Source: Bdellovibrio sp.
GTDB taxonomy: Bacteria; Bdellovibrionota; UBA1018
Direction of reading: 5' to 3'
DNA length: 64,000 bases
Assembly (NCBI GenBank): GCA_016185105.1
Contig: JACPOE010000012.1
Coordinates: 8,471 to 72,470, forward strand
In this document: positions 1 through 64,000 of the stretch, one piece after another
How the letters are laid out: the number at the start of each line of letters is the position of its first letter
How positions within the stretch are numbered: the stretch's first letter is position 1
The notes under the pieces: model-generated
The model's database searches: none
Seen by the model: the letters and a program-made list of their open reading frames with translations, nothing else
Told to the model about the DNA's origin: nothing
Program-made: the position numbers and the translations under genes

Positions 1-1015
1 TCTCGATCGAATGGAAGTCATCGAGCTGCCCGGTTACACACTTGAAGAAAAAGAGGACATCGCAACTCGTTATGTGATTCCTAGGGAACTCGAAGCGAAT
101 GGACTTAGTACATCGATTTTAAAAATCGAAAAACCCGCGCTCAGAAAAATGATGACCGATTACGCGCGGGAACCGGGCCTACGCTCCTTGCAAAAGCTGC
201 TGAATCGAATTGCTAGAAAAGCTGCCGCAAAGATTGTCAGCGAAGGGAAGAGTCTCGAGAAAGCAAAGAATGGCAGACACGTTAAAGTTTCTCCCATCTT
301 CATTGGAGAAGAAGATTTAACAGAGTGGTTAGGACCTAAACGCTATTACAACGAAATCGCCGAAAGAATGACTTCTCCGGGCGTTGTCGTAGGACTCGCT
401 TGGACTGCTCTTGGCGGAGATATTCTTTTTATTGAGGCGGCAGATACTCTTGGTGGTGGACAACTGAAGCTCACTGGAAAAATGGGCGATGTCATGACTG
501 AGAGTGCCGCCATTGCTTGGACTTATGTGAAAAAGAAAGGCTCCTCAGAAGGGCTCTTGGATAGGAAATGGCTCAGATCTAAAGATATTCATCTCCATAT
601 TCCGGCAGGCGCAATCCCTAAAGATGGACCCTCTGCAGGAATTACAATGGCTACAGCGCTCTATTCGCTTCTCAGCGGCCGAAAAGCGCGACACAAAACT
701 GCAATGACTGGCGAACTCTCTTTAGTGGGCAAGGTTTTGCCCGTTGGGGGGATTAAGGAAAAAGTCCTGGCGGCTCGACGGGCAGGAATCAATACCTTGA
801 TTCTTCCAAAGCTAAATCAAAAAGACATCTCTGAGGTCCCAGATTACGCACTCAAGGGTTTAACCATTCATTATGTCAGCCATGTGGAAGAGGTTTTTGA
901 TCTTGCTCTTCAATCAAATACAGCAGCTGCCAAAGTAGCAAAAAAAGCGAAGTCTAGCTCAACCGCGAAAGTTTCGGTTTCGAAACAAAGAGCTTATTCT
1001 GAGCTGACAAATTAA
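1..1015 (+). CDS. lon: ATP-dependent Lon protease, C-terminal proteolytic domain (5'-partial; continues upstream of window)
   Basis: ORF 11..1015 is in frame from the window edge. The Ser-Lys dyad region PKDGPSAGITMATALYSLLSG...KVLPVGGIKEKVLAARRAGINTLILP is typical of LonA. Confidence 0.9.
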   Translation, partial: LDRMEVIELPGYTLEEKEDIATRYVIPRELEANGLSTSILKIEKPALRKMMTDYAREPGLRSLQKLLNRIARKAAAKIVSEGKSLEKAKNGRHVKVSPIFIGEEDLTEWLGPKRYYNEIAERMTSPGVVVGLAWTALGGDILFIEAADTLGGGQLKLTGKMGDVMTESAAIAWTYVKKKGSSEGLLDRKWLRSKDIHLHIPAGAIPKDGPSAGITMATALYSLLSGRKARHKTAMTGELSLVGKVLPVGGIKEKVLAARRAGINTLILPKLNQKDISEVPDYALKGLTIHYVSHVEEVFDLALQSNTAAAKVAKKAKSSSTAKVSVSKQRAYSELTN

Positions 1016-1188
1016 GAACCTGGCTTTGAGAGTTCTTTGACTTTCTTTTCAAGTCGAGTTGTTCGCTCGGAATAGATTTGGATCCACTTTGATACAGACA
1101 AAGAGGGTCCGTTTTTTTCTTTAATTAGATTAAAATAGTTGAGTCGCTTTTTACTCTGCTCTAATTCAAAGACGATAGTCTTTTGCAC
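1012..1188 (-). CDS. possible small basic protein (about 58 aa, GTG start); hypothetical
   Basis: GTG at 1188 is preceded by AGGGGAAG 5 nt upstream. The open frame runs to a TAA that overlaps the lon stop codon (convergent). Translation: VQKTIVFELEQSKKRLNYFNLIKEKNGPSLSVSKWIQIYSERTTRLEKKVKELSKPGS. It is not in the supplied ORF track (under 60 aa, non-ATG start). Confidence 0.25.
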   Translation of the reverse strand: MQKTIVFELEQSKKRLNYFNLIKEKNGPSLSVSKWIQIYSERTTRLEKKVKELSKPGS

Positions 1189-1223
1189 GAGTTCTTCCCC
1201 TATTCGGTTTTCCCCTAAAAAGC

Positions 1224-1463
1224 TTAGTTAGACATGGGGGGTAGATCTTCATCTAACCCCAAGAAACTGTCCGGTGTAGCTGCTTTTACTCTGCCGGCTG
1301 CCACTTCACGCAGGGCAGTCACAATGATACGATTTTTGCTTTTAACCAAAGGATCTGCGCCTTTATACAGCTGTCGAGCACGTTTGGTTGCCAAATGAAC
1401 AAGCTCATACATGTTTTCGACATTCTTCAAACAATCTTCAATGGTAACGCGAGCCATGATCAC
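1224..1463 (-). CDS. rpoZ: DNA-directed RNA polymerase subunit omega
   Basis: [30 protein letters not shown] matches the RpoZ N-terminus. The true start is probably the third codon (1457). Confidence 0.85.
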
Positions 1464-1520
1464 TCCTTGGACAGCACTTGATTACTATACTCTGCTAACT
1501 ATCGAATCTCAGAAAAAGAG

Positions 1521-3458
1521 TCAAGGGAAACGCACAGCGGAGTCGGCATACATACTATCCAGCTCGGCTTTAAACTTTTGACCCACGACCCGACGTTTGA
1601 TTTTCAACGAAGGGGTCAGCTCGCCCGTCTCGACTGAAAAATCCTGGGGTAATATGACAAACTTTTTAATGCTCTCATACGAGGCCAGATGTTTATTCAC
1701 ATCGTCAACAATCCTCTGCACTAAAGAGATGATTTTTGGATTTTTAATTAACTCTACATACTCACTAAACAAAATTTGGTTGTCTTGAGCATATTTAATA
1801 ACTCCGTCTTTATCCAACGTCACCAAGGCTGTCAGGTAATTCCGTCGATCGCCATGAACAACAAACTGGCTAACGTACTTTTGAGATTTGGCAATGTTTT
1901 CGATTTTCTGAGGTGCCACATTTTTTCCACCGCTGGTAACGATCAGATCCTTTTTGCGATCTGTGATCTTCAGAGAGCCCTTCGAGTCTAAAGTCCCAAT
2001 GTCCCCGGTAGAAAACCATCCATCTTTAAGAACCTCGCTGGTCTCCTTTTCCATTTTGTAATAACCGGCAAAGACCTTCCTAGATTTACAAAGGACCTCG
2101 CCATCATCGCCGAGCTTGATACTGACTTCAGGCAATGGCTTCCCTACTCTTCCGAATTGACATTCTCGCGGAGTATTCACGGTAATAGGTCCACAGGTCT
2201 CAGTCAAACCGTAGCCTTCCAGAATCGAGATCCCAATAATTTGAAAAAACTCACCAATTTCCTGAGGCAAGGGAGCCCCCCCGCAGATCGCATAGCCTAA
2301 TCTTCCACCAAACCGGGCAGCAACTTTATGGAAAACTAGCCGTTTGGCAGTCTCATATTCCAGGCGACTGAGCAGAGTGGGAGTTTGTCCTGCCCAGACT
2401 TGAGAATAATAATTTCTGCCAGCCTTCATTGCCCAATGGAAAAGAGTCTTTTTCAGCGGAGAGCCAGCATCAACTGTAGCCAGAACTCGAGCAAAAGCTT
2501 TTTCAAAAATACGAGGAACCGAGAACAAGATTGTCGGCCTGACCTCACCCATGTTCGCTACTATTTTGTCGATATTTTCGGCAAAAATCTGTTTACAACC
2601 CAGAGCGTAGATAATCATCGACTCGACTTTACCGATGACATGGGAAAACGGCAGAAACGAGAGAAAAATCTGTTGTTCGGGCTGTGAGTCTAACTGCTGA
2701 ACAATTAGCCCTGCGTCCTCTAAAACGCTAACCATATTGTCTTGAGTAACAATGACCCCTTTAGGGACCCCAGTAGTACCCGATGTGTAACAAATAGTGA
2801 GAGGGTCACTAGGTTTGCTTGCCGACAAATTCTCATCAAACCGAGTAGGATTTCTGGCCTCTTCTCTTTTTCCCAGCTCATCGAGCGCCTGAAATGTCAA
2901 AACCATCTTGCCCAGGTCGCCAAAGTTTGCAGAGGCAAGCACAGCTGATGGCTCGAAAACCACAATTTTCTCCAGAGAGGGCATGCACTTTGGATTCGCC
3001 TGTCGGAGCTGTAAAAATTTCTGAACCTGTTTAGAATCCTCTGCAAAAATTACTCGAATCTCTGCGTGCTCGACAATGTATGCACTGTCTTCGGCCGTGC
3101 TGGATGCGTAGATTGGAACAGTGACCGCCCCCGCCCCTAGTATCGCCATATCAGATAGGGACCACTCAATTCGGGTATTGGAAATAATTCCAGCCCGATC
3201 GCCCGGTTTTAAACCGAGCCCCATCAGCCCGAATGAAACTAATCTACACTTTAAATAGAATTCACGGTAACTCCACTCCGTCCAGGCTCCAACTGACCCG
3301 AGCTCGGGATAAGTTGCCTTAAACTGGAATCCGATTTTTGAAGGAGTTGTTTTTACACGCTCTAGAAAGATTTTTGAAACTGTGTCTCGAATTATCGTCG
3401 TGGCTGCCAAGCTGGTATGAACGGTTTGCTCCGAAGATGTCTTTTCTGTGGATGTCAT
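1521..3458 (-). CDS. long-chain fatty-acid--CoA ligase (AMP-dependent synthetase/ligase family)
   Basis: The AMP-binding motif TSGTTGVPKGV and GYGLTETCG are present, and the 645-aa length fits the family. Confidence 0.8.
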   Translation of the reverse strand: MTSTEKTSSEQTVHTSLAATTIIRDTVSKIFLERVKTTPSKIGFQFKATYPELGSVGAWTEWSYREFYLKCRLVSFGLMGLGLKPGDRAGIISNTRIEWSLSDMAILGAGAVTVPIYASSTAEDSAYIVEHAEIRVIFAEDSKQVQKFLQLRQANPKCMPSLEKIVVFEPSAVLASANFGDLGKMVLTFQALDELGKREEARNPTRFDENLSASKPSDPLTICYTSGTTGVPKGVIVTQDNMVSVLEDAGLIVQQLDSQPEQQIFLSFLPFSHVIGKVESMIIYALGCKQIFAENIDKIVANMGEVRPTILFSVPRIFEKAFARVLATVDAGSPLKKTLFHWAMKAGRNYYSQVWAGQTPTLLSRLEYETAKRLVFHKVAARFGGRLGYAICGGAPLPQEIGEFFQIIGISILEGYGLTETCGPITVNTPRECQFGRVGKPLPEVSIKLGDDGEVLCKSRKVFAGYYKMEKETSEVLKDGWFSTGDIGTLDSKGSLKITDRKKDLIVTSGGKNVAPQKIENIAKSQKYVSQFVVHGDRRNYLTALVTLDKDGVIKYAQDNQILFSEYVELIKNPKIISLVQRIVDDVNKHLASYESIKKFVILPQDFSVETGELTPSLKIKRRVVGQKFKAELDSMYADSAVRFP

Positions 3459-3499
3459 AACTCGATTAAACCTCTAATTTTTAAAAAAACAAATGAGTT

Positions 3500-3979
3500 T
3501 TACCTTTTTCGGGCTTGCTCCATTTCACGGTCCGCAGACTTCTTCTTCAAAGTCTCTCTTTTGTCAAATTTCTTCTTCCCCTTACCAACGCCGACTTCGA
3601 CCTTAACGCGACCCTTTTTGAAATACATTTTTGTGGGGACAAGAGTCATGCCTTTTTGAGTCACAGCAACATACAACCTCGACAGCTGGTGCGTATGGAG
3701 GAGTAGCTTCCGTTTCCTTAGAGACTCATGATTCCAAATATTCCCATGGGTGTAGGGGCCAATATGGGCATTCAATAGATAGGCTTCAAATTTTCCCGAT
3801 CGAGAACGAACCTCAATCCAAGCATCCTTTAGATTGGGACTTTGCGCCCGAATACTCTTCACCTCAGTCCCTTGAAGCATAATTCCAGCTTCAAGCACCT
3901 CTTGAATAAAATAGTTCGAATGAGCTGAAGGGTTGGTAGAGATCACCTTTTCGCCGCCCGAAGGACTTTCCTTGCTCAT
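3500..3979 (-). CDS. smpB: SsrA-binding protein SmpB
   Basis: FIQEVLEAGIMLQGTEVKSIR...HIGPY...KRKLLLHTHQLSRL plus a basic C-terminal tail. The start is taken at MSKESPS (M18 of the listed ORF). Confidence 0.85.
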   Translation of the reverse strand: MSKESPSGGEKVISTNPSAHSNYFIQEVLEAGIMLQGTEVKSIRAQSPNLKDAWIEVRSRSGKFEAYLLNAHIGPYTHGNIWNHESLRKRKLLLHTHQLSRLYVAVTQKGMTLVPTKMYFKKGRVKVEVGVGKGKKKFDKRETLKKKSADREMEQARKR

Positions 3980-3980
3980 T

Positions 3981-4637
3981 TTAATGACTCCTAGTGGCCA
4001 TATCCCCAGCTGAACCTGCGGGCTGGGCAATCCCTAGCGATAGGATGACTTTAAAAGCCTCTTCGACTCTCATGTTTGCATCTCTAACTTCACTCTCGGG
4101 CACCAATAGATAAAACCCGGAAGTAGGGTTAGGGGTGGTAGGGACATAAATATTGAGATGTCTCTCGCCCAATGGACTTGAATTGGCTGAGCCAGTTACA
4201 AAAGCTAAAGTCCACATCCCTTTTCTGGGATATTCAACATAGACCACCCGACTAAACTGCTGTCCCCCACCGGCGGCTAACGCCCTCAACAGCTGATCTA
4301 AGGAGGAATAGACACTTCTGATAACGGGAATTCTTTGGATAATTTCCCCTACCCACTCCAGTATTTTTCCGCCAAGGTACTGCTTGGATGCCCACCCTAA
4401 GAGTGAGACCGTAATGAGTGCTACAACGCAAAGCCCCAGCGTTGCTAAAACCCGAATTCCATACGAAACGGGGCCATTACCAAAAAAATTCTCAGGCTGT
4501 AGAGACTCTGGGAAAATCAGCTGAAGGAGGACAAGACTCTGCCAAAGAGTCATAAGGATCCACGCGATAACACCGAGTGGAATCACAACCAACATTCCCG
4601 CAAAAAAATGATCTTTTACAAAATGGATTTTTTTCAT
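3981..4637 (-). CDS. DUF502 family membrane protein
   Basis: N-terminal FFAGMLVVIPLGVIAWIL and two transmembrane segments are typical of the DUF502 architecture. Confidence 0.55.
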   Translation of the reverse strand: MKKIHFVKDHFFAGMLVVIPLGVIAWILMTLWQSLVLLQLIFPESLQPENFFGNGPVSYGIRVLATLGLCVVALITVSLLGWASKQYLGGKILEWVGEIIQRIPVIRSVYSSLDQLLRALAAGGGQQFSRVVYVEYPRKGMWTLAFVTGSANSSPLGERHLNIYVPTTPNPTSGFYLLVPESEVRDANMRVEEAFKVILSLGIAQPAGSAGDMATRSH

Positions 4638-6023
4638 TTAGAACGCCACTGACAGGGATACCCCACCTCCGAGCAGATTTCCACCTACGTCATAACCGGG
4701 AGATCCAATCTTTTGATCTGTACTCACTCCAGCCTCGTTTCCGGCTGTTTTGGTCACTCGAAAGGCCGTCAAAAGCTGATATGTGAAGTTAAAATCAATA
4801 TTGAGAGGGTTTTCTAGGGTAAGAAAATGAGGAACTTTCAGACCCAGTCCAATGTTTGCTGCATGTGTAGCCGGGTCCAGATAGTTCCCAGCGCCATTTG
4901 GCACCCCCTCAATCATACTGGGGCGATAGTAATATCCTAATCGCAGAACGGTCGTGTCGGAAAAAGAAATCTCGACCCCGCCCCGAGGCACGACAATGTT
5001 GACATAGTTAAAGGCAGGAACAGAGCCTGAAGCAATCGAAAACGAGCCAGTTCCCACTGGCGTGGTCTGAGGTTGCGAAATCAGCATTGCAGGAGCTCTA
5101 AACTGGTTCCAAATCTGCCAATCCACTTGGCCCACCACCTTCAGCCAAGAAGTAGGGGTAACGGTTCCTCCAATTTCCAAGGCCATCGGATCGTAAAACA
5201 GGGCCGAAACAGCCATAAAATTAAAATCAACCCCAGGAAGAGGTCCAAAGACACGAGCCGAGGAGCTCAAGGAAAAATTATTATCTGATGCCACCGGAGT
5301 TCTAAAAACAGTCGCTAAGCTGAATGGCTTTTCTGGAGGAGCGTAATAGACTCCAAAAAAAGGCGCGAGTTTAGGTAACATACTGGCAGTGAATCGCATT
5401 GAAGACGCAGTATTTGCCTGGGTATTTAAGAAAACGGTTCCATTTCCAGTCAGAGTAAAAGCAGCATGCACACCGGCTCCCAGGTAAAGTCCTTTGCCAA
5501 GAGCGGCGCCGGCTCCGAACTCAACTTGAGGACGCTGTGTCCGCGCTCGGTATTGAAAATACTCAGGTACGTAAGCTTCCCCCGAATCCATATAAGCTAG
5601 CTGGTTAAAAGGGAGGAAGCTAATCAGGCCAATTGTAAAATTTCCGACCTCAGGGAAAAGACGATACGTAAATCCGAGTTCTTGTCCCACAGTTGGTTTG
5701 TAGGTCATGTCCACATTGCCAGTAGCTAGCCCGTCGGCAATGAATGTATTTTGTGTCACTACACTATTGATCGGAGTAAAAGTGGGCTGAACATAGACAA
5801 ATCCCCAGCTCGCTCTAAAACGAGGCCCCTCGTCAGCCGCGGCGGCAAGCGCAGCCGGATTATGATAGGCAACAGAGGGGCTCGAGCCAAGACTCCCACC
5901 TGCCCCTCCCAATGACATGGACCGAGAGCCGAATCCAAAGATGTCTCCGACATTGGCCAGTGCTAAATTGCTCAGGAAAATAAAAAAGAAGGTGAAAACC
6001 AGAAAAGAAGATCTGAACTGCAT
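4638..6023 (-). CDS. outer-membrane beta-barrel protein, FadL/TodX-like hydrophobic-compound transporter (putative)
   Basis: Signal peptide, Gly/aromatic-rich beta-strand pattern and C-terminal ...LSVAF ending in Phe. It lies in the same co-directional gene array as the acyl-CoA ligase, not adjacent to it. Confidence 0.5.
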   Translation of the reverse strand: MQFRSSFLVFTFFFIFLSNLALANVGDIFGFGSRSMSLGGAGGSLGSSPSVAYHNPAALAAAADEGPRFRASWGFVYVQPTFTPINSVVTQNTFIADGLATGNVDMTYKPTVGQELGFTYRLFPEVGNFTIGLISFLPFNQLAYMDSGEAYVPEYFQYRARTQRPQVEFGAGAALGKGLYLGAGVHAAFTLTGNGTVFLNTQANTASSMRFTASMLPKLAPFFGVYYAPPEKPFSLATVFRTPVASDNNFSLSSSARVFGPLPGVDFNFMAVSALFYDPMALEIGGTVTPTSWLKVVGQVDWQIWNQFRAPAMLISQPQTTPVGTGSFSIASGSVPAFNYVNIVVPRGGVEISFSDTTVLRLGYYYRPSMIEGVPNGAGNYLDPATHAANIGLGLKVPHFLTLENPLNIDFNFTYQLLTAFRVTKTAGNEAGVSTDQKIGSPGYDVGGNLLGGGVSLSVAF

Positions 6024-6057
6024 AATACCCCTCGAGCGCGTTCCTGGATCTGGGGTA

Positions 6058-6882
6058 TTAAGACTGTTTTATCACTGCCTTTACCGCCTGGAAAAGCTGA
6101 CTCCATTCAGTCCAGTCCAACGCTTCTGCCCGCTTCTTACCATCAACCCCGGATAGCGCCAAGGCGTTTTGCCAGGGGAAAGAGGATCGCAACATCTTTC
6201 GCCTATGGGCAAAAGCCGCTTTTAATACCTTTTCCCACAGGACTTCCTCGTCTATTTGTTTCCCTTCAACCTCAAACTCTGCATCACCGATTTCTATTCT
6301 ACTTTCAGATCGTCGATGCAATACGATCACCTCGGAAAGCACTTTTGGCGGAGGAGAAAAAGCCGACGGTTTTACCGTGATCAACTTTCGAACATCCCAG
6401 CGGTTTTGAATCCAAAGCGAAAGGCTCCCTCGATCAGGGGTAGATGGCTCAGCCCGAACCCGACGGGCTACCTCAGCTTGGAACATAAGAACCATGACCG
6501 GAATTCCTTGGAATCGTCGGGCCAGCTGAATAAGAATCTGTGTACCAGAGGAGTAAGGAAGATTTGAAACCACTGCTACAGGCGGCTTTTTCAGCCATTT
6601 TTCATCAGACAGCTCCAAAAAATCACTCGAGAAGACTTCAGAAGCTGCATTCGCGCGCCAGTGTTCGGCCAGGGCTCGATCTTTTTCGACGAGGATCAGT
6701 GGCGATCCATCGAGCATGTGAATTAAAGGCTCGGTAATTGCTCCTCTACCAGGTCCAATCTCCAAAAAAGATCCGCAGTGTGCTTTTTTTCCTTCTTCGA
6801 CTGCAGCACGAGCAATGGCCTCAGCAATCGAACGATCTTTTAGAAAGTGCTGGCCATAAGCACGTCGCCTACCTTCAGTCAT
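6058..6882 (-). CDS. rsmA: 16S rRNA (adenine1518/1519-N6)-dimethyltransferase
   Basis: YGQHFLKD...LEIGPGRGAIT...VVSNLPY are KsgA/RsmA motifs. Confidence 0.85.
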   Translation of the reverse strand: MTEGRRRAYGQHFLKDRSIAEAIARAAVEEGKKAHCGSFLEIGPGRGAITEPLIHMLDGSPLILVEKDRALAEHWRANAASEVFSSDFLELSDEKWLKKPPVAVVSNLPYSSGTQILIQLARRFQGIPVMVLMFQAEVARRVRAEPSTPDRGSLSLWIQNRWDVRKLITVKPSAFSPPPKVLSEVIVLHRRSESRIEIGDAEFEVEGKQIDEEVLWEKVLKAAFAHRRKMLRSSFPWQNALALSGVDGKKRAEALDWTEWSQLFQAVKAVIKQS

Positions 6883-7977
6883 TTACACCTCCGCACTAGC
6901 CAACGCATTTAAAGAAAGCATTTTCAAAGGCTCCAAGAAATTTCCTTGTCTGAATCGAAACGCTCCTGCTGCCGCGATCATCGCTGCATTATCAGTACAA
7001 TATTCCATTTGAGGAAAGACTGGGGGCCTCGCTAGCCCTTGTCTTTGCCATTCGGAAGCCAATCGAAAGCGAAGTCTGCTATTAGCAGCGACACCACCGA
7101 CAATGACCAAAGAGCGGCACTCATATTTCTGTACTGCTAAATATATCTTATTGAGAAGAGCGTCTACAATCGCTTCCTGAATGGAAGCGCAAAGATCGGG
7201 GATTTTTTCTTTTAGTTGGCCGGAGGATTTCAGCTCATCAACCTTCAGCGAAACCGCTGTTTTTAAACCACTGAAAGAAAAATCTAGAATCGATTTCTGC
7301 CCAAGCGCTCTCGGGAAATGGAAGGCATCCACTTTTCCTCCCTTGGAACTTTTGTCGATCCAAATCCCCCCGGGATACGGAAATCCAAGTTTTTTAGCCG
7401 TTTTATCGAAAGCTTCCCCCGCAGCATCATCTCTGGAACGACCCACAAGTGAGGATTTTAGAAAATCAGGCGTCCAAAACTGAGGCGATTTTTCAACCCG
7501 ATAGAGGTTGGTATGCCCGCCTGAAACAATAGCCAGCAATAACGGATACTCTAAATTTTCGGCTTCAGAGGAGCCCTCCGGCTGGGAGTCTGACTGATCG
7601 GTAAGAAAAACACTAACCGCATGACCTTCCAAGTGGTGGACGGGGACCAGGGGCTTGTTACAGGCGTATGCTAAGGCCTTCCCCGCACTCAACCCCACCA
7701 ACAGTGCTCCAACCAAACCAGGCCGATTGGTGACAGCGATACATTCAAGCTGCTTAGGCTTTACCTTGGCATCATCCAAAGCAGTCTGAATCATAAGATT
7801 AATTGTTTCGAGATGATTCCGCGAAGCCACCTCCGGAACCACCCCACCAAAGGGCTTATGAATTTCAGTTTGCGAAAACGTAGCTAGACTCAATACGCGG
7901 ACTCTGTCCTGACCCGGAATATGGGTCACCACCGATGCGCTACACTCGTCACAGGAAGTTTCAATTCCTAGAATCAT
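6883..7977 (-). CDS. tsaD: tRNA N6-adenosine threonylcarbamoyltransferase
   Basis: MILGIETSCDECSASVV and the conserved HLEGH and SGGVAANS blocks identify the Kae1/TsaD family. Confidence 0.9.
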   Translation of the reverse strand: MILGIETSCDECSASVVTHIPGQDRVRVLSLATFSQTEIHKPFGGVVPEVASRNHLETINLMIQTALDDAKVKPKQLECIAVTNRPGLVGALLVGLSAGKALAYACNKPLVPVHHLEGHAVSVFLTDQSDSQPEGSSEAENLEYPLLLAIVSGGHTNLYRVEKSPQFWTPDFLKSSLVGRSRDDAAGEAFDKTAKKLGFPYPGGIWIDKSSKGGKVDAFHFPRALGQKSILDFSFSGLKTAVSLKVDELKSSGQLKEKIPDLCASIQEAIVDALLNKIYLAVQKYECRSLVIVGGVAANSRLRFRLASEWQRQGLARPPVFPQMEYCTDNAAMIAAAGAFRFRQGNFLEPLKMLSLNALASAEV

Positions 7978-8038
7978 ATCAATGCCACCACCTCTATCAT
8001 AGAACGACCTGCGTTACCTAGAATGAGGAAAATCTGGG

Positions 8039-9628
8039 TTAGTCTGATTCCGGATTGATATCACCTGCGGGACAAGTGATCATCTTTCTTTTTTCGGCGA
8101 TAAGTTCCAAATTGGGTTCGCCGCTGGGCTTGTACCAATTCGGCGCACGATCGAACGTGTGGCACTGAAGACAGGTCTCCTGCGCTACTGATTTAGTATA
8201 CCTACCCGAGAAAGGGTGCCCCCTACCTGCACGATGACAATTTTCGCACTGAACGGGAGCCCATGCATAAGTCATCATGGCTAACGAATCGCGTAGAGGA
8301 ACCTTCTCAGAGTCCTTTTCATGGAGCTTTATTTTCGACTTGAGAGAGCTGGCGCCCTTAAATTCCCGTAAGACAAAGGCTAATTGCTCGCCATCCAAGG
8401 TTTGCACCCTGGGACCAGAATCCTCTTCTTTTGCAGCCTGTGAAACCAAACTCAACTGATTCACGTCAGAATACCCGTCTTTATGACCGATCCCAACAGA
8501 ATGACACTGGAGGCATTCCTTATTCTTGACTTGTTTCTTCTCGAGCAAGGGCTCAAGAGCCTGAGAGTGGCGAGTCTTTCTCCAAAAATCGAATTGAACT
8601 AGGTGACATTGGGCACACTTCGGAAAAGTATGAAAATGGGTAATCTTTTCACCGGATGCCGCCGCCTTTTTCTCCTGCTCATCTAAGAGTGACAATTCTC
8701 TTTCAGAATTGATTTTGGCGATGGCTCCTTTGAAATCCAGGATCAGCTGGTCCATTTCAGACGGCGATCCCTGTGGTGAGTCATACCCGGCGTCCAATCC
8801 CTCGAGATTATATTTTTTAATATCGATTGGTTTCTTTAGAGAGAACACTCCGACATATTGATTTCGGAATGAAGACTCCACCAGAATAGTTTTTTCAAGT
8901 CTGTGGGGATCTTGCATGAAAGTCTGAGAATGAGCCGCGACAACGATGTCAATCCCCGGAGCTGCCTTAACCATTTTCTCATCCTTGGGAATGCCCTGAT
9001 GAGTGACAGCAATGAGGTAGTCTACTTTGGAACGTAAGAAGGCCACTTCTTTTTTTGCAGCATTGATAGAGGAGTCCGCTTTTAATTCAGCTGGCCATTT
9101 CAACCCCTCATCTACAATACCGAAAATCCCCACCTTGACAGTTTTGCCGCCTTCTTCTTTCCCCTCTAAAATAACGTGACCGGGTAAAAAGGGGTTTCCG
9201 TTCTTGAGAGTCAAGTTTGACGCCAAATATTTAAATTTCGCTTTCTTTCTCAATCGCTCAAAAACTTTGAAGCCCAATGCAAAATCCTTTTCGCCCGGAA
9301 CCGCTACATCCTGGCGAGTAAGATTCATAGCTTGGATCACATATGCTGCTTGAACTTCAGATTGAGCTTTCAGAAGCTCAGGAACAATTTGGGTAGGAAA
9401 AAGTGTGTCCCCAGAGTCGACTTGTATCACGAAGGGATCTTTCAGCCTTTTTACTAGGTTATACTTTCGTGCCATTCCCCCTTGGGGGTTCGAACGACAA
9501 CCACAGGGCTCTAGTTCTCCAAGCAAGTCGTTAGAATGAACCAGCGTTACTGCAAACCCGGTTGGGCAAGCGAACGCCAGCGTTAGAATTCCTAAGACCC
9601 AAACCCCCGTCCCCCTGAGTATTTTCAC
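8039..9628 (-). CDS. secreted fusion protein: metallophosphatase/5'-nucleotidase-like N-domain plus tetraheme c-type cytochrome C-domain
   Basis: Signal peptide. LVHSNDLLGEL...GDTLF is metallophosphoesterase-like. Four CxxCH haem-binding motifs are present (CAQCH, CLQCH, CENCH, CLQCH). Confidence 0.6.
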   Translation of the reverse strand: MKILRGTGVWVLGILTLAFACPTGFAVTLVHSNDLLGELEPCGCRSNPQGGMARKYNLVKRLKDPFVIQVDSGDTLFPTQIVPELLKAQSEVQAAYVIQAMNLTRQDVAVPGEKDFALGFKVFERLRKKAKFKYLASNLTLKNGNPFLPGHVILEGKEEGGKTVKVGIFGIVDEGLKWPAELKADSSINAAKKEVAFLRSKVDYLIAVTHQGIPKDEKMVKAAPGIDIVVAAHSQTFMQDPHRLEKTILVESSFRNQYVGVFSLKKPIDIKKYNLEGLDAGYDSPQGSPSEMDQLILDFKGAIAKINSERELSLLDEQEKKAAASGEKITHFHTFPKCAQCHLVQFDFWRKTRHSQALEPLLEKKQVKNKECLQCHSVGIGHKDGYSDVNQLSLVSQAAKEEDSGPRVQTLDGEQLAFVLREFKGASSLKSKIKLHEKDSEKVPLRDSLAMMTYAWAPVQCENCHRAGRGHPFSGRYTKSVAQETCLQCHTFDRAPNWYKPSGEPNLELIAEKRKMITCPAGDINPESD

Positions 9629-10332
9629 CTAACTTTTTTCCTCACTTTTTTTGCTTCTGCGGACTTTGGGTATTTCTCGACTAACTCTTCGTAAAACCCT
9701 CGGGCATCATCGCGCAACCCTAACGCCTCGAAGGACTGCCCAATTTTCAATAATGCCTGAGGGGTCTTTGTCGAACGGTGGTACTTTTCAGGGAATTTAG
9801 AATAATCTACAATCGCTTTTTTATATTGTTTTAACTTAAAGTAGCTCTCTGCCCTTAGAAACGTTGCTTCTTCCGCACGCTGTGTTTTAGGTAACTTAAG
9901 ATAGTTGCTAAGAGTCTCGGCAGCAGCCTCATATTCTTCGTGCTCAAACTGCGTCTTAGCTTTACCGTAGATTTCATCTGGATCCAAAATAGCTGGGTGT
10001 TCAGCAAGTTTGGTCAAAGCGTCTGACATTTGATTTACTCTGTCAGCCAAAGCATTCAGCTTGTCCTCAATCTTCTTGGACTCCACTCCGTCTTTTTTAG
10101 CTCTTTCCAGGTCTTCAACTCTTCCGACCAGTCGCGTAAATTCGGCTTTAATTTCTTCTATGGCGTATTGGCCCTCGTTGCGAACTTCCGCGACAGGATG
10201 GGCTTTCATCGGCTTGGCTTCTTCCACCTCTTCGGGCCGGTCGTCTCGCAGCTGACTGCGTGTTTTCAAACATCCCGCGAAAAGGAACGGTACTAAGATC
10301 AAAAGCAAGTAAATGGTTCTCATCTGTCCCAT
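9625..10332 (-). CDS. cpoB: Tol-Pal associated coiled-coil/TPR lipoprotein CpoB (YbgF)
   Basis: Lipobox FAGC, N-terminal coiled coil, and C-terminal TPR (AESYFKLKQYKKAIVDYSKFPEKYHRS...ALLKIGQSFEALG). Confidence 0.6.
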   Translation of the reverse strand: MGQMRTIYLLLILVPFLFAGCLKTRSQLRDDRPEEVEEAKPMKAHPVAEVRNEGQYAIEEIKAEFTRLVGRVEDLERAKKDGVESKKIEDKLNALADRVNQMSDALTKLAEHPAILDPDEIYGKAKTQFEHEEYEAAAETLSNYLKLPKTQRAEEATFLRAESYFKLKQYKKAIVDYSKFPEKYHRSTKTPQALLKIGQSFEALGLRDDARGFYEELVEKYPKSAEAKKVRKKVR

Positions 10333-10381
10333 GATGTCATTCTCGCTTGCTCATTTCAAGCCTGGAGCCAGCCATCTATTT

Positions 10382-10951
10382 TCAACGAGGTGGAGTTGGC
10401 GCCCCGCCCGCAGGAGCAGGATTCGGCGTTGTCGATGCAGGAGCGGGACCGTGTTTAGCGTCTTCTTCTGCTTTTCTCTGGTCGTAAGATTCGATCGGCG
10501 TACCCGTGGGAGTCGGTTGTACTCCGGAGCCCGCATCACCCGGACGATGTTCTTCACCCTGTGCTGGAACAGGGGGTGGGGTCATAGCGTCAGCCCCTTC
10601 GGAACGCACAGCGCCTCCCCTAACGGATTCAAACTCTGCCTGCTCAGCGAAATGACGCGCTTTATCTGCATATTCCTTGGCCAATTTGAAATTTTTAAAC
10701 TTGTATTCGTTCTTTGCTCTAAAGAACCACTCATTGGCCAAACGAAAAAGCTCAGGAGCATAGGTATCTGCCTGAACCTCTTTTGCTGCTTTGATGGCAG
10801 CTAAGCCGTAAGACATTTCTTGAACCGGACGGGTTGCAAAAATACTACAACCCACCCAAAATAACGCACTGAGTCCTACAAAAAACAAACCGGGACTCCT
10901 TTTCGTCAAAGGCTTAGTCCCGGTCTGCCAAAATCGAACTAAATTTATCAA
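10382..10951 (-). CDS. DUF4398-like lipoprotein with Pro/Ala-rich C-terminal tail
   Basis: Lipobox WVGC. AAIKAAKEVQADTYAPELFRLANEWFFRAKNEYKFKNFKLAKEYA matches DUF4398. It sits between pal and cpoB. Confidence 0.45.
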   Translation of the reverse strand: MINLVRFWQTGTKPLTKRSPGLFFVGLSALFWVGCSIFATRPVQEMSYGLAAIKAAKEVQADTYAPELFRLANEWFFRAKNEYKFKNFKLAKEYADKARHFAEQAEFESVRGGAVRSEGADAMTPPPVPAQGEEHRPGDAGSGVQPTPTGTPIESYDQRKAEEDAKHGPAPASTTPNPAPAGGAPTPPR

Positions 10952-10956
10952 CTCGA

Positions 10957-11376
10957 TTAGTGAGAAGTGATTACAAAATTAGAACGGCGGTTTTTTGCAT
11001 AAGACTCTTCACTGGTGCCCGTGTCGATCAGTTTTTCTTTACCAAAGCTGATCACGGTCATCCGATCATGAGATACGCCCAAGTCCGTAAGAAACTTACG
11101 GGTTGCATTGGCTCTTTTTTCACCCAACGCAATATTGTACTGGATGCCACCGCGTTGATCGCAGTGACCTTCAATTTGAATTTTCAAATGGGACTTATCT
11201 TTCATAATTGAAGCATTATTCTTCAAAACGTTCTGAGCTTCTGAATCCAAAGTGAAAGAATCAAATGGGAAATGAACCGTTTCTAGGCCCATTGCCTTAC
11301 CAGAATCCGAATCGCCAGCTGTATTCTCATTGGCATCTGCAGCACCATCTGAGGTTAGAGGTAGAGCGGTGAACAT
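10957..11376 (-). CDS. pal: OmpA/Pal-family peptidoglycan-binding domain protein (start uncertain; no signal peptide in the open frame)
   Basis: FDSFTLDSEAQNVLKNNASIM...IEGHCDQRGGIQYNIALGEKRANATRKFL is the OmpA_C motif. The frame is closed at 11457, and the longest version overlaps aroA. Confidence 0.55.
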   Translation of the reverse strand: MFTALPLTSDGAADANENTAGDSDSGKAMGLETVHFPFDSFTLDSEAQNVLKNNASIMKDKSHLKIQIEGHCDQRGGIQYNIALGEKRANATRKFLTDLGVSHDRMTVISFGKEKLIDTGTSEESYAKNRRSNFVITSH

Positions 11377-11398
11377 CCGTATTGAGCCGCTTTCCCAA

Positions 11399-12700
11399 AT
11401 GACTGGGACCCCAAGAAAACCTCTGTCGGCGATTTTGTTGCCAGCAGATAAATCCATTTCTCATCGGGGTCTAATTTTTGGGGCATTAGCCAGTGGAACA
11501 ACCCGAATTTCAGGTCTGCTCAGGGCAGGGGATGTTCAATCGACCCAGCGATGTCTTTCCCAGCTAGGGGTAGGAATAGAAACTCAGGGTACCCTCACTC
11601 TTGTCCATGGAAAGAAGTTCATCCCCCCTTTGGCCCCCCTCGACTGCGGTAACTCAGGGACAACACTTCGATTGCTGATGGGGATCCTCGCAGGCGAGTG
11701 TTTTTCCTCTGAGCTTATTGGTGATTCTTCTCTTAGTGCTAGACCGATGGGACGAATCGCAGTGCCCCTGCGAAGAATGGGCGCGGAAATCTACCTTAAA
11801 GACGAGAACTATTCTCCTGTCCAAATAAAAGGTCTAACTCACGGAGTCAGACTCAAAGCTCTAAATTATGCCCTTCCGATTGGCAGCGCTCAGCTCAAGA
11901 GTGCCTTGCTCTTTGCTGGCCTCCAAGCTGAAGGGACCACTCGAATTTCAGGTAAGATTCAAAGTCGCGACCACACAGAAAGGATGTTGAAGCATTTTGG
12001 CGCACAGCTGAATTATTCTTTCGGAGAAGGCCCGGATCCCCAAGAAATTTCTATTTGTGGTGGCCAAAGACTAATAGGTGCAGATTTAAAAGTACCAAAA
12101 GATCCATCTAGTGCGGCTTACTGGGTTGCCCTCTCTCTTTTGAGTTCAAACATAAAGGTCGAGCTTAAAGAAATCCTTCTCAATTCGTTTCGAATTGGCT
12201 TTTTGGCTGCCCTTAAAAGAATGGGAGCTCAGATAGAGACTGAGATTCAAGAATGCTCAGAGACCTCTGAGCCTGTTGGAACCCTACTCAGCGAACCCAG
12301 TCCCCTGCAGGGAACGGGTATTGCCCCAGAAGAGATATCCTCGCTGATTGACGAAATTCCATTAATTGCAGTAGTGGGGGCCTTCGCTGAAGGGACTACC
12401 GAAATTCGGGGAGCTGCCGAACTGAGAGTAAAAGAGTCAGATCGAATTGAAGCCACGGCTACAAACCTTCGAAAAATGGGAGTAGATGTCGAGACCTTCA
12501 GTGACGGTATGAAGATCTACGGAAAAGGCAAACGGGGCCCAAAAGGAGCTAAATTGAGTTCTTACGGAGATCACCGCATTGCGATGAGTTTTGCGATTGC
12601 GGGAATGATGGCGAACGGGCCTACCGAAATCGAAAACTGCGAGTGTGTTTCGATTTCGTACCCTGATTTTTTTGAGACCTTAAAAAGGATTTACCTATGA
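11399..12700 (+). CDS. aroA: 3-phosphoshikimate 1-carboxyvinyltransferase (EPSP synthase)
   Basis: LLPADKSISHRGLIFGALASGTTRISG and DHRIAMSFAIAG are present. The start is taken at MTGTPRKPL; the listed ORF begins at 11330. Confidence 0.9.
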   Translation: MTGTPRKPLSAILLPADKSISHRGLIFGALASGTTRISGLLRAGDVQSTQRCLSQLGVGIETQGTLTLVHGKKFIPPLAPLDCGNSGTTLRLLMGILAGECFSSELIGDSSLSARPMGRIAVPLRRMGAEIYLKDENYSPVQIKGLTHGVRLKALNYALPIGSAQLKSALLFAGLQAEGTTRISGKIQSRDHTERMLKHFGAQLNYSFGEGPDPQEISICGGQRLIGADLKVPKDPSSAAYWVALSLLSSNIKVELKEILLNSFRIGFLAALKRMGAQIETEIQECSETSEPVGTLLSEPSPLQGTGIAPEEISSLIDEIPLIAVVGAFAEGTTEIRGAAELRVKESDRIEATATNLRKMGVDVETFSDGMKIYGKGKRGPKGAKLSSYGDHRIAMSFAIAGMMANGPTEIENCECVSISYPDFFETLKRIYL

Positions 12701-13113
12701 AAGAAAGTTCAAACTTCGAAAAGATGAAAGAGATTTTTAGTCGGGCCGCCTTCGTTCAAGACTTGGGGATCGAAATCGTGGAAGCTGAGTCCGGAATTTG
12801 TCGAACCCGTCTTAAAATCCTTCCCAAACACCTCCAACAAACCCAAGTTGTTCATGCAGGGGTGGTTGCCACCCTTGCCGATCATACAGCGGGAGGAGCC
12901 GCTACTTCGCTTTTGAAAGACGGAGAGTTTATCCTAACGGCTGAATTTAAGATCAGTCTTTTTCGCGCGGCCACTGGGAACGCGTTAACCTGTGTTGCAA
13001 AGGTTTTAAAACCCGGCAAAACTCTCAGTTTTGTCGAGTCAGAAGTGTATTCAGGAGACAAAAGCGAAGTGTTAGTCGCCAAAGCGATGGTTACTTTGGC
13101 TGTTCTGCGATGA
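12697..13113 (+). CDS. PaaI/4HBT hotdog-fold acyl-CoA thioesterase
   Basis: 138 aa. The hotdog-fold pattern HAGVVATLADHTAGGAA is typical of PaaI-type thioesterases. Confidence 0.65.
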   Translation: MKESSNFEKMKEIFSRAAFVQDLGIEIVEAESGICRTRLKILPKHLQQTQVVHAGVVATLADHTAGGAATSLLKDGEFILTAEFKISLFRAATGNALTCVAKVLKPGKTLSFVESEVYSGDKSEVLVAKAMVTLAVLR

Positions 13114-13190
13114 ACGATTCTAGACCGTAAAAATTTGGCACGCTCTTAGCATTGAGGAATGTCTCCAAAACTAATAACGGAGGTTATTCA

Positions 13191-13610
13191 ATGCTTGATA
13201 TCAACAAAGTCATTTTGGTCGGAAGATTGGGTGGTAATCCAATTTCACGAAAAACAAAAAGCGGGTTAGCAGTCACACACTTTTCCCTCGCCACTTCTCG
13301 AAAATTTGAGAAAGAAGCAATCCCTACCGAGGGAGGGCCAAACGAACCCCGTACCAGCGAATCTGTCGAAAGCCAAAAAACGGAAGAAACTCAGTGGCAC
13401 CAGATTGTCAGTTGGGGAAAGCTTGCCGAAAGTAATGCGCAATACCTTCGAAAAGGGAACGCAGTCTACGTTGAAGGTTCCATACGGAGCCATTCCTATA
13501 AAGACAAACAGGGAAACGAGAAAACAGCTTTTGAGATTCACGCCGAAACGATCAGTTATCTATACACAAAAAACGGAACTGAAAAAGTGACTCCAGCACT
13601 CACAGCATAA
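13191..13610 (+). CDS. ssb: single-stranded DNA-binding protein
   Basis: MLDINKVILVGRLGGNP...TQWHQIVSWGKLAE...VYVEGSIRS is an OB-fold SSB. Confidence 0.85.
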   Translation: MLDINKVILVGRLGGNPISRKTKSGLAVTHFSLATSRKFEKEAIPTEGGPNEPRTSESVESQKTEETQWHQIVSWGKLAESNAQYLRKGNAVYVEGSIRSHSYKDKQGNEKTAFEIHAETISYLYTKNGTEKVTPALTA

Positions 13611-13725
13611 ATTCCAATTCTTATCAGAAAGGGGTGCGAAACGAGTGAGGGTCGGATTCCACATGATCTTGGTTCGAGTCCATTTTTGGCCTGGACCTAC
13701 CCGATCTTCACTCGATACACCTTTT

Positions 13726-14154
13726 CTATTTAGCGGGTGTGCTAACCAGATCCCCGATCATCACTGCACGTGGGGACACCATGGGAGAAGTCTTTAATGG
13801 GAGGAGTTTTTCAAGCCTAGCGATGGAGGCTCTAGGTTCGACATGAATAACTCTGACTTTAGCAAAAGGAAGGGACAGGTCACGGTAAAACTGTTCACTC
13901 ATCCCATCATAGGAAGAGACTTTACGTCGCACCTCTAGAATGCTCCCCTTGCGAAGGCCCTGTTTAGAACCCATGTTGATATAGTAATCCTTAGGGGGAG
14001 CCGTCGCCGGGTCATTTGTTAGGTTAATGTCTTGAAATACACTGTAGACAGAGTAGTCCCTTGAATCTTCTGAAGAATCGTTCTCGGCGTAGCTAGGGGT
14101 AAGAGCCCCCAACAGAACCATTAAACTGATTAAAACAATCGAGACGCTCCGCAA
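13726..14154 (-). CDS. hypothetical secreted protein
   Basis: N-terminal signal peptide (MRSVSIVLISLMVLLGALTPSYA). No recognisable motif. Confidence 0.4.
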   Translation of the reverse strand: MRSVSIVLISLMVLLGALTPSYAENDSSEDSRDYSVYSVFQDINLTNDPATAPPKDYYINMGSKQGLRKGSILEVRRKVSSYDGMSEQFYRDLSLPFAKVRVIHVEPRASIARLEKLLPLKTSPMVSPRAVMIGDLVSTPAK

Positions 14155-14258
14155 AAATGCACCCCTGCTTTCATTTTGCCTATCGGCAGATGCTGCCCAG
14201 GAGTTTAAGTTTAATTCTCAACGGTACCTTCCGAATAGATTAGGACGGAGGCCTTACT

Positions 14259-15248
14259 TTGCAGGAACGAGTCTCAATCCCCCCAGATCAACTCATGCAG
14301 GTAGACATCATGGGATTTCGCCATGCCATTCGTGATATTACGTTTGACGTATACCTTAAAATCTCAGACGACAACGTTGCGCGAGTCTTTTCCGGTAGCA
14401 CCGGGTTAGATTACAAACGCCTTGCCCAATACATCCAGAAGGGTGTTAAATTTCTCTTTATCGAAAAGAAAGATCATGAACGGTATCTACAATTTGTAGG
14501 AGTCACCGCCGAAACGATCTTCAAGGACCCACATACTTCGCCGGAAAAGAAAATCGCAACTCTTCTAAATATGACCGAGCAAAACATCGCTGAGACTCTT
14601 GCTCAATTCCATGTGGACGAAGAAACAGCCAATGACACTCAAAAAATTATTCACAACTATGTAGACCTCATGACTGAGAAGCCCTCCACGCTCGGAATTA
14701 TTCTGAAATTAGCATCCCATGGCGAATACCTCTATTACCACTCGATCGCGGTTGCAATTTTCAGCATGTTTATCGCTAGAGCGACAGGTCAATTTAATAA
14801 AAAAATGATCGAGCTCATCGGCCTCGGTGGCTTCCTACACGATATCGGATCTACACAGCTTCCGAAGGAAGTTGTGAATAGCCCGAGCGACCTCACAGTT
14901 GAACAATGGAAGATCATGCATACCCACCCAAAACTAGGCCTTCAGATGGTAGAGAACAATAAAGTGATCCCAGAGGAAGTCAGGTACATTATCTACCAAC
15001 ATCATGAAGAGCCAAGTGGTCACGGCTACCCTAATTCCATCCGTGGGCCAGTCATCTACTATCCCGCAAAAATTGTTGCCATCGCTGATGCATTCAGCGC
15101 CCTGATCAGCAAGCGTCCCTTCCGTGAGGCTTATTCAGTCGAGGAAGCGATTCAAATCATCGAAAAAGCAGTCGGAAAATTTGACAAAGACCTGGTTAAA
15201 ATGCTTCCTGCCATCTTCTTAAGACCTGAAAAACGGCAGGCCTCCTAG
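14259..15248 (+). CDS. HD-GYP domain cyclic-di-GMP phosphodiesterase-like protein
   Basis: HD motif (FLHDIGSTQLP) and HHEEPSGHGYPN (HD-GYP signature). Confidence 0.75.
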   Translation: MQERVSIPPDQLMQVDIMGFRHAIRDITFDVYLKISDDNVARVFSGSTGLDYKRLAQYIQKGVKFLFIEKKDHERYLQFVGVTAETIFKDPHTSPEKKIATLLNMTEQNIAETLAQFHVDEETANDTQKIIHNYVDLMTEKPSTLGIILKLASHGEYLYYHSIAVAIFSMFIARATGQFNKKMIELIGLGGFLHDIGSTQLPKEVVNSPSDLTVEQWKIMHTHPKLGLQMVENNKVIPEEVRYIIYQHHEEPSGHGYPNSIRGPVIYYPAKIVAIADAFSALISKRPFREAYSVEEAIQIIEKAVGKFDKDLVKMLPAIFLRPEKRQAS

Positions 15249-15275
15249 GCTCTACAGACTGCTAGAACAATTCGT

Positions 15276-17168
15276 TTATTGGGAATACCGATCTCGGACT
15301 TCCTTACTAACTTTATAGTACTTATATTTATTTAGAATGATGTCGCTCCCTCGGTAGTTCATGAGCCAAGGTTGGGAAATATGATAGGGGGCCTCGTAGT
15401 ACCCCATAGCAATCGGACAGTCTTCCTGAATCTGATCCTCCATTTTTGCTGCGAGCGCCAACCGAGCAGGAGAGGATTCCAACATAGCGAGTTGTTCATA
15501 GCTCTTATTTACAACAGGGTGATCGTAGCTCGTATCATTGGCCCCTGGTGGGCGATTCGGACCATAGAAAAGCTGGTAGATATTTTCTGCATCCGGGTAG
15601 TCCATGGACCAGCCACCATACGAAATTTGTAAATTCCCCTCTCTCAACTTCTGCAAAAAAGCGGGAAAAGTATTACTTTGAATCTCCAATCGAACGCCAA
15701 CTTTCGAAAGTTGATCGACAAAAAACTCTCCCAATTGGCGATCTTGGGTTGCGGCACCTCTCAGATCAAATTTAAAAATAGGAAGCCCAGCCCCTTTTGG
15801 ATAGCCGGCCTTTTTAAGAAGTTCCTTTGCTCGGACCAGATTATAATCGTATTTCATCTGAGCAAGGTTGGGCCGGTCGGGAACTCCGGGAGGAACCACA
15901 CTTGACATCTTTCTTCCTGTCCCGTTCGTAAAAGTTTGAATCCACGCGTCCCGGTCAATGGCTGAGGAAATGGCCTGGCGAAGGAATTTGTTCGTTCCCA
16001 GAAATTTGTCTTTCATATTGAATGACACAAATCGGGTGACGACTCCGGTTTCAATACTCAGGTGCATTCCTTTTTTTACAAGATCAGGAGTTAGATTCAC
16101 CTGATGGGTAATTGCTTCCTTGAAGTTATCCTTGGGAAGCTCGATCAGGTCCAATTGGCCTTTCATAAAATTAAGCCACCGGGGTTGCTCCTCTTTCAGA
16201 ACGACCATGCGAATCCGATCTAGGAGGGGCAGTTTTTTTCCGGAATCTATCAGCATTCCATTTTTCTGAAACTCCTCTGATCCAGTAGATGGATAGAGTT
16301 CGGACCTAAATTTCGGATTCTTATCCAAAATAATTTCATGATTTCTAGACCAGCTGGTGAGAACAAAGGGTCCCGTTCCTACGGGATGGTCGGTTAGATT
16401 TCCCTTCTCGTCACCGTACTCGGCGATTGCTTCGCGGGGCACTGGAGAAGAAAAACTGAGAGCTAAAATATGTAAGAGCTGCGGGTAGGGATGGACTAGT
16501 TTAAACTGGAGGGTGTAGTCATCCAGCGCTTGAATACCCTCGACTTTTTCCTCAAAGACTTGAGGTAGGTCTTTTGGTGAAGCCGCAACAAGCCGCTCAC
16601 GAAATTCATTCATGCCAACTAATTTTCCCTCTAAAACCCACCATCCAGTGGATTGCAACGAGGGCAAAGCCAGCCTTTTTAACCCGTAAACAAAATCTTC
16701 GGCCTTCAATTCTCGGCCTTTGCCTCGGCTTGCCTTAAAACAAGGATCGTCCTGAAAATGAACGTCCCTCTTAATCGAAATCGTAACTGTGAGCTTGTCA
16801 TCCGAAAAAGTAGGCAGCGAAACCGCTAGCAGGGGTTCAATTTTATAAACAGAATCCAGATAGCTATATTGATAGAGGGTCTCATAGATACTTGGGACAA
16901 GACTGCTGCTGACCGTGTCGTAGGCATTCGCAGGGTCCCAAGTCTTAACATCGTCTTTCACTAACCCATGAAAAACAGCAAGTCCCTGGTCAGCTCTGTG
17001 CCCGGTACAGCCCAACTGCGCTAAAACAATAAGTGCAAATACTGTTGCCAGCTTTAAGGCATTGGGCCTCTCAAAAAGACTCGCCCTAAAACCATATAGA
17101 AAGTTCTGTCCTGTTTGCATAATCAGCCCCCACCAAATCCCAGAATTCGGGACTCCTCGACTGATCAT
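15276..17168 (-). CDS. ABC transporter substrate-binding protein, family 5 (peptide/nickel, OppA/DppA-like) lipoprotein
   Basis: Length and sequence character fit SBP_bac_5. Lipobox LAQLGC. The real start is probably MQTGQ at 17120. Confidence 0.75.
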   Translation of the reverse strand: MISRGVPNSGIWWGLIMQTGQNFLYGFRASLFERPNALKLATVFALIVLAQLGCTGHRADQGLAVFHGLVKDDVKTWDPANAYDTVSSSLVPSIYETLYQYSYLDSVYKIEPLLAVSLPTFSDDKLTVTISIKRDVHFQDDPCFKASRGKGRELKAEDFVYGLKRLALPSLQSTGWWVLEGKLVGMNEFRERLVAASPKDLPQVFEEKVEGIQALDDYTLQFKLVHPYPQLLHILALSFSSPVPREAIAEYGDEKGNLTDHPVGTGPFVLTSWSRNHEIILDKNPKFRSELYPSTGSEEFQKNGMLIDSGKKLPLLDRIRMVVLKEEQPRWLNFMKGQLDLIELPKDNFKEAITHQVNLTPDLVKKGMHLSIETGVVTRFVSFNMKDKFLGTNKFLRQAISSAIDRDAWIQTFTNGTGRKMSSVVPPGVPDRPNLAQMKYDYNLVRAKELLKKAGYPKGAGLPIFKFDLRGAATQDRQLGEFFVDQLSKVGVRLEIQSNTFPAFLQKLREGNLQISYGGWSMDYPDAENIYQLFYGPNRPPGANDTSYDHPVVNKSYEQLAMLESSPARLALAAKMEDQIQEDCPIAMGYYEAPYHISQPWLMNYRGSDIILNKYKYYKVSKEVRDRYSQ

Positions 17169-17194
17169 TATCCAAATTTTTGAAACAGTGGCAA

Positions 17195-19927
17195 TCAGGA
17201 CTTCAAATTCGTTTCAGCCCATTTCACGGATTCAGCAATCGCGTTAGATAGTCCGGCCGCGTTGGTTCCCCCAGCCTGGGCTTGGTCAGGCTTTCCGCCC
17301 CCCCTGCCCTCAATCATGCCCACAATCGCTTGAAGAAGCTCATTAGCTTTGGCCGCTTTCTGGGCTGCGGGCCCCACTGCCACTAGCAAAGATGCCTTGG
17401 TACCCTCTGCTTCTTTCATTCCAAGCACAATCAGAGAGTTGGGGTTTTTCTGTTTGATTCGGTCCGCCATGTCCCGCAGCTTTTTCGCACCCTGAGCATC
17501 AGGAGAAACGACTGCGGCTACCACAGATACCCCGCGAATCAGCTTCGCTTGAGTGAGAAGCTGATCTACTTCCCCGCTTGCATTTTGAGCATGGAAATGC
17601 CCCAGCTGCTGTCTTAATTCTCTTTCTACAGAAAACAGCTTATCAATTTTTGTTAAAATCTCGTCCGCGGAAGAGACCTTTAGCCGATCGCGAATCGTTT
17701 TAATGTCTTGATCCCGAGATCGAAGATAGTTGAACGCTCCCTTGGAAGTGTAAGCAACAATTCTTCTTACTCCAGCTGCAATCCCACTTTCATTTGCGAA
17801 CTTGAAAAGGTGGATATCAGAAGAATTCTCTACATGAGTTCCACCACAGAGTTCGGTTGAAAAATCCCCTACTCGTACGACACGAACCCGGTCCCCATAT
17901 TTTTCACCAAAAAATGCAACTGCTCCGGACTTAATGGCATCTTCTTTGTTCATCTCAGTCTTTGACACAGACTGAGCGAGCCAGATTTTCTCGTTAATTA
18001 GATCTTCAACTTGAAGAATCTCTTTTTCAGTCATTGCTTGGAAATGAGAAAAGTCGAATCGCAACAGATCTGGTGTCACCAAAGAGCCTGCCTGTTTGAC
18101 ATGATCGCCTAGGACTTTTTTCAATGCCCACTGCAGCATATGGGTCGCAGTATGGTTTCTCGCGGTGGCAGCGCGGATCTCACGATCAGTCTCCTGGAGA
18201 TACTCCGCACCAACTTCCAATTTCCCAGCTCTGGGCCTAACGTGAGCCACAATCAGATCAGGAACTGGCTTTTGCACATCGATGACATCCCCTAAGAAAC
18301 TCGCAGAACTCCCTGCAGAAGAAAGGACTCGACCTTGATCTCCAACCTGACCTCCGCTCTCACCGTAAAAAGGAGTTTCAGCGAAAACGACTTCGATCAG
18401 GGCTGACTTTTCAATGCTGTCAGCGCTGGCTGCAAGACTAGGTGTTAAATAAGATTGGACCCTCTCAATCTTATTTTCGCTAGGAACCAAAATCGCCACA
18501 CACTTGCCCTGCGCAGAGGTCTTCTCATAACCTTTGAAAACAGGAAGTTCGCCTCTGTCCTTCAGTTCCTTAGCAAGGTTTAAATAAATTTGATCTAAAG
18601 CCTGTTCGCCAGATCCCTTCCAATGTTTGCGAGATTCAGAGCGTTGTCGATCCATGGCTTTTTCAAAACCGATTTCATCAACCTGGATCTTCTTTTCTTC
18701 GCAGATCACACGGGTCAAATCCAATGGAAAGCCATAAGTGTCGTAGAGTTTGAAGGCAACCTCTCCAGGTAATACGAGAGAACTCCCCACAAGCTTTGCG
18801 GTTTCCTCATCCAATAGAGAGAGCCCCCTTTCCAGGGTTTTAAAAAATTGCTCTTCCTCAGCAATCACCGCTTTTTCAATAAATGCTTTCTTACTAGCTA
18901 AGTCAGGGTAGGCATCCTTCATCTGATCAATCACAAATCCGGTGACTTGATTCAAGAAGGGTCCCGTAAAACCCAGTTTCTTTCCGTGCCGAATTGCTCT
19001 ACGAATAATTCGGCGCAAAACATAGCCTCGGCCTTCGTTTGAAGGAAGAACACCGTCGCCCACCAGGAACGTGGTCGCCCGAGAATGATCCGCGACAACC
19101 CGAAACGAAACTGCTAGCTCGGATTTCGGATCATACTTCTTTCCAGAAATTTCCGCTGTCTTCTGAATGATGTCCTGAAAGAGATCGGTGTCGTAGTTTG
19201 TATCAACCTCCTGCAAAATTGAAGCAATTCGCTCCAAGCCTGCACCTGTGTCTACGCTAGGTTTTGGTAGAGGGTTCAATTTTCCATCAGACGATCTCTC
19301 GTACTGCATGAAAACAAGATTCCAAAATTCCATGTACCGATCACAGTCGCAACCCATCCCGCAGGTAGGTTTTTTGCAACCGTACTTTTCTCCACGATCA
19401 TAGAAAATTTCACTACAGGGCCCGCAAGGTCCGGTGTCACCCATGGCCCAAAAATTATCTTTTTCTCCAAAACGATAGATTCGCTCCTTAGGCACACCCT
19501 CATTCTTGTGCCAAATTTCGGCGGCTTCATCGTCCTTCTCGTAAACAGAGACATACAATCGGTCTTTGGAAAGCTTGAGTTCGCGAGTAACAAATTCCCA
19601 CGCAAAGTGAATCGCGTCCTTTTTAAAATAGTCCCCAAAAGAAAAGTTCCCTAGCATTTCAAAAAACGTGTGGTGTCTCGCTGTAAAGCCCACGTTTTCC
19701 AAATCGTTATGCTTTCCCCCGGCTCGAACACACTTCTGAGAGGTCGTAGCCCGTTTGTAGGCTCTTCGATCTTTCCCTAAAAACACGTCCTTAAACTGGA
19801 CCATTCCTGCATTGGTAAAAAGCAAGGTGGGATCATTTTGTGGCACCAATGCCGAGCTTTCCACGATGGTATGTCCATGATTTTCGAAATATTTTAGGAA
19901 AAGTGACCGAATTTCAGCTGCTTTCAT
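17195..19927 (-). CDS. alaS: alanine--tRNA ligase
   Basis: MKAAEIRSLFLKYFENHGHTIVESSALVP..DPTLLFTNAGM, 900+ aa, and a C-terminal DHHA1-like end. Confidence 0.95.
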   Translation of the reverse strand: MKAAEIRSLFLKYFENHGHTIVESSALVPQNDPTLLFTNAGMVQFKDVFLGKDRRAYKRATTSQKCVRAGGKHNDLENVGFTARHHTFFEMLGNFSFGDYFKKDAIHFAWEFVTRELKLSKDRLYVSVYEKDDEAAEIWHKNEGVPKERIYRFGEKDNFWAMGDTGPCGPCSEIFYDRGEKYGCKKPTCGMGCDCDRYMEFWNLVFMQYERSSDGKLNPLPKPSVDTGAGLERIASILQEVDTNYDTDLFQDIIQKTAEISGKKYDPKSELAVSFRVVADHSRATTFLVGDGVLPSNEGRGYVLRRIIRRAIRHGKKLGFTGPFLNQVTGFVIDQMKDAYPDLASKKAFIEKAVIAEEEQFFKTLERGLSLLDEETAKLVGSSLVLPGEVAFKLYDTYGFPLDLTRVICEEKKIQVDEIGFEKAMDRQRSESRKHWKGSGEQALDQIYLNLAKELKDRGELPVFKGYEKTSAQGKCVAILVPSENKIERVQSYLTPSLAASADSIEKSALIEVVFAETPFYGESGGQVGDQGRVLSSAGSSASFLGDVIDVQKPVPDLIVAHVRPRAGKLEVGAEYLQETDREIRAATARNHTATHMLQWALKKVLGDHVKQAGSLVTPDLLRFDFSHFQAMTEKEILQVEDLINEKIWLAQSVSKTEMNKEDAIKSGAVAFFGEKYGDRVRVVRVGDFSTELCGGTHVENSSDIHLFKFANESGIAAGVRRIVAYTSKGAFNYLRSRDQDIKTIRDRLKVSSADEILTKIDKLFSVERELRQQLGHFHAQNASGEVDQLLTQAKLIRGVSVVAAVVSPDAQGAKKLRDMADRIKQKNPNSLIVLGMKEAEGTKASLLVAVGPAAQKAAKANELLQAIVGMIEGRGGGKPDQAQAGGTNAAGLSNAIAESVKWAETNLKS

Positions 19928-20219
19928 TTGGGATTCTTTACTCGACTCCCTAGGGACACGCAACTTTTAAACAAGAAGTCAGCAGGGGTTAGGCCCTAGA
20001 TAGATTCCTGGAATCATTGGATTGATCTCTCTTTTTTGGAGGGAAAATATTTTGGGGAAAGAGACTTGCAATACTATACTATTTTAGTATACTTTTATTA
20101 AGCTAACCCTTTTAGAGGAAACTATGCGGGAACTTGTGTCGCTTAGCGTTATGATTTGGAGTCTGACTCTGATTTCGATCTATTTCTGACTAAAGGACAG
20201 GCAGACTTAGAAAGAAAAA

Positions 20220-20257
20220 GAGCAAACCGGGGTTGCCCTCGATTTGCTCCCTTTTTT
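20220..20257 (-). terminator. rho-independent terminator candidate downstream of recA (hairpin GAGCAAA..TTTGCTC flanked by A/T runs on both sides)
   Basis: An inverted repeat at 20220-20249 is followed by a T-run on plus and preceded by AAAGAAAAAG, which gives a U-run for the minus-strand transcript. Confidence 0.45.
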
Positions 20258-20291
20258 AATGATTGTTACCGGCTCTATGAGGTCTAGAGCT

Positions 20292-21512
20292 TTACTTCTT
20301 CATCGGTGCTTTATTGGGGGCTGCCGCCGCGGGAGCAGCCTTTGCCGCCGTCGGTGCACCAACCGCTGCTGCTGCCGAAGCTGCAGGCGCCGATGGACTC
20401 GAAGCATCTGCTTTTTGCTGTGGGAGTTGAATCCCAGCTTTCTTCAGCACTTCTTCCCTGATCGTTTTCAAATGATGAGGATGCTCTTTTAGGTAGTTTC
20501 TCGCATTCTCACGCCCTTGCCCGATCCGTTCGTCTTTGTAGGTGTACCAAGTACCGCTTTTTTCAATGACATTCAGATTGGCAGCTAGATCCAAAAGGTC
20601 TCCTTCTTTGGAAATCCCTTCACCATACAAAATATCAAATTCAACTTCCTTAAACGGAGGTGCCATTTTGTTCTTAACGACTTTAACTCGGGTCCTGTTA
20701 CCGATCACATTTTCGCCGTCTTTCAAAGCCGCTATTCTTCGAATATCGAGTCGAACTGAAGAATAGAACTTCAAAGCATTTCCACCTGTCGTGGTTTCAG
20801 GATTGCCAAACATGACACCAATTTTCATTCGAATCTGATTAATAAAAATAACCAAGGTTCTGCTGCGATTGATGGTCCCTGTCAGCTTTCTCAGTGCTTG
20901 ACTCATTAGCCTAGCTTGGAGACCCATATGAGAATCTCCCATTTCACCTTCAATTTCGGCTCGCGGTACCAGAGCAGCGACTGAGTCTACAACTAGAAGA
21001 TCAATCCCACCGGAACGCACTAGCATATCTGCAATTTCCAAAGCTTGTTCACCAGTATCAGGCTGTGAAATCAAAAGATCATCGGTGCGAACTCCGAGCT
21101 TTCTTGCATAGTTCACATCTAGTGCATGCTCAGCATCCACAAAGGCAGCAACGCCTCCCTGTTTTTGAACCTCAGCCACGGCATGCAAAGTAAGGGTAGT
21201 TTTCCCAGAGGCTTCTGGCCCATAGATCTCAACAATTCTTCCTCGCGGAAACCCACCAATACCCAAAGCAATATCTAAACTCAAAGAGCCAGAAGGAACG
21301 GCACTGACATCCTGAGACACTAGAGATTCATTCATGCCCAAGCGCATGATTGATCCTTTGCCAAACTGCTTTTCAATCGCCTGAACTGCCAGATCGATTG
21401 CTTTATTTTTCTGTCCTTGTGCAGATTCTAGACCGGCACGCCTTTCCTGAACTTCCATCTTCACTTCTCCTTTGTTGATTTGGCAAAGGCTCTGACTGAG
21501 ACCTTTTTGCAC
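20292..21512 (-). CDS. recA: recombinase RecA with atypical Ala/Pro/Lys-rich C-terminal tail
   Basis: [15 protein letters not shown]...[20 protein letters not shown]. The start is possibly MEVQERR at 21458. The last 40 aa or so are [40 protein letters not shown]. Confidence 0.95.
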
Positions 21513-21740
21513 TTCTTTCTTTGCAATTTATGAAGCAACGAACGTACCACAAAAAAAAGAGCCTTCACCGAGAAAACCAGGCCCTGTAAAGAAATCCAGG
21601 CTGTAAGTCAGACTCAGTGTCTCAAAATTAGACGAAAAATTGAAAGAGTCGGTTTTCCCCCAGTTGACCAGACCAGTACCGTATCCGTTTTCAAATCCAG
21701 ATTGATGCTGTACCTCTAATTCGGATAAGCTTCCCCTAAG

Positions 21741-22985
21741 ATGAACAAAATCTTAGTTTCGGTGCTAAAAGCAAAATACGATTTTCGACCGGATGTGTTG
21801 GATATTATCATTGGCGGCAGGTCTTCCATTGACTCGGCCGAGGCCTTTCGAGTTCAAAACTTGGAGGAGACTCATCGCTTCATTGCCAGCTATGGGTATG
21901 ATCTCGATGACCCAATTGAAAAAGCTGAGGTTCTTGGAAATTACCACGAGGCTTTGAATTTCATCCGCAAGACCTTTTTACAACCCGACAACCCTGATGG
22001 CTTGAAGTTAGAAATTCCAAGGAAACTTTTAGAATTAGCAGATGTGAGAGAGCTTTTCCTTTTGGTGAGCATGAATTATCCAGGCCAGAGCTCAGACAGT
22101 GCCGGTAAACTCCTGAAAAACTGGGCTTGCAGCGTCTTGAAAGTAATGCACACAATTGCCCACATTGACAAGGACATGAGGACGTCTTACTTCCCAGATA
22201 TTCAAAAACAGATTTTAGATCGCTATTATAAATTTATTCACCGCGACGACGAGGGTCGTCTTTTTATGGGCGAGAGTCCAGATGACCCACTCAGAGTTGA
22301 ATTGGCAGCTTTTGAAACTAAACCTAAGAAATCAAGAAACTCCACTCTCCTCAAACTCCTCCACAAACCAGAGAATGTAGCTGAAGAGTTATTTGATCGG
22401 GTGGGGATTCGTTTTACCACGCAGACTCCACTTGGAACTCTGCGCGTCTTAAAATTTTTAAAAGATAAAATGATTCTCATGCCACCCAATATCAAGCCCA
22501 GCCGTTCCCGCAACACCCTCATTCAAGTAGAAAAATTCAAAGCAACACTGAAAGACGTTTTTGAAAGGGCGGAAAGGGAAGAGCTTACTGAAACACAAGT
22601 TCTTGCAGAACTCGAAGCAGCAGCACACCCCCCGGACGCAAACCCGGAAAACCCGCACTCGAGCGAATTTTACCGCTCTATTCAATTTACATCGCGACAG
22701 TTAATTAAATTAAGGAACCCCGTATTTGACGAACTGAAAGAGCTTAAGACTATTGCCCGCACGAAACCCCCTGGCGAGGAAATCACTAAAATCCTCGAAA
22801 GGATTGATTTAAAGAATATTCAGCGGGAAATCCGATTCTTCTATCCGTTTGAAGTTCAATTGATGGATCTAAAAAGTGCCGAAGAAAATGAGAAGGGACG
22901 CAGCGCCCACAGCGAGTACAAGAAAGCCCAGATTTCCACAGCAATGAAACGTGTCATGGGAAGCTTGTTTGATGGCGCTCGATAG
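21741..22985 (+). CDS. uncharacterised protein with RelA/SpoT-like nucleotidyltransferase motif (putative)
   Basis: KPKKSRNSTLLKLLHK...ENVAEELFDRVGIRFTT resembles the RelA/SpoT synthetase-fold blocks RvKs..S..rK...K...feei.D..GiRvi. Confidence 0.55.
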   Translation: MNKILVSVLKAKYDFRPDVLDIIIGGRSSIDSAEAFRVQNLEETHRFIASYGYDLDDPIEKAEVLGNYHEALNFIRKTFLQPDNPDGLKLEIPRKLLELADVRELFLLVSMNYPGQSSDSAGKLLKNWACSVLKVMHTIAHIDKDMRTSYFPDIQKQILDRYYKFIHRDDEGRLFMGESPDDPLRVELAAFETKPKKSRNSTLLKLLHKPENVAEELFDRVGIRFTTQTPLGTLRVLKFLKDKMILMPPNIKPSRSRNTLIQVEKFKATLKDVFERAEREELTETQVLAELEAAAHPPDANPENPHSSEFYRSIQFTSRQLIKLRNPVFDELKELKTIARTKPPGEEITKILERIDLKNIQREIRFFYPFEVQLMDLKSAEENEKGRSAHSEYKKAQISTAMKRVMGSLFDGAR

Positions 22986-24189
22986 CGACGTTGCTCTTTT
23001 AGGAACAGGAGTGGCCCCTCTGATTGCGGCAAACCATTTGCTAAGTCAGGGAAAGTCCGTCCTATTACTCAACCCAGATCTTGATTTTTTTCTTGAAGAC
23101 TCTGAGCTTTCACTCGATCCGCTTTTACATGGGAAGATCACCCTGGATCGGATCCAAAAGAGCACCCCTCAAAAAGCTCTTGCCACGCTGAGACCCGATT
23201 TTCCGGGTCCTTTGGAGTTCTGGACTTCCCATATGCAAAAAAAAAAACAGGGATTCCACGACCCAACAGCCCCGCATTTGCGCGAAAGGGATCGACTTTG
23301 GATCATGCCAGATCAAGGATCCCAAGACTTGAGTTGGAGCGAACTTGAAAATCTTTATGTCGAAGCAGAGGACTCTGGACTCAACCCCCAGATCCTGGAT
23401 GGTTTCAGCGCTACAAGAAAATTCCCCGGTAGCACTTCCAGTCAACCAGGCTTCCGAGGTTTGCTGATTCCCAAACTCTGCGACCTCGACATCATGCGCT
23501 ATCGTATTGGGTTGATGGAATTCATTCGAGAACGGCTAGGACCTAAGAACGTCGTTTGTGCGGTGAACCAGCTCGATTGGCTGCCCGGTGGAATTCGATT
23601 TAGGGCTGGAAAAACTGTGACCACCGCTCAATTGGGGCTCGGGCTTTTAGTTTTTTGGACCCCGCGTTTAACCAGCTGGATTTTTGGACAGAGCCGATCT
23701 TTTGAGGTGAGACCTCCCAGCCCCCTAGGTATTCGACTCTGGGAAGAATGGTCTTTAATTTCCCGTGATCCGCCAAATCCACAAGTGATTGGTAATTTTT
23801 CGGATCTGACCGTTTGGGCAGACTATGAAGGACCACCCTCAGTAGACCCCAATCGGACTTCTCGCTTAAGCGCTCTAAGACTTGGCCCGCTAGTCACTAA
23901 ACTCGCACAACATCCAACCGATAATCAGTCGAATTGGGCATCCTCAGAGTCCTTCTATTCTCTGGCCCGTCTGACTCAAGATTTCTTAAATTGGAATCAC
24001 ACAACCATTCGAGGAATGAAAGCAAAGGCGATTTTTGAATGGAAGGATGAAACTCCGTGGACTATGTGCAAGACTCACCCCCGTATCGAAATTGTCAGAG
24101 GGTGTGACGGCCCGCTGGTAGATGTGGTTCGAACGGCCAAAGCTTCCTGCGATCGAATCCTTACGGAGGACAATGAACTTCTCAATTAG
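22972..24189 (+). CDS. FAD-dependent oxidoreductase (DAO-type, HcnC/OoxB-like; putative small subunit)
   Basis: N-terminal dinucleotide-binding fold DVALLGTGVAPLIAANHLLSQGKSVLLLNPD. It overlaps the upstream gene by about 14 nt and the downstream gene by about 17 nt. Confidence 0.55.
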   Translation: MALDSDVALLGTGVAPLIAANHLLSQGKSVLLLNPDLDFFLEDSELSLDPLLHGKITLDRIQKSTPQKALATLRPDFPGPLEFWTSHMQKKKQGFHDPTAPHLRERDRLWIMPDQGSQDLSWSELENLYVEAEDSGLNPQILDGFSATRKFPGSTSSQPGFRGLLIPKLCDLDIMRYRIGLMEFIRERLGPKNVVCAVNQLDWLPGGIRFRAGKTVTTAQLGLGLLVFWTPRLTSWIFGQSRSFEVRPPSPLGIRLWEEWSLISRDPPNPQVIGNFSDLTVWADYEGPPSVDPNRTSRLSALRLGPLVTKLAQHPTDNQSNWASSESFYSLARLTQDFLNWNHTTIRGMKAKAIFEWKDETPWTMCKTHPRIEIVRGCDGPLVDVVRTAKASCDRILTEDNELLN

Positions 24190-26254
24190 AGATGGAAAAT
24201 TCGATCTTGTCATTCTTGGAGGCCCTCGAACTGAATTGTGGCCCTCCCCAGGGGTGCGCGTTCTTTCTACCTTGTGCGCAGAAGCGGGCCTGAGTGTGGG
24301 GCAATACGGAGGCGACTCGATTACAGTGCGAGGAATTGTTCCTTCATCTGGAACCGGAGGAATCGCAATTATCGAGGACAATCAGCATCGCATCCATCGG
24401 ATTCGAGCCCGCGCTATTGTCCGGGTCCTACCCGAGTCTCACTGGCCCGACCCCTTTGCTGGGTGGTTTTCTCCAGGCCTCATTCCTCTTCCCACGGCAG
24501 AAAAACTTTTTCGAGAAAGTGAGCTTCTTTGGGAACCGACCGTTGTGATCTTAGGATCAGGAAATTCTGCACTCCAATTTGGAACTTCACTCTTAGAAGC
24601 AGGCACGGAAGAGGTCCTGTCGATTGAGACCGCCTCAGGAGAGTGGGGAAAAAAGCCGATTTCGGGATGGGAAGTGCACCAACGTCGCTTTGAAATGGCC
24701 GGCGGTAAAATCCTTCAAGCGCGACCGGTGGAACTCGTCAACAAGGGGCCGATGAGCTGGCTCTTCCGGGTAAAGGACGCACAGGGAATCCGTGTCATCG
24801 AAACTACGCGAGTGGTCTCTGTCGGGCCTTTTCGAAATCAAATCGGCATTCGTGAACATCCTCCTGGATCTTGCCTCTATGAAATGGACCAAACTGCAAG
24901 CGCACTGCTCCAACAAGACGTGGAAGGTTGGCTTCTAGAAGAAGAACGCGGGAAGTGGCTTGCCGGAAAAATTGTTCGAGCGCTGGCTCTCAATCTTTCA
25001 AAAAAGAGCGAACTGGATCGCCTGGTTCGAAAAGCTCGCACCCGTTTGAAGCACTATTTTGACCACAGAGAATTTCCCCACCAGTCCACCTTTGAGGGCA
25101 AATGGCTTTCAATCGCAGAGAAAAAATTTGTTCATAATTTTGGTGGAGTCCCAAAAACAAAACAGCTGAGCGCCCCAGTGGCTTCAGTCGAATGCTTCGA
25201 AGATATCTCGTGTCAGATCTGCGAGAAAGTTTGCCCAACCAGCGCAATTTCAATCGGCCCAGAAGCCAGAAAGACCAACCAGATTCTTAAGGAAAGCCTT
25301 TGTACTGCGTGCGGCCTTTGTCTACGCACCTGTCCGAGCTCTGCGATCATCATGATCAAAGAAGCTGAAAACAAGCCCACCTCACAAATCACTTTACCGT
25401 GGTTTGGAAAACGTCCATGGCGAGTGGGAGAATCAGCAGTGTTGATGAATCGGCAGGGTGAGGCCCTCGGTTCGGCTCGAGTCAGCAAGGTCGACCCAGA
25501 AGCCGACACGCCGGAATTTTCGGCTAAGATCCGAAGCGCTGAAACCTCTCAACTTGTTCAACTTGAGGTCCCATCCCACTTAGCTTGGGAAGCTAGAGGC
25601 ATTCGAAGAAATCGAGCAAAGGCGACCGAAGATGAAGCCTACCTTTCTGCGGTCAATCGCTCTTCCTCACGAAGTGAAAAGGTTGAAGTTCTTATGAATG
25701 GCGAAAAGAGATGGGTTCGTGACCGCATTTCCATTTCTGTCGCGCTTTTTGAGACGGGGCAAAATCGTGCAGCAGACAATCTCCTCTGCAAGGATGGCTC
25801 CTGCGGCTTATGTCAAATTTCAGTGGATGGAGTTTCCAAATTGGCTTGCCAGACCAAGATTCATCGAGGGATGTCGATTCGAACGTCCGATCCGAAAGTC
25901 TTAGCAAACGAAATTGAAGACAAATCGAGCCCTCGAGGTCACTTGAAATTGGAAGGCTGGGGGCCTAGCCCGATCATCACACCTCCGCATGTCGGAGTTC
26001 AAGCAGAGCCCCCTCCTTCGAATGCGCTCTGCCCTTGCTTGGGCATCACTCTGGAAAAAGTCATTGAACGACTCAAACAAGGCGAAATTCATTCTCCCGA
26101 AGCTCTAAGGGCGATTACCCACGTCGGAGAAGGGAAATGCCATGGACAAATTTGTATGCCCGCTTTTATCCGAGCGATGAAGGAAAACGGAATCCCTGTT
26201 TCACAGTGGATCGACTGGAGATTTCCTTGGTCGGACTGGAAGGTTCATTCCTGA
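24173..26254 (+). CDS. multi-domain flavo-iron-sulfur oxidoreductase subunit (pyridine-nucleotide-disulfide-like folds, 4Fe-4S dicluster, 2Fe-2S ferredoxin-like, BFD-like 2Fe-2S)
   Basis: DLVILGG and VVILGSGNSALQFG are Rossmann motifs. CQICEKVCPTSAI and CTACGLCLRTCPSSAI form a 4Fe-4S dicluster. CKDGSCGLC...C is 2Fe-2S ferredoxin-like. CPCLGIT...GKCHGQIC is BFD-like. Confidence 0.6.
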   Translation: MNFSIRDGKFDLVILGGPRTELWPSPGVRVLSTLCAEAGLSVGQYGGDSITVRGIVPSSGTGGIAIIEDNQHRIHRIRARAIVRVLPESHWPDPFAGWFSPGLIPLPTAEKLFRESELLWEPTVVILGSGNSALQFGTSLLEAGTEEVLSIETASGEWGKKPISGWEVHQRRFEMAGGKILQARPVELVNKGPMSWLFRVKDAQGIRVIETTRVVSVGPFRNQIGIREHPPGSCLYEMDQTASALLQQDVEGWLLEEERGKWLAGKIVRALALNLSKKSELDRLVRKARTRLKHYFDHREFPHQSTFEGKWLSIAEKKFVHNFGGVPKTKQLSAPVASVECFEDISCQICEKVCPTSAISIGPEARKTNQILKESLCTACGLCLRTCPSSAIIMIKEAENKPTSQITLPWFGKRPWRVGESAVLMNRQGEALGSARVSKVDPEADTPEFSAKIRSAETSQLVQLEVPSHLAWEARGIRRNRAKATEDEAYLSAVNRSSSRSEKVEVLMNGEKRWVRDRISISVALFETGQNRAADNLLCKDGSCGLCQISVDGVSKLACQTKIHRGMSIRTSDPKVLANEIEDKSSPRGHLKLEGWGPSPIITPPHVGVQAEPPPSNALCPCLGITLEKVIERLKQGEIHSPEALRAITHVGEGKCHGQICMPAFIRAMKENGIPVSQWIDWRFPWSDWKVHS

Positions 26255-26255
26255 C

Positions 26256-27203
26256 CTAGTAATTCAGCTCCTGCAAAAATTTCTCAATCCTTAGATTCAC
26301 CAAATCAGGAAGGTCCATTTGAGGGCAATGGCTGCCATGATGAATGACCTCAAGCTGACTACGAGGAATGAGCTGCTTCATGAGCTCCTGCTGCTCCAAA
26401 GGAATCACTTTGTCCTTCTCACCCGACAAAATGAGCGTCGGAACATGAACGGTATGTAACCATGCAGTCGCATCGTAGGAGTCATAATTTTCAATCAAAT
26501 GAATCAAAATTGCGGGATCTGTATCGGCGACTTGATCGACATAAAGTTCAATATCCGCCTGCGGAGTCAAATGAGGGTTGAACCCCCCCAAACTCACCAA
26601 GGTCCTAGCAATCGGGTTTCCCCGTTGAGTCTTCCAAATGGTCCGAACAAGTTCAGGCGACTTGTCGTAAATCTTTCTTAAAAGTCGAAACCCAGCTTGC
26701 AGAGCATTATTTCTAAAAAGCGTTTCTAATGGGCGTTGAGCCGTCCCATTGGCCAAGACCATCCCCAAGACCCGTTGGGGCTGTTGGCGATAGAAATCCA
26801 ATACTACATTGACCCCCATACTATGGCCCAAAACTACTGCATCAGGAACATTCAGTTCATCTAAGACAGTGATCAGATCCCTAGCAATATTTTCAATGGT
26901 TAGGCTCGAAAGATTCTTTGGGACCTCTGAATTTTGGTGACCGCGGTAATCAAACCAAATCGTCTTATAATGGTTCTTGAAGTGTTCTATTTGATAGGTC
27001 CAATGCAGGCTGGAGCAAACCAGACCGTAGCAAAACACAAGGGGCTTACCCGTCCCCTCGACACTATAGAAAAGTTTCGTGCCGTCGAAGCTCTTTACAT
27101 ACCCGTGGGATATGGGGCGTTGGCCATTGGATCTCTCCCTCTCGGAGACACTTCTTTTTCGAGCCCCAAGAGGACGAGGTTTTGATGGTGCAGAAGTCCG
27201 CAT
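26256..27203 (-). CDS. alpha/beta-fold hydrolase
   Basis: Nucleophile elbow GHSMGV, HGW-like oxyanion region, and about 315 aa. Confidence 0.7.
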   Translation of the reverse strand: MRTSAPSKPRPLGARKRSVSERERSNGQRPISHGYVKSFDGTKLFYSVEGTGKPLVFCYGLVCSSLHWTYQIEHFKNHYKTIWFDYRGHQNSEVPKNLSSLTIENIARDLITVLDELNVPDAVVLGHSMGVNVVLDFYRQQPQRVLGMVLANGTAQRPLETLFRNNALQAGFRLLRKIYDKSPELVRTIWKTQRGNPIARTLVSLGGFNPHLTPQADIELYVDQVADTDPAILIHLIENYDSYDATAWLHTVHVPTLILSGEKDKVIPLEQQELMKQLIPRSQLEVIHHGSHCPQMDLPDLVNLRIEKFLQELNY

Positions 27204-27336
27204 GGAATTTCCCTTACCTGTGGCGGATCTATATCAATGCCAGACGTTTCGGTCAAGCCACCCGCCTATTCACCCCGACGAACAGGCGGGTGCTGTTTGA
27301 TGCACAAACTAAGAATAACCCTTCACGTTAACTTTA

Positions 27337-27783
27337 TTAAGTAGGCAGCACTGTCTTTGGGACTTTCAAGATACTCTCACACACAGTTGCAAATGCCTGT
27401 TTCGTCTTATGGTCTGAACTCCGATAGGCATCATACAGACTACGAACGAACTGATAGTCTTCGGACGCAACTACCAACGTAGGTAGGGCACCCTCGGCTG
27501 GCACGGACTCTAAAGACTTTCCCAACCTGCCGTTCAGCTTTAGCGCGTACTCTTTTTCTAGCAGGTTCATAATCTCTGAATCTGGAGTCATCAAGGCTTT
27601 GGCTAATATCGGAACGTGTACAGGAGGTAGAGGTGTGACGCCTCTTTCTACGTTGGAGATAAACTGTGTGCTCACAGCTGGAGTAAACAGCATCCCCAAT
27701 GCCCGCTGAGACATCCGTAGAGCCTCGCGACGTTTTCGAATGAAATCCCCCACCAATTTCAACCTTTTCATTGAATCAACCAT
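27337..27783 (-). CDS. XRE-family helix-turn-helix transcriptional regulator
   Basis: RKRREALRMSQRALGMLFTPAVSTQFISNVERG is HTH_XRE-like. It is divergent from the repeat-protein gene. Confidence 0.6.
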   Translation of the reverse strand: MVDSMKRLKLVGDFIRKRREALRMSQRALGMLFTPAVSTQFISNVERGVTPLPPVHVPILAKALMTPDSEIMNLLEKEYALKLNGRLGKSLESVPAEGALPTLVVASEDYQFVRSLYDAYRSSDHKTKQAFATVCESILKVPKTVLPT

Positions 27784-28043
27784 ATTTAAATAGTTTAATG
27801 CAGAGCGTTAATCCTGTCAATTAAGCCCCTTAAGTGCTCATATTAATTACACTTTTTTTATATAGTTAATCTGTTACATGAAGACATCGAATCGGATGAT
27901 AAATATCTTAAGTGGAATTTGGTTTAAGTTACATTAACGAACTTAAGTCACAGATCTCAAAAAATACCCTGGCTCAATGTGTTACTTTCTTTTTTATTTT
28001 TACAAAAAAATGTTTGACTCGCATCCAGCAAATGATTACTACG

Positions 28044-28064
28044 CGAGAACATAAATCTCTGAAT
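28044..28064. promoter_or_regulatory. perfect 9-bp inverted repeat AATCTCTGA-ATC-TCAGAGATT (candidate operator) about 100 bp upstream of the 28165 start
   Basis: Read directly from the sequence. It lies inside the 380-bp AT-rich divergent intergenic region, which also carries 4 copies of TTAAGT. Confidence 0.4.
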
Positions 28065-28164
28065 CTCAGAGATTAAACAGCTTGTGTTGGAGAGGGCCGA
28101 CACTATCTCGCTTGTTCAGGAGTTCCCGGGTCTCGTTCCACACCAAATTTAGGGGATATTTACT

Positions 28165-28980
28165 ATGAAAAAGTTGACATTGGCTCTTGTTGGACTTTCC
28201 GTTGGCAGCATGGCTTCTGCAGGCACAATCAACATGTCCTGTACCGAAGGCACCGGACTGTTTGGCAACAAGGGTCTTCAGACTTTCAACTTGATGTTGG
28301 ATGCTTACGGCACACAGAACTTCACCAGCCCATCTGGCGCTGAATTCATCGTAGCCGTTAAAGGCGGCAAAGGCGGAGCGATGGGCGCAGGCATGGGCAT
28401 GGGACAAGCACAGGGCCAGGCTCAGGGTCAATGCGCACAAGGTCAGGTAGCTCAGATTGGCCAAGCTCAGGGCCAGGTTCAGCAGGGTCAGACTCAGGGT
28501 CAATGTGCACAGGGCCAGGTAGCTCAAGTTGGACAGGCTCAGGGCCAGGTTCAGCAGGGCCAGACCCAAGGTCAATGCGCTCAGGGACAGGTTGCCCAAG
28601 TTGGACAGGCTCAGGGCCAGGTTCAACAGGGTCAATGCGCTCAAGGACAAGCACAGGGCCAAGTCGGACAAGTCGGACAAGTTGGTCAGGTTGGCCAAGT
28701 TGGCCAAGTTGGTCAGGTCGGACAAATTGGGCAAGCTCAGCAGGATGACATGGAAGACGTCGAGCAGATCGGCGGAATGGATCAAGCAGTTGGCCAAGGT
28801 TTCGGCCCTGCCAAGATCAAGGTCACTTTCATGAAAACCAAAGCTCCTCACGCTGTGCGCTTGACTGTTCCAAGCACCCACATCTTGAAAGCTAACTCTC
28901 AGTCCAAGAAATTCCACGCTGGCTACAGCATGGGCGGCAAGCACTTTGTCACCAACTGCCAGATGACCTACATGCCCTAG
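28165..28980 (+). CDS. secreted Gln/Gly-rich tandem-repeat protein (novel; function unknown)
   Basis: Signal peptide MKKLTLALVGLSVGSMASA. Spaced RBS AGGGGA. Three to four copies of GQCAQGQVAQ[IV]GQAQGQVQQGQTQ, then (GQV)x8, then a unique C-terminal domain. A strong terminator follows. Confidence 0.75.
   Translation: MKKLTLALVGLSVGSMASAGTINMSCTEGTGLFGNKGLQTFNLMLDAYGTQNFTSPSGAEFIVAVKGGKGGAMGAGMGMGQAQGQAQGQCAQGQVAQIGQAQGQVQQGQTQGQCAQGQVAQVGQAQGQVQQGQTQGQCAQGQVAQVGQAQGQVQQGQCAQGQAQGQVGQVGQVGQVGQVGQVGQVGQIGQAQQDDMEDVEQIGGMDQAVGQGFGPAKIKVTFMKTKAPHAVRLTVPSTHILKANSQSKKFHAGYSMGGKHFVTNCQMTYMP
28426..28659 (+). repeat. 72-nt in-frame tandem repeat, about 3.2 copies, encoding GQCAQGQVAQ[I/V]GQAQGQVQQGQTQ
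   Basis: Copies at 28426-28497 and 28498-28569, a 60-nt copy at 28570-28629, and a partial copy to 28659. The copies are near-identical at DNA level with synonymous differences. Confidence 0.8.
28660..28731 (+). repeat. 9-nt in-frame microsatellite (CARGTYGGN)x8 encoding (QVG)8
   Basis: caagtcgga caagtcgga caagttggt caggttggc caagttggc caagttggt caggtcgga caaattggg. Confidence 0.85.
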
Positions 28981-29022
28981 TTTCTAGGCACTCAGTTTGA
29001 ACTTTAGTTCTAAACCGAGTAA

Positions 29023-29060
29023 GGCCCGACAGATGAAAATCTGCCGGGCCTTTTCTTTTT
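29023..29060 (+). terminator. rho-independent terminator of the repeat-protein gene
   Basis: GGCCCGaCAGAT-gaaa-ATCTGcCGGGCC is followed by TTTTCTTTTT. Confidence 0.8.
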
Positions 29061-29156
29061 GCCAGATCTCACTTAATTCCCTAGCCCTAACGAGCTCGAG
29101 GCAACCGAGGCCTCTGAGACGCCTTCAGTCTGAACCTGATCAGGTGGCCTGAGGAA

Positions 29157-31412
29157 TTAAAAGGTGAAGAGCCGCTCTCCGGCTCGTCCGCCCTCTCGCA
29201 CAAAATACTGCCGCAAAGCCGAGTTCTTAGTGTCTTTCAGCTCTGGGTCCTCTTTCAAAATCTGAATGGCATCTTCACGCGCCCTAATCAGCCATTCGGC
29301 ATCTCTCACTAAATTGGCTACCTTAAAAGGAAGTCCACCCGATTGACGTGTCCCCAAAAACTCGCCTGGCCCTCTAATTTCTAAGTCAGCCTCGGCAATC
29401 TTGAATCCATCTTGTGTCTCCTCCAGCACTTCCAGACGTGTGGAGGTAGGACCTTCTTCCTTTGCTGTCGTAAAGAGGTAACAATAGGATTGCAGCGAAC
29501 CCCGCCCCACTCGACCCCTGAGTTGATGTAATTGGGACAGTCCAAAACGTTCAGCATGCTCGATCACCATCACGGTAGAGTTGGGAACATCAACTCCAAC
29601 CTCAACAACAGTTGTAGAAACTAAGACCTGAATTTCGCCCTTCTTGAAGCGCTCCATAGTGGCAACTTTTTCATCGTTTTTCATTTGGCCGTGAAGAAGC
29701 CCGACTCTGAATTCAGGAAATACCTCAGTTGCTAGATTTTCCGCTTCAGCAATCGCAGACTTGAGCTGAGTAAATCCTTCCGCTTCGCTATCGCTCACCA
29801 ATGGATAAATAAAATAGGCCTGACGCCCCGATTTGAGTTCATTTTGAATTTGAAGATAAGCTTTGGCTCTCTGCGTTTTATCTCGAACAACCTTTGTAAT
29901 TACAGGGCTCCGCCCAGGAGGCATTTCCCGAATCAGAGTAACCACTAGGTCCCCAAAAGCAGTCATCGCTAAGGTCCTAGGAATCGGTGTCGCACTTAAA
30001 ATCAAGGAATGCGGATGCACCTGAGTCCCGTTCGCTAAGGTACGAATCCCTTTGGACTTCAGAGTCCGTCGTTGATCCACACCGAACCGATGCTGCTCAT
30101 CAATCAAAACATAGTCTAAACATTGAAACTGAACCGGGTCCTCAAGCAAAGCATGAGTACCAATCAGGATCATCGGCTCACCTGAACCAAGCCTTTTTTG
30201 AATTTGGCTGCGTTCGGGACCCGTTGACTTGCCTGTCAAGAGAGCGGCTGGGAGCTTGCCTTGAAAAAGGCTCTGGCAAGACCTAAAATGTTGCTCAGCC
30301 AGAATCTCGGTAGGCACCATCAAGGCAACCTGTCCGCCTTCAGCAATCACTGCCGCAGCAGTTAGAAACGCTACCACCGTCTTTCCAGAACCTACATCGC
30401 CCTGAACCAGACGGCTCATGGGGTGCGGTTGCAACAGATCTTTAAAGATATCTTCGACAGCTCGCTTTTGATCTCCCGTCAAACGAAAAGGAAGGCTTTT
30501 TGCCAGACTTTCCATCTGGTCCCGTCCTTCTCTCCGACCAAACGACAGAGCGTTCACACGGGTTGTTTGAAGCCTCTTGCGAAGCATTAAATATTCAAAC
30601 TTGAAGAACTCCCCATAGATCAGTCTCTCGTGCGCCGGAGTCCTAAAACTAACCAACTTCTCTAGGCTGTAAGCAGCTTCTTCAGGTGGAAAATGAAGTG
30701 CGCGAACTGAAGGCGCTAGCCTGGGAAGGCTCCACTTTTGAAGAAGATTATCGGGCAGCTCCTCTGGCAATGTCCCGCCAAAACTTTCAAGCGCCTGCCA
30801 AAGAATATTGCGAAGAGTGCGACTGGTAACCCCTTCGATCTCAACGTAAACCGGCACCATTCTTCCGAAACTATGATGATGAGGCCCGTCTTCGCCCAAA
30901 TCTGAGCTAACTCCCCAGGTGATCTCGGGATGCACAATTTCGGGACGCCCCTGGTAGAACTTTACTTTTCCACTCACCCCAACCTGGATGCCTGGCTGAA
31001 ATCTTTTCTCAATTCCACGCGGCGGGTGAAACCACTTCAAGCTAAGCGTTCCAGATTCATTCGCGCAGCGAACCTCGAGGAGAGATTTTCCAAACTTTGC
31101 AATTGGAATCATCCTCTGACTCTGCACGCGCACAGATAACGTCGCGCGGGCACCTTCGGTTAGGTCTGAAATTTTTTGAACGCGTGTTCGATCTTCGTAG
31201 GTCCTAGGAAAAAAATTGAAAAGATCGCGAACAGTTTGAATATCTCGATTTGCGAAAATGGTCCCCAGTTTTGGACCCACTCCCTTTACAAATTGCACCA
31301 AAGTATCTTGCGGACTCCCTGGGATTGACTCAGGAAGCTTTCTGGGCTTTCGTGAAGGGCTATTCGTAGTAGACTTTGAGAATGTCGTAATGAACTTGTC
31401 CTTTTGGAGCAT
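29157..31412 (-). CDS. recG: ATP-dependent DNA helicase RecG
   Basis: DEQHRFGV (DEAH box), GQMKNDEK, SATPIPRTL and the N-terminal wedge region VKGVGPKLG. The ATG at 31412 overlaps the greA 3' end by 52 nt, so the start is uncertain. Confidence 0.85.
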   Translation of the reverse strand: MLQKDKFITTFSKSTTNSPSRKPRKLPESIPGSPQDTLVQFVKGVGPKLGTIFANRDIQTVRDLFNFFPRTYEDRTRVQKISDLTEGARATLSVRVQSQRMIPIAKFGKSLLEVRCANESGTLSLKWFHPPRGIEKRFQPGIQVGVSGKVKFYQGRPEIVHPEITWGVSSDLGEDGPHHHSFGRMVPVYVEIEGVTSRTLRNILWQALESFGGTLPEELPDNLLQKWSLPRLAPSVRALHFPPEEAAYSLEKLVSFRTPAHERLIYGEFFKFEYLMLRKRLQTTRVNALSFGRREGRDQMESLAKSLPFRLTGDQKRAVEDIFKDLLQPHPMSRLVQGDVGSGKTVVAFLTAAAVIAEGGQVALMVPTEILAEQHFRSCQSLFQGKLPAALLTGKSTGPERSQIQKRLGSGEPMILIGTHALLEDPVQFQCLDYVLIDEQHRFGVDQRRTLKSKGIRTLANGTQVHPHSLILSATPIPRTLAMTAFGDLVVTLIREMPPGRSPVITKVVRDKTQRAKAYLQIQNELKSGRQAYFIYPLVSDSEAEGFTQLKSAIAEAENLATEVFPEFRVGLLHGQMKNDEKVATMERFKKGEIQVLVSTTVVEVGVDVPNSTVMVIEHAERFGLSQLHQLRGRVGRGSLQSYCYLFTTAKEEGPTSTRLEVLEETQDGFKIAEADLEIRGPGEFLGTRQSGGLPFKVANLVRDAEWLIRAREDAIQILKEDPELKDTKNSALRQYFVREGGRAGERLFTF

Positions 31413-31836
31413 GAACTACAGCCTCGTCGCCTGCGGCCTTCCCTATCAGAGCACGCGCGATAGGCGATGTAATTCCTACCTTTCCATTTTTGATATCGGC
31501 TTCATCCACTCCCACAATGCGATAGGTCATCTTTTTGGAAGTTTCCTGCTCTTCTACTACCACAGTTGCGCCGAATACTACTTTGTCACTTTTAATAGAC
31601 GATGTGTCAATCACCTGAGCGCGCGCCAACTTGTCGCTGATTTCCTGGATTCGACCTTCAATAAAACTTTGCCGTTCTTTGGCAGCAGAATAGTCGGCAT
31701 TTTCAGAAAGATCCCCATGGCCACGTGCAATTTCAATCGCTTTGACAACGTTCGGACGTTCTACAGTTGTGAGGTATTTTAATTCCTCGTCCAACTGTTT
31801 TTTTCCGCGAATGGTCATAGGTACTTTTTCGTCAGC
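31360..31836 (-). CDS. greA: transcription elongation factor GreA
   Basis: MTIRGKKQLDEELKYL...ARGHGDLSENADYSAAKERQ..IEGRI. The start is taken at MADEKVPM. Confidence 0.9.
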   Translation of the reverse strand, partial: ADEKVPMTIRGKKQLDEELKYLTTVERPNVVKAIEIARGHGDLSENADYSAAKERQSFIEGRIQEISDKLARAQVIDTSSIKSDKVVFGATVVVEEQETSKKMTYRIVGVDEADIKNGKVGITSPIARALIGKAAGDEAVVHAPKGQVHYDILKVYYE

Positions 31837-31888
31837 CATAGAACCCAGAGCTAACACAAACTGGCACGAAATCAACTCAGTAACCCTG

Positions 31889-33304
31889 CTAAAAAACGTA
31901 TTTTAGCTCTGTGTACAAAGCATTATAGGGCGCCAAGACCCCCAAAGGACGGTCTGCTGGCCCTGCGTAATAGTTCAGTCCTAGCGTGGCTTTCAAAGAA
32001 TCAGAAAGGCGGTAAGTTACCTCTGGGCGCAACAAAAGCCCTCCGCCCAAGAAATTTCCAAGCAGAAATACTTCTCCAGCGAGTCGATTTTGATCATTGG
32101 AATATGACAAACGAAAAGACGCAGCTGGACGCCAGACATCCTGATAGTTCTGAATCAGCGCATTAACTCCCGCTACTTGCTGGTAAACAAAAGCCATCAC
32201 AGGATTAGGATCGGTGGCCTGTGAAGGAGGGGTGAAATAAGGAAAATAGCGAATCAAAAACTGGGTCTGAACTCTAAAATCATCTCCTATGCCCCGCTCC
32301 AGACCAACTACTGCGTCCAGATGGCTGGGCTGGATCATCGGATTTTGGCCATCGCCGTTTTCAGTCCAAACATAAGCAGCCTCGCCCCTCAGAACATACT
32401 TTCCAAAACTGACTGAACTATCCCCCCCTAACGCACGGTATTGATGAAACCCCTGAGATACGGAAACTGTAGGGGTAGTTCCAGAAATCGAAACCGAATT
32501 CACTCCAATTTCCGGTAAGTGATTCCATCCTTTGAAGACCAAGACACTGGCATCCCAGCCTTCACCCGAGTAAGCCACTTTAAGGGCGAGCTCCGAATTT
32601 GAGAGAGTGGTTGCCGGAGATTGAATCGTACTTACCCCGGAAAGGCCCGATGGAATCTGTCCCGGAGCTAGCAGGAGAACCGATTGAGGAAAAACAGGGG
32701 TCCCGACAAACGTGAAGGTAAAAGGTGAATTTCCAGAAGAAGGAGTCCAACTCAAAAGAACACTCACCGCCCCAATTCGTCTGACCTCGTCGTCAGGATT
32801 GAAAAATCCGTAGTCTTTTGCAGTCAAAAAATCGGTTGGATTAACTCCATCCGACTTCCCCCAGGGAAGAATCATTTTCCCCATTCTGACATTCCAACCT
32901 GACTTGAAATAGTGAACATAGCCCTCCCGAACTCCAGGAGAAAACCCCCCTTTGCCGGAAACAGAGGATGCCGCTATTTGATCCGCAGTCAAAATCAAAT
33001 GGGCCGAAGTTCCTTCTCCTACCTTTGGATCAAGCTGTAGCCATGCGGATCCAGAAATCTGCTGGAGTGAGCCGTTGAAAAAATTTCCGGTCGGAATGTA
33101 GAAGTCAGAAAAAATCCGTCCTGATACCGAAGTTTCGTCACGAGAATCCTCTGAAACAGAAGTCTCCGCCGCCTCGGCCAACAAAGGCTGCTGCCCAAAA
33201 CCGAAGAAAAGGGCCCCTGCCCAAACGAAAAGTCCAATCAAAAGGGGGTTCCATACTGTTCTTAGTTCACCGAACATAGATCCCCCACCCATTCTTGTGG
33301 TCAT
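31889..33304 (-). CDS. putative outer-membrane beta-barrel protein
   Basis: Signal peptide, alternating hydrophobic strands, and a C-terminal ...LKYVF aromatic terminus. It is co-directional and adjacent to the LolA-like/ABC genes. Confidence 0.5.
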   Translation of the reverse strand: MTTRMGGGSMFGELRTVWNPLLIGLFVWAGALFFGFGQQPLLAEAAETSVSEDSRDETSVSGRIFSDFYIPTGNFFNGSLQQISGSAWLQLDPKVGEGTSAHLILTADQIAASSVSGKGGFSPGVREGYVHYFKSGWNVRMGKMILPWGKSDGVNPTDFLTAKDYGFFNPDDEVRRIGAVSVLLSWTPSSGNSPFTFTFVGTPVFPQSVLLLAPGQIPSGLSGVSTIQSPATTLSNSELALKVAYSGEGWDASVLVFKGWNHLPEIGVNSVSISGTTPTVSVSQGFHQYRALGGDSSVSFGKYVLRGEAAYVWTENGDGQNPMIQPSHLDAVVGLERGIGDDFRVQTQFLIRYFPYFTPPSQATDPNPVMAFVYQQVAGVNALIQNYQDVWRPAASFRLSYSNDQNRLAGEVFLLGNFLGGGLLLRPEVTYRLSDSLKATLGLNYYAGPADRPLGVLAPYNALYTELKYVF

Positions 33305-33319
33305 CTGAATCCCTTTTGT

Positions 33320-34135
33320 TTAAGGTCGTTCTAAGTTTTGAATAGTAAAAATCGAATTCTGAATTCCCTGATTCGCTTTAACCTTCTCAAAGGAGAGGGA
33401 TGTGAAGTGTCCAGTTTTCAAATTTTTTACGCTGAGTGTATGTGCCATCCACTTTTTATTCGCAGAATCAACGACTCGAATGTCTGTAGCCTCCATCCGT
33501 TTAAACAGTTCACCTTTTAAATTTTTATAATCAGATCTGACCATCATGAAATTATCGCTCCGAATCCATGCCGTGACAGCCGAGTACCCGGTCCTCTCCC
33601 TCACCTCGTCCGAAACAGGGATAGACTCAACGACATAGCAGGTGACCCCTCTATTCTCTTCACCTTCGCCGCAGGATTCCGTTCTTAAAAGCTGGTGCTG
33701 ATAGTCTGCGGCATGGGGCGTCGCCATATCCGAGTAGCTGAGTTGCGAGCCCATAAACGCGCTACTCTGCTGCTGACTTTCCACTCGCCGAGTTTTTTTG
33801 AAGGAAGGCAGGTACATCAAGATTTCGTTCTTATTGCCTTCGCGTTCGAGAAAAAGAATTCCTTCATCTTTGATCTCAGCAGGTTTTTTAAATCGCGTCA
33901 GAGTATTAAAAAGAGAAGTGCCTTCCTGGAGTTTCCGCCACCAAGTGAAGTCTTTGACCCTTTTTTGAGTTCCTTCGCCCCCGCTCGTCAGTCTAGCATT
34001 GGAAATAACATCGCTTAGCCTTCGTGCATCTTCATTTCGTTCCATAATTGCTCTGCCATTCAACTGAGGGGCAGCCGCAAACACTTTGGCCGTTAACATA
34101 AAGACGATTGCCAAAACGATTGGTCGCTTATTCAT
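33320..34135 (-). CDS. outer-membrane lipoprotein-sorting (LolA-like) family periplasmic protein
   Basis: Signal peptide MNKRPIVLAIVFMLTAKVFAA. The LolA-like fold family is commonly paired with FtsX-type exporters. Confidence 0.5.
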   Translation of the reverse strand: MNKRPIVLAIVFMLTAKVFAAAPQLNGRAIMERNEDARRLSDVISNARLTSGGEGTQKRVKDFTWWRKLQEGTSLFNTLTRFKKPAEIKDEGILFLEREGNKNEILMYLPSFKKTRRVESQQQSSAFMGSQLSYSDMATPHAADYQHQLLRTESCGEGEENRGVTCYVVESIPVSDEVRERTGYSAVTAWIRSDNFMMVRSDYKNLKGELFKRMEATDIRVVDSANKKWMAHTLSVKNLKTGHFTSLSFEKVKANQGIQNSIFTIQNLERP

Positions 34136-36746
34136 ATTCAAGAGCCTCCGCAATTTCCAAGCCTGCCGCCCGTCTAGCCGGAAAGAAGCTTGCAACTAAT
34201 GCCACTAGTATCCCAATAAGAACCGTGGAAAAAATGGAGCCCCACGGAAAATAAAAGTCAATAATCCAACCTAAAATATTCGAAAGACTGTAGGTGATCC
34301 AAATATAAGAGAGCCAGCTCCCCAGAAGGACTGCTGTCGCCGCACCCAAAGCCCCCTGAAAAAGCGTCTCTTGAATGATCATGGCAGAAATTTGGCGCCG
34401 GGACATTCCAATTGCCCGCAGCATTCCAATCTCGCGCATTCTCTCCATGACACTAATCAACATCGTATTCAGCAAGCCCAATAGACCCACTAAAAGTGCA
34501 GCGGCCTGAATAGCCCGTGTATTCCTGAAACTCCGATCGACCAGATCATTCATTTCTTTTCTAAGTTCAGAATTAGAGGTCACGACTAAATTTCTCGTTC
34601 GACCTAATCTTTGATCGATGTTGGCCCTCACTTGCTCCTGTGTATATCCACTGGCAAGTTGAACTCCAAAAGAGTTGACAAGAGGGTCTTTCCAAATTTC
34701 TCGATATTGCCGACGGTTTAAATAAAGGACGCCCACATCGGAAGCGAAGTCCTCCATCACCCCCACAATTCGAAAAGCATGCCGACCGGTCGGAGAGTCC
34801 AACTCGATTGAATCCCCGGTTTTTTTGTCGTAGTGGTCCACAAAGTTTCTAGAAACCATGACGACGGGTTCCTGCGAGTGGAAAAGCTCTCCGCCTGCCT
34901 CCACCCTATCGCGATCCCTCACGTCCAAAATCCAGTATTTATAGGAAGGATCTGGTTCGTCGTAAGCTTTGATCGCTAACTGCTTTCCTTCATAAGGGGT
35001 GTGTCCAAACCGCACTCCGTAGACGCCATAGACATGGGCACCCTCCGTTTTGGTTTGAATGCCAGGGACTTTAACAATTTCCTCTGCCAGAGACTCGTGA
35101 AGAGGCTGCGTCTGAAAAGCAATCAGCTGCCCTGATGAACTAATAATAAGGTCCGAATGCAGAACACGCCCAAACCACAGGTCAATTGTGGTCCTGAAGC
35201 TAGTATTCACAGCAGCAACCACAATCACTAGAATAAGACCGACCATTAGGCTGGTCACATTACTGGCAGTTCGGCGAGGGTTTCGAATCAAGTTGTCTTG
35301 AGCTAGTCTTGATACAGCCCCTCCGAGCGGAAGAGCTAATGGGCGAATCATACGAACCAAGCCCATCACTAGGCTCGGCCCTAAAAGCGCCGAACCCAAA
35401 ATAGCAAGAAGCTGACCTAAAAACTCGATAACGCGATGTTTCTGATTCATCCCGAGAGTAGCCGACACGCTCACAGCCAAAACCATCACTAGCCCGACAG
35501 ACCCGCTAAATCGCAAAAATCCCTTCTTCGCGACATCCACTCCGACGTCTCGATTTTTCATTGCTTCGAGCGGCTCAATTCGTGTGGATTTGTATGCGGG
35601 CCAAGCTGCCGCAAAGAATGCGGCTCCACCGCCAAGCACAATAGCCAGCAGGATATCTTGAATCCCAAAATTCAAATGGGAAACCTCGATCCGGGTTAAA
35701 TACTGAGAGGACATGCTTTGACTCATCCCCTTCACCAAGAAGGACGCGAGCACTCGCCCCATCGCAGCGCCGAGTAAACCGCCCACAATCCCCATCGCCA
35801 CAGCCTCTGCCAAAAAGACAGCAAGAATTCCGCTGCGAACAGCACCAATGGCCCGTAATGATCCAATTTCTCTTTTTCTTTCCATCACCGAAATGCTGAC
35901 TGAGTTGGTAATCAGAAAAAGACCGACCAAGAGCGCTAAGGTTGAAAAGAACGACATCATCATTTGATAGGACTTTACCATTCGATGCATTGCAGCGGAC
36001 TGACTTTGAGGCCTTTCAACTTGATATCCTGGGCCTAGAGCCGATTCCAAACGATGAATCATTTCATCCAGATCTAAGTCTTTTTGCACAACCACGTCTA
36101 CACGGTCGACCTTGCCTTCTTTTCCAAAGGTCATCCGGGCACCGTCAATATCCATCAAAGCTACGGCCCCACCGTACGCTCTGGCGGGCCCTTCGGGCGA
36201 CAGTAACCCCCTCACTGTGAAAGTTTTTTTACCTTCAGTAGTAGCTAGACTGAAGCGAGAGTCCATACCGAGTTTGTGTTGATTAGCAAATTCATGGGTG
36301 AGAATAATGCTGTCGGGTTGATTTAGAAAAACAAGGGGATCATCAATCACCTGCTGGTCAGAAGTCTTGTAAGTTCTCACGGAAGACTCTTTAAGAAGGT
36401 CCACTCCCAGGATAACTAGCGTCTCGTTATTCAATTTGGCGTCAACCAGAAAAGCTCGTGAAAATACCATTGGAACCGCATGTTCGACCCCGGGGGTTTT
36501 TTCTATCACTTCTATTTTGTTTTCTGGAAAACCCGCATCACCTGAGGAAATACTTAAAGAAGTCTTACCTGCTACTGCCTCGATATTTTCCCTTAAAGAA
36601 TCTAGGGTACTCTGGTTAATAATGCGAATCGCAATAAAAAGAGCAATCCCAAAACTCACCCCTAGCGTCGTAAGCAGGGATCGGGCCGGTTTTTTTAAAA
36701 TATGCCGAAGACCCACAAAACGAAAAAGATTAGAAACCGCCCGCAT
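34128..36746 (-). CDS. ABC transporter permease with duplicated FtsX domains (YbbP/MacB-like)
   Basis: 872 aa, two 4-TM FtsX modules, each preceded by a large periplasmic domain. Confidence 0.75.
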   Translation of the reverse strand: MRAVSNLFRFVGLRHILKKPARSLLTTLGVSFGIALFIAIRIINQSTLDSLRENIEAVAGKTSLSISSGDAGFPENKIEVIEKTPGVEHAVPMVFSRAFLVDAKLNNETLVILGVDLLKESSVRTYKTSDQQVIDDPLVFLNQPDSIILTHEFANQHKLGMDSRFSLATTEGKKTFTVRGLLSPEGPARAYGGAVALMDIDGARMTFGKEGKVDRVDVVVQKDLDLDEMIHRLESALGPGYQVERPQSQSAAMHRMVKSYQMMMSFFSTLALLVGLFLITNSVSISVMERKREIGSLRAIGAVRSGILAVFLAEAVAMGIVGGLLGAAMGRVLASFLVKGMSQSMSSQYLTRIEVSHLNFGIQDILLAIVLGGGAAFFAAAWPAYKSTRIEPLEAMKNRDVGVDVAKKGFLRFSGSVGLVMVLAVSVSATLGMNQKHRVIEFLGQLLAILGSALLGPSLVMGLVRMIRPLALPLGGAVSRLAQDNLIRNPRRTASNVTSLMVGLILVIVVAAVNTSFRTTIDLWFGRVLHSDLIISSSGQLIAFQTQPLHESLAEEIVKVPGIQTKTEGAHVYGVYGVRFGHTPYEGKQLAIKAYDEPDPSYKYWILDVRDRDRVEAGGELFHSQEPVVMVSRNFVDHYDKKTGDSIELDSPTGRHAFRIVGVMEDFASDVGVLYLNRRQYREIWKDPLVNSFGVQLASGYTQEQVRANIDQRLGRTRNLVVTSNSELRKEMNDLVDRSFRNTRAIQAAALLVGLLGLLNTMLISVMERMREIGMLRAIGMSRRQISAMIIQETLFQGALGAATAVLLGSWLSYIWITYSLSNILGWIIDFYFPWGSIFSTVLIGILVALVASFFPARRAAGLEIAEALEYE

Positions 36747-37470
36747 CGTCTTCCCTCAACCTTCGTACATCCGCAGTCAAATGATGTTGAGATGCCGGCA
36801 GATCTTTTTCAATCTGACCATCGCGAAGTGAAATCACCCGTTTCCCAAAAGAGGCCGCTTTTGCATCATGGGTTACCATCAAAATCGTGTTACTTTTTTC
36901 CGTCGAAAGCTCAGACAGGATTTGCAACACTGTCGCCCCTGTTTTGGAATCCAGGTTCCCTGTAGGCTCATCAGCAAGAATCAAAAGAGGATCCGTCACC
37001 AATGCGCGAGCGATTGCTACTCTTTGCATCTCGCCACCCGAAAGCTGATCCGGCAAATGATGGATCCGTTTACCCATCCCAATTCGTTCCAAAAGCTCTT
37101 TAGCCTTGGGCTGAACTTGACCTAGCGACTGGCCATCGAGAAGCAGAGGCAGCGCAACGTTTTCCAACGCACTTAACGTTGGCAGTAAATTAAAAAATTG
37201 AAAAATAAAACCCAGCTTTCGCCGTCGAAAAACCGAGAGGTTTTGATCTGTGAAAGTCTCGATCGACTGCCCGCTAATAGAAATACTACCCGCTGAGGGA
37301 CGATCCAAGCCTCCAATCAAATGAAGCAGAGTACTTTTGCCAGACCCGCTTGGACCCATGATGGATATAAACTCTCCCCTCTCCACAGAAAGGGAAACCC
37401 CTCGAAGAGCCTCAACAGACTCCTCGCCACGGGTGAAAACTTTTTTTAGCCCCTTTACTTCTAAAAGCAT
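36730..37470 (-). CDS. ABC transporter ATP-binding protein (YbbA/LolD/MacB-type)
   Basis: Walker A GPSGSGKSTLL, signature LSGGEMQRVAIARAL, and Walker B ILADEPTGNLD. Confidence 0.85.
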   Translation of the reverse strand: MLLEVKGLKKVFTRGEESVEALRGVSLSVERGEFISIMGPSGSGKSTLLHLIGGLDRPSAGSISISGQSIETFTDQNLSVFRRRKLGFIFQFFNLLPTLSALENVALPLLLDGQSLGQVQPKAKELLERIGMGKRIHHLPDQLSGGEMQRVAIARALVTDPLLILADEPTGNLDSKTGATVLQILSELSTEKSNTILMVTHDAKAASFGKRVISLRDGQIEKDLPASQHHLTADVRRLREDDAGGF

Positions 37471-37517
37471 GGACCGCTCCTTTCTCTCTCAAAAGGAAAC
37501 TTCAGAAAACAGCGCCG

Positions 37518-37817
37518 CTACTTCTTTTTAAAGAGCGCCTCTGCCGCCGCTTTTGCAGCAGCGGCAGGATCAACGGAGTTCCCAGTTTTCGACATTGTAG
37601 GCTTAAAGTAATCGCAGAAATTCGATCTTTCTTTCTCAACGACTCGATCCGCTTGATTCTCTCGGCATTCGTTGTTGTATTTTGGATCATAGAAAAAACA
37701 CCCCTTACAGACTCGAGTATCCCTGCCGCAAGTGGGACAAGAATCTCCCCGCCCATACTCAAGTGCAGTCAAACCCCGAGTGCAACTCCAACAACTGCCG
37801 ACTACAACGGAGGTCAT
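37518..37817 (-). CDS. small Cys-rich zinc-ribbon protein (hypothetical), translationally coupled to carB
   Basis: CWSC...CPTC...CKGC plus additional Cys. Its start overlaps the carB stop (ATGA). Confidence 0.45.
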
Positions 37818-40800
37818 AAGGGTAAAATCTCCAGCTGTCCTTTTTTGATTTCGCGAATGGCTTCAACCATCACTCGGGCTGCTGAAAGAACGGTTGTATA
37901 AGGAATTTTTCTCTCTAAGGCCGCCCGTCGAATCGAGAAACTATCTCGAATCGCAATTTCATCAGAGGTGGTGTTTACAACCAAGGCGAAATCCCCTCGA
38001 ATAATAGCCTCGACGCAATGGGGTGAACCTTCACTCACCCTATTGATCCTTGAAACACCCAAATCATATCTATTTAAAAATTCAGCAGTACCCTGAGTTC
38101 CCCAGAGTTGAAAACCTAATTCTTTCAAGCTACGAGCAATGGGTAATACTTCCGCCTTGTCTTCGTTGCGAATCGAAAGAAAAGCCTGACCGGAGCGAGG
38201 AAGTTGCATGCCTGCTGCCATCAAAGCCTTTGCATAAGCCGAAGCGAAAGAATAGCCACGACCGATTACTTCGCCTGTGGACTTCATTTCAGGCCCCAGA
38301 AGAACATCAACTCCTGGAAATTTTCCAAATGGAAACACTGGCATTTTGATATTGTAAGTATTCAACTTTCTATCAAAATCTTCACGAATTCCAAGATCAT
38401 GAAGAGACTTTCCAAGCATCACTTGAACCGCAAGTTTCGCCAAAGGTTTTCCCACGGCCTTGCTTACGAATGGAATCGTGCGAGAAGCTCGCGGATTCAC
38501 TTCAAGAAGGTAGATTCGATCCCCCTGAATGGCGAACTGAACGTTCATCAAGCCTACGACGTTCAAACGCTTTGCTAGCTCTCGTGTGAAAGTCCGGATC
38601 CTCTCTGAAACGTTCACGGGCAAAGCAACTGTCGGAAGGCTGCAGGCACTGTCACCCGAGTGAATCCCCGCTTCTTCAATATGTTCCATGACGCCAGCGA
38701 TGAAGGTCTCCTTACCATCGCTGATCGCATCCACATCGACTTCAATAGCCCGATTTAAAAACCGATCGATTAGAACCGGATGCTCATTACTTAAAGAAAT
38801 TGCCTCGTGAATCCATTGTTCCAGCATGGCTCTGCTATGAACAATTTTCATCCCCTTCCCACCCAACACATAACTAGGTCTCAACAGGACCGGATAACCA
38901 AGCTGCTCTGCCTTTTCGATTGCTTCCTGAGTTGTCCTCGCCAACACGCCCTCAGGTTGTTCCAGACCTAAAGGCTTCAACTCTCGAACGATAGCCTCAC
39001 ATTTTTCACGATCCTCAGCCAGATCGATACTCTTAGGTGAGGTTCCCAAAATTTTCAATCCGCCTTGTTCAAGCGCTTTTGCAATTTTGAGCGGTGTTTG
39101 ACCGCCAAACTGAACGATGGCACCCAGAGGTTTTTCGACCTTTGAGATGTTCAAGACATGTTCCGGCGTAATGGGTTCAAAATAGAGTTTGTCAGAAATG
39201 TCATAATCTGTACTGACTGTTTCTGGGTTTGAATTTACCATGATGGTTTCGATACCCATCGATCTCAGAGCGATGGCAGCGTGGACACAACAGTAATCAA
39301 ACTCGATTCCTTGTCCGATTCGATTGGGACCTCCCCCCAAAATGAGGACTTTAGACTTAGAAGAAATCTTAGATTCGTCAGTCCCTTGGTAGGTACTATA
39401 GAGATACGGAGTCTGAGCCTCAAACTCAGCTGCACAAGTATCCACACTTTGGAAAACACCGTAAACACCAGCGGCTTCACGATCTTTACGAATCTCTTCT
39501 TCTGATCGTTTCAAAAGGCCCGCTACCGCTCGATCAGTCCATCCACTGGCCTTGATCTGGCGCATTTCTGCTGCTGGAAGCGGCCAGCCCTTTAGAATTT
39601 TTTCTTCAGAACTCAGATGTTTTTGAATTCTATTTAAAAACCACGGATCGATTCCCGATCGTTTGGATAACTCGTCGATGGTTGCACCTTTTCGAATTCC
39701 GTCTGCAACCGCCCAAAGGCGTTTCGGATTTCCTTGTTCGATCCAATCCCATCGAATTTCGTTTCCAGCAATTGGCGCCAGCCAAGGTGATCCAACCTCC
39801 AGCCCTGCCACTGCCTTCCCTAAAGACTCTTCGAAGGAACGGCCGATAGCCATCACTTCTCCAACACTCTTCATCTGAGTGCCTAGAATCGGCTCGCTCG
39901 GTCTAAACTTTTCGAAGTCAAATCTGGGAAGCTTAGTCACTACGTAGTCGATACTAGGCTCAAAACTACAAGGAGTAGTTCCGGTAATGTCGTTAGTGAG
40001 CTCGTCTAAGGTATATCCCACGGCTAGCTTTGCGGCGACTCGCGCGATTGGAAAACCTGTCGCTTTTGAAGCCAATGCACTTGATCTTGAGACTCGAGGG
40101 TTCATTTCAATGACAATCACCCGACCCGTTTTCGGATGAACTGCAAATTGAATATTCGAACCGCCAGTTTCAACTCCGATAGCCCGAATGATTCGAATCG
40201 CCTGATCCCGAAGGTTTTGATATTCACGGTCAGTCAGAGTTTGGGCAGGTGCTACCGTGATGCTATCTCCGGTATGAACACCCATAGGGTCAAAGTTTTC
40301 AATGGAACAAATAATAATTACGTTGTCTTTACGGTCCCGAACAACTTCAAGTTCAAACTCTTTCCAACCTGCCAAACTCTCTTCCACCAGAACATCTGAA
40401 GTGGGTGAAAGAAAAAGAGCCCTTTCGAGCTTTTGGAGAAATTCTTTTTCTGTGCTCGCGCTGCCCCCACCCTCTCCCCCGAGAGTAAACGAAGGTCGGA
40501 GAATCAGAGGCAGTCCTAATTCTCTTAAAATTTCTTTTCCATCTTCCAAAGACCGAGCCACTCGACTCCGGGCGCTTTCAACGCCAATTTCGTTCATAAT
40601 AGATTTGAACGTTTCTCGGTCCTCTGCTTTATGAATCGCCTCAGGAGTGGCGCCCAGAATTTCGACATTGTATTTTTTCAAAATTCCGCGCCGATGAGCT
40701 TCCATTGTCAGATTCAGGGCGGTCTGCCCCCCCATTGTTGGAAGTAGAGCCTGCGGGCGCTCTTCGGCAATAATTCGCTCCAAAAACTCTGGAGTCATGG

Positions 40801-40948
40801 GCTCCATATAGACACGATCCGAAAGTTCAGGATCTGTCATGATGGTGGCGGGATTGGAGTTCAAGAGTACTACTTGAAACCCCTCTTCTTTCAGGGCTTT
40901 TAATGCCTGTGTTCCTGAATAATCAAATTCGCAGGCCTGACCGATCAC
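37814..40948 (-). CDS. carB: carbamoyl-phosphate synthase large subunit (5' end anomalous, see findings)
   Basis: [22 protein letters not shown] and two ATP-grasp halves plus the MGS-like C-domain. The first available start is GTG at 40948. Confidence 0.9.
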
Positions 40949-41580
40949 GATCGGTCCGCTACCGATGAGGAGGATTTTCTGAACGTATCATTATAGATCC
41001 GGACCGCATTGCCAATATGAATCTCGTTCGTCTTCAGCAAACTGAGCCCGTAAATCAAAGCATTTGCCGCAAGCGCAATCCCTCCAAAAACAATGTAGCC
41101 CCCTGGTTTAATGGCACCCGTTGCTGGGTCAAATAAGGGCTGGCTGACAAAGCCGCCCAAAATTGCAGAGACTACACCACCGGTGCCAACATAAGCGGCA
41201 AGACGGACATTCTTATTCGCCCGTTGATACGCGTCAAGCTCTGCGATCGCTGCCGGCACATCCCTCATAATCGGACGCAACATCTCGGCATCGCCTCCTA
41301 GCTGGGAATCGCATTCAATTTTCTTGCCCCCATAAACAAAATACCTCTCACAGTGAGGCAAGTTGGGTGGAATGCGTTCAGTCAACTCGGGCGGGGCGCT
41401 CGGCTTCTTGGGAATGTCTCTTTCTTCTTTTTCATACGAGGGCTTAGGAACAAGTGCCTCAGGTTTAGCAGGGGGAGTTTCCAAAGCCCAGGACACGTTA
41501 CAGGTCCAGCTCAAAGCAACCACGATACCAATCTGGGGCAAAAAACGAATTTTAAATGGGAAGCTCCTCGGCTTTAGCAT
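40945..41580 (-). CDS. hypothetical secreted protein
   Basis: Signal peptide after MLKPRSF. The C-terminal 20 codons overlap the expected carB N-terminus in another frame. Confidence 0.45.
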
Positions 41581-41658
41581 TTCCCCATTAATCCCATAAT
41601 TCCATTGACCTCTGCAATCGGATTCAGGCAATCAAATGCCATTAAATAGGAAAAACCT

Positions 41659-42594
41659 GTGACCGATACCTCTCCTTTTTTGGGTCAGTTTCTAAACAAG
41701 CTGTTTCAGGAATACAATCACGCAAAATACCTGGATTCAGATCCATTGGAATTTGCCCATCGCTATTCAGATCCTTGGGACCAAGAAGCAGTAGCATTGA
41801 CCGCCTCTTTGCTTGCCTATGGAAATGTGAAGACCATCCGCCAATCTGTTCAAGCCGTCCTCGATCGAATCTCTTCTTTAGCCTCCTCCCCGAAGATTTT
41901 TATTAAGAATCAATCGGATCCAAAATTTGCGGCAAAAACCAATCGAACCTTCGCCAACTGGGTTCACCGCTTTAATACCGGCGCAGATATGACGCAGCTA
42001 TTCCTACTTTTAAATGAAAGTTGGAAAAAATACGGATCCCTGGGCAACCATTTTCTCTCTTATTCCGAGCCTGAACACGAAGACATCGGGATCGCTTCTG
42101 AAAAACTAATAGAAAACTGGCGAACCAGTCCAACCCGTCGTGGATTTCAATTTCTACTTGCCTCTCCCTCAGATGGAAGCTGCTGCAAACGTTGGTGTAT
42201 GTTTTTGCGGTGGATGATTCGGAAGGATGGAATAGACCTCGGCCTCTGGGCCACTGGCAGTCCCCTTCTGACCTCCCCCGTGCGAGCGATGACACCGAGT
42301 CAGTTGATTATGCCCTTAGACACCCACACGGCGCGGATCAGCCAATATCTTGGCCTGACTCGCCGTCGAACTTTTAACTGGAAAACAGCGCAGGAAGTTA
42401 CCCAAAATCTTAAAACTGTGGACCCGACCGATCCGACCCGATATGATTTTGCTCTTTCCAGGCTTGGTATTTTGGATATTTGCCGACGCTCGTACCGTGA
42501 GGAGATCTGCAATCGATGTCAACTACTACCCGTATGCAAATTCGCTCAAGATTCATTGAAACGCTCCAGCCCAAAAAAGTTGAAAAAGGCCTGA
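41659..42594 (+). CDS. DUF2400 (TIGR02757-like) family protein
   Basis: The N-terminal block YLDSDPLEFAHRYSDPWDQEAVALTASLLAYGNV resembles that family. Confidence 0.45.
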   Translation: MTDTSPFLGQFLNKLFQEYNHAKYLDSDPLEFAHRYSDPWDQEAVALTASLLAYGNVKTIRQSVQAVLDRISSLASSPKIFIKNQSDPKFAAKTNRTFANWVHRFNTGADMTQLFLLLNESWKKYGSLGNHFLSYSEPEHEDIGIASEKLIENWRTSPTRRGFQFLLASPSDGSCCKRWCMFLRWMIRKDGIDLGLWATGSPLLTSPVRAMTPSQLIMPLDTHTARISQYLGLTRRRTFNWKTAQEVTQNLKTVDPTDPTRYDFALSRLGILDICRRSYREEICNRCQLLPVCKFAQDSLKRSSPKKLKKA

Positions 42595-43772
42595 AGATTG
42601 CCTTCTTGATTTATGGAATCTGTTCTCTTCTCTCCATGGCGGCCATGAGCGTCGGAGCAGCTCTTCTGTTTGTCATGATTCTTCTCTCGACTTCGAGTTT
42701 TCAAGAGTGGAAGCACGAAGTTAAGAAGCCGTTCTCAAGACGGGTCCTTACCTGGAGTCTGTTACTTTTTTTCTGCGTTTTGATCAGTTTAATTTCGGCG
42801 ATCTTTTTTCCATTGGAATATTCGCACCAACATTCTGAAGTTCATTTTTTTAAGGATCTGACTAAGTGCTGGTATTTTTTCTGGCCCCTAATTCTTGTTG
42901 TGGGCCTACGTCGGCTAACCGAACGGAGCCAAGACCAAGTCCTAAATACATGGATCGGGGCCTTTGCCATTTTATCCGTAATAGGTATTTTGCAGTACTT
43001 CACTGCTTGGCCGCGAGGACAGGGGATTCCTGGTGAACCCACGCACTACCACACAACCTTGTTTTTAGGACACCATTTGTCGGTCGCGAGCATTTTGATT
43101 TTTCCATTTTTTATCGCGTTAGATCGAGCCTGGCTTTTTAGAAAGACCCCGAAAAAGAAACTCTTCTATGGACTCGCCGCAGCGCTTGGGGCCGGTGCGC
43201 TCTACTTCACTTATTCAAGAACCCTTTGGATGGCCCTTCCCATCGGAATTCTGGTCTGGGTGATTTGGCGCCTCCCCAAAAAATGGGCTATCGCAACCGT
43301 TTTAGTGGCCGTTCTTGGAGTAATTGGAGCTACACAGTATCCTCCGATAGCCCAAAGAATCCACACTTCGATGGGAATCGGTGATCGTCGAACCCTTTGG
43401 GCTGCTAATTGGGAGTTTTTTCTAAGCCGTCCTCTTACTGGGGTGGGATGGCGCCATAACCACGAACTCTCCGGGTTCTACCTTATGGAAAAAATGAATA
43501 CTAAGGATGTATTTGCGGGACACGCTCACAATAATTTCTTAGATGTTCTGGGTGGAATGGGCCTTTTCGGTGCAATCTCCTGGCTCGGTTGGTGTCTTGT
43601 GACCCTCTGGGCTGGAGCCCGTAAGAGAGTGAGTGGTATCACTTCCGGGCTGAACGCTGGATGGGTCTGCGCATGGCTGGTTTTTCACCTCAATGGATTA
43701 ACTCAGGTGAATTTTTGGGAAGCAAAAGTTCAACATCAAATTGCATGGATCGTAGCATGGACACTGCTCTAA
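42534..43772 (+). CDS. O-antigen ligase (Wzy_C/WaaL-like) family membrane protein
   Basis: About 10 transmembrane segments, a periplasmic loop with YSRTLWMAL, and the HAHNNFLDVL (H.HN.YL) motif. Confidence 0.65.
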   Translation: MQIRSRFIETLQPKKVEKGLKIAFLIYGICSLLSMAAMSVGAALLFVMILLSTSSFQEWKHEVKKPFSRRVLTWSLLLFFCVLISLISAIFFPLEYSHQHSEVHFFKDLTKCWYFFWPLILVVGLRRLTERSQDQVLNTWIGAFAILSVIGILQYFTAWPRGQGIPGEPTHYHTTLFLGHHLSVASILIFPFFIALDRAWLFRKTPKKKLFYGLAAALGAGALYFTYSRTLWMALPIGILVWVIWRLPKKWAIATVLVAVLGVIGATQYPPIAQRIHTSMGIGDRRTLWAANWEFFLSRPLTGVGWRHNHELSGFYLMEKMNTKDVFAGHAHNNFLDVLGGMGLFGAISWLGWCLVTLWAGARKRVSGITSGLNAGWVCAWLVFHLNGLTQVNFWEAKVQHQIAWIVAWTLL

Positions 43773-44887
43773 ATACCAATCAAGTCCCCACGATCGTGAT
43801 CGACGCGCGAATGGCACAGGCTATGAATCACGGAATTGCGAAGTACGTGAGCCTGATGGCTCAAGGACTTGCCCTTTGCCAGAAGAAAAAAAATCTCGGG
43901 TACCAACCCGTTTTTTTAGTGAACTCGAACTCCAGCAAAAACTTTTTCTCTTTCGACACTGTTCAGGTGCATTCGCGTTTTTTAAGTCCCAGCGAAATCT
44001 TTGAAATTCCAAGCGTTCTAAAACGGGTCGGAGCGGCGGCTTATCATTCACCGTCCTTTTCTAGTCTTTGGTCTTGTCCAGTTCCGTATTTAATTACAAT
44101 TCATGACCTAATCCACCTCCGCTACGGTTCCTTTACCGATCGGCTCTATTATCGGTTTTTACTCAAGCCTTTTGCCAAAAAGGCCAAACAAATTGTAACC
44201 GTTTCGGATTTCTCAAAAAAAGAACTGTCAACTTGGCTAGAAGTGCCTGAGGAAAAAATTAAAGTCGTGTGGAATGCCCTGGAAGACAAGGTCGAGTCAG
44301 GAACAGCTCGTTCTGATTTTTTTAAGAATCGGAATTTACAGCCTGGACGGTACTTTATCTGCCTGGGAAATCAGAAACCCCACAAGAACTTGGAGCTTCT
44401 TTTCAGCGCTTATCAGGACTACCGGCAAGAATGTGTCAAAAAAAATATCGACCCTTGGCCCCTCGTCGTGACTCTCCCCGAAGAATCCCTAAGAATCAAA
44501 ACTCAGGGAATCCTCCCCTCTGGGAAGCTCCCTTCTTCTCAGATCGCAGAACTCTTGAAAAAAGCGGGTGGTCTTCTCTCCCCGTCGCTCCAAGAGGGAT
44601 TTGGACTACCCCCCACGGAAGCGGCCGCAGAAGGAGTCTCTCTAGCCGTGTCGGATATCCCACCCCACCGCGAAGCCCTCATAGACCTCAGTCCGTCCGA
44701 GGCACTCTGGGTACCCCCAACCGAAAAAAGCAGATGGACTCAAGCTTTCGAAATCTTACATCAAAAAGGCATCACTCCCCCTTCGTCGGAAAGCCAGAGG
44801 AAAATCCGTGAAAGGTTCAGTATCAAGAGAATCGGAGAGGATATGGACCAGCTTTATGGTTCCGTGTTAGGACTGAAACCATCATGA
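43742..44887 (+). CDS. glycosyltransferase family 4 (GT-B)
   Basis: The C-terminal EX7E region EGFGLPPTEAAAEGVSLAVSD is present. The start is uncertain (43661-43775). Confidence 0.7.
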   Translation, partial: CMDRSMDTALNTNQVPTIVIDARMAQAMNHGIAKYVSLMAQGLALCQKKKNLGYQPVFLVNSNSSKNFFSFDTVQVHSRFLSPSEIFEIPSVLKRVGAAAYHSPSFSSLWSCPVPYLITIHDLIHLRYGSFTDRLYYRFLLKPFAKKAKQIVTVSDFSKKELSTWLEVPEEKIKVVWNALEDKVESGTARSDFFKNRNLQPGRYFICLGNQKPHKNLELLFSAYQDYRQECVKKNIDPWPLVVTLPEESLRIKTQGILPSGKLPSSQIAELLKKAGGLLSPSLQEGFGLPPTEAAAEGVSLAVSDIPPHREALIDLSPSEALWVPPTEKSRWTQAFEILHQKGITPPSSESQRKIRERFSIKRIGEDMDQLYGSVLGLKPS

Positions 44888-45837
44888 AACACATCATTAT
44901 TACCGGCGGAGCTGGGTTTATTGGATCTCACTTGTGCGAAGCATTTTTGAACTCCGGTTTCGCAGTAACGGCGATCGATAATCTGGTTACCGGTCGAAAA
45001 GAAAATCTAAAAGCCTTACAGGCAAACCCTGCTTTTCATCTTCTGGTTCATGATGTTTCCCTCCCTTTCGACGAAGACCAGATTCCTGGGTTAAATCGGC
45101 ATGGACTTCATGGAATTCTACATTTTGCCTGTCCTGCAAGCCCGGTGGATTTCGAAAAAATTCCGATTGAAATTTTGAAAGTAGACTCGCTGGGTACGAT
45201 TCACACCGTGGATCTGGCTTTGAAGTACCGCAGCAGGTATCTTTTGGCCTCGACGTCCGAAATTTATGGCGACCCGCTCGTCCACCCACAACCTGAGACT
45301 TACTGGGGCAACGTGAATACCATCGGCCCCAGAGCTTGTTATGACGAGACCAAGCGCTTTGCCGAAGCCTATGTTTCTACAGCGGCAAGGTATAAAAACT
45401 TAAACGCAGGCATTGTCAGAATCTTTAATACCTATGGCCCGCGAATGCGACTAGACGACGGCAGAATCGTGCCCGAGCTCTGCAGACAAGCTTTGCGAGG
45501 GGAACCTATGACGATTCATGGCACGGGACTCCAGACCAGAAGTTTCTGTTACGTCTCTGATCTAGTGGACGGAATCGTGCGCCTTTTCAATAGCCAGGTG
45601 AATGTGCCTGTTAACCTCGGGAACCCGGTTGAAAGAACTCTTCTGGAATTCGCCACTGTTCTACAAAAAATTACTGGATCAACCACCGCAGTTCAACACC
45701 TCCCAGCCAGAGAAGACGACCCGAAGAGACGCTGCCCGGATATTCAACGCGCCCGTACCCTTTTGGGTTGGAGCCCAAGTGTAGATCTAGAACAAGGGCT
45801 TCAGTTGAGCCTGGATTACTTTCAGTCTGTTCTCTAA
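44884..45837 (+). CDS. NAD-dependent epimerase/dehydratase, UDP-glucuronate decarboxylase (UXS)-like
   Basis: GGAGFIGSHL and the catalytic YDETKRFAE (YxxxK) are present. The overall pattern is UXS/ArnA-like. Confidence 0.7.
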   Translation: MKHIIITGGAGFIGSHLCEAFLNSGFAVTAIDNLVTGRKENLKALQANPAFHLLVHDVSLPFDEDQIPGLNRHGLHGILHFACPASPVDFEKIPIEILKVDSLGTIHTVDLALKYRSRYLLASTSEIYGDPLVHPQPETYWGNVNTIGPRACYDETKRFAEAYVSTAARYKNLNAGIVRIFNTYGPRMRLDDGRIVPELCRQALRGEPMTIHGTGLQTRSFCYVSDLVDGIVRLFNSQVNVPVNLGNPVERTLLEFATVLQKITGSTTAVQHLPAREDDPKRRCPDIQRARTLLGWSPSVDLEQGLQLSLDYFQSVL

Positions 45838-45848
45838 GGACGCCCTAG

Positions 45849-47000
45849 ATGAGAAAGCCAATCAAAACCGCATTGATTCATGACTGGCTTACAGGAATGC
45901 GGGGAGGCGAGTACGTACTCGAGGCGATTGCAGAACTATTTCCAAGGCCGGATTTATTTACCCTCCTTTATGTACCCGGAAAAATTTCGCCAACTTTGAC
46001 AACTCTGAAAAGACGAACTAGCTGGCTTCAAAAGGTTCCTGGCGCTGAGAAAAGGTACCGTCACTTCCTGCCCTTCATGCCAGGGATGATTGAAAAATTC
46101 GATTTAACCGGCTACGACCTTATCATTTCCTCTTCTCACTGCGTTGCTAAGGGGATCCAAAAGCCGGAAGGTTCAGTACACGTCAGCTATATTCATGCGC
46201 CGATGCGGTACATGTGGGATCGGTACGAAGATTACTTCGGCGCCGGACGATCCTCGGTATGGGTACGAGCAGCCGCCCGCTGGGTTCGCCCCCGCCTTCA
46301 GAAATGGGATCGTGAAGCCAGTTCAGAACAGCGAATCGATAAACTCATCGCGAATAGCCAGTACATTGCTGATCAAATTGAACAAAATTACGGACGAAAG
46401 GCAGAGGTGATTCACCCTTTCGCCAATCTAGAACGTTTCGCTCAAGCTAGAAGCCCCGGAAAAAATTATTTCATGGTAACCGCCTTTGCTCCTTACAAAA
46501 GAGTGGACATAGCAATTGAGGCTTTCAACCGAATGAAGCTTCCTCTTTTGATCGTAGGATCTGGACAAGACCAGGCAAGACTTAAAAAACTCGCCGGGCC
46601 CACGGTTGAATTTTTAGGCAGTCTTTCCAATTCTGCCATTGCTGATCTTTATTCAAAATGCAGGGCCTTTATATTCCCAGGTGTTGAAGATTTTGGGATT
46701 ACCCCTTTGGAAGCAATGGCCTCGGGCGCTCCGGTAATTGCGTTTAAAGAGGGTGGCGTCACCGAAACAGTCACAGAAAAGACTGGGATTTTCTTCCATC
46801 CACAGTCGGTAGAATCGTTGATGCAAGCCGTCTCGAAACTTGAGGCAGAACCCCTATCCTTTTCGGATGCGGAGTGTCGAAAGAGAGCTGCGGAATTCTC
46901 AAAGACTGCTTTTCAAACCCGCTTTAAACAAGCTGTAATTAATGCATGGAGCCAAGCTGGAAAGCCCCTGGACGACCTGAACTCTATCCTGTTAATTTAA
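45849..47000 (+). CDS. glycosyltransferase family 4
   Basis: EDFGITPLEAMASGAPVIA is a GT4 C-terminal motif. Confidence 0.7.
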   Translation: MRKPIKTALIHDWLTGMRGGEYVLEAIAELFPRPDLFTLLYVPGKISPTLTTLKRRTSWLQKVPGAEKRYRHFLPFMPGMIEKFDLTGYDLIISSSHCVAKGIQKPEGSVHVSYIHAPMRYMWDRYEDYFGAGRSSVWVRAAARWVRPRLQKWDREASSEQRIDKLIANSQYIADQIEQNYGRKAEVIHPFANLERFAQARSPGKNYFMVTAFAPYKRVDIAIEAFNRMKLPLLIVGSGQDQARLKKLAGPTVEFLGSLSNSAIADLYSKCRAFIFPGVEDFGITPLEAMASGAPVIAFKEGGVTETVTEKTGIFFHPQSVESLMQAVSKLEAEPLSFSDAECRKRAAEFSKTAFQTRFKQAVINAWSQAGKPLDDLNSILLI

Positions 47001-47030
47001 CCTAGAGCACCAAATTTCAAGGGGGGATTC

Positions 47031-47597
47031 ATGTCAGAGCTTGAAGCACCAACTGAAGCTATCAGTGAAGAGCTACACCATCGCGCCCACGAGGCAATCC
47101 ATCACGAGAGCAATAGCGATCGACTGGGGGCTCGCTGGATTTCTCAGGTCGCCCTAAGCTCGGCGGTTATTGCGGTTCTTGCTGCAATTGCGGCCATGGT
47201 CGGAAACCATGATGCAAATGAAGCAATGATGAAACAAATTCAGGCATCCGATCAGTGGAGCTACTACCAAGCTAAAAGCATCAAAGCGACCGTGCTGAAT
47301 AATAAGATGGAAATCATGGAGGCCTTGGGCAAACCGGTCTCGACCCTCGATAAACAAAAGATAGCGGAATATAAACGCGAACAAGAAGACATTGCAGACA
47401 ATGCGCAGGAGAATGAGAAAGAAGCAACTTTCCGGCTCCATAGGCATGTGATTTTCTCCAGAGCCGTCACTCTCTTCCAAATCGCAATTGCCACGGCCGC
47501 GATAGCGGTACTAGCCCGTCGCAAATTAATTTGGCACTTTGGCCTGGGCTTTTCCCTACTCGGTGCAGTGTTTCTGGCGCAAGGATTTCTTACTTAA
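47031..47597 (+). CDS. DUF4337-like membrane protein
   Basis: An N-terminal helical region, then QASDQWSYYQAKSIK, then a C-terminal transmembrane segment, as in DUF4337. Confidence 0.4.
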   Translation: MSELEAPTEAISEELHHRAHEAIHHESNSDRLGARWISQVALSSAVIAVLAAIAAMVGNHDANEAMMKQIQASDQWSYYQAKSIKATVLNNKMEIMEALGKPVSTLDKQKIAEYKREQEDIADNAQENEKEATFRLHRHVIFSRAVTLFQIAIATAAIAVLARRKLIWHFGLGFSLLGAVFLAQGFLT

Positions 47598-47601
47598 AGG
47601 G

Positions 47602-48558
47602 CTAGAGGCTTAACATCTTTAGCAGCGATTTTTCTCGGGCGGCGAGCTCTTTGTGCTCGAGCTTCATCAGCCGGTGAAAACTGAAATCTTCGACAGTAAA
47701 ACTGGCCATTACACAACCAGCAACCACTGCCTGTCTCAAAAGGTGGTCCCATTTTTCTGGGTTTTCCTCAGCCATTTCTCTGGTTACGCCGGCGTTGGCA
47801 AGGAAGCCCATGAAAGCTCCTGCAAAGCTGTCACCTGCTCCAGTTGGATCAACTACGTGGTCAACAGGAAAGGAAGGAGCAATAAACACGCCCGATTCAG
47901 TGACTAGCATCGCCCCGTATTCCCCACGTTTTACAACAACTACGGAAGGACCCATTTTTCGGATTTTGCGAGCAGCTTTAAGAATATTTTTCTCGTCGGT
48001 CAGGAGATAGGCTTCGCCTTCATTGACGGAAAGAATGTCAACTCTACGCAATAAGCTTTTCAATTCCGCAGGCTTGCCTGTAATCCAGAAATTCATACTA
48101 TCGCAGGCGACCAGCTTGGGGGCCTTCATCTGATCCAAGACACTGTTCTGAAGAACAGGATCAATATTTGCTAAAAAGACATAAGGAACGTCGCGATGTT
48201 TTTCGCTGAGTTTGGGATCAAAATGTTCAAAGACGTTCAGTGCTGTTGAAAGAGTCTTAGCTTCGTTCAGATTCTGGTCGTAGGACCCAACCCAATGAAA
48301 AGTCTTGCCATGAACAACTTTGATTCCGGTGACATCGACGCCCCTACCGCTCAACCATGTTAAATGGGATTTCGGAAAGTCATCGCCAACCACGCCTACA
48401 ACCTCGATCGGACAATAAAATGCGGCTGCTATTGAAAAATAGTTTCCGGAACCGCCTAGCACCGATTCAGCCTTCCCACTGGGGGTTTGAATCGTGTCAA
48501 AAGCAACCGAACCGACCGTCAAAATCGAAGTTTTTTCTTTTTTCATTAGGTTTAACAA
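47602..48558 (-). CDS. PfkB-family carbohydrate kinase
   Basis: VDPTGAGDSFAGAFMG (PfkB signature 2) plus an N-terminal GG motif. Confidence 0.75.
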   Translation of the reverse strand: MLNLMKKEKTSILTVGSVAFDTIQTPSGKAESVLGGSGNYFSIAAAFYCPIEVVGVVGDDFPKSHLTWLSGRGVDVTGIKVVHGKTFHWVGSYDQNLNEAKTLSTALNVFEHFDPKLSEKHRDVPYVFLANIDPVLQNSVLDQMKAPKLVACDSMNFWITGKPAELKSLLRRVDILSVNEGEAYLLTDEKNILKAARKIRKMGPSVVVVKRGEYGAMLVTESGVFIAPSFPVDHVVDPTGAGDSFAGAFMGFLANAGVTREMAEENPEKWDHLLRQAVVAGCVMASFTVEDFSFHRLMKLEHKELAAREKSLLKMLSL

Positions 48559-48598
48559 ACTGACATTTCACACCCCTTGAGTCAAGAGGGGGCATCTC

Positions 48599-49198
48599 CT
48601 AAAACCGAAATTCACGCGGATCCGACACCTTTGGCCTGACTTTTTTTCCTTGAGGTGGTGGAGGGTTCCGCCTTTTTTTAAGCCAGGCATCTGCTTTTTC
48701 AAGACCGAGCCACCCTGACCCCATCGCAACCCAGTCTTTCGGCCTTTCCTGGCAATTTCGACAGAAAGCGGAAAACCCACTGTCCTGAGTTTCCTGACTT
48801 ACAAGGTAGACCCAATTTCCGGATTCAGTGACCCAGAAAACTCCCTCATCTTCTAGACTTACAGGTAAATCCTTCTGAATTCTGGCTATTCTTGCCGGAT
48901 CTTTCATATTTTGGAGTCCGTGAAAACTCAGAACCCACTGAGTGACTTTTGCGCTCGGCCAATGAGTCTTGTACCAATTTTCTTCCGCCTCCACCTGAGC
49001 CTGATCGCTTGCGGCCTTGCCTAGGACGCAGGCAAGCAGAATAAGACAAACACTGGTTATCGCGCGAGACCACTGGGCCCAAAAAGGCGATGCTCTGAGA
49101 CCCCTGAGTTTTTCCAAAGGTAGTTCCGATAGAGAGCTCGTTCTTTTTGCAACAGACCTGCCAAGACCGCCAAAAAACCGGTTGAAAGTACTACCCAC
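48599..49198 (-). CDS. hypothetical membrane-anchored protein (possible pilus-associated)
   Basis: A single transmembrane segment AITSVCLILLACVLG. Co-directional with the flp/tadE-like genes. Weak call. Confidence 0.3.
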   Translation of the reverse strand: MGSTFNRFFGGLGRSVAKRTSSLSELPLEKLRGLRASPFWAQWSRAITSVCLILLACVLGKAASDQAQVEAEENWYKTHWPSAKVTQWVLSFHGLQNMKDPARIARIQKDLPVSLEDEGVFWVTESGNWVYLVSQETQDSGFSAFCRNCQERPKDWVAMGSGWLGLEKADAWLKKRRNPPPPQGKKVRPKVSDPREFRF

Positions 49199-49246
49199 AA
49201 AATCACCTCAAAAAGAGCTTGCCCCGAGCTTTCTCGAACAACCCGG

Positions 49247-49894
49247 CTAGCGCCATTTCCACTCCGCAGTCCAATTTGCACTCTCATCCATCGCTTCACT
49301 CTGCTCCTCCGATGTCTTCCAATCATTCGTATTTTCACTTCTCTGAAGCACTTCGGCAGCAGCAACTCTCGCCGAATGGCTGATTCTAAAGCGAAACCTC
49401 CTCTCTCTAAAACTGAAACCTCCGGGAGACCACTCCAACGGCCTTGGTCCAAGAGGATCGGGTGGTGGCCGAAAAAGCCCCAGCCTAGGAAGTGGATTTG
49501 GAAAATCCGAGTAATGAAGCCCACACCCTCGATTCACAATCCAAGCCGCACAATTGGCATCCCATTTTAAAAGCAGTCCCTCTTGATAAAGAACCGCCGT
49601 CTGTAACAACGCCCGCAGGGGAGCTTGAGAGGAAGGAAGGACAATCACCGCTAGAGCAGCCCGAATTTTTCGAATTCTTTGATTCGTCTTAAGAAGTGAA
49701 TTGAGAGAGTCTCTAAATGTCTGAGCTGGTTTACCTATACATGTGTTTAGTCTGAGTTGGGTCTCCATCTGAAAACGCCAAGCACGAAAAATACCCAAAG
49801 TTCCGAATCCGGCGACGACAAAAACACTACAAAGCAAAAGCATCAAGACTTGGACATTTCCACCTTGCTTCTTGAAACGCCTTTCTAGTCCCAT
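49247..49894 (-). CDS. hypothetical protein, possible Tad pseudopilin/assembly component
   Basis: N-terminal hydrophobic segment VQVLMLLLCSVFVVAGFG after a basic stretch. Context only. Confidence 0.3.
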   Translation of the reverse strand: MGLERRFKKQGGNVQVLMLLLCSVFVVAGFGTLGIFRAWRFQMETQLRLNTCIGKPAQTFRDSLNSLLKTNQRIRKIRAALAVIVLPSSQAPLRALLQTAVLYQEGLLLKWDANCAAWIVNRGCGLHYSDFPNPLPRLGLFRPPPDPLGPRPLEWSPGGFSFRERRFRFRISHSARVAAAEVLQRSENTNDWKTSEEQSEAMDESANWTAEWKWR

Positions 49895-50205
49895 AGAGCA
49901 GCCTCCAGCTCTGGCAAGCTGACTTTTTCCTCTGTAGTTCCACACTGAAGAGTTCCAGTAAGGACCCCACTTCTACGCTCATAGCTCACCGGAAATGGAG
50001 AGGCGTGTCGGGGCCCCCCTGTCAGCGAATGATGTGTACTTTCAAAGGCATGGTAAAGGCACCCCGCTACTTTCCAAGATCGCCAGAGCAAAGCCCCGCC
50101 TATCGAAAAGAGTGAAAAAGCCACTCCAATGGCGAACAGGAGTTCTAGAAGAGACTGACCGTCCTCGTCTGCTCTTTCCTGAACATGAACCACTTCACTC
50201 TCCAA
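49885..50205 (-). CDS. TadE-like pseudopilin (putative)
   Basis: GQSLLELLFAIGVAFSLFSIGG matches the G-x4-E-[FLY] prepilin-like motif and hydrophobic helix typical of TadE/TadF. Confidence 0.45.
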   Translation of the reverse strand: MESEVVHVQERADEDGQSLLELLFAIGVAFSLFSIGGALLWRSWKVAGCLYHAFESTHHSLTGGPRHASPFPVSYERRSGVLTGTLQCGTTEEKVSLPELEAALWD

Positions 50206-50413
50206 CAGAGTCCTTATCTTTAAACACTATTTGAGTATCAATTCGATTACGGGCCTTCTTTATAGCACCCTTCACGGATTTCCCTAACCCCTGAGTCACT
50301 CCGACGGCAGCTAGCGAAACCAGAACCAACAAAGTAATGTACTCAGTCAATCCTTGCCCTCGATTATTACCAATGATTTTAGACTTAAAACATCCAAGTA
50401 TTATTTTTGACAT
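50195..50413 (-). CDS. Flp family type IVb pilin
   Basis: GQGLTEYITLLVLVSLAAVGV carries the Flp motif G-x4-EY followed by a hydrophobic helix. The mature part is short. Confidence 0.6.
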   Translation of the reverse strand: MSKIILGCFKSKIIGNNRGQGLTEYITLLVLVSLAAVGVTQGLGKSVKGAIKKARNRIDTQIVFKDKDSVGE

Positions 50414-50566
50414 CTGATCTCCTAATAAAGTCAAACAGATGAAAATAGCGGGCCATAAAATAGGCAGTATTTGCCGAGAAAATGATTCAAAAAAATACTC
50501 TGTGACTGAATCCTGGACTTAGGTTCGGCTCAATCCTATAATAATAAAAAAGGGCAAATTCGAAAA

Positions 50567-50962
50567 ATGTTGAAACACACTCAGAAACTGTTCGTGTACC
50601 AACGTAAAGAAATTATCCTAATTGGACTAATTGGCAGTTTGTCATTGCTCTTTTCTTTTATCTTTGGAATCCACCTTGCGAAAAATCTGGGCACAGGAAC
50701 TGCGCGAACCGAAGAGAACGAAGTCTCTGCCCTGGAATCCTCTGATGACCCCGGAGTCAGTCGCGAAGAGCTTTCTGATCCTGGCAAAGACGCCCCAAAA
50801 ATCGTCGAAGACTCTCTCAATCAGGAACTCCATGAGGAAGTGACCCGTACAGGGATTCGATTGAGGCCTTCACGTGCGGTTGAACTGCCCACCCGGACCA
50901 AATCGAAAACCGGCGGTGCGACCCAACTAGAGCCTGAACTTCAAAAACACCCTAAACACTAA
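50567..50962 (+). CDS. hypothetical membrane-anchored protein
   Basis: N-terminal transmembrane segment and an acidic C-terminal region. No motif recognised. Confidence 0.35.
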   Translation: MLKHTQKLFVYQRKEIILIGLIGSLSLLFSFIFGIHLAKNLGTGTARTEENEVSALESSDDPGVSREELSDPGKDAPKIVEDSLNQELHEEVTRTGIRLRPSRAVELPTRTKSKTGGATQLEPELQKHPKH

Positions 50963-51045
50963 CCAGCACCTTCTCTAGCCTTAGAACTGGACAAGTGTTC
51001 CATTGAAACATATGATTTTCGCGCTATTGGAAGGAAGGAAATTTC

Positions 51046-51408
51046 ATGTCTAAGCAGACGATTCAAAAGGTCGACAAGCCATGGGGCCACGAACTCATTT
51101 GGGCCAAAACGAAAGATTACGTAGGCAAGCTCCTTTTTATTAAAAAGGGACACCAGCTCTCTCTTCAATTTCACCGTGAAAAAGAAGAAACAATCTATCT
51201 GCAAGCCGGAAAAATGACTCTTGTTTTTGAAGACGATGATGCTCGGCTGATGGACGTTCATTTAAATCCCGGAGAGGCCCATCACATCCCACCCAATCGG
51301 CGGCACCGAATGATTGCGGTCGAAGACTGTACTGTTTTTGAAGTCTCCACTCCTCAACTTGGGGATGTCGTCCGTCTGGAAGACAGTTATGGAAGACAGG
51401 GAACCTAA
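51046..51408 (+). CDS. cupin-domain protein (phosphomannose isomerase type-II C-terminal-like)
   Basis: KPWGHELIWA...GHQLSLQFHREKEETIYL...HHIPPNRRHR matches cupin_2/MPI-like conserved motifs. Confidence 0.6.
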   Translation: MSKQTIQKVDKPWGHELIWAKTKDYVGKLLFIKKGHQLSLQFHREKEETIYLQAGKMTLVFEDDDARLMDVHLNPGEAHHIPPNRRHRMIAVEDCTVFEVSTPQLGDVVRLEDSYGRQGT

Positions 51409-51447
51409 CCCGTATTTTTAAACCTCCATTTAAGGAATGATTCAACA

Positions 51448-52512
51448 ATGAAGCAGGATTTGTACCTAGTTGTAATTGCAGGGGGCAGCGGGACCCGTTT
51501 TTGGCCAAAGAGCACCTCATCACGTCCTAAACAGCTGCTCAGTTTTGGTGGGTCTACGCCATCGAAATCTAGGTCACTTCTTGCACAAACTCTGGATCGC
51601 TTTGAAGGAATTGTTCCGAAAAACGGTTTCTACATCGCAACCACTAAGAAGCTAGAAAAAGCTATTGTCGACGAAAAACTGAATGCCCATATTTTGGCTG
51701 AACCCCAGGGCAGAAATACGGCTCCCTGTATCTATTGGGCAGCAAAAGAAGTGGCAGCAAGAGATCCAAAAGGTATTTTACTGGTGATGCCGGCGGACCA
51801 CTATATTGCTCAGCCCGATAAATTAAGGGAAACCATTCAGGCCGCAAGTGATTGGGCGCGATCCAATGACGATCTGATCACCTTGGCAATCCGCCCAACT
51901 CGGCCTGAAACAGGCTACGGGTATTTGAAGGTATCTGCCGATTCAGTCAAAAAAGGCGGTCCATCCAAAGTTGAAGCCTTTGTTGAAAAACCCAATTTTG
52001 AAAATGCCAAGAAATTTTTGGACGCGGGAAACTATTACTGGAACGGTGGAATGTTTGTCTGGAGAGCAGATGTCATTCTTCAGGCTTTTGATCAGCACAT
52101 GCCAGAAATGAAAAAAGCTTGGAACGAAGCGGGCGGCTCGATCGAAAAAGCTTACCCACTGATGACTGCAACCTCAATCGATTACGGAGTCATGGAAAAA
52201 GCGCGAAATGTCGTGACCTTTCCCCTGGACTGCGGTTGGGATGATTTAGGCAGCTGGACCTCTTTAGAAAGCCTAGCGGATTCATTACAAATTCGAAAAG
52301 GTTCCAATGTTGTTAATAGCGGGGATTTACTTGCCGTGGAATCCGAAGGAAATATTGTTGATGTTTCAAATAGTTTTGTGGCTCTCTTGGACGTCCACAA
52401 TCTCATTGTAGTTCAGACTCCCGATGCCCTGCTGATAGCAAACAAAGACAAGGCTCAAGATTTAAGAAAAATTGTTGAAGAAACAAAGAAAAGACGCCCA
52501 GACTTGGTCTAA
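51448..52512 (+). CDS. manC: mannose-1-phosphate guanylyltransferase
   Basis: VIAGGSGTRFWP..S...PKQLL, about 350 aa, with a left-handed beta-helix C-terminus. Confidence 0.8.
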   Translation: MKQDLYLVVIAGGSGTRFWPKSTSSRPKQLLSFGGSTPSKSRSLLAQTLDRFEGIVPKNGFYIATTKKLEKAIVDEKLNAHILAEPQGRNTAPCIYWAAKEVAARDPKGILLVMPADHYIAQPDKLRETIQAASDWARSNDDLITLAIRPTRPETGYGYLKVSADSVKKGGPSKVEAFVEKPNFENAKKFLDAGNYYWNGGMFVWRADVILQAFDQHMPEMKKAWNEAGGSIEKAYPLMTATSIDYGVMEKARNVVTFPLDCGWDDLGSWTSLESLADSLQIRKGSNVVNSGDLLAVESEGNIVDVSNSFVALLDVHNLIVVQTPDALLIANKDKAQDLRKIVEETKKRRPDLV

Positions 52513-52515
52513 CAC

Positions 52516-52566
52516 GAAAAAAAGGAAGCAGATTCTTTCAAACCTGCTTCCCTCGGTTGGTTTTTC
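52516..52566. terminator. bidirectional terminator candidate between manC (+) and HEAT-repeat gene (-)
   Basis: An 8-bp perfect stem GGAAGCAG...CTGCTTCC is flanked by an A7 run upstream and a T-rich run downstream. Confidence 0.5.
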
Positions 52567-54458
52567 TAGATCCCTTTGATCTCACGGTATTCTTCGATTG
52601 CCTTTTTGCAACCGGTTTGCGCGCCTAGAGAATCCAAGAGTTTGATTTCTTCGGAACCGAACTCCCTCCCTTTTAGTGCTCTATGCGCTGCCCTTCTCAC
52701 GTCTTGGTCCGTATCACACAGCCTTCTCAGAAGTGCGTGGGTAGAGGTTGGGGCATTGACCCTGCCTAGATACTCGCAGCCCAGAATTCGAAGCTGATAG
52801 CTCCCTGCCTTTGATAGCTCCTCTAGGGCAGAAACATGGCTCTCATTCAGGGGCCGTTCTGAGATCGCGTCTTTTGCAGCCGCAGCCACATCTTTGTCCG
52901 TGTCTAGGATTGCTGATAGGATCGCAAGAGTTGCCGTATCCTCCTTAAAAGTACTGAGTCCCTTAACAGCACCAAGACGAACCTTCCAAGAAGGCTCACC
53001 TTTGGACCCAAGGCGGGTGAGGACAGGAATCGCATCCGGGTGGTTTATTTTAGGGAGGTATTTGACAACGAGTTCCTTACCATCGCTGTTATTCTGATTA
53101 CTCAGGTCACTCAATACAGGCAGGTCTTCGAGAAGGATCGCCCTTCCGCGAAGTAATGAGTCCGCTGTTGCCCTGACATCTTTATCCGAATCCATCAAAC
53201 CTGGATAAATGGCTCGCGTTGCCTCTGGAGTTAAAATGGTACCTATCCACTCTAGAACCTGTTGTCGGGTCTTCCAGCTATTCGACTTAAATTTTTCAAC
53301 TAAGATTGGAAGATAGCTGTTATCCATTCTCGCGGAATCTAAAACTCGATCGACAGCCTGTTTGACATCTTTGTCGTTATCTTCAAGTCTTCCAAAAACA
53401 AGCAGGTCATCTTGCAGACCATTGCGAATTTTCTCTAATCCCAAAACCGCATCTCTCCTCACCCTCCAGCTTGAACTGGCAACCGCTGTAGTCAAATGGG
53501 CTCGGATTTTTTCATCTTGAATTTTCAACATAGCAAGAGCAACCGCTCCGTGTTGAGCACTGGTCTCATCTTCCGAATCCAGCAAACTCCGTGCAAGAGT
53601 TTCAACCAATTCGGGTACGAGTTTGTGATCTCGAGCGAGGTCGAAAAAAGCTAGAGGGTAGGGAGACTTTCTTAAATTCACCCAACTTGAGTGTTGTTCC
53701 TGGAATGCTGCTTCAATCTCTCTCTGGTGAGATCCCTCTTTCAAAGACAGAAGGTATTTAGAAACAGAGTACAGTTTTCGGAAATCAGGCCGGCTATCCA
53801 ATGTCCGAACAGCGAAGTCTACCGGATTTTCAGCTACCCTTAGGGTGGCCACAGTCTTGAAATGACCCTGTTCAAAGGCACGCCTTAGGTCTTTGTGTTC
53901 CACAGTTTTGCGATCATAAGAGGCAAAACTCAGCGAAAGAATCTTGGGTGGCGTTTGAGAAAACTCTAGTTCACCCACCAACGCCAAACCTAATAGGTCC
54001 CTATCTCTCCCAAGGGGGGATATATATTGGACGCTCTGGTCCTTGACTATAACGACGCCTGAAAACACTGCATAGGTTGCATCTAAACACCCGTTGGTGC
54101 CGTTAAAAATCCCACAAGCAAGGAATTCTTCGCGAACCACATCAAAGCCATCATCGGCCCAAGACGGGTCCACCTTTTCAATACTTTCAATAAATAGCTG
54201 GCCAGGGTGGAGGTCCGGATGGTCAGTAAACCAACTTAACGCAGACATTTGTTCTCTGGTGGTGGCGCCCCCGAGAGCATTTTTCTCACCCTTCTTTTTC
54301 TTTCCTGCGGAATCCGAATCTGATGTTTTTTCCTTCTTTTTGAACCAATTTTTGAGCATTGCATTGGCAGGCGAAGGCGGAACCGCGAGAGAAATTGCGA
54401 CTCCAAGGACGAGCAAACTCATGGCTCGATAAGAGCCTTTAAGAAGACTATATTTCAT
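52566..54458 (-). CDS. secreted HEAT/PBS-lyase-repeat protein
   Basis: Signal peptide. Multiple DKDVR..A...L-type HEAT repeats (DKDVRATADSLL, DKDVAAAAKDAI, DQDVRRAAHRAL). Confidence 0.6.
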   Translation of the reverse strand: MKYSLLKGSYRAMSLLVLGVAISLAVPPSPANAMLKNWFKKKEKTSDSDSAGKKKKGEKNALGGATTREQMSALSWFTDHPDLHPGQLFIESIEKVDPSWADDGFDVVREEFLACGIFNGTNGCLDATYAVFSGVVIVKDQSVQYISPLGRDRDLLGLALVGELEFSQTPPKILSLSFASYDRKTVEHKDLRRAFEQGHFKTVATLRVAENPVDFAVRTLDSRPDFRKLYSVSKYLLSLKEGSHQREIEAAFQEQHSSWVNLRKSPYPLAFFDLARDHKLVPELVETLARSLLDSEDETSAQHGAVALAMLKIQDEKIRAHLTTAVASSSWRVRRDAVLGLEKIRNGLQDDLLVFGRLEDNDKDVKQAVDRVLDSARMDNSYLPILVEKFKSNSWKTRQQVLEWIGTILTPEATRAIYPGLMDSDKDVRATADSLLRGRAILLEDLPVLSDLSNQNNSDGKELVVKYLPKINHPDAIPVLTRLGSKGEPSWKVRLGAVKGLSTFKEDTATLAILSAILDTDKDVAAAAKDAISERPLNESHVSALEELSKAGSYQLRILGCEYLGRVNAPTSTHALLRRLCDTDQDVRRAAHRALKGREFGSEEIKLLDSLGAQTGCKKAIEEYREIKGI

Positions 54459-54489
54459 ATTTTTTCCTCGAATTGTTCGGTCTAAATCT

Positions 54490-54918
54490 CTAGCGAGCCA
54501 ACCGGAAGGTGCACTGAACTTGGGGGTCCCTAGGATTGGCGCATTTCACGAACTCAAAGGCTAGGGAGCGTTTCTCAATGTTCAGACCTTCTTTGCCTAG
54601 CATCTGTAAAAGTTTGAGTGAATCCTGGACACCGCTGTCGAGCTTTCTTTCGCCGTCATTAAATCTACAGACTTTTCTCAACTGGTCCGCACAGCCGACA
54701 TAGACGCGTTCCTCCGCACAGCTCATCTGACTCAAACTGAGTCTTTCTTTGCCCTTCTTATTTTTTTGAACCTGGGCCCCAGCATTATTAAAGGCATCAA
54801 TTGCGGTCTTCGCTGATTCACCATAAACGGTGAAGTCTCCAGCCATGGCAGCTACGCCAAAAAGAGAACCTGCGACGAAGGAAATCAATCGCGTTTTTTT
54901 CATCATAGAAATCTCCAA
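54490..54918 (-). CDS. small secreted Cys-containing protein (hypothetical)
   Basis: Signal peptide and 6 Cys. Confidence 0.4.
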   Translation of the reverse strand: MEISMMKKTRLISFVAGSLFGVAAMAGDFTVYGESAKTAIDAFNNAGAQVQKNKKGKERLSLSQMSCAEERVYVGCADQLRKVCRFNDGERKLDSGVQDSLKLLQMLGKEGLNIEKRSLAFEFVKCANPRDPQVQCTFRLAR

Positions 54919-55020
54919 TTGTGAAAAGGGTTTAGCGTCCGATGCCCTATAGTGCTAATAATGCATCACGTCAATATAAAGATAGTTTTGAAATTTTGAC
55001 CGCCAGGAAAAACCTTTTGA

Positions 55021-56922
55021 GTGAACTTAATAATGAAAAAAATTTTTCTGCTCTTTTCTATTTTTCTAGTTGGAGCTTGTTTTCAGTTTCAATCGTTGGC
55101 ACACCTCAAAAAAATCCCTGTCGGGATCACCTTGCAACAAGCCTACCGCGGTCTGGTGACAAGAGAGGATTTCGCCAGGGCAGCCTCCCTCGAACTCCAC
55201 GTCGTGTCGGATCTCTTAGCTGATCAAATTAGCAACCTCGTAAAAACAAACTCACCTGCCATCGTAGACATTGTTGGAATCGGAGCAGGCTCGCAAAGTG
55301 CTATTGCGTTTTCGATTCTGAAGCAAAAAAATCCAAACCTAAGAACACTCATCTTTGAGGCTTCTCCAAACGCCGGCACGTTTGACCACCTTCGCGGCTC
55401 ATTCTACTTGAATAGCCCAGAAGGAAGAGTTCAGGACGGAATTACCCTCCACAACACCATCATTGGAAGTCCCATTCAAGTTTTCGACCTGGTTTCAGGA
55501 CCTGAAGACGACTTGATCTTTCCCTCGTCGCAAAAGCTCGGTGATGCAACTTTGCTTGCTCATCTTTTTTCAGACAGCGGTCTGGTCTTTAACCAAAGAG
55601 TAGTGAAAGTGGAACCAGGAGCCCCACACGCAACCTATAGAGTGGTCACCGACAAGGGGCTCATCGTTTTTACGAATCATATTTTGATAGCCACGGGACT
55701 GGGCGCTCCCAAAACTGGCATTGATGATGCGGTTCATCGACAGTCGGTGGAGCGAATCACCTCGGATGGGAATCCAGCGGTGGAAACTGTCGACCAGTTC
55801 TTAAACAGGCTTTCCGAAACTCGATATGCTCGACGAGGAACCAGCACCGATCAGCATCTTGAAATACTACCAGCGGAGGTTCTAGTCATCGGCGCCGGAG
55901 ACGGTGGCAAGATTGCAGTGGAGGCCCTTCTAAAATGGCCCGAAAGCAACCGACCTAAAATCCTCTGGGCGGGGCAAGATGCTACGACTCCGGCTGAGTT
56001 CATGGAGTCCCTCAAACATCCTATCCTCAAAGAGAGATATGCTGAAACCGGACAATCCCTCTTGACGGGTTGGGTCCGCGCGCTCCCCGGCCGTATCACT
56101 CAGGTCGAAAGAAAAAACGGTTCTGACTCCGAATTCGAAGTGACCCTACAAAACGAAAAGCCGTCTTTGAAAATAACAAAGCGGACGTTTCGAAAAATTA
56201 TTTTTGCGACGGGCTATACCTCGGAACTACCGAATATTTTTGAGGACCTTCCCGGGTTTGACTCGAAAAGCGGCGAAACCCTTTTTGGCTCCCTGTCTGA
56301 TTTTGTCACTTTGGACGAGGGGCGCGCTCTTCCACTAAGACGCTACCCTTTGGGCTGGAAGGCCAGAGGTCATTCAATTTGGCGAATCGGTCCCGGATCG
56401 GTTTCAGAAATGGAAGATAGCCGAAAATACGGTGGATATTTTGACCTCTCTGCCTATGCACCTCTATCAGCAGCCGTGGGAGAATTGTTGGCCTCGACGA
56501 TCCTGCTTCATCCAAGAACCGAGGTAGCGGACGTGCAGGCTAACCCGGAGTTTGAGGCTTTCTGGACGCTCCCCTCTGGCACAAATTCCCCCCTACATGT
56601 TCAGAAAGACCTCTTCTTCCTAGAAGCAAAGTTGGTCATCGGGCGGCTAATTCAGTCTCTGAGGCTCCCCCCAGATCAGCGCCTGGAAGTGGAACTCATT
56701 TGGAAGTTCAACCCGTCAGAAAAGCAAATCCGATTTCATTTAGGAAATGGGAACTTTGACCCGGTAGGCTTGAGTCGCTTCAAAGAAAATATTCAGAAGG
56801 AAACGGGTCTTGGTAAATTTTGGTTCTATTCTCTTGGAGAGGAATGGCACCCTAAGCTCAGAATTTTCTTTCAATCCAGATCAGATGGAACACCAAGGCT
56901 TGAAACACTGAAAGTCGAGTAA
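55021..56922 (+). CDS. lipoprotein with N-hydroxylating-monooxygenase-like (K_oxygenase-like) dinucleotide-binding motifs; hypothetical
   Basis: Lipobox LVGAC. VDIVGIGAGSQSAIAFSIL and VLVIGAGDGGKIAVEAL resemble the FAD and NADPH motifs of SidA/IucD-type enzymes. Confidence 0.45.
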   Translation: MNLIMKKIFLLFSIFLVGACFQFQSLAHLKKIPVGITLQQAYRGLVTREDFARAASLELHVVSDLLADQISNLVKTNSPAIVDIVGIGAGSQSAIAFSILKQKNPNLRTLIFEASPNAGTFDHLRGSFYLNSPEGRVQDGITLHNTIIGSPIQVFDLVSGPEDDLIFPSSQKLGDATLLAHLFSDSGLVFNQRVVKVEPGAPHATYRVVTDKGLIVFTNHILIATGLGAPKTGIDDAVHRQSVERITSDGNPAVETVDQFLNRLSETRYARRGTSTDQHLEILPAEVLVIGAGDGGKIAVEALLKWPESNRPKILWAGQDATTPAEFMESLKHPILKERYAETGQSLLTGWVRALPGRITQVERKNGSDSEFEVTLQNEKPSLKITKRTFRKIIFATGYTSELPNIFEDLPGFDSKSGETLFGSLSDFVTLDEGRALPLRRYPLGWKARGHSIWRIGPGSVSEMEDSRKYGGYFDLSAYAPLSAAVGELLASTILLHPRTEVADVQANPEFEAFWTLPSGTNSPLHVQKDLFFLEAKLVIGRLIQSLRLPPDQRLEVELIWKFNPSEKQIRFHLGNGNFDPVGLSRFKENIQKETGLGKFWFYSLGEEWHPKLRIFFQSRSDGTPRLETLKVE

Positions 56923-56939
56923 ATAGCCGGTAGAAACCC

Positions 56940-59729
56940 TCAGGCTGCCGAGGAGGGGCCTCCGCCAAGGCCACCTGTTCCTGTGCCGCCCATTCCGCCT
57001 CCGGTTCCTGAAGCCCTCTTGGCCGCCTGCTGCTGAGCAAGATAAGTTAAGTGTTTGTTTTCCAGCTGTAATCGTTTTAACTCGTCACGAAGCCGAATCT
57101 GATCCTGATGTGCAGTAACCAACTGGGACTTGAGAGCCATCTTTTCCTGTTTTTCGGTGTTGAGCATTTTCATAGCTATTTCAATCCGTTTCCTAGCCTC
57201 TTCAACCCCTAGACTTGCTCTCCTCGGTTCGTTCAATTTTTCCATCAGCTGTCGATTGGCTTTTCTAAATTCTTCATTTTGTTTAAAAAGGCGCTCATAT
57301 TTTCCCTGCAATACCGTCATTTGCGAGGCTACGCCTGGCGTTGCCTTGCTAGAAGCCGCTGCTGTGTTTAACTGGGCCTTTAGCTCATCGACTCTTTGTG
57401 CAAATTTAGTATTTTCTTCTTTCGCGAGATCCAACATTTTCTGAGCCATATCGTACTTCTGTTTGTAATGAATATCCTCCTCTGAGTTTTGAGCGATCAT
57501 TTTCAGCTTTTCATTGGACTCGGTCACTTTCGTCAACTGATCTTTGGTCCGCGCCAAAGCTGCAGTTTTTTGCGCTAGGACTGCCTCTTTCTTTCGGACC
57601 TCTTCCTGAAGGACGCTCAACTTGTCTTTAAATTCCATTTCTTTAAGTCTAACGGAACCATGAATCTTTTTACCCAGATCTGCAAGGCGAGCCCTCTCTG
57701 TCATCAGGCTTCCCATCAGATTTTCTACCCATTTGGTAGCTTTTTGATTCTTAATCTCTCGTTTAATATTCACGGACTCCCACTGGGCCACTCGGAGCAC
57801 ATGATCTAAACCACCTCCATGTAACTCGTTCACCAAGCTTTTTGCATCCTGTTCAAGTCCGGTAGCGTTTGGATCTTTAGAGGCTTCTGCTCCCTCCGCT
57901 GCTTGAGGAGGAGGCACCTCTGGTGGAGGCCCCAAAGGTAACTCTTCTTCTTGTCCCGAAGCATCAGAGGGTTCAAGTGCGGGTGTCTCTGAGGCTTTTT
58001 CAACCCCTTTTTTAGTTGGCGGTTTTTTTGAAACCGGAGGAGCCGTGGGCAAGGAAGGTTCGGAGTCTTCCTCCTCATCTTCTTTCGTCCTAAAATAGCC
58101 GATCAAGTTTCGAATAGCCCGACCGGCGTTACCCAGCAAAGCTCGTCTCAGACGACGGGGTTTTTGTGGCAGTGGAGGTTCTGGCTCAGCAGAAAGGTCT
58201 TCGGGCTCCGGGGCCTCTTCTTGAGAGACTTCATCACGGAACTGTTCTTCCGCCTCGTCTGCGTCTCTCTTAACGCGCCAGAGTGGACGCTTTTTGCGTT
58301 TAGCCCCTTTTATGATCACATACTCTGGCGGCTCCTCGACTTCGTCTGCAGAAACACTTGCCTCATCATTGATCTCATCTACCTTGCCCCGAACTCGAGT
58401 TCGCTTCTCTTTCTCTCCCGGCCTTCCTTTAACAAGAGTCCGTCCGCCCTCGTCATCTTCCCCCCAGCCTTTGACAATGACTTCTTCATCTTCCTCATCC
58501 GGAGAGCTCCTGACGCGAGTCTGTCCTTCATCTGGTCCCAGCGCACCTTTGACTCGAGTTCGTGTAGCCTCGGGCCCTTGGCCCTTTAGGCGGGTTTCGT
58601 CTTGCATTTCAGCCGGGCTCGCACCTAAACGAGCGACATCTTGATCAGCATCTCCAGTCCCTTTGACCTGAGTAGCCCCATCGTTCTCAGAACGACCCCC
58701 TTCGACCAGCGCTGCGTCTTGACCCTCAGAACGGGCTCCCTTGACTTGCTTGGCGCGATCTTTTTCAGCGGCAGATCCCCTTACCTTGCTAGTCAGGTCT
58801 TTTTGACTCCTGCCTCCCTTGACCCTTGAATCGAGCTGCGATTCAACGTCGTCCCCTTCGACCTGCTGGTCTGGATCAATTTCCTCGGAGGAAACATCTA
58901 GCTGTGTTTCGTCCTCATCCTCGGCTTCTTTCTTGCGACCCAAGCCGAAGATCTTACCTAAACGACTGCCGATACCACTTGGGGGTTTCGTCTTTACAAC
59001 AGGTTCAGCTTTCCTCTTTTTCCCTTCAGGCGCAACAATTTCCCCTGAGTGACTCTCTTCTTCTTCCTCACCTGGAATATCTTCTTTTAAAAGTGTGGGA
59101 TAATCTAGATCACCCAAATCAGAATAAAGTTTTGGCCTGGGCGCATCTTTTGCAGTTTTCTGATCCAATATCAAAACTTCGAGTGGAGGGTGATCGGCCT
59201 CTATCGAAGCTGAGGTTCCCGCTCCATCATGGGCCAGCAGGGCAACCACTTCGACCTTTCTACTACCTGGGTCATGTTTAATAAAAATTAGATCTGAATT
59301 CTTCTTTAGATCAAATAGAAGAGTTTCTAGTCTTCCGTTTGGCGTCCCATCTGCAATTCGAACCGGAAGACCCTCAGCATTGAAACTCTGCGCTGGATTT
59401 AGGGTAAACCCGATACCTACGACAACTTTTTCCTCATCGACACCGACCTCTAGAGAGAGAGGAAAAGCTAGAGGCATCGACGTCTTCACTTTTCCTTTGC
59501 CCGAACCCATCCCTTGAAAGGCTTCAAACACAGACATTAAAACAGAAAAACGAAGCTTAAACTCATCCACACCACTCTTCTCAAGTCTCGCACAAAGAAG
59601 ATCGCTGACTCGTCCCAAGTGCTTCGTACTAAATAGAGATGTATAAAATACCTCGCCCTCAGGCGAGAGTTGCCCGGAGATCCCAAAGCTATCGAGCGCT
59701 CTGAGTTTCACCTTGGCGCGATCAAGCAT
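56940..59729 (-). CDS. large coiled-coil protein with central degenerate TRVKG-type repeats and Gly-rich C-terminus (hypothetical)
   Basis: 929 aa. An N-terminal globular domain of about 190 aa, acidic/basic repeats, a Pro-rich linker, about 300 aa of heptad-rich sequence, and a GTGGGMGGTGTGG tail. Confidence 0.6.
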   Translation of the reverse strand: MLDRAKVKLRALDSFGISGQLSPEGEVFYTSLFSTKHLGRVSDLLCARLEKSGVDEFKLRFSVLMSVFEAFQGMGSGKGKVKTSMPLAFPLSLEVGVDEEKVVVGIGFTLNPAQSFNAEGLPVRIADGTPNGRLETLLFDLKKNSDLIFIKHDPGSRKVEVVALLAHDGAGTSASIEADHPPLEVLILDQKTAKDAPRPKLYSDLGDLDYPTLLKEDIPGEEEEESHSGEIVAPEGKKRKAEPVVKTKPPSGIGSRLGKIFGLGRKKEAEDEDETQLDVSSEEIDPDQQVEGDDVESQLDSRVKGGRSQKDLTSKVRGSAAEKDRAKQVKGARSEGQDAALVEGGRSENDGATQVKGTGDADQDVARLGASPAEMQDETRLKGQGPEATRTRVKGALGPDEGQTRVRSSPDEEDEEVIVKGWGEDDEGGRTLVKGRPGEKEKRTRVRGKVDEINDEASVSADEVEEPPEYVIIKGAKRKKRPLWRVKRDADEAEEQFRDEVSQEEAPEPEDLSAEPEPPLPQKPRRLRRALLGNAGRAIRNLIGYFRTKEDEEEDSEPSLPTAPPVSKKPPTKKGVEKASETPALEPSDASGQEEELPLGPPPEVPPPQAAEGAEASKDPNATGLEQDAKSLVNELHGGGLDHVLRVAQWESVNIKREIKNQKATKWVENLMGSLMTERARLADLGKKIHGSVRLKEMEFKDKLSVLQEEVRKKEAVLAQKTAALARTKDQLTKVTESNEKLKMIAQNSEEDIHYKQKYDMAQKMLDLAKEENTKFAQRVDELKAQLNTAAASSKATPGVASQMTVLQGKYERLFKQNEEFRKANRQLMEKLNEPRRASLGVEEARKRIEIAMKMLNTEKQEKMALKSQLVTAHQDQIRLRDELKRLQLENKHLTYLAQQQAAKRASGTGGGMGGTGTGGLGGGPSSAA
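58374..58832 (-). repeat. intragenic degenerate repeats (about 12 units, 30-45 nt) encoding ..[TRL][RV][KR]G..
   Basis: Plus-strand recurrences of CC(C/T)TTGAC(T/C)(C/T)GAGT-like strings. Confidence 0.5.
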
Positions 59730-60600
59730 CTATGAAACCTCCTTCCCCATAAACGGTCGGAGGCTCTGCACCCTTTGCTGCTAGGTCGTTTGAAATTCTA
59801 GCAAGGCGATCAGCGAGTCTGATCGAGATCGAATCATTTCTACCTTCAAAATCCTGATTGGTAATTTTCTGTGGACTTGATTTCAAAAGATCCATGACCA
59901 AGCCAATAAGATTTTCCTCATAAGGCCGAGCCCAAGAGGCGGCTGGTGTACCTAGGCTCACTCGTTCAAAAGCCCTCAATCTTAAGTAGTTCAGATATCG
60001 ATAGTCACAATGCGCTAGATGGAGCGCAAGGAACACGACCCAACTCGAAACTAAGAGTGCATGGTCGTACGCCAGAGTGTCGCCATCTCTAGCTTGCAGC
60101 AGCTTAGCATCTGGGATCAAACTACAAACTTCATTCGCAAAAACCGAGATCATGTAAGTTTCAATTCCAATAGTGTCTTCTGAATACCTCCACCAAAGAG
60201 GGCCAACAACTTGAAGAATCTCATTGGAGAGTTCATATGGAGACGGTGGCAGGGCCACCACTGGGTAGGTTGTCTTCGCGCTCGCGGCAACCGGCTTTTT
60301 TGGTCTCACTTTCAAAAGTCCTCTGACTCTTAAAGCCGCTTCTCTAAAAGGCATCACCGATTGAGTGGCTTGAGGAAGATAGAAAAACTGATGATGGCCT
60401 TTTAATTTTTTCAATTCTTCCAATGTGAAAAAATCAAAAGGAGCTTTTAGCGAAATAAATTTTTCGTTTGCACCAAGCCAAAGATAAACGGGCGCGATCA
60501 TCAAGGCGAACGGTTTTACCGAATCGACTCGAATTCGAAATAACTGATCCATGCTTTCCTTGGTCGGTTTTCTCCGAGTAAAGTCCATAGTTCTATGCAA
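59722..60600 (-). CDS. hypothetical protein (probably co-transcribed with the coiled-coil gene)
   Basis: 292 aa. Its stop overlaps the start of the downstream gene. Confidence 0.4.
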   Translation of the reverse strand: MHRTMDFTRRKPTKESMDQLFRIRVDSVKPFALMIAPVYLWLGANEKFISLKAPFDFFTLEELKKLKGHHQFFYLPQATQSVMPFREAALRVRGLLKVRPKKPVAASAKTTYPVVALPPSPYELSNEILQVVGPLWWRYSEDTIGIETYMISVFANEVCSLIPDAKLLQARDGDTLAYDHALLVSSWVVFLALHLAHCDYRYLNYLRLRAFERVSLGTPAASWARPYEENLIGLVMDLLKSSPQKITNQDFEGRNDSISIRLADRLARISNDLAAKGAEPPTVYGEGGFIDA

Positions 60601-60674
60601 TCTTTTCGGAATTTCTCAAGGATTACCGCAGTTTTTTCGCAGTCAAAGAACTGACTCCGCTGACAAGGGCAGGA

Positions 60675-61673
60675 CTAACTTGCGTAATGACACGAGGCCA
60701 AATGGGCCTGAGAACTCTTTCCCATCTCTCTTAAATCCGGCGCAGTATGTCTGCAATTTTCCTGAGCAATTGGACAGCGCGGGTGAAAGTGACAACCGCT
60801 TGGCGGTGTTAGCGCCGAAGGGACGTCGCCTTTTAGAACCACCCGTTCTTTTTTATATGTTGGATCTGGAATAGGAATAGATGACAAAAGCGCTTTAGTA
60901 TAGGGATGTTTAGGCTCTTGGTAAAGCTGCTCAGCAGTTCCTGTCTCGACAATTTTTCCCAAATACATCACAGCCACACGATTAGAAATATGTTCAACAA
61001 CTTTTAAATCATGTGCAACAAAAAGGTAGGTCAAGCCAAGCTCTTTTTGGAGATCCTGCATCAGGTTTATAATTTGAGCTTGAATAGATACATCCAAAGC
61101 TGAAACAGGTTCATCACAAACAATAAACTGAGGCTCTACGGCTAGTGCGCGCGCAATACAAATTCGTTGCCGCTGCCCACCTGAAAACTCATGAGGATAC
61201 CGCACCAAAGACTCCCGACGCAGACCACACATATCCAAGAGTTTGGAAATCCGTAGAGACCTATCGGCGCTCGTCTTACCCATCTTATGAATCAAAAGCG
61301 GCTCTTCAAGAATGTCTTCGATCTTCATCCTTGGGTTGAGCGAAGCATACGGATCCTGAAAAATAATCTGCATATTCCTTCGCAATTTGCGAATTTCTTG
61401 CGGTCCTAGTTTTGTAATGTCTTGACCTCGAAAGAAAACCTGACCCTGAGTGGGTTCGATCAACCGCAGAATACACCGACCCAGTGTAGACTTACCACAA
61501 CCGGACTCTCCTACGAGTCCCAAGGTTTCGCCCGGAAAGATTTCTAGACTGACATCTGAGACAGCCTTCACACTGGCAATCTCTCGAGACAGAATGCCCC
61601 CCTTGACCGGAAAGCGTTTCACTAGATTCTGTACCGAAACAAGAGGCGGGTAGGAACTGATAGGGTCGGCCAT
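60675..61673 (-). CDS. oligopeptide/dipeptide ABC transporter ATP-binding protein (OppF/DppF-type)
   Basis: [27 protein letters not shown], and a C-terminal oligopeptide-ABC extension with Cys. Confidence 0.85.
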
Positions 61674-62684
61674 TTAAATATCCCTCACACACCGAACAGC
61701 GTGCGGCAAGTCCCATTCGGCATCATTTTTAAGTTTGGAAACTAACCGAAGATCAGGCTCCTTGCCTTTGCACTCGTCCACCACAAAAGAGCACCTCTCT
61801 TGAAATCGACATCCTTTAGGCAGATCTAGGAGGTTGGGTACGATTCCTGGAATGGTTTCCAAACGTTTCTTTTTTATCTTTCCGGTGGGGTCTTTACTCA
61901 GCGTGGGAATACTGTTCAACAGCCCACGAGTATAAGGCATTTTTGGATTTGAAAAAATCTCCCTGACCTCGCCTTGCTCTACAACTCGTCCTGCATACAT
62001 CACTAGTACTTCATGAGCAACCTCAGCAACGACCCCTAGGTCATGGGTAATCAGAATCAAGGCCATCCCCACTTTTTGTTGCAACTCCAAAAGCAGATCT
62101 AGAATTTGCGCCTGGATAGTTACATCCAAAGCCGTGGTTGGCTCATCGGCGATCAAGACCGACGGGTTACAGGAAAGCGCCATTGCGATCATCACTCTCT
62201 GTCTCATTCCACCCGAAAGCTGATGGGGATATTCATCAATCCTTTTCTCCGGAGCAGATATTCCAACCAACTTCAGCATTTCAATCGCCTTATTGCGAGC
62301 CTCTTTGCGAGAGAGCTTTTGATGCAGGATAACGGCTTCGGCGATCTGGTTTCCGACTGTAAAAACAGGATTCAAAGAGGTCATGGGTTCCTGAAAAATC
62401 ATCGAGATTTCGTTGCCCCGAATTTTCCTCATCTCCTCGGAAGAGAGATCTACTAGATTCCTCCCGCCGTATAAGATCTGTCCGCCTACAATTTTTCCTG
62501 GAGGGCTTGGAATTAGCCTCATTATCGAAAGACTTGTCACACTCTTTCCGCATCCAGACTCACCAACGATTCCTAGAGTCTTTCCCTTATAGATCGAAAA
62601 ACTTACGTCATCGACAGCCTTAATCTCACCGGCGTCGGTGAAAAACGAAGTCGATAAATTTTTTACGTCCAAAACTTTTTCCAT
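61674..62684 (-). CDS. oligopeptide/dipeptide ABC transporter ATP-binding protein (OppD/DppD-type)
   Basis: [32 protein letters not shown], and C-terminal CRFQERC. Confidence 0.85.
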
Positions 62685-62696
62685 AGTGACCTAGTC

Positions 62697-63620
62697 CTAT
62701 TTAATCTTTGGGTCCAAGGCATCTCTCAGAGAATCACCTAAAATATTAAATGCAAGAACTACAAAAAACATGGCCACAGTCGCTCCGGCCAACTGCCACC
62801 AAACTCCTCTAGACAACTCCAGTTTGGCATCATCGATCATAACCCCCCAGCTGGGCTGCCCTTGAACCCCCAATCCCAGAAAGGAAAGAATGACCTCTGC
62901 CTTAATCGCAGTCATAAACTGGATGGACAAGTTAATAATAATAAAATGGGAGACGTTCGGCAAAATATGCCGAAAAATTCGAGAGCGATGACTTGCGCCG
63001 ATACTTTCTGCAGCAACGACATAGTCCCGACTTTTGTGCTTAATAAACTCGCCTCTCATAATTCGTGCGAGACTTACCCACGAAGTAGCCCCTAGGGCCA
63101 CATAGATCGCAGGCAACCCCTTACCTAATAGAAAGGCGATTGCAATCAAGAGCATTATATTTGGAATAGACGAGACTGTTGTATAGACCCAAACAACCAA
63201 GTCGTCTACCCACCCTCCAAAATAACCTCCAATTGCCCCGAGGCAGACACCAATCGGAATGCTAATAAGAGAAGAGACTAGACCGACACTCATCGCAATC
63301 CGAGTCCCTTGTAAGACCTTGAAAAAAACGCTTCGCCCAAAAATGTCCGTTCCTAAAATCGTCTTGTAAGACGCGAAAGAGGGTGGCTGATAGGCTCCTG
63401 AAACAACTTCGTCCCATGGAGTTGCCAACCACCCCATCTGGACCATCAAAGCCACTGCTGCGTACAACGCCACAATCCCGATACATAAAAGGGCTATTTT
63501 ATCTCTCTGAAGCCTGATCCATGCATCGCGCAGAAGACCTTTTCCAACAACGTGAGAGGAAACGAACGCTCCGAACCCCGCTACACCATTTCTATTTTGA
63601 TCGGATGTTTTAGTAGTCAT
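62697..63620 (-). CDS. oligopeptide/dipeptide ABC transporter permease (OppC/DppC-type)
   Basis: Six transmembrane segments and an EAA-like loop (ESIGASHRSRIFRHILPN). Confidence 0.8.
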   Translation of the reverse strand: MTTKTSDQNRNGVAGFGAFVSSHVVGKGLLRDAWIRLQRDKIALLCIGIVALYAAVALMVQMGWLATPWDEVVSGAYQPPSFASYKTILGTDIFGRSVFFKVLQGTRIAMSVGLVSSLISIPIGVCLGAIGGYFGGWVDDLVVWVYTTVSSIPNIMLLIAIAFLLGKGLPAIYVALGATSWVSLARIMRGEFIKHKSRDYVVAAESIGASHRSRIFRHILPNVSHFIIINLSIQFMTAIKAEVILSFLGLGVQGQPSWGVMIDDAKLELSRGVWWQLAGATVAMFFVVLAFNILGDSLRDALDPKIK

Positions 63621-64000
63621 TCGAACGTCACCCGTGGATCGACCAAAGTGTATAAAATATCCGTTAGCAAATTCCCAAAAATAAAAAGCATCGCGTCCAA
63701 GGTGGTCATTGCCTTGATCACAGGAAAATCACTGTTATGAACGGCATCGATGGTCATACTTCCCAAACCAGGAATCCCAAAGAAGCTCTCTAAAAGAAAG
63801 GCCCCTAAGATCAGCAGCGGAATTTCAATTACGATATTAGTTAGAATCGGGATCATACTGTTCTTTAAGACATGTTTAAAATAAACTCGCCCCTCGGAAA
63901 GACCCTTTGCACGTGCAGTCCTGACATAATCTTGATTCGTTTCATCTAGGATCGCTGTTCTGTAAAAGCGCACATCATAGCCAAGACTCACAGCTACAAA
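63617..64000 (-). CDS. oligopeptide/dipeptide ABC transporter permease (OppB/DppB-type), 5'-partial (N-terminus beyond window end)
   Basis: C-terminal region ARAKGLSEGRVYFKHVLKNSMIPILT... The open frame continues to the window edge. Confidence 0.8.
   Translation of the reverse strand, partial: FVAVSLGYDVRFYRTAILDETNQDYVRTARAKGLSEGRVYFKHVLKNSMIPILTNIVIEIPLLILGAFLLESFFGIPGLGSMTIDAVHNSDFPVIKAMTTLDAMLFIFGNLLTDILYTLVDPRVTFE

Follow-up and report, generated by a model that had tools for sequence, protein, structure and literature searches.

What a protein resembling the RelA/SpoT (RSH) synthetases is doing in front of a predicted flavin- and iron-sulfur-containing redox enzyme is the question raised by three adjacent genes of a Bdellovibrio sp. 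contig, which were analyzed within a window of 64,000 nucleotides (the whole stretch of DNA considered here). The genes are co-directional, and their coordinates and features are listed in Table 1; the starts used are those also used by NCBI. Reading of both junctions bears out the overlaps of 14 and 17 nt described in an earlier, sequence-only reading: the last 14 nt of ORF1 (stop TAG, 22983-22985) already belong to ORF2, whose ATG is at 22972, and the last 17 nt of ORF2 (stop TAG, 24187-24189) to ORF3, whose ATG at 24173 is preceded by GGAGG. The ORF map likewise agrees with the flanks given there, a divergent recA, which probably starts downstream of the GTG listed for it, and a convergent alpha/beta-hydrolase gene, whose stop codon begins 2 nt past the ORF3 end. 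A terminator scan gives no signal above chance within the three-gene unit. A block reading GATTGATGCTG-N10-TTCGGATAAGC, 10 to 40 nt upstream of the ORF1 ATG and common to the intergenic regions of two aligned loci (L001 and L010), is a candidate promoter for ORF1 or the operon, and a consensus promoter scan makes no call at this block.

The trio recurs in 30 independent genome loci with identical order and tight junctions (projected gaps have medians of -11 nt for ORF1-ORF2 and -1 nt for ORF2-ORF3), and the arrangement is thus more than chance. ORF1, ORF2, and ORF3 form a real, translationally coupled three-gene operon that is limited to one Bdellovibrionota clade.

Table 1. Coordinates of the three genes, their conserved features, and the flanking genes (positions in the window)
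Feature	Positions	Strand	Basis or remark
recA (context, outside operon)	20292..21512	-	Divergent upstream neighbor of ORF1
Candidate promoter	21700..21730	+	Conserved block
ORF1, 414 aa, TIGR04562/TIGR04552, divergent RSH synthetase-fold protein	21741..22985	+	NCBIfam, Pfam, AF2, Foldseek
ORF1 H137-x3-H141-x-D143-x-D145	22149..22175	+	Invariant in two family alignments
ORF1 K194-P-K-K197-S-R199-N-S201-T-L-L-K205-L-L-H-K209	22320..22367	+	Counterpart of RSH ATP-binding R-x-K-x3-S-x3-K
ORF1 D219-R-V-G222-I-R224	22395..22412	+	Counterpart of RSH catalytic D-x-x-G-x-R
ORF1 basic loop N250-I-K-P-S-R-S-R-N258	22488..22514	+	Invariant; within family-specific insertion
ORF1 Y311-R-S-I-Q-F-T-S-R-Q320	22671..22700	+	Counterpart of RSH Y-x-S-x-H acceptor-nucleotide strand
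ORF1 E371-V-Q373 ... H390-S-E-Y393-K394	22851..22922	+	Counterpart of RSH E-x-Q-x-R-T strand and H-x-x-Y-K helix
ORF2, 405 aa, FAD-Rossmann protein, DAO-family edge	22972..24189	+	DAO matches of relatives, FAD motif
ORF2 residues 5-38, SDVALLGTGVAPLIAANHLLSQGKSVLLLNPDLD, FAD-binding beta-alpha-beta motif	22984..23085	+	Conservation and PDB profile matches
ORF3, 693 aa, multi-center electron-transfer protein	24173..26254	+	AF2 pLDDT 89.3, pTM 0.89
ORF3 residues 1-335, two-dinucleotide-binding-domain flavoprotein fold	24173..25177	+	Foldseek PDB on predicted structure
ORF3 residues 124-152, VVILGSGNSALQFGTSLLEAGTEEVLSIE, canonical GxGxxA dinucleotide-binding motif with terminal acidic residue	24542..24628	+	Conservation
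ORF3 residues 341-387, 2x[4Fe-4S] ferredoxin domain	25193..25333	+	Pfam Fer4_7, 33 bits (gathering score 27)
ORF3 residues 396-480, small all-beta domain	25358..25612	+	Predicted strands 403-478, high confidence
ORF3 residues 504-573, Fer2_4-type [2Fe-2S] domain	25682..25891	+	Pfam Fer2_4, 23.0-24.7 bits (gathering score 22.8)
ORF3 residues 618-670, BFD-like [2Fe-2S] domain	26024..26182	+	Pfam Fer2_BFD, E 1.2e-4, 22.7 bits
alpha/beta-hydrolase (context)	26256..27203	-	Convergent downstream; Pfam Abhydrolase_1 on homologues

The RelA/SpoT-like protein ORF1

By its profile matches, ORF1 is not an orphan but a full-length member of the NCBIfam families TIGR04562 (386.9 bits, E 9e-116, cut-off 140) and TIGR04552 (361.3 bits, E 6e-108, cut-off 125), which occur in Bdellovibrionota and Myxococcales and have M. 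xanthus MXAN_4858 and Bdellovibrio sp. NC01 DOE51_RS08710 as named examples; the only mentions of these families found in the literature are one mutation list and one Tn-seq phenotype. A 2011 RSH census listed only Rel for Bdellovibrio bacteriovorus and did not count the ORF1 family as RSH (PMC3153485).

Pfam RelA_SpoT matches the window copy of ORF1 with E 9e-4 and 19.9 bits, below the gathering score of 27, although it matches all 40 scanned family members at E <= 0.01, and 6 of the 10 members scanned individually exceed the gathering score. These matches begin at the K194-K209 motif, and in one relative (L034) the match reaches profile position 111 of 113, near the E371-K394 region. The AF2 model (pLDDT 83) has Rel, RelQ, or RelP synthetase domains as all of its top 36 Foldseek matches in the PDB, with weak E-values (0.02 and worse), and the NTase fold suspected at the outset is recovered by both approaches; a profile-profile alignment with RelQ (hhalign) has a score that is not significant. 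Judged by profile, predicted fold, and motifs, ORF1 is a remote and very divergent single-domain relative of the RelA/SpoT synthetases.

The motifs were evaluated by counting conservation over 40 sequences, with identity down to 43%. The RelA/SpoT-like blocks picked out in the sequence-only reading correspond to residues 194-209 and 215-225. In the first, K194, K197, R199, S201, and K205 are invariant, and hhalign sets K197/S201/K205 on RelQ K48/S52/K56; in the second, D219, G222, and R224 are invariant, and the motif is paired with RelQ DIAGLR, the alignment score being not significant in either case. In RSH proteins the aspartate of D-x-x-G-x-R is the Mg2+-binding residue (D72 in B. subtilis RelQ and D264 in S. 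equisimilis Rel). The Y311-Q320 block, at the start of predicted strand 314-325, was matched to RelQ YRSYH by inspection, and its F316, T317, R319, and Q320 are invariant, with Y311 conserved in at least 90%. E371 and Q373 on predicted strand 363-376 and H390, Y393, and K394 on predicted helix 390-413 are also invariant; in RSH proteins the E-x-Q-x-R-T strand carries the catalytic Glu. Because the ATP-binding and catalytic residues are intact, ORF1 most likely still transfers pyrophosphate, and it is probably an active RSH-like pyrophosphokinase.

The small alarmone synthetases RelQ and RelP, together with long Rel/RelA proteins in their synthetase domain (PF04607), are like ORF1 in predicted fold, in the Pfam domain matched across the family, and in the K-x3-S-x3-K, D-x-x-G-x-R, E-x-Q, Y-x-S strand, and H-x-x-Y-K helix motifs, but share only about 10-13% identity with it. 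ORF1 is further set apart by additional helices at its N-terminus (about residues 1-120), by an inserted stretch of some 85 aa that contains the basic loop, by a Q that replaces H in the Y-x-S-x-H strand, and by the absence of R-T after E-x-Q. The basic loop, a candidate for substrate or phosphate binding, is poorly modelled (pLDDT below 50 at residues 251-255), and the H137-D145 block belongs to the helices that precede the catalytic core.

The flavin and iron-sulfur proteins ORF2 and ORF3

ORF2 has only 141 relatives among 1.84 billion representatives searched. Pfam finds no match in the window copy, but DAO matches 27 of 69 relatives (best E 2e-6, profile positions 1-175 of 353), and G11, G13, A15, N34, P35, and D38 of the N-terminal FAD-binding motif are invariant in the family alignment. 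In the PDB, the family profile further picks up amine oxidases, GMC enzymes, and GDI at their FAD-binding N-termini (E 0.02-1). The first assignment of ORF2 as a DAO-type FAD protein agrees with these data, by which it is a clade-restricted FAD-Rossmann protein, very divergent and on the margin of the DAO family, presumably a flavoprotein subunit that oxidizes or reduces a substrate.

A word-indexed homology search, with 8,000 candidates scored, yielded 134 relatives of ORF3 at E <= 0.001, all annotated merely as ferredoxin or Fe-S proteins. Its N-terminal fold is of the pyridine-nucleotide-disulfide oxidoreductase type and is seen only in the predicted structure, as this domain has no match in Pfam, NCBIfam, or PDB-sequence searches. 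The best structural matches, spanning residues 1 to about 370 (E 2e-9 to 4e-7), are MerA (8k41, E 2e-9), lipoamide dehydrogenases, AhpF, and thioredoxin reductase; unlike these, ORF3 lacks the CxxxxC disulfide and a sequence-profile match and is fused to four Fe-S clusters. It has no redox-active disulfide, the sole cysteines beyond the cluster ligands being Cys35 and Cys234. Two Rossmann motifs had been proposed, of which the second (ILGSGNSALQFG ... E152) stands as canonical (G128 and N131 invariant; G130, A133, and E152 conserved in at least 90%), whereas the first reads VILGGPRTELWPSPG and is degenerate, not a canonical GxGxxG, leaving the cofactor content uncertain.

Pfam and the predicted structure place the Fe-S domains named in the sequence-only reading, a 4Fe-4S dicluster, a Fer2_4-type domain, and a BFD-like domain, behind this two-dinucleotide-binding fold; four canonical motifs supply 16 invariant cysteines as cluster ligands. 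The 2x[4Fe-4S] domain (C341-x5-C347-x2-C350-x3-C354-P and C377-x2-C380-x2-C383-x3-C387-P, all eight Cys invariant) is matched in 71 of 71 relatives, and the all-beta domain that follows it has no Pfam match. The Fer2_4 domain (C539-x4-C544-x2-C547-x11-C559, Cys invariant) is matched in 68/71, and in the PDB the ORF3 family profile also finds FdhA and Nqo3 at their N-terminal 2Fe-2S domains. The window copy scores below the Fer2_BFD gathering score of 26, and 50 of the 71 relatives are matched (best E 3e-10), with all four ligands (C620-x-C622 ... C656-x4-C661) invariant.

Distribution of the locus and its likely role

The ORF1 family is widespread and vertically inherited in Bdellovibrionota, where it usually adjoins recA. 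Most lineages have ORF1 without ORF2 and ORF3, which means that ORF1 can fill its core role in the absence of the redox pair, and other lineages have unrelated genes downstream. Compared with the TIGR04562/TIGR04552 family at large, the redox pair is specific to one monophyletic ORF1 clade, which is the only one with ORF2-ORF3 behind ORF1 and has the trio in every locus. Synteny in related genomes, on which the first interpretation depended, is found in the 30 loci above and in 32/32 ORF3-selected loci, which have ORF2 and ORF1 immediately upstream, including those with a non-recA upstream neighbor; ORF2-ORF3 without ORF1 was never found among these 32. The gene order is kept even where ORF3 identity is 25-29% and ORF2 is barely detectable. 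The whole neighborhood (alaS, recA, hydrolase, HTH, recG, and greA) is conserved too, with a divergent recA upstream of ORF1 in 52 of the 56 loci with enough sequence and the hydrolase downstream in 52/57, with or without ORF2/ORF3, and the kept order, taken by itself, could therefore be due to slow genome rearrangement.

We favor, with a probability of roughly 0.55, a clade-specific operon in which an RSH-like pyrophosphokinase, probably active, is coupled with a redox complex dedicated to it. ORF1 would most likely move the beta,gamma-pyrophosphate from ATP onto the 3'-OH of an acceptor, giving an alarmone-type nucleotide, and ORF2 and ORF3 would most probably be the two subunits of a flavin/iron-sulfur oxidoreductase. 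In it ORF2, as the FAD subunit, would act on the substrate, and electrons would enter or leave ORF3 at the dinucleotide site of the flavoprotein-fold domain and travel by way of two [4Fe-4S] and two [2Fe-2S] clusters. The RSH-like gene appears to be the older resident of the locus, phylum-wide beside recA, with the redox pair added once behind it and linked ever since. The redox module may feed into, or depend on, the ORF1 nucleotide, for example if a stress nucleotide were gated by the redox or nutrient state. An RSH-like synthetase relative and a two-protein redox enzyme found only beside it constitute an undescribed pairing.

A rather unlikely alternative is that ORF2-ORF3 are an ordinary catabolic dehydrogenase for amines, amino acids, or other substrates, co-transcribed with ORF1 but functionally independent of it, having landed once in a permissive site and then been inherited vertically. 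This would accommodate the ORF1 genes that stand alone or precede unrelated genes, the strong synteny of the entire region, and a distribution that fits one gain event. It fits poorly with stop/start overlaps kept across deep divergence and with ORF2/ORF3 that are never away from ORF1 despite changing upstream neighbors; moreover, both families are so extremely narrow that such enzymes have no free-living pool elsewhere.

We regard as improbable a small-molecule or modified-nucleotide pathway, in which a non-canonical acceptor is pyrophosphorylated (or nucleotidylated) by ORF1 and oxidized or reduced by ORF2-ORF3, so that what the trio makes or degrades is not (p)ppGpp but a new metabolite or signal. 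The tight linkage of the trio is consistent with this, as are the ORF1 features absent from known alarmone synthetases (the NIKPSRSRN loop in its insertion, the HxxxHxDxD block, and the altered Y-x-S-x-H and E-x-Q strands), but most lineages have ORF1 without the redox pair, and no sequence feature points to a specific acceptor.

The sequence-only reading had likened the parts of ORF3 to those of HcnA+HcnB, OoxA, or the sarcosine-oxidase alpha subunit, and the set of domain types holds: HcnABC hydrogen cyanide synthase, the opine oxidases OoxAB/NoxAB, heterotetrameric sarcosine oxidase, and archaeal dye-linked L-proline dehydrogenase (1y56) also combine a DAO-like FAD subunit and a two-dinucleotide-fold subunit with 2Fe-2S domains of the Fer2_4 and BFD-like types. 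The ORF3 fold matches include 1y56_A, the alpha subunit of L-proline dehydrogenase (E 1.6e-7). Membership of this group, with ORF2-ORF3 as a rearranged and fused version oxidizing glycine, an opine, or an amino acid, lacks sequence support and is very improbable. Generic disulfide-reductase-type flavoproteins outscore 1y56_A, and ORF3 carries its accessory domains in one chain, in a different order, with an added 2x[4Fe-4S] ferredoxin and beta domain and the degenerate first dinucleotide motif. No NCBIfam, Pfam, or PDB-sequence match to these families was found for ORF2 or the ORF3 N-terminal domain, and tblastn gave no match in 72,556 plasmids (E limits 0.001 for ORF3 and 0.1 for ORF2), which presumably include Ti plasmids with ooxAB.

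The toxin-like option raised at the outset, taken here as ORF1 being a toxic small alarmone synthetase (toxSAS, such as FaRel, FaRel2, PhRel, and CapRel) with ORF2/ORF3 as antitoxin or immunity partner, is scarcely credible, for although toxSAS genes lie in overlapping two- or three-gene operons (PMC7229694), much as ORF1 overlaps ORF2, a PADLOC defence-system scan gives no match, no close viral relative was found, and ORF1 is single-copy, vertically inherited, in a housekeeping neighborhood across the phylum, and usually without any downstream partner, the partners here being large redox enzymes and not small antitoxins.

Locus organization and flanking sequences

ORF1, ORF2, and ORF3 are organized as three overlapping plus-strand genes, a layout that the sequence-only reading had described accurately; the ORF listing and reads of the junctions place the ATG of ORF2 inside the end of ORF1 (14-nt overlap) and the ATG of ORF3, preceded by GGAGG, inside the end of ORF2 (17-nt overlap). 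A divergent recA lies upstream of ORF1, with alaS farther out, and ORF3 is followed by a convergent alpha/beta-hydrolase gene, an HTH gene, and recG. A contig of a Bdellovibrio sp. MAG carries a sequence identical to the window. Scanning the locus for consensus promoters and terminators gave nothing above shuffled expectation. An intergenic alignment shows a spaced block directly 5′ of the ORF1 start that is common to L001 and L010, two loci of the ORF1-seeded genome scan, and is a possible promoter, judged from this conservation, though it is uncalled by the sigma-70 consensus scan. A second block, close 5′ of recA, is a candidate site of recA regulation. The whole window lacks TTACN3GTAA, the LexA box of the Bdellovibrio bacteriovorus type. 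Downstream, an ORF with Gln/Gly-rich tandem repeats has long open ORFs on both strands across the repeats.

Features of the locus and domains of ORF3 (window positions unless residues are stated; P-numbers are protein entries)
Feature	Position	Strand	Description
Block upstream of recA	21533-21552		~19 nt, AAGCAACGAACGTACCACA; kept as GAGCAnnGACCGTACCATA in 6/6 aligned loci
Block 5′ of ORF1	21700-21730		GATTGATGCTG-N10-TTCGGATAAGC
ORF1	21741-22985	+	414 aa (P0001); NCBI start; stop TAG 22983-22985
ORF2	22972-24189	+	405 aa (P0121); NCBI start; stop TAG 24187-24189
ORF3	24173-26254	+	693 aa (P0241); NCBI start
Alpha/beta-hydrolase gene	26256-27203	-	
Repeat-containing ORF	28165-28980	+	271 aa; signal-peptide-like N terminus
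Tandem repeats	28411-28735		72-nt unit x3.1 and 9-nt unit x8.4
Two-dinucleotide-binding flavoprotein fold	ORF3 residues 1 to ~335-370		Predicted-structure match to MerA (E 2e-9)
2x[4Fe-4S] ferredoxin domain	ORF3 residues 341-387		Fer4_7, 33 bits (gathering score 27)
Beta domain without family	ORF3 residues 396-480		Predicted structure; no Pfam match
Fer2_4-type [2Fe-2S] domain	ORF3 residues 504-573		23.0-24.7 bits (gathering score 22.8)
BFD-like [2Fe-2S] domain	ORF3 residues 618-670		Window copy 22.7 bits (gathering score 26); 50/71 relatives match

ORF1 and the RelA/SpoT homologues

By profile scores, ORF1 is a full-length member (residues 15-406) of the NCBIfam families TIGR04562 (386.9 bits; cut-off, 140) and TIGR04552 (361.3 bits; cut-off, 125), both of which are named yet uncharacterized. 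Its nature as a RelA/SpoT homologue (RSH) is seen by Pfam only at or below threshold, the window copy matching RelA_SpoT (PF04607) weakly, at 19.9 bits (E 9e-4), below the 27-bit gathering score. All 40 members of a diverse alignment of the ORF1 family match this profile (E <= 0.01; best, 1.1e-8), and 6 of 10 relatives scanned singly exceed the gathering score, with 35.8, 33.6, 30.7, 30.3, 29.8, and 28.6 bits; the match in relative L034 covers profile positions 4-111 of 113. The AlphaFold2 model of ORF1 (pLDDT 83.2, pTM 0.71) shows the RSH synthetase fold known from RelQ, RelP, and Rel, in which helices flank a mixed beta-sheet, and its top 36 matches in the PDB are all RSH synthetase domains (M. 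tuberculosis Rel, RelQ/SAS1, and RelP/SAS2), with probabilities of up to 0.99 and weak E-values (0.02-0.7). Searches of PDB sequences with ORF1 and with its family profile gave no RSH match, and hhalign of the family against RelQ, with profiles that were too thin, yielded no significant alignment at full length or for the C-terminal halves.

Conservation over 40 sequences, down to 43% identity, leaves K194, K197, R199, S201, K205, D219, G222, R224, F316, T317, R319, Q320, E371, Q373, H390, Y393, and K394 invariant, and Y311 is kept in at least 90%. The ATP-binding and catalytic residues typical of RSH enzymes, R/K-x-K-x3-S-x3-K with the Asp of D-x-x-G-x-R and the E-x-Q Glu, are thus present, with P195 in place of the first Arg of the ATP-binding motif and K194 adjoining. 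In the first-half hhalign alignment, which is not significant overall, K197/S201/K205 fall on RelQ K48/S52/K56 and D219-G-R224 falls on RelQ D72-G-R77 (RelQ sequence confirmed against PDB 5ded). The E-x-Q motif was placed by inspection, by its strand position in the model, and by the Pfam coverage in L034. D264 and E323 of Streptococcus equisimilis Rel are essential for synthesis, as established in RSH biochemistry, and we take D219 and E371 of ORF1 to be their counterparts. Pfam matches across the family, the fold search, and conserved motifs together support the RelA/SpoT synthetase fold first proposed for ORF1.

ORF1 differs from the RSH enzymes in having its own N-terminal helical region with an invariant H137-x3-H141-x-D143-x-D145 and its own ~85-aa insertion bearing an invariant basic loop, N250-IKPSRSR-N258. 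The idea that the HxxxHxDxD block is a degenerate HD hydrolase domain has no profile support and is not claimed.

The literature searched contains no discussion of the RSH nature of this family, and that on Bdellovibrio, small alarmone synthetases, or ppGpp has nothing relevant tying them to TIGR04562/TIGR04552. Only two mentions of such proteins were found, an indel in an experimentally evolved Bdellovibrio line (PMC9888234) and a Tn-seq phenotype of Myxococcus xanthus MXAN_4858 resembling that of gliding-motility genes (bioRxiv 10.64898/2026.08.28.747804). A 2011 RSH census enters Rel alone for B. bacteriovorus (PMC3153485 supplement).

The ORF2-ORF3 redox pair

The AlphaFold2 model of ORF3 is confident (pLDDT 89.3, pTM 0.89), and the N-terminal domain has further fold matches to lipoamide dehydrogenases, AhpF, TrxR, and the L-proline dehydrogenase alpha subunit (PDB 1y56_A; E 1.6e-7, rank 24). 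Residues 1-340 alone have no match in Pfam, NCBIfam, or PDB sequences, and a read of the sequence finds no redox-active disulfide in this domain. Of the two Rossmann motifs proposed for ORF3, the second (residues 124-152) is canonical but the first is not. The ferredoxin dicluster, Fer2-type, and BFD-like domains are all upheld by Pfam matches and invariant cysteines: 16/16 cluster cysteines are invariant, including eight in the 2x[4Fe-4S] domain and four in the BFD-like domain. Both Cys motifs of the 2x[4Fe-4S] domain end in CP, the first with an atypical C-x5-C-x2-C-x3-CP spacing. ORF3 would thus form a chain of four Fe-S clusters leading from its dinucleotide site, presumably to the ORF2 flavin.

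ORF2 of the window has no match in Pfam, NCBIfam, or PDB sequences, and the only PDB matches of its family profile are to FAD-binding N-termini, those of amine oxidases, GMC enzymes, and GDI (E 0.02-1), spanning residues 4-34 and up to 1-67 for GDI. Pfam DAO (PF01266) is matched by 27 of 69 relatives (E <= 0.01; best, 2e-6, over profile positions 1-175 of 353), one of which is just at the gathering score (28.0 versus 27.9 bits, first half of the profile only). The FAD N terminus and these relatives suggest that ORF2 may be of the proposed DAO type, the window copy itself having no Pfam match. Searched in full with the HMMER profile, 1.84 billion cluster representatives gave only 141 relatives, and none of these links ORF2 to a larger family; ORF2 is therefore a narrow, highly divergent FAD-Rossmann family. 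ORF2 and the ORF3 N-terminal domain exemplify flavoprotein families whose divergence puts them beyond the reach of current sequence profiles. Neither ORF2 nor ORF3 has a tblastn match among 72,556 plasmids (E limits of 0.1 and 0.001, respectively).

Sequence gives no support for counting the pair among the HCN synthases, opine oxidases, sarcosine oxidases, or proline dehydrogenases, and ORF3 has no alpha-type subunit that sequence marks as Pyr_redox_2 or HcnB/OoxA/SoxA. The Fer2_4-type and BFD-like [2Fe-2S] domains are common to ORF3 and this group, whereas the ORF3 N-terminal domain is alike in general fold only, with 1y56_A ranking 24th. The likeness to HCN synthase and opine oxidase in the sequence-only reading therefore extends to the same kinds of parts but not to the family.

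Linkage of the three genes and its interpretation

The ORF1-seeded scan yielded 80 Bdellovibrionota loci, with a divergent recA 5′ of ORF1 in 52 of the 56 with enough upstream sequence and a convergent hydrolase gene downstream in 52 of 57, where it always nearly abuts the end of ORF1 or ORF3. In HMM searches of six-frame ORFs, ORF2 and ORF3 lie directly behind ORF1 in 30/30 loci of one clade whose downstream sequence is long enough (L024, the 31st locus, breaks off within an ORF2-like gene), and this order holds even at 25 to 29% ORF3 identity, where ORF2 is barely detectable. Projected gaps in these loci have medians of -11 nt (ORF1-ORF2) and -1 nt (ORF2-ORF3). ORF2 and ORF3 are absent from the 48 other loci, in which the hydrolase or unrelated genes lie behind ORF1, and the trio-bearing loci form a single clade in an ORF1 neighbor-joining tree. 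In the reverse direction, with loci picked through ORF3 by three exact look-ups and a metagenome scan, ORF2 and ORF1 are immediately 5′ of ORF3 in 32/32 loci with enough upstream sequence, including loci in which a pgpA/4HBT or gamma-glutamyltranspeptidase gene, not recA, is the upstream neighbor. We conclude that ORF1 is the older resident and that the redox pair, never seen apart from it, was acquired behind it a single time; the three genes are syntenic in the 30 loci of one Bdellovibrionota clade and in the 32/32 picked through ORF3.

The best-supported reading is a clade-specific operon in which an RSH-like pyrophosphokinase, probably active, would be joined to a private flavin/Fe-S oxidoreductase of two subunits. 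The layout of the genes, their family and fold assignments, the cofactor motifs, and the linkage are shown; we infer the enzymatic activities, the ORF2-ORF3 complex, the substrates, and how the coupling works. In the chief rival reading, the genes are co-transcribed but ORF1 and the redox pair have no functional link. ORF1 standing independently in other lineages and a region generally slow to rearrange speak for this rival, and the unbroken linkage of the pair to ORF1 speaks against it; the outcome would then shrink to better annotation of three poorly annotated genes. A toxic small alarmone synthetase (toxSAS) toxin-antitoxin module, raised earlier as a toxin-like RSH, is very unlikely, because the ORF1 clade structure is vertical, the recA/recG housekeeping synteny is kept, 48/80 loci have no partner gene, and PADLOC defense models give no match; the trio has neither an adjoining small antitoxin gene nor a sporadic, mobile spread, and a viral fold library search gave no significant match.

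Beyond an operon coupling a pyrophosphokinase to a redox pair, TIGR04552/TIGR04562 may be an uncatalogued, phylum-wide RelA/SpoT branch of Bdellovibrionota and Myxococcota that makes an alarmone or a new pyrophosphorylated nucleotide and, in one Bdellovibrionota clade, is tied to ORF2-ORF3 as a dedicated, otherwise unknown flavin and four-cluster Fe-S complex, a joint claim that we consider unlikely, at about one chance in five. Cellular redox or a specific oxidizable metabolite would then directly gate or chemically modify the signal. As far as we found, the arrangement of an RSH with a redox complex is undescribed, and a redox-coupled alarmone module, if true, is without described precedent; the ORF1 family is already known yet unstudied, and the trio does not yet amount to a demonstrated new mechanism. 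An active ORF1 would give predatory and social "delta-proteobacterial" lineages a second stringent-response-type enzyme, one unrecorded at least in the 2011 census, and would alter the reading of starvation and life-cycle signaling in these bacteria. Obligate coupling, at the genome level, to a private redox complex provides a concrete and testable connection from redox or nutrient state to nucleotide signaling.

Several loci vary around this core. The block of hydrolase, HTH gene, recG, and greA is kept with or without ORF2 and ORF3. In many related loci, among them L003, L006, L081, L082, and one JGI contig, pgpA, often with a 4HBT thioesterase gene, lies between recA and ORF1 or replaces recA, and cinA joins pgpA/4HBT upstream of the ORF1 homologue in one related locus; in the window, recA directly adjoins ORF1. 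In sister lineages without ORF2 and ORF3, other genes follow ORF1: in L045 (9227-11518), a small membrane protein gene and an ORF of 611 aa, by eye a putative carbamoyltransferase (NodU/CmcH-like), and in L032 (9201-13274), several small ORFs of apparently secreted or periplasmic products, one with a candidate CxxCH heme motif. Typical Bdellovibrionota synteny is also present on contigs L020, L018, L081 (P0359), and P0029, labeled "candidate division WWE3," "Pseudomonadota," "Cryobacterium sp.," and "Methylotenera sp.," which are probably MAG binning or labeling errors.

Follow-up and report, generated by a model that had tools for sequence, protein, structure and literature searches.

A putative family of fast-evolving, Gln-rich exported proteins between recG and an XRE-type HTH gene in uncultured Bdellovibrionota

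The gene at 28165..28980 (+) of the window, that is, the whole 64,000-nucleotide stretch of Bdellovibrio sp. DNA that was analysed, encodes a protein of 271 aa plus a stop codon. On balance, we favour the view that the product is a Sec-exported envelope or extracellular protein of a small, undescribed, and very fast-evolving family, with all-beta ends and an expandable, weakly constrained Gln-rich spacer. Judging by the loci that were compared, the family appears to be confined to one subclade of uncultured freshwater and peat Bdellovibrionota, in which its site is always the gap between recG and an XRE-type HTH gene.

The open reading frame of 271 aa reads exactly as an earlier note on this DNA had described it. 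An antisense ORF at 28066..28944 (-), which encodes a Leu-rich sequence of 292 aa, is longer than the gene that it overlaps. Differences between the repeat copies comprise 23-24 synonymous and 2 non-synonymous changes in the sense frame, versus 10 synonymous and 15 non-synonymous changes in the antisense frame. Because of this synonymous excess (23:2 versus 10:15), the forward frame is identified as the coding frame; the antisense ORF is a shadow of the Gln codons and not a gene. Tandem repeats can be mis-sized by short-read assemblies, and the window protein itself is missing from a collection of 15 billion proteins. Nevertheless, a spurious ORF or an assembly artefact of a repetitive region is effectively refuted already, and its probability is negligible: the copies differ overwhelmingly at synonymous sites, the 72-nt units diverge by 13-21%, which is enough for unambiguous assembly, the promoter, ribosome-binding site, and terminator are conserved, and positional orthologues exist. 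The earlier note had raised the collapse of the repeats during assembly as a concern. The separately assembled Logan contig L001, possibly from the same sample, carries an identical sequence with the same copy number, and the identical protein is called on it.

The protein can be divided into three parts behind a Sec-type signal peptide (aa 1-19, 28165..28221 (+)). The latter, already claimed earlier, was judged by eye from the sequence (MKK, a hydrophobic core, and ASA, with predicted cleavage before Gly20) and aligns with the signal peptides of other lineages; on this reading, the protein is exported. The N-terminal module (aa 20-78, 28222..28398 (+)) contains predicted beta strands and the invariant Cys26 in C-T-E, and ends in the Gly/Met-rich segment KGGKGGAMGAGMGMG. 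The Gln/Gly-rich core (aa 79-193, 28399..28743 (+)) is 43% Gln and 23% Gly and has no Pro. It consists of about 3.5 units of 24 aa (GQCAQGQVAQ[IV]GQAQGQVQQGQTQ) with one Cys each, followed by nine Gly-X-Y triplets. An acidic linker, DDMEDVEQIGGMDQ, leads into the Lys/His-rich C-terminal module (aa 194-271 including the linker, 28744..28977 (+)), with predicted beta strands and the invariant Cys265 in T-N-C-Q-M-T-Y. The cysteines at positions 26, 90, 114, 138, 158, and 265 thus amount to one per 24-aa unit and one near each end.

At the DNA level, the 72-nt tandem array occupies 28411..28679 (+). Tandem Repeats Finder called it at 28411-28631 (3.1 copies, 87% matches, score 330) and alternatively at 28411-28679 (3.7 copies, 79%), which bears out the previous estimate of about 3.5 copies of a 24-aa/72-nt unit with one Cys each. 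Two details had to be corrected. The 72-nt repeats had been called nearly identical, but their identity is 79-87%, with differences almost confined to synonymous positions; what had been given as (GQV)x8 is GQV seven times, plus GQI and GQA. The second array, a 9-nt tandem repeat encoding the GQV/GQI triplets (28660..28735 (+)), has 8.4 copies with 79% matches in Tandem Repeats Finder, and 48 of its 55 pairwise differences fall at codon position 3.

Sequence searches were uninformative, in agreement with the earlier statement that no known family was recognised: Pfam, NCBIfam, the PDB, and two very large protein searches yielded no such match. The same was true of every family member described below in Pfam, NCBIfam, and the PDB, and when the PDB was searched by sequence, neither the protein nor the family profile gave anything but noise. 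A whole-protein search of 5.8 billion clusters, in which candidates were swamped by low-complexity matches, left a single match, the collagen-repeat protein P0001. It was rejected as compositional because the match is confined to the GQV/GQI region. When the two ends were fused with the core left out, neither a word-index search nor a full HMMER search against 1.84 billion representatives gave a match. As these joined-end searches missed even the positional orthologues, divergence must be far advanced. A family-profile search recovered only P0002 and P0003 and no wider family, and nothing relevant to this protein was found in the literature.

Relatives were recovered by synteny only. A gene for 236-262 aa lies at the same spot in three other uncultured Bdellovibrionota lineages: P0003 (L003), P0002 (L047/L048 and L106-L111), and the L075/L078 protein, none of which has been annotated or studied. 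The family is defined here from L003, L047/L048, and L075/L078. In the window and in these orthologues, the gene is flanked by recG, with which it is convergent, and by the XRE-type HTH gene, from which it is divergent. It is missing from about 30 related loci, and in L049, L066, L072, and L084 the gap holds other, unrelated genes. The four lineages have in common the promoter motif (A-tract, TTGACT, 17 nt, TAnTnn), a signal peptide, Cys-[T/Y]-Glu, and a Gln-rich low-complexity core of about 115-145 residues between two modules. An invariant Cys is located near both mature ends; the N-terminal one lies about 6-9 residues past the predicted cleavage site, and the motif T-x-C-x-[V/M]-x-[Y/W] is found 5-8 residues from the C-terminus in all four. 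Gln is the first or second commonest residue of every core (24-36%), with 36% in the window versus 24-29% in the other lineages.

The expression signals of the gene are conserved as well. A candidate sigma-70-type promoter at 28014..28042 (+) combines a -35 element TTGACT (28014-28019), a 17-nt spacer, and a -10 element TACTAC (28037-28042), giving a predicted transcription start at about 28049 and a predicted 5' UTR of about 115 nt. A generic promoter scan missed it because the -10 element is weak. The A/T-rich tract ttttttatttttacaaaaaaatgt (27990..28013 (+)) adjoins the -35 element upstream and may act as a UP-like element; AAAAAAT[A/G]nn stands directly 5' of TTGACT in four of four lineages. 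The pattern TTGACT-17 nt-TA[AC]T[AT][AC] occurs once per upstream region, 122-171 nt before the ATG, in the window, L003, L047, and L075/L078. At the 5' end of the predicted UTR, a perfect 9-bp palindrome, AATCTCTGA-ATC-TCAGAGATT (28054..28074 (+)), may be a 5' stem-loop or an operator. It is the sole element retained in the centroid fold of the UTR, whose overall degree of structure is unremarkable (z = -0.43); the hairpin of L003 is comparable, and those of L047 and L078 are weak. Nothing credible was found in the 5' UTR by a permissive Rfam scan of 27700-29200 or a gathering-threshold scan of the whole window.

The ribosome-binding site AGGGGA (28151..28156 (+)) lies 8 nt before the ATG, and orthologues have AGGAGA, AGGAGG, or GAGGGA at an equal distance. 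Downstream, the intrinsic terminator (29021..29060 (+)) comprises a G+C-rich stem of 13 bp with a single mismatch, followed by a GAAA loop and UUUUCUUUUU. For the hairpin (29021-52) together with the U-tract that extends to 29060, the folding energy is -24.2 kcal/mol (z = -3.9); the internal mismatch is the reason that a simple terminator scan missed it. Strong hairpins follow the stop codons directly in orthologues too. The independent punctuation proposed earlier, a spaced ribosome-binding site and a strong terminator, is therefore present, together with a candidate promoter conserved in four lineages. To judge from these signals, 28165-28980 is a real and separately transcribed gene, and its expression would be high. 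It is monocistronic, since both neighbours are on the opposite strand. The neighbours are recG, the HTH gene, a hydrolase, and an Fe-S protein, with no functionally informative gene beside it. An inverted-repeat search found no mobile-element ends around the gene, and tblastn searches of the window and of every retrieved locus, with the full-length protein and with each end as queries, gave no paralogue in the window.

Sequence similarity between the window protein and its positional relatives is slight. A leave-one-out HMM links its N-terminus to the family with E = 3e-4, the best non-training match among 3881 ORFs. In hhalign, residues 1-31 align with a probability of 72.6% and E = 3.2e-5, a weak signal that is partly driven by the signal peptide. 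The C-terminal module gave no match to the family by either method and shares the short motif only, and BLASTP of the window protein against L078 gave low-complexity matches only, although P0002 and P0003 match each other with E = 3e-31. An outsider origin should therefore be considered, in which an unrelated or chimeric gene arrived in a recG-HTH hot spot and perhaps only the resident promoter and an exon-like 5' end for the signal peptide were kept; similarity confined to the first 31 residues and the unrelated genes in the same gap of four loci would fit such an arrival. We regard it as unlikely. The orientation, the length (236-271 aa across the family), and the three-part architecture agree, the promoter is in common, equivalent cysteines lie near both ends with the C-terminal motif, and a family member is present in L047, which the flanking-gene tree places as sister to the lineage of the window. 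Synteny, the promoter, the first 31 or so residues, and the short motifs together argue that the four genes constitute one family. RecG and the HTH protein are about 63-69% identical between the window and L047, whereas the orphan protein is almost unalignable.

The sequence of the core is different in every lineage. L003 and L047 are non-repetitive, L078 carries an 18-nt array that is 97% identical, and the window has its more diverged 72-nt units. L075 and L078 contain 8 and 12 AAPAQQ units, respectively, so that two contigs with 99.9% identity, both of them short-read assemblies, differ by four 18-nt units. Near-perfect DNA repeats, which are prone to slippage, do not occur in the window allele (72-nt, 79-87%; 9-nt, 79%). 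Slipped-strand phase or length variation is less likely for the window allele because of this low identity with synonymous drift, and L001, the single further assembly, has the same copy number. With the L078 core, low-complexity matches were obtained to linker regions of EntB/EntC and DnaX. The 24-aa unit resembles a 24-residue segment of the L047-type core (GQC...GQAQ...QTQ); derivation of one from the other is not claimed, as the likeness is not significant in Gln-rich sequence.

AlphaFold2 was applied to the full-length protein with a three-sequence alignment (mean pLDDT 38) and to a fusion of the two ends without the core (mean pLDDT 36); removal of the core gave no gain in confidence. 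The full-length model places strands at 21-30, 36-46, 50-54, and 60-67 of the N-module with a pLDDT of just 50-67, and the repeats are coil with a pLDDT of about 25. On these scores, neither model is usable. Amphipathic beta strands, 7-8 in total, are predicted at both ends in these low-confidence models.

In the explanation that we favour, the signal peptide would be followed by a short all-beta N-terminal module with its invariant Cys in C-[T/Y]-E, then by a Gln-rich core of about 115-145 residues that is probably disordered and barely constrained in sequence, and finally by a C-terminal module, again short and all-beta, whose invariant Cys lies 5-8 residues before the C-terminus. The conserved function would be carried by the two terminal modules, which probably pack together, and their invariant cysteines would pair in the oxidising periplasm. 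The core would then protrude as an extended, hydrated loop or spacer. Its length and composition would count for more than its sequence, and it would be remade in each lineage through the birth and decay of tandem repeats. In the window lineage, it would have been rebuilt from the 24-aa Gly/Gln unit with one Cys, plus (GQV)n, and the four extra core cysteines could add intramolecular or intermolecular disulfides. Co-folding of the ends, disorder of the core, and a structural or spacer role are proposals within this model.

The predicted strands can also be read as those of a small envelope protein with a beta-barrel or beta-sandwich fold, which might reside in the outer membrane and be subject to diversifying selection by phage or through predator-prey interactions. 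The Gln-rich core would then be a hypervariable, length-variable exposed loop of the contingency type. The extreme divergence beside neighbouring genes, the patchy presence and absence, the copy-number difference between L075 and L078, and the C-terminus ...VSWY of these two proteins, which resembles an outer-membrane beta-signal, are compatible with it. The geometry is less so: with only some 110 residues outside the core, there is little sequence for a membrane barrel of eight strands, a final aromatic residue is missing from three of the four C-termini, and the insert falls between strands 4 and 5. In the usual topology of outer-membrane proteins, such an insert is periplasmic and not outside. 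Slippage would moreover be inefficient at the repeat identity seen in the window, and copy number is unchanged in the one independent assembly. We consider this reading improbable.

The cysteines bear on several further proposals. One Cys per repeat is not a family trait, since the core repeats of L075/L078 lack Cys, and only the residues near the mature N-terminus and the C-terminus are invariant. This points to a terminal disulfide, Cys26-Cys265, rather than, or besides, intermolecular cross-links. Mature Cys counts are 11 in L047, 3 in L075/L078, and 6 in the window protein. A purely intramolecular scheme fits poorly because the counts of L047 and L075/L078 are odd; a free thiol would be left for intermolecular bonds. 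A disulfide-cross-linked extracellular polymer, which corresponds to the matrix or adhesive reading of the earlier note, would make use of such thiols: elastomeric, hydrated Gly/Gln repeats would be linked by the regularly spaced and the terminal cysteines into a network or fibre, as happens in HMW glutenin of wheat or, in a looser sense, in spidroins. It would also account for non-repetitive, Cys-bearing ends that flank a Gly/Gln core of GQxQ/GQxxQ sub-motifs with one Cys per 24 aa, and the A-tract promoter, good ribosome-binding site, and strong terminator suit an abundant product. Such a polymer is nevertheless unlikely in our estimation, given that the core cysteines are not conserved, a chain of 271 aa is short for the building block of a fibre, genes for secretion, assembly, or anchoring are missing beside it, and there is no homology to any structural protein family. 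The gene is missing from most related genomes, and therefore the product is not an essential envelope component.

A structural, adhesive, or matrix role in general remains a plausible guess. Its boldest form, to which we attach a low probability, is a new bacterial structural biopolymer: small exported monomers would be joined head-to-tail or side-by-side via their disulfide-bearing ends. Their Gln-rich cores, which are Gly/Gln here and Pro/Gln or Ala/Pro/Gln in the relatives, would make up a hydrated, elastic, cross-linked coat or matrix that surrounds the cells of a Bdellovibrio-like lineage.

Alternatively, the protein could bind metals or buffer redox state in the periplasm through Cys, His, and Met side chains on a flexible Gln-rich scaffold. 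Cys and His are abundant in L003 (14 and 11, respectively) and L047 (11 and 10), in motifs like HCYEQVH, HHRG, and PCPC, and the window protein has a Met-rich stretch, GAMGAGMGMG, and 11 Met beside the 6 Cys of its mature chain. No metal-binding motif is conserved over the four lineages, however, and L075/L078 have few Cys, His, or Met. As no metal-homeostasis genes lie nearby and known metal-binding families gave no match, this function is highly doubtful.

The regularity of the core could also suggest a folded repeat fibre, either a stack of the 24-aa units into a beta-solenoid or amyloid of the curli type, in which Gln and Cys form ladders, or a collagen-like trimeric stalk of (GQV)n as in BclA and Scl. 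The 24-aa unit is near the length of a curli repeat with regularly placed Gly, the nine Gly-X-Y triplets are uninterrupted, the only whole-protein database match was P0001, and NCBIfam returned weak matches to Scl1/Scl2 (E about 0.1). These Scl scores are 12.2 and 11.1 bits versus cut-offs of 400 and 325, Pfam Collagen and Curlin have no match at E <= 0.01, and the Pfam collagen model spans 20 triplets, many more than the nine found here, which also lack Pro. Together with the coil predicted for the repeats, the lack of the 24-aa unit and of Gly-X-Y runs in other family members, and the absence of csg-like or sortase/LPXTG features, this makes a regular fibre very improbable.

Comparison with known systems clarifies what is distinctive. 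HMW glutenins of wheat and spidroins have non-repetitive, Cys-bearing ends and fast-evolving Gln/Gly repeats (PGQGQQ/GQQ; GPGQQ in MaSp2). The window protein likewise has short Cys-bearing ends around a long, fast-evolving Gln/Gly core (here GQxQ/GQxxQ), but it is bacterial, only 271 aa long, and without Pro or Tyr in the core, and the other members of the family do not conserve its core Cys and Gly. Without sequence homology or a Pfam or PDB match, the likeness is one of architecture and composition only. Bacillus BclA and Streptococcus Scl1/Scl2 (PF01391) are also exported, with length-variable central repeats that separate terminal modules. Unlike these, the window protein has just nine Gly-X-Y triplets, matches no Pfam Collagen model, scores below the Scl cut-offs, and ends in ...NCQMTYMP rather than in an LPXTG anchor; its orthologues lack a Gly-X-Y run. 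Curli CsgA and other functional amyloids similarly place imperfect Gln/Gly repeats of about 20-24 aa after a Sec signal, whereas here there is no Curlin repeat match, no csgBEFG-type neighbour, a core predicted to be coil, and a unit that is missing from orthologues.

Low-complexity hydrophilic spacers such as the Pro-rich region of TonB, the OmpA hinge, and the E2 lipoyl-domain linkers are systems in which length and composition outweigh sequence. The orthologue cores resemble them in being Pro-rich (18% Pro in L047) or built of AAPAQQ repeats (L075/L078); the window core differs in having Gly in place of Pro, there are no TonB or OmpA domains, and the ends are novel. The closest comparison remains with the positional orthologues themselves, which agree in locus, orientation, promoter, signal peptide, C-[T/Y]-E, Gln-rich core, C-terminal Cys motif, size, and an own terminator. 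They differ in that the core sequences are unrelated in detail and the C-module of the window has no HMM-detectable similarity.

The analysis thus adds a probable new exported protein family, restricted to uncultured Bdellovibrionota. It would be a clear bacterial case in which ends, promoter, and position are conserved and a low-complexity core is rebuilt by repeat birth, drift, and decay. Two practical points follow: sequence searches miss such orphans, the relatives having been found by synteny alone, and annotation can be misled by the antisense shadow ORFs, longer than the genes themselves, to which Gln-rich genes give rise. At present, no open question in the field hinges on this protein. 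If the biopolymer reading were true, it would be a counterpart in prokaryotes to elastomers of the glutenin or silk type, and repeat turnover in each lineage would tune its mechanical or adhesive properties. A cross-linked envelope or matrix component would be relevant both to the surface biology of predatory-type bacteria and to the design of protein materials.

The open reading frame at 28165-28980 (+) encodes 271 aa and reads exactly as the earlier note gave it. On the same strand, a ribosome-binding site (AGGGGA) precedes the ATG by 8 nt, and a terminator hairpin with a U-tract follows (hairpin at 29021-29052 (+); fold of -24.2 kcal/mol, z = -3.9). The gene had been described as monocistronic, and it is, because the neighbors on either side both lie on the opposite strand. 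Tandem Repeats Finder located an array with a 72-nt period at 28411-28631 (score 330; 87% matches over 3.1 copies), which can be lengthened to 28679 at 79% matches (3.7 copies), and a 9-nt period of 8.4 copies at 28660-28735. These 72-nt units had been called nearly identical, which does not hold, since their age has let them drift to 79-87% DNA identity. In the protein, GQCAQGQVAQ[I/V]GQAQGQVQQGQTQ occurs in three full copies and a truncated one, followed by seven GQV triplets and then by GQI and GQA. Gln makes up 43% and Gly 23% of the core (aa 79-193), and the cysteines of the protein are at positions 26, 90, 114, 138, 158, and 265. An identical 4,772-bp contig (L001) was found in the Logan assembly of run SRR12113392.

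Upstream of the gene, a perfect 9-bp palindrome (AATCTCTGA-ATC-TCAGAGATT) at 28054-28074 begins about 5 nt past the predicted transcription start. It is a candidate that could act as a stabilizing 5' stem-loop or as an operator, and as an operator it would perhaps be bound by the divergent XRE-type regulator. Among the related metagenome loci, a comparable 5' hairpin is present in L003 and is weak in L047 and L078.

An antisense ORF at 28066-28944 (-), Leu-rich and 292 aa long, overlaps the true gene and is longer than it. This is expected, because Gln codons become Leu codons in the reverse complement (CAA gives TTG, CAG gives CTG), and a length-based gene caller could choose the wrong strand here. 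In the plus-strand frame, 24 of the 26 differences among repeat copies fall at codon position 3, with 23-24 synonymous changes against 2 non-synonymous ones (both Ile/Val). The synonymous to non-synonymous ratio is 10:15 in the antisense frame, 10:13 in one of the four remaining frames, and 0:23 in the other three. The 9-nt array has 48 of 55 differences at codon position 3. This predominance of third-position, synonymous differences among repeat copies shows that the plus-strand frame is translated and under purifying selection.

Database searches returned no relatives. Pfam had no match at E ≤ 0.01, the NCBIfam matches, to the collagen-like adhesins Scl1 and Scl2, reached only 11-12 bits (cut-offs of 325-400 bits), and sequence searches of the PDB yielded noise only. 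When the whole protein was searched against 5.8 billion clusters, the single match was a collagen-repeat protein, which was rejected as compositional. The N- and C-terminal ends, earlier regarded as unique, were searched joined together without the core, and neither a word-index search nor exhaustive HMMER against 1.84 billion representatives found a match. The window holds no paralogue, a family-profile search of a large protein collection added no members, and no source names any member of the family. The earlier statement that no known family could be recognized is thus borne out and can be sharpened: the protein belongs to a tiny new family that is recoverable by synteny alone.

RecG, encoded next to this gene, shares 56-62% identity with the RecG proteins of uncultured Bdellovibrionota/Oligoflexia MAGs. 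After recG, the loci L002, L004, and L006 have the XRE-type HTH gene, the alpha/beta hydrolase gene, and the gene for a large Fe-S protein that also follow it in the window. In L008 the HTH gene is inverted and the hydrolase is missing, while recG and the Fe-S protein are present. The spacing between recG and the HTH gene in these loci is only ~30-110 bp, with no intervening gene. L003 is exceptional in carrying a 262-aa ORF (P0003) in the place and orientation of the target. A metagenome scan with the HTH alignment (A2) added 59 loci, most with a gap of 66-230 bp. In L047/L048 the gap holds a 260-aa gene (P0002), which 16 contigs carry, L106-L111 among them; in L075/L078 it holds a 236/260-aa gene. 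The junction appears to be a hot spot for gene gain and loss. Unrelated genes occupy it in L049 (1192-2562), L066 (288-6001), L072 (186-1157), and L084 (2419-6001); they include several predicted secreted proteins and, in L066, a histidine kinase/response regulator pair.

Several other features were observed. Between the family gene and recG, the L047 lineage carries an additional ORF of 148-160 aa (L047 3903-4385 (-); L106 8926-9372 (+); the same gene in L107-L111). Its product has a lipoprotein-like signal (…VAMAAC) and seven cysteines, and matches no Pfam or NCBIfam family apart from a weak LptM-signal match. The HTH gene (27337-27783) has a promoter at 27784-27820 (-), with TTGACA, 17 nt, and TAAACT/TATAAT-like elements, that is kept in most aligned carriers and non-carriers, L002 being a mismatch; as the -10 element ends only ~8 nt from the ATG, the mRNA seems to be leaderless or nearly so. 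A conserved gene pair at 22951-26254 (+) adjoins the hydrolase gene in all related loci. It encodes, from ORFs that overlap by 68 nt, a 412-aa protein with a Rossmann-like GTGVAP N-terminus and no Pfam match, and a 710-aa protein carrying 4Fe-4S dicluster and 2Fe-2S domains. A 471-aa ORF at 31889-33304 (-) has an N-terminal hydrophobic segment, no Pfam match, and an outer-membrane beta-barrel-like C-terminus (...ELKYVF). The 64-kb window (1-64000) lacks tRNA and tmRNA genes, and no Rfam family reaches the gathering threshold in it.

The genes of the four lineages (window, L003, L047, and L075/L078) share position, orientation, and a size of 236-271 aa. Each protein has a signal peptide ending in A-x-A, Cys-[T/Y]-Glu ~6-9 residues past the predicted cleavage site, a low-complexity core rich in Gln (24-36%), and, 5-8 residues short of the C terminus, the beta-strand motif T-x-C-x-[V/M]-x-[Y/W]. 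Each gene has one promoter-like element (A-tract, TTGACT, 17 nt, TA[AC]T[AT][AC]) 122-171 nt upstream of the start codon, a ribosome-binding site, and a strong hairpin past the stop codon. The sequence evidence is graded. P0002 and P0003 are clearly homologous by BLASTP (E = 3e-31), and P0002 matches the L078 protein at the N terminus (E = 1e-5). For the window protein, a leave-one-out HMM of the N-module gave E = 3e-4, the top non-training match among 3881 ORFs, and hhalign gave E = 3.2e-5 over residues 1-31; the C-module was not detected by a leave-one-out HMM. This evidence for homology of the window protein is weak, and a chimera or replacement that kept only the 5' end is an alternative. 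Given the shared features together with the graded matches, the window gene is very probably a highly diverged positional orthologue of the others.

In a neighbor-joining tree of the RecG C-terminus and HTH protein, the carriers all fall in one subclade, interleaved with non-carriers, a pattern that points to a single origin and several later losses; the window and L047 are sisters. Their flanking proteins are ~63-69% identical while the family protein is nearly unalignable, so the latter evolves far faster than its neighbors. The state of the core differs by lineage. The L003 and L047 cores are essentially without repeats and Cys/Pro/Gln-rich, the L078 core has 13 units of 18 nt at 97% identity that encode AAPAQQ, and the window core combines 72-nt units at 79-87% identity with 9-nt units. 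The L075 and L078 contigs share 99.9% identity over 12 kb, and the difference between them is exactly 72 bp, or four 18-nt AAPAQQ units (8 versus 12; at 5160-5395 in both, gene at 4972/4900-5682 (-)). Both are short-read assemblies, and the difference could be a real polymorphism or an assembly effect.

AlphaFold2 models of the full protein (3-sequence alignment, mean pLDDT 38) and of an N- and C-module fusion (mean pLDDT 36) both place beta strands at either end, and the model of the whole protein renders the core as coil; neither model is reliable. The conserved parts of the protein are two short beta modules with one invariant Cys each, and of the core only the composition and the approximate length are kept. 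Most simply, this would be an exported protein in which the first and last strands are neighbors, stapled by a Cys26-Cys265 disulfide, and the Gln-rich core forms an extended, hydrated loop or spacer. Amplification of a Cys-bearing 24-aa unit in the window lineage would have added four more evenly spaced cysteines, which could make extra intramolecular or intermolecular disulfides. Less probable alternatives are, in falling order, the structural or matrix role proposed earlier, a hypervariable envelope protein, a regularly folded fibre, and a metal-binding role. The general kind, in which an exported protein has conserved ends around a variable repeat core, is already familiar; the family of Gln-rich exported proteins between recG and the HTH gene is itself new.
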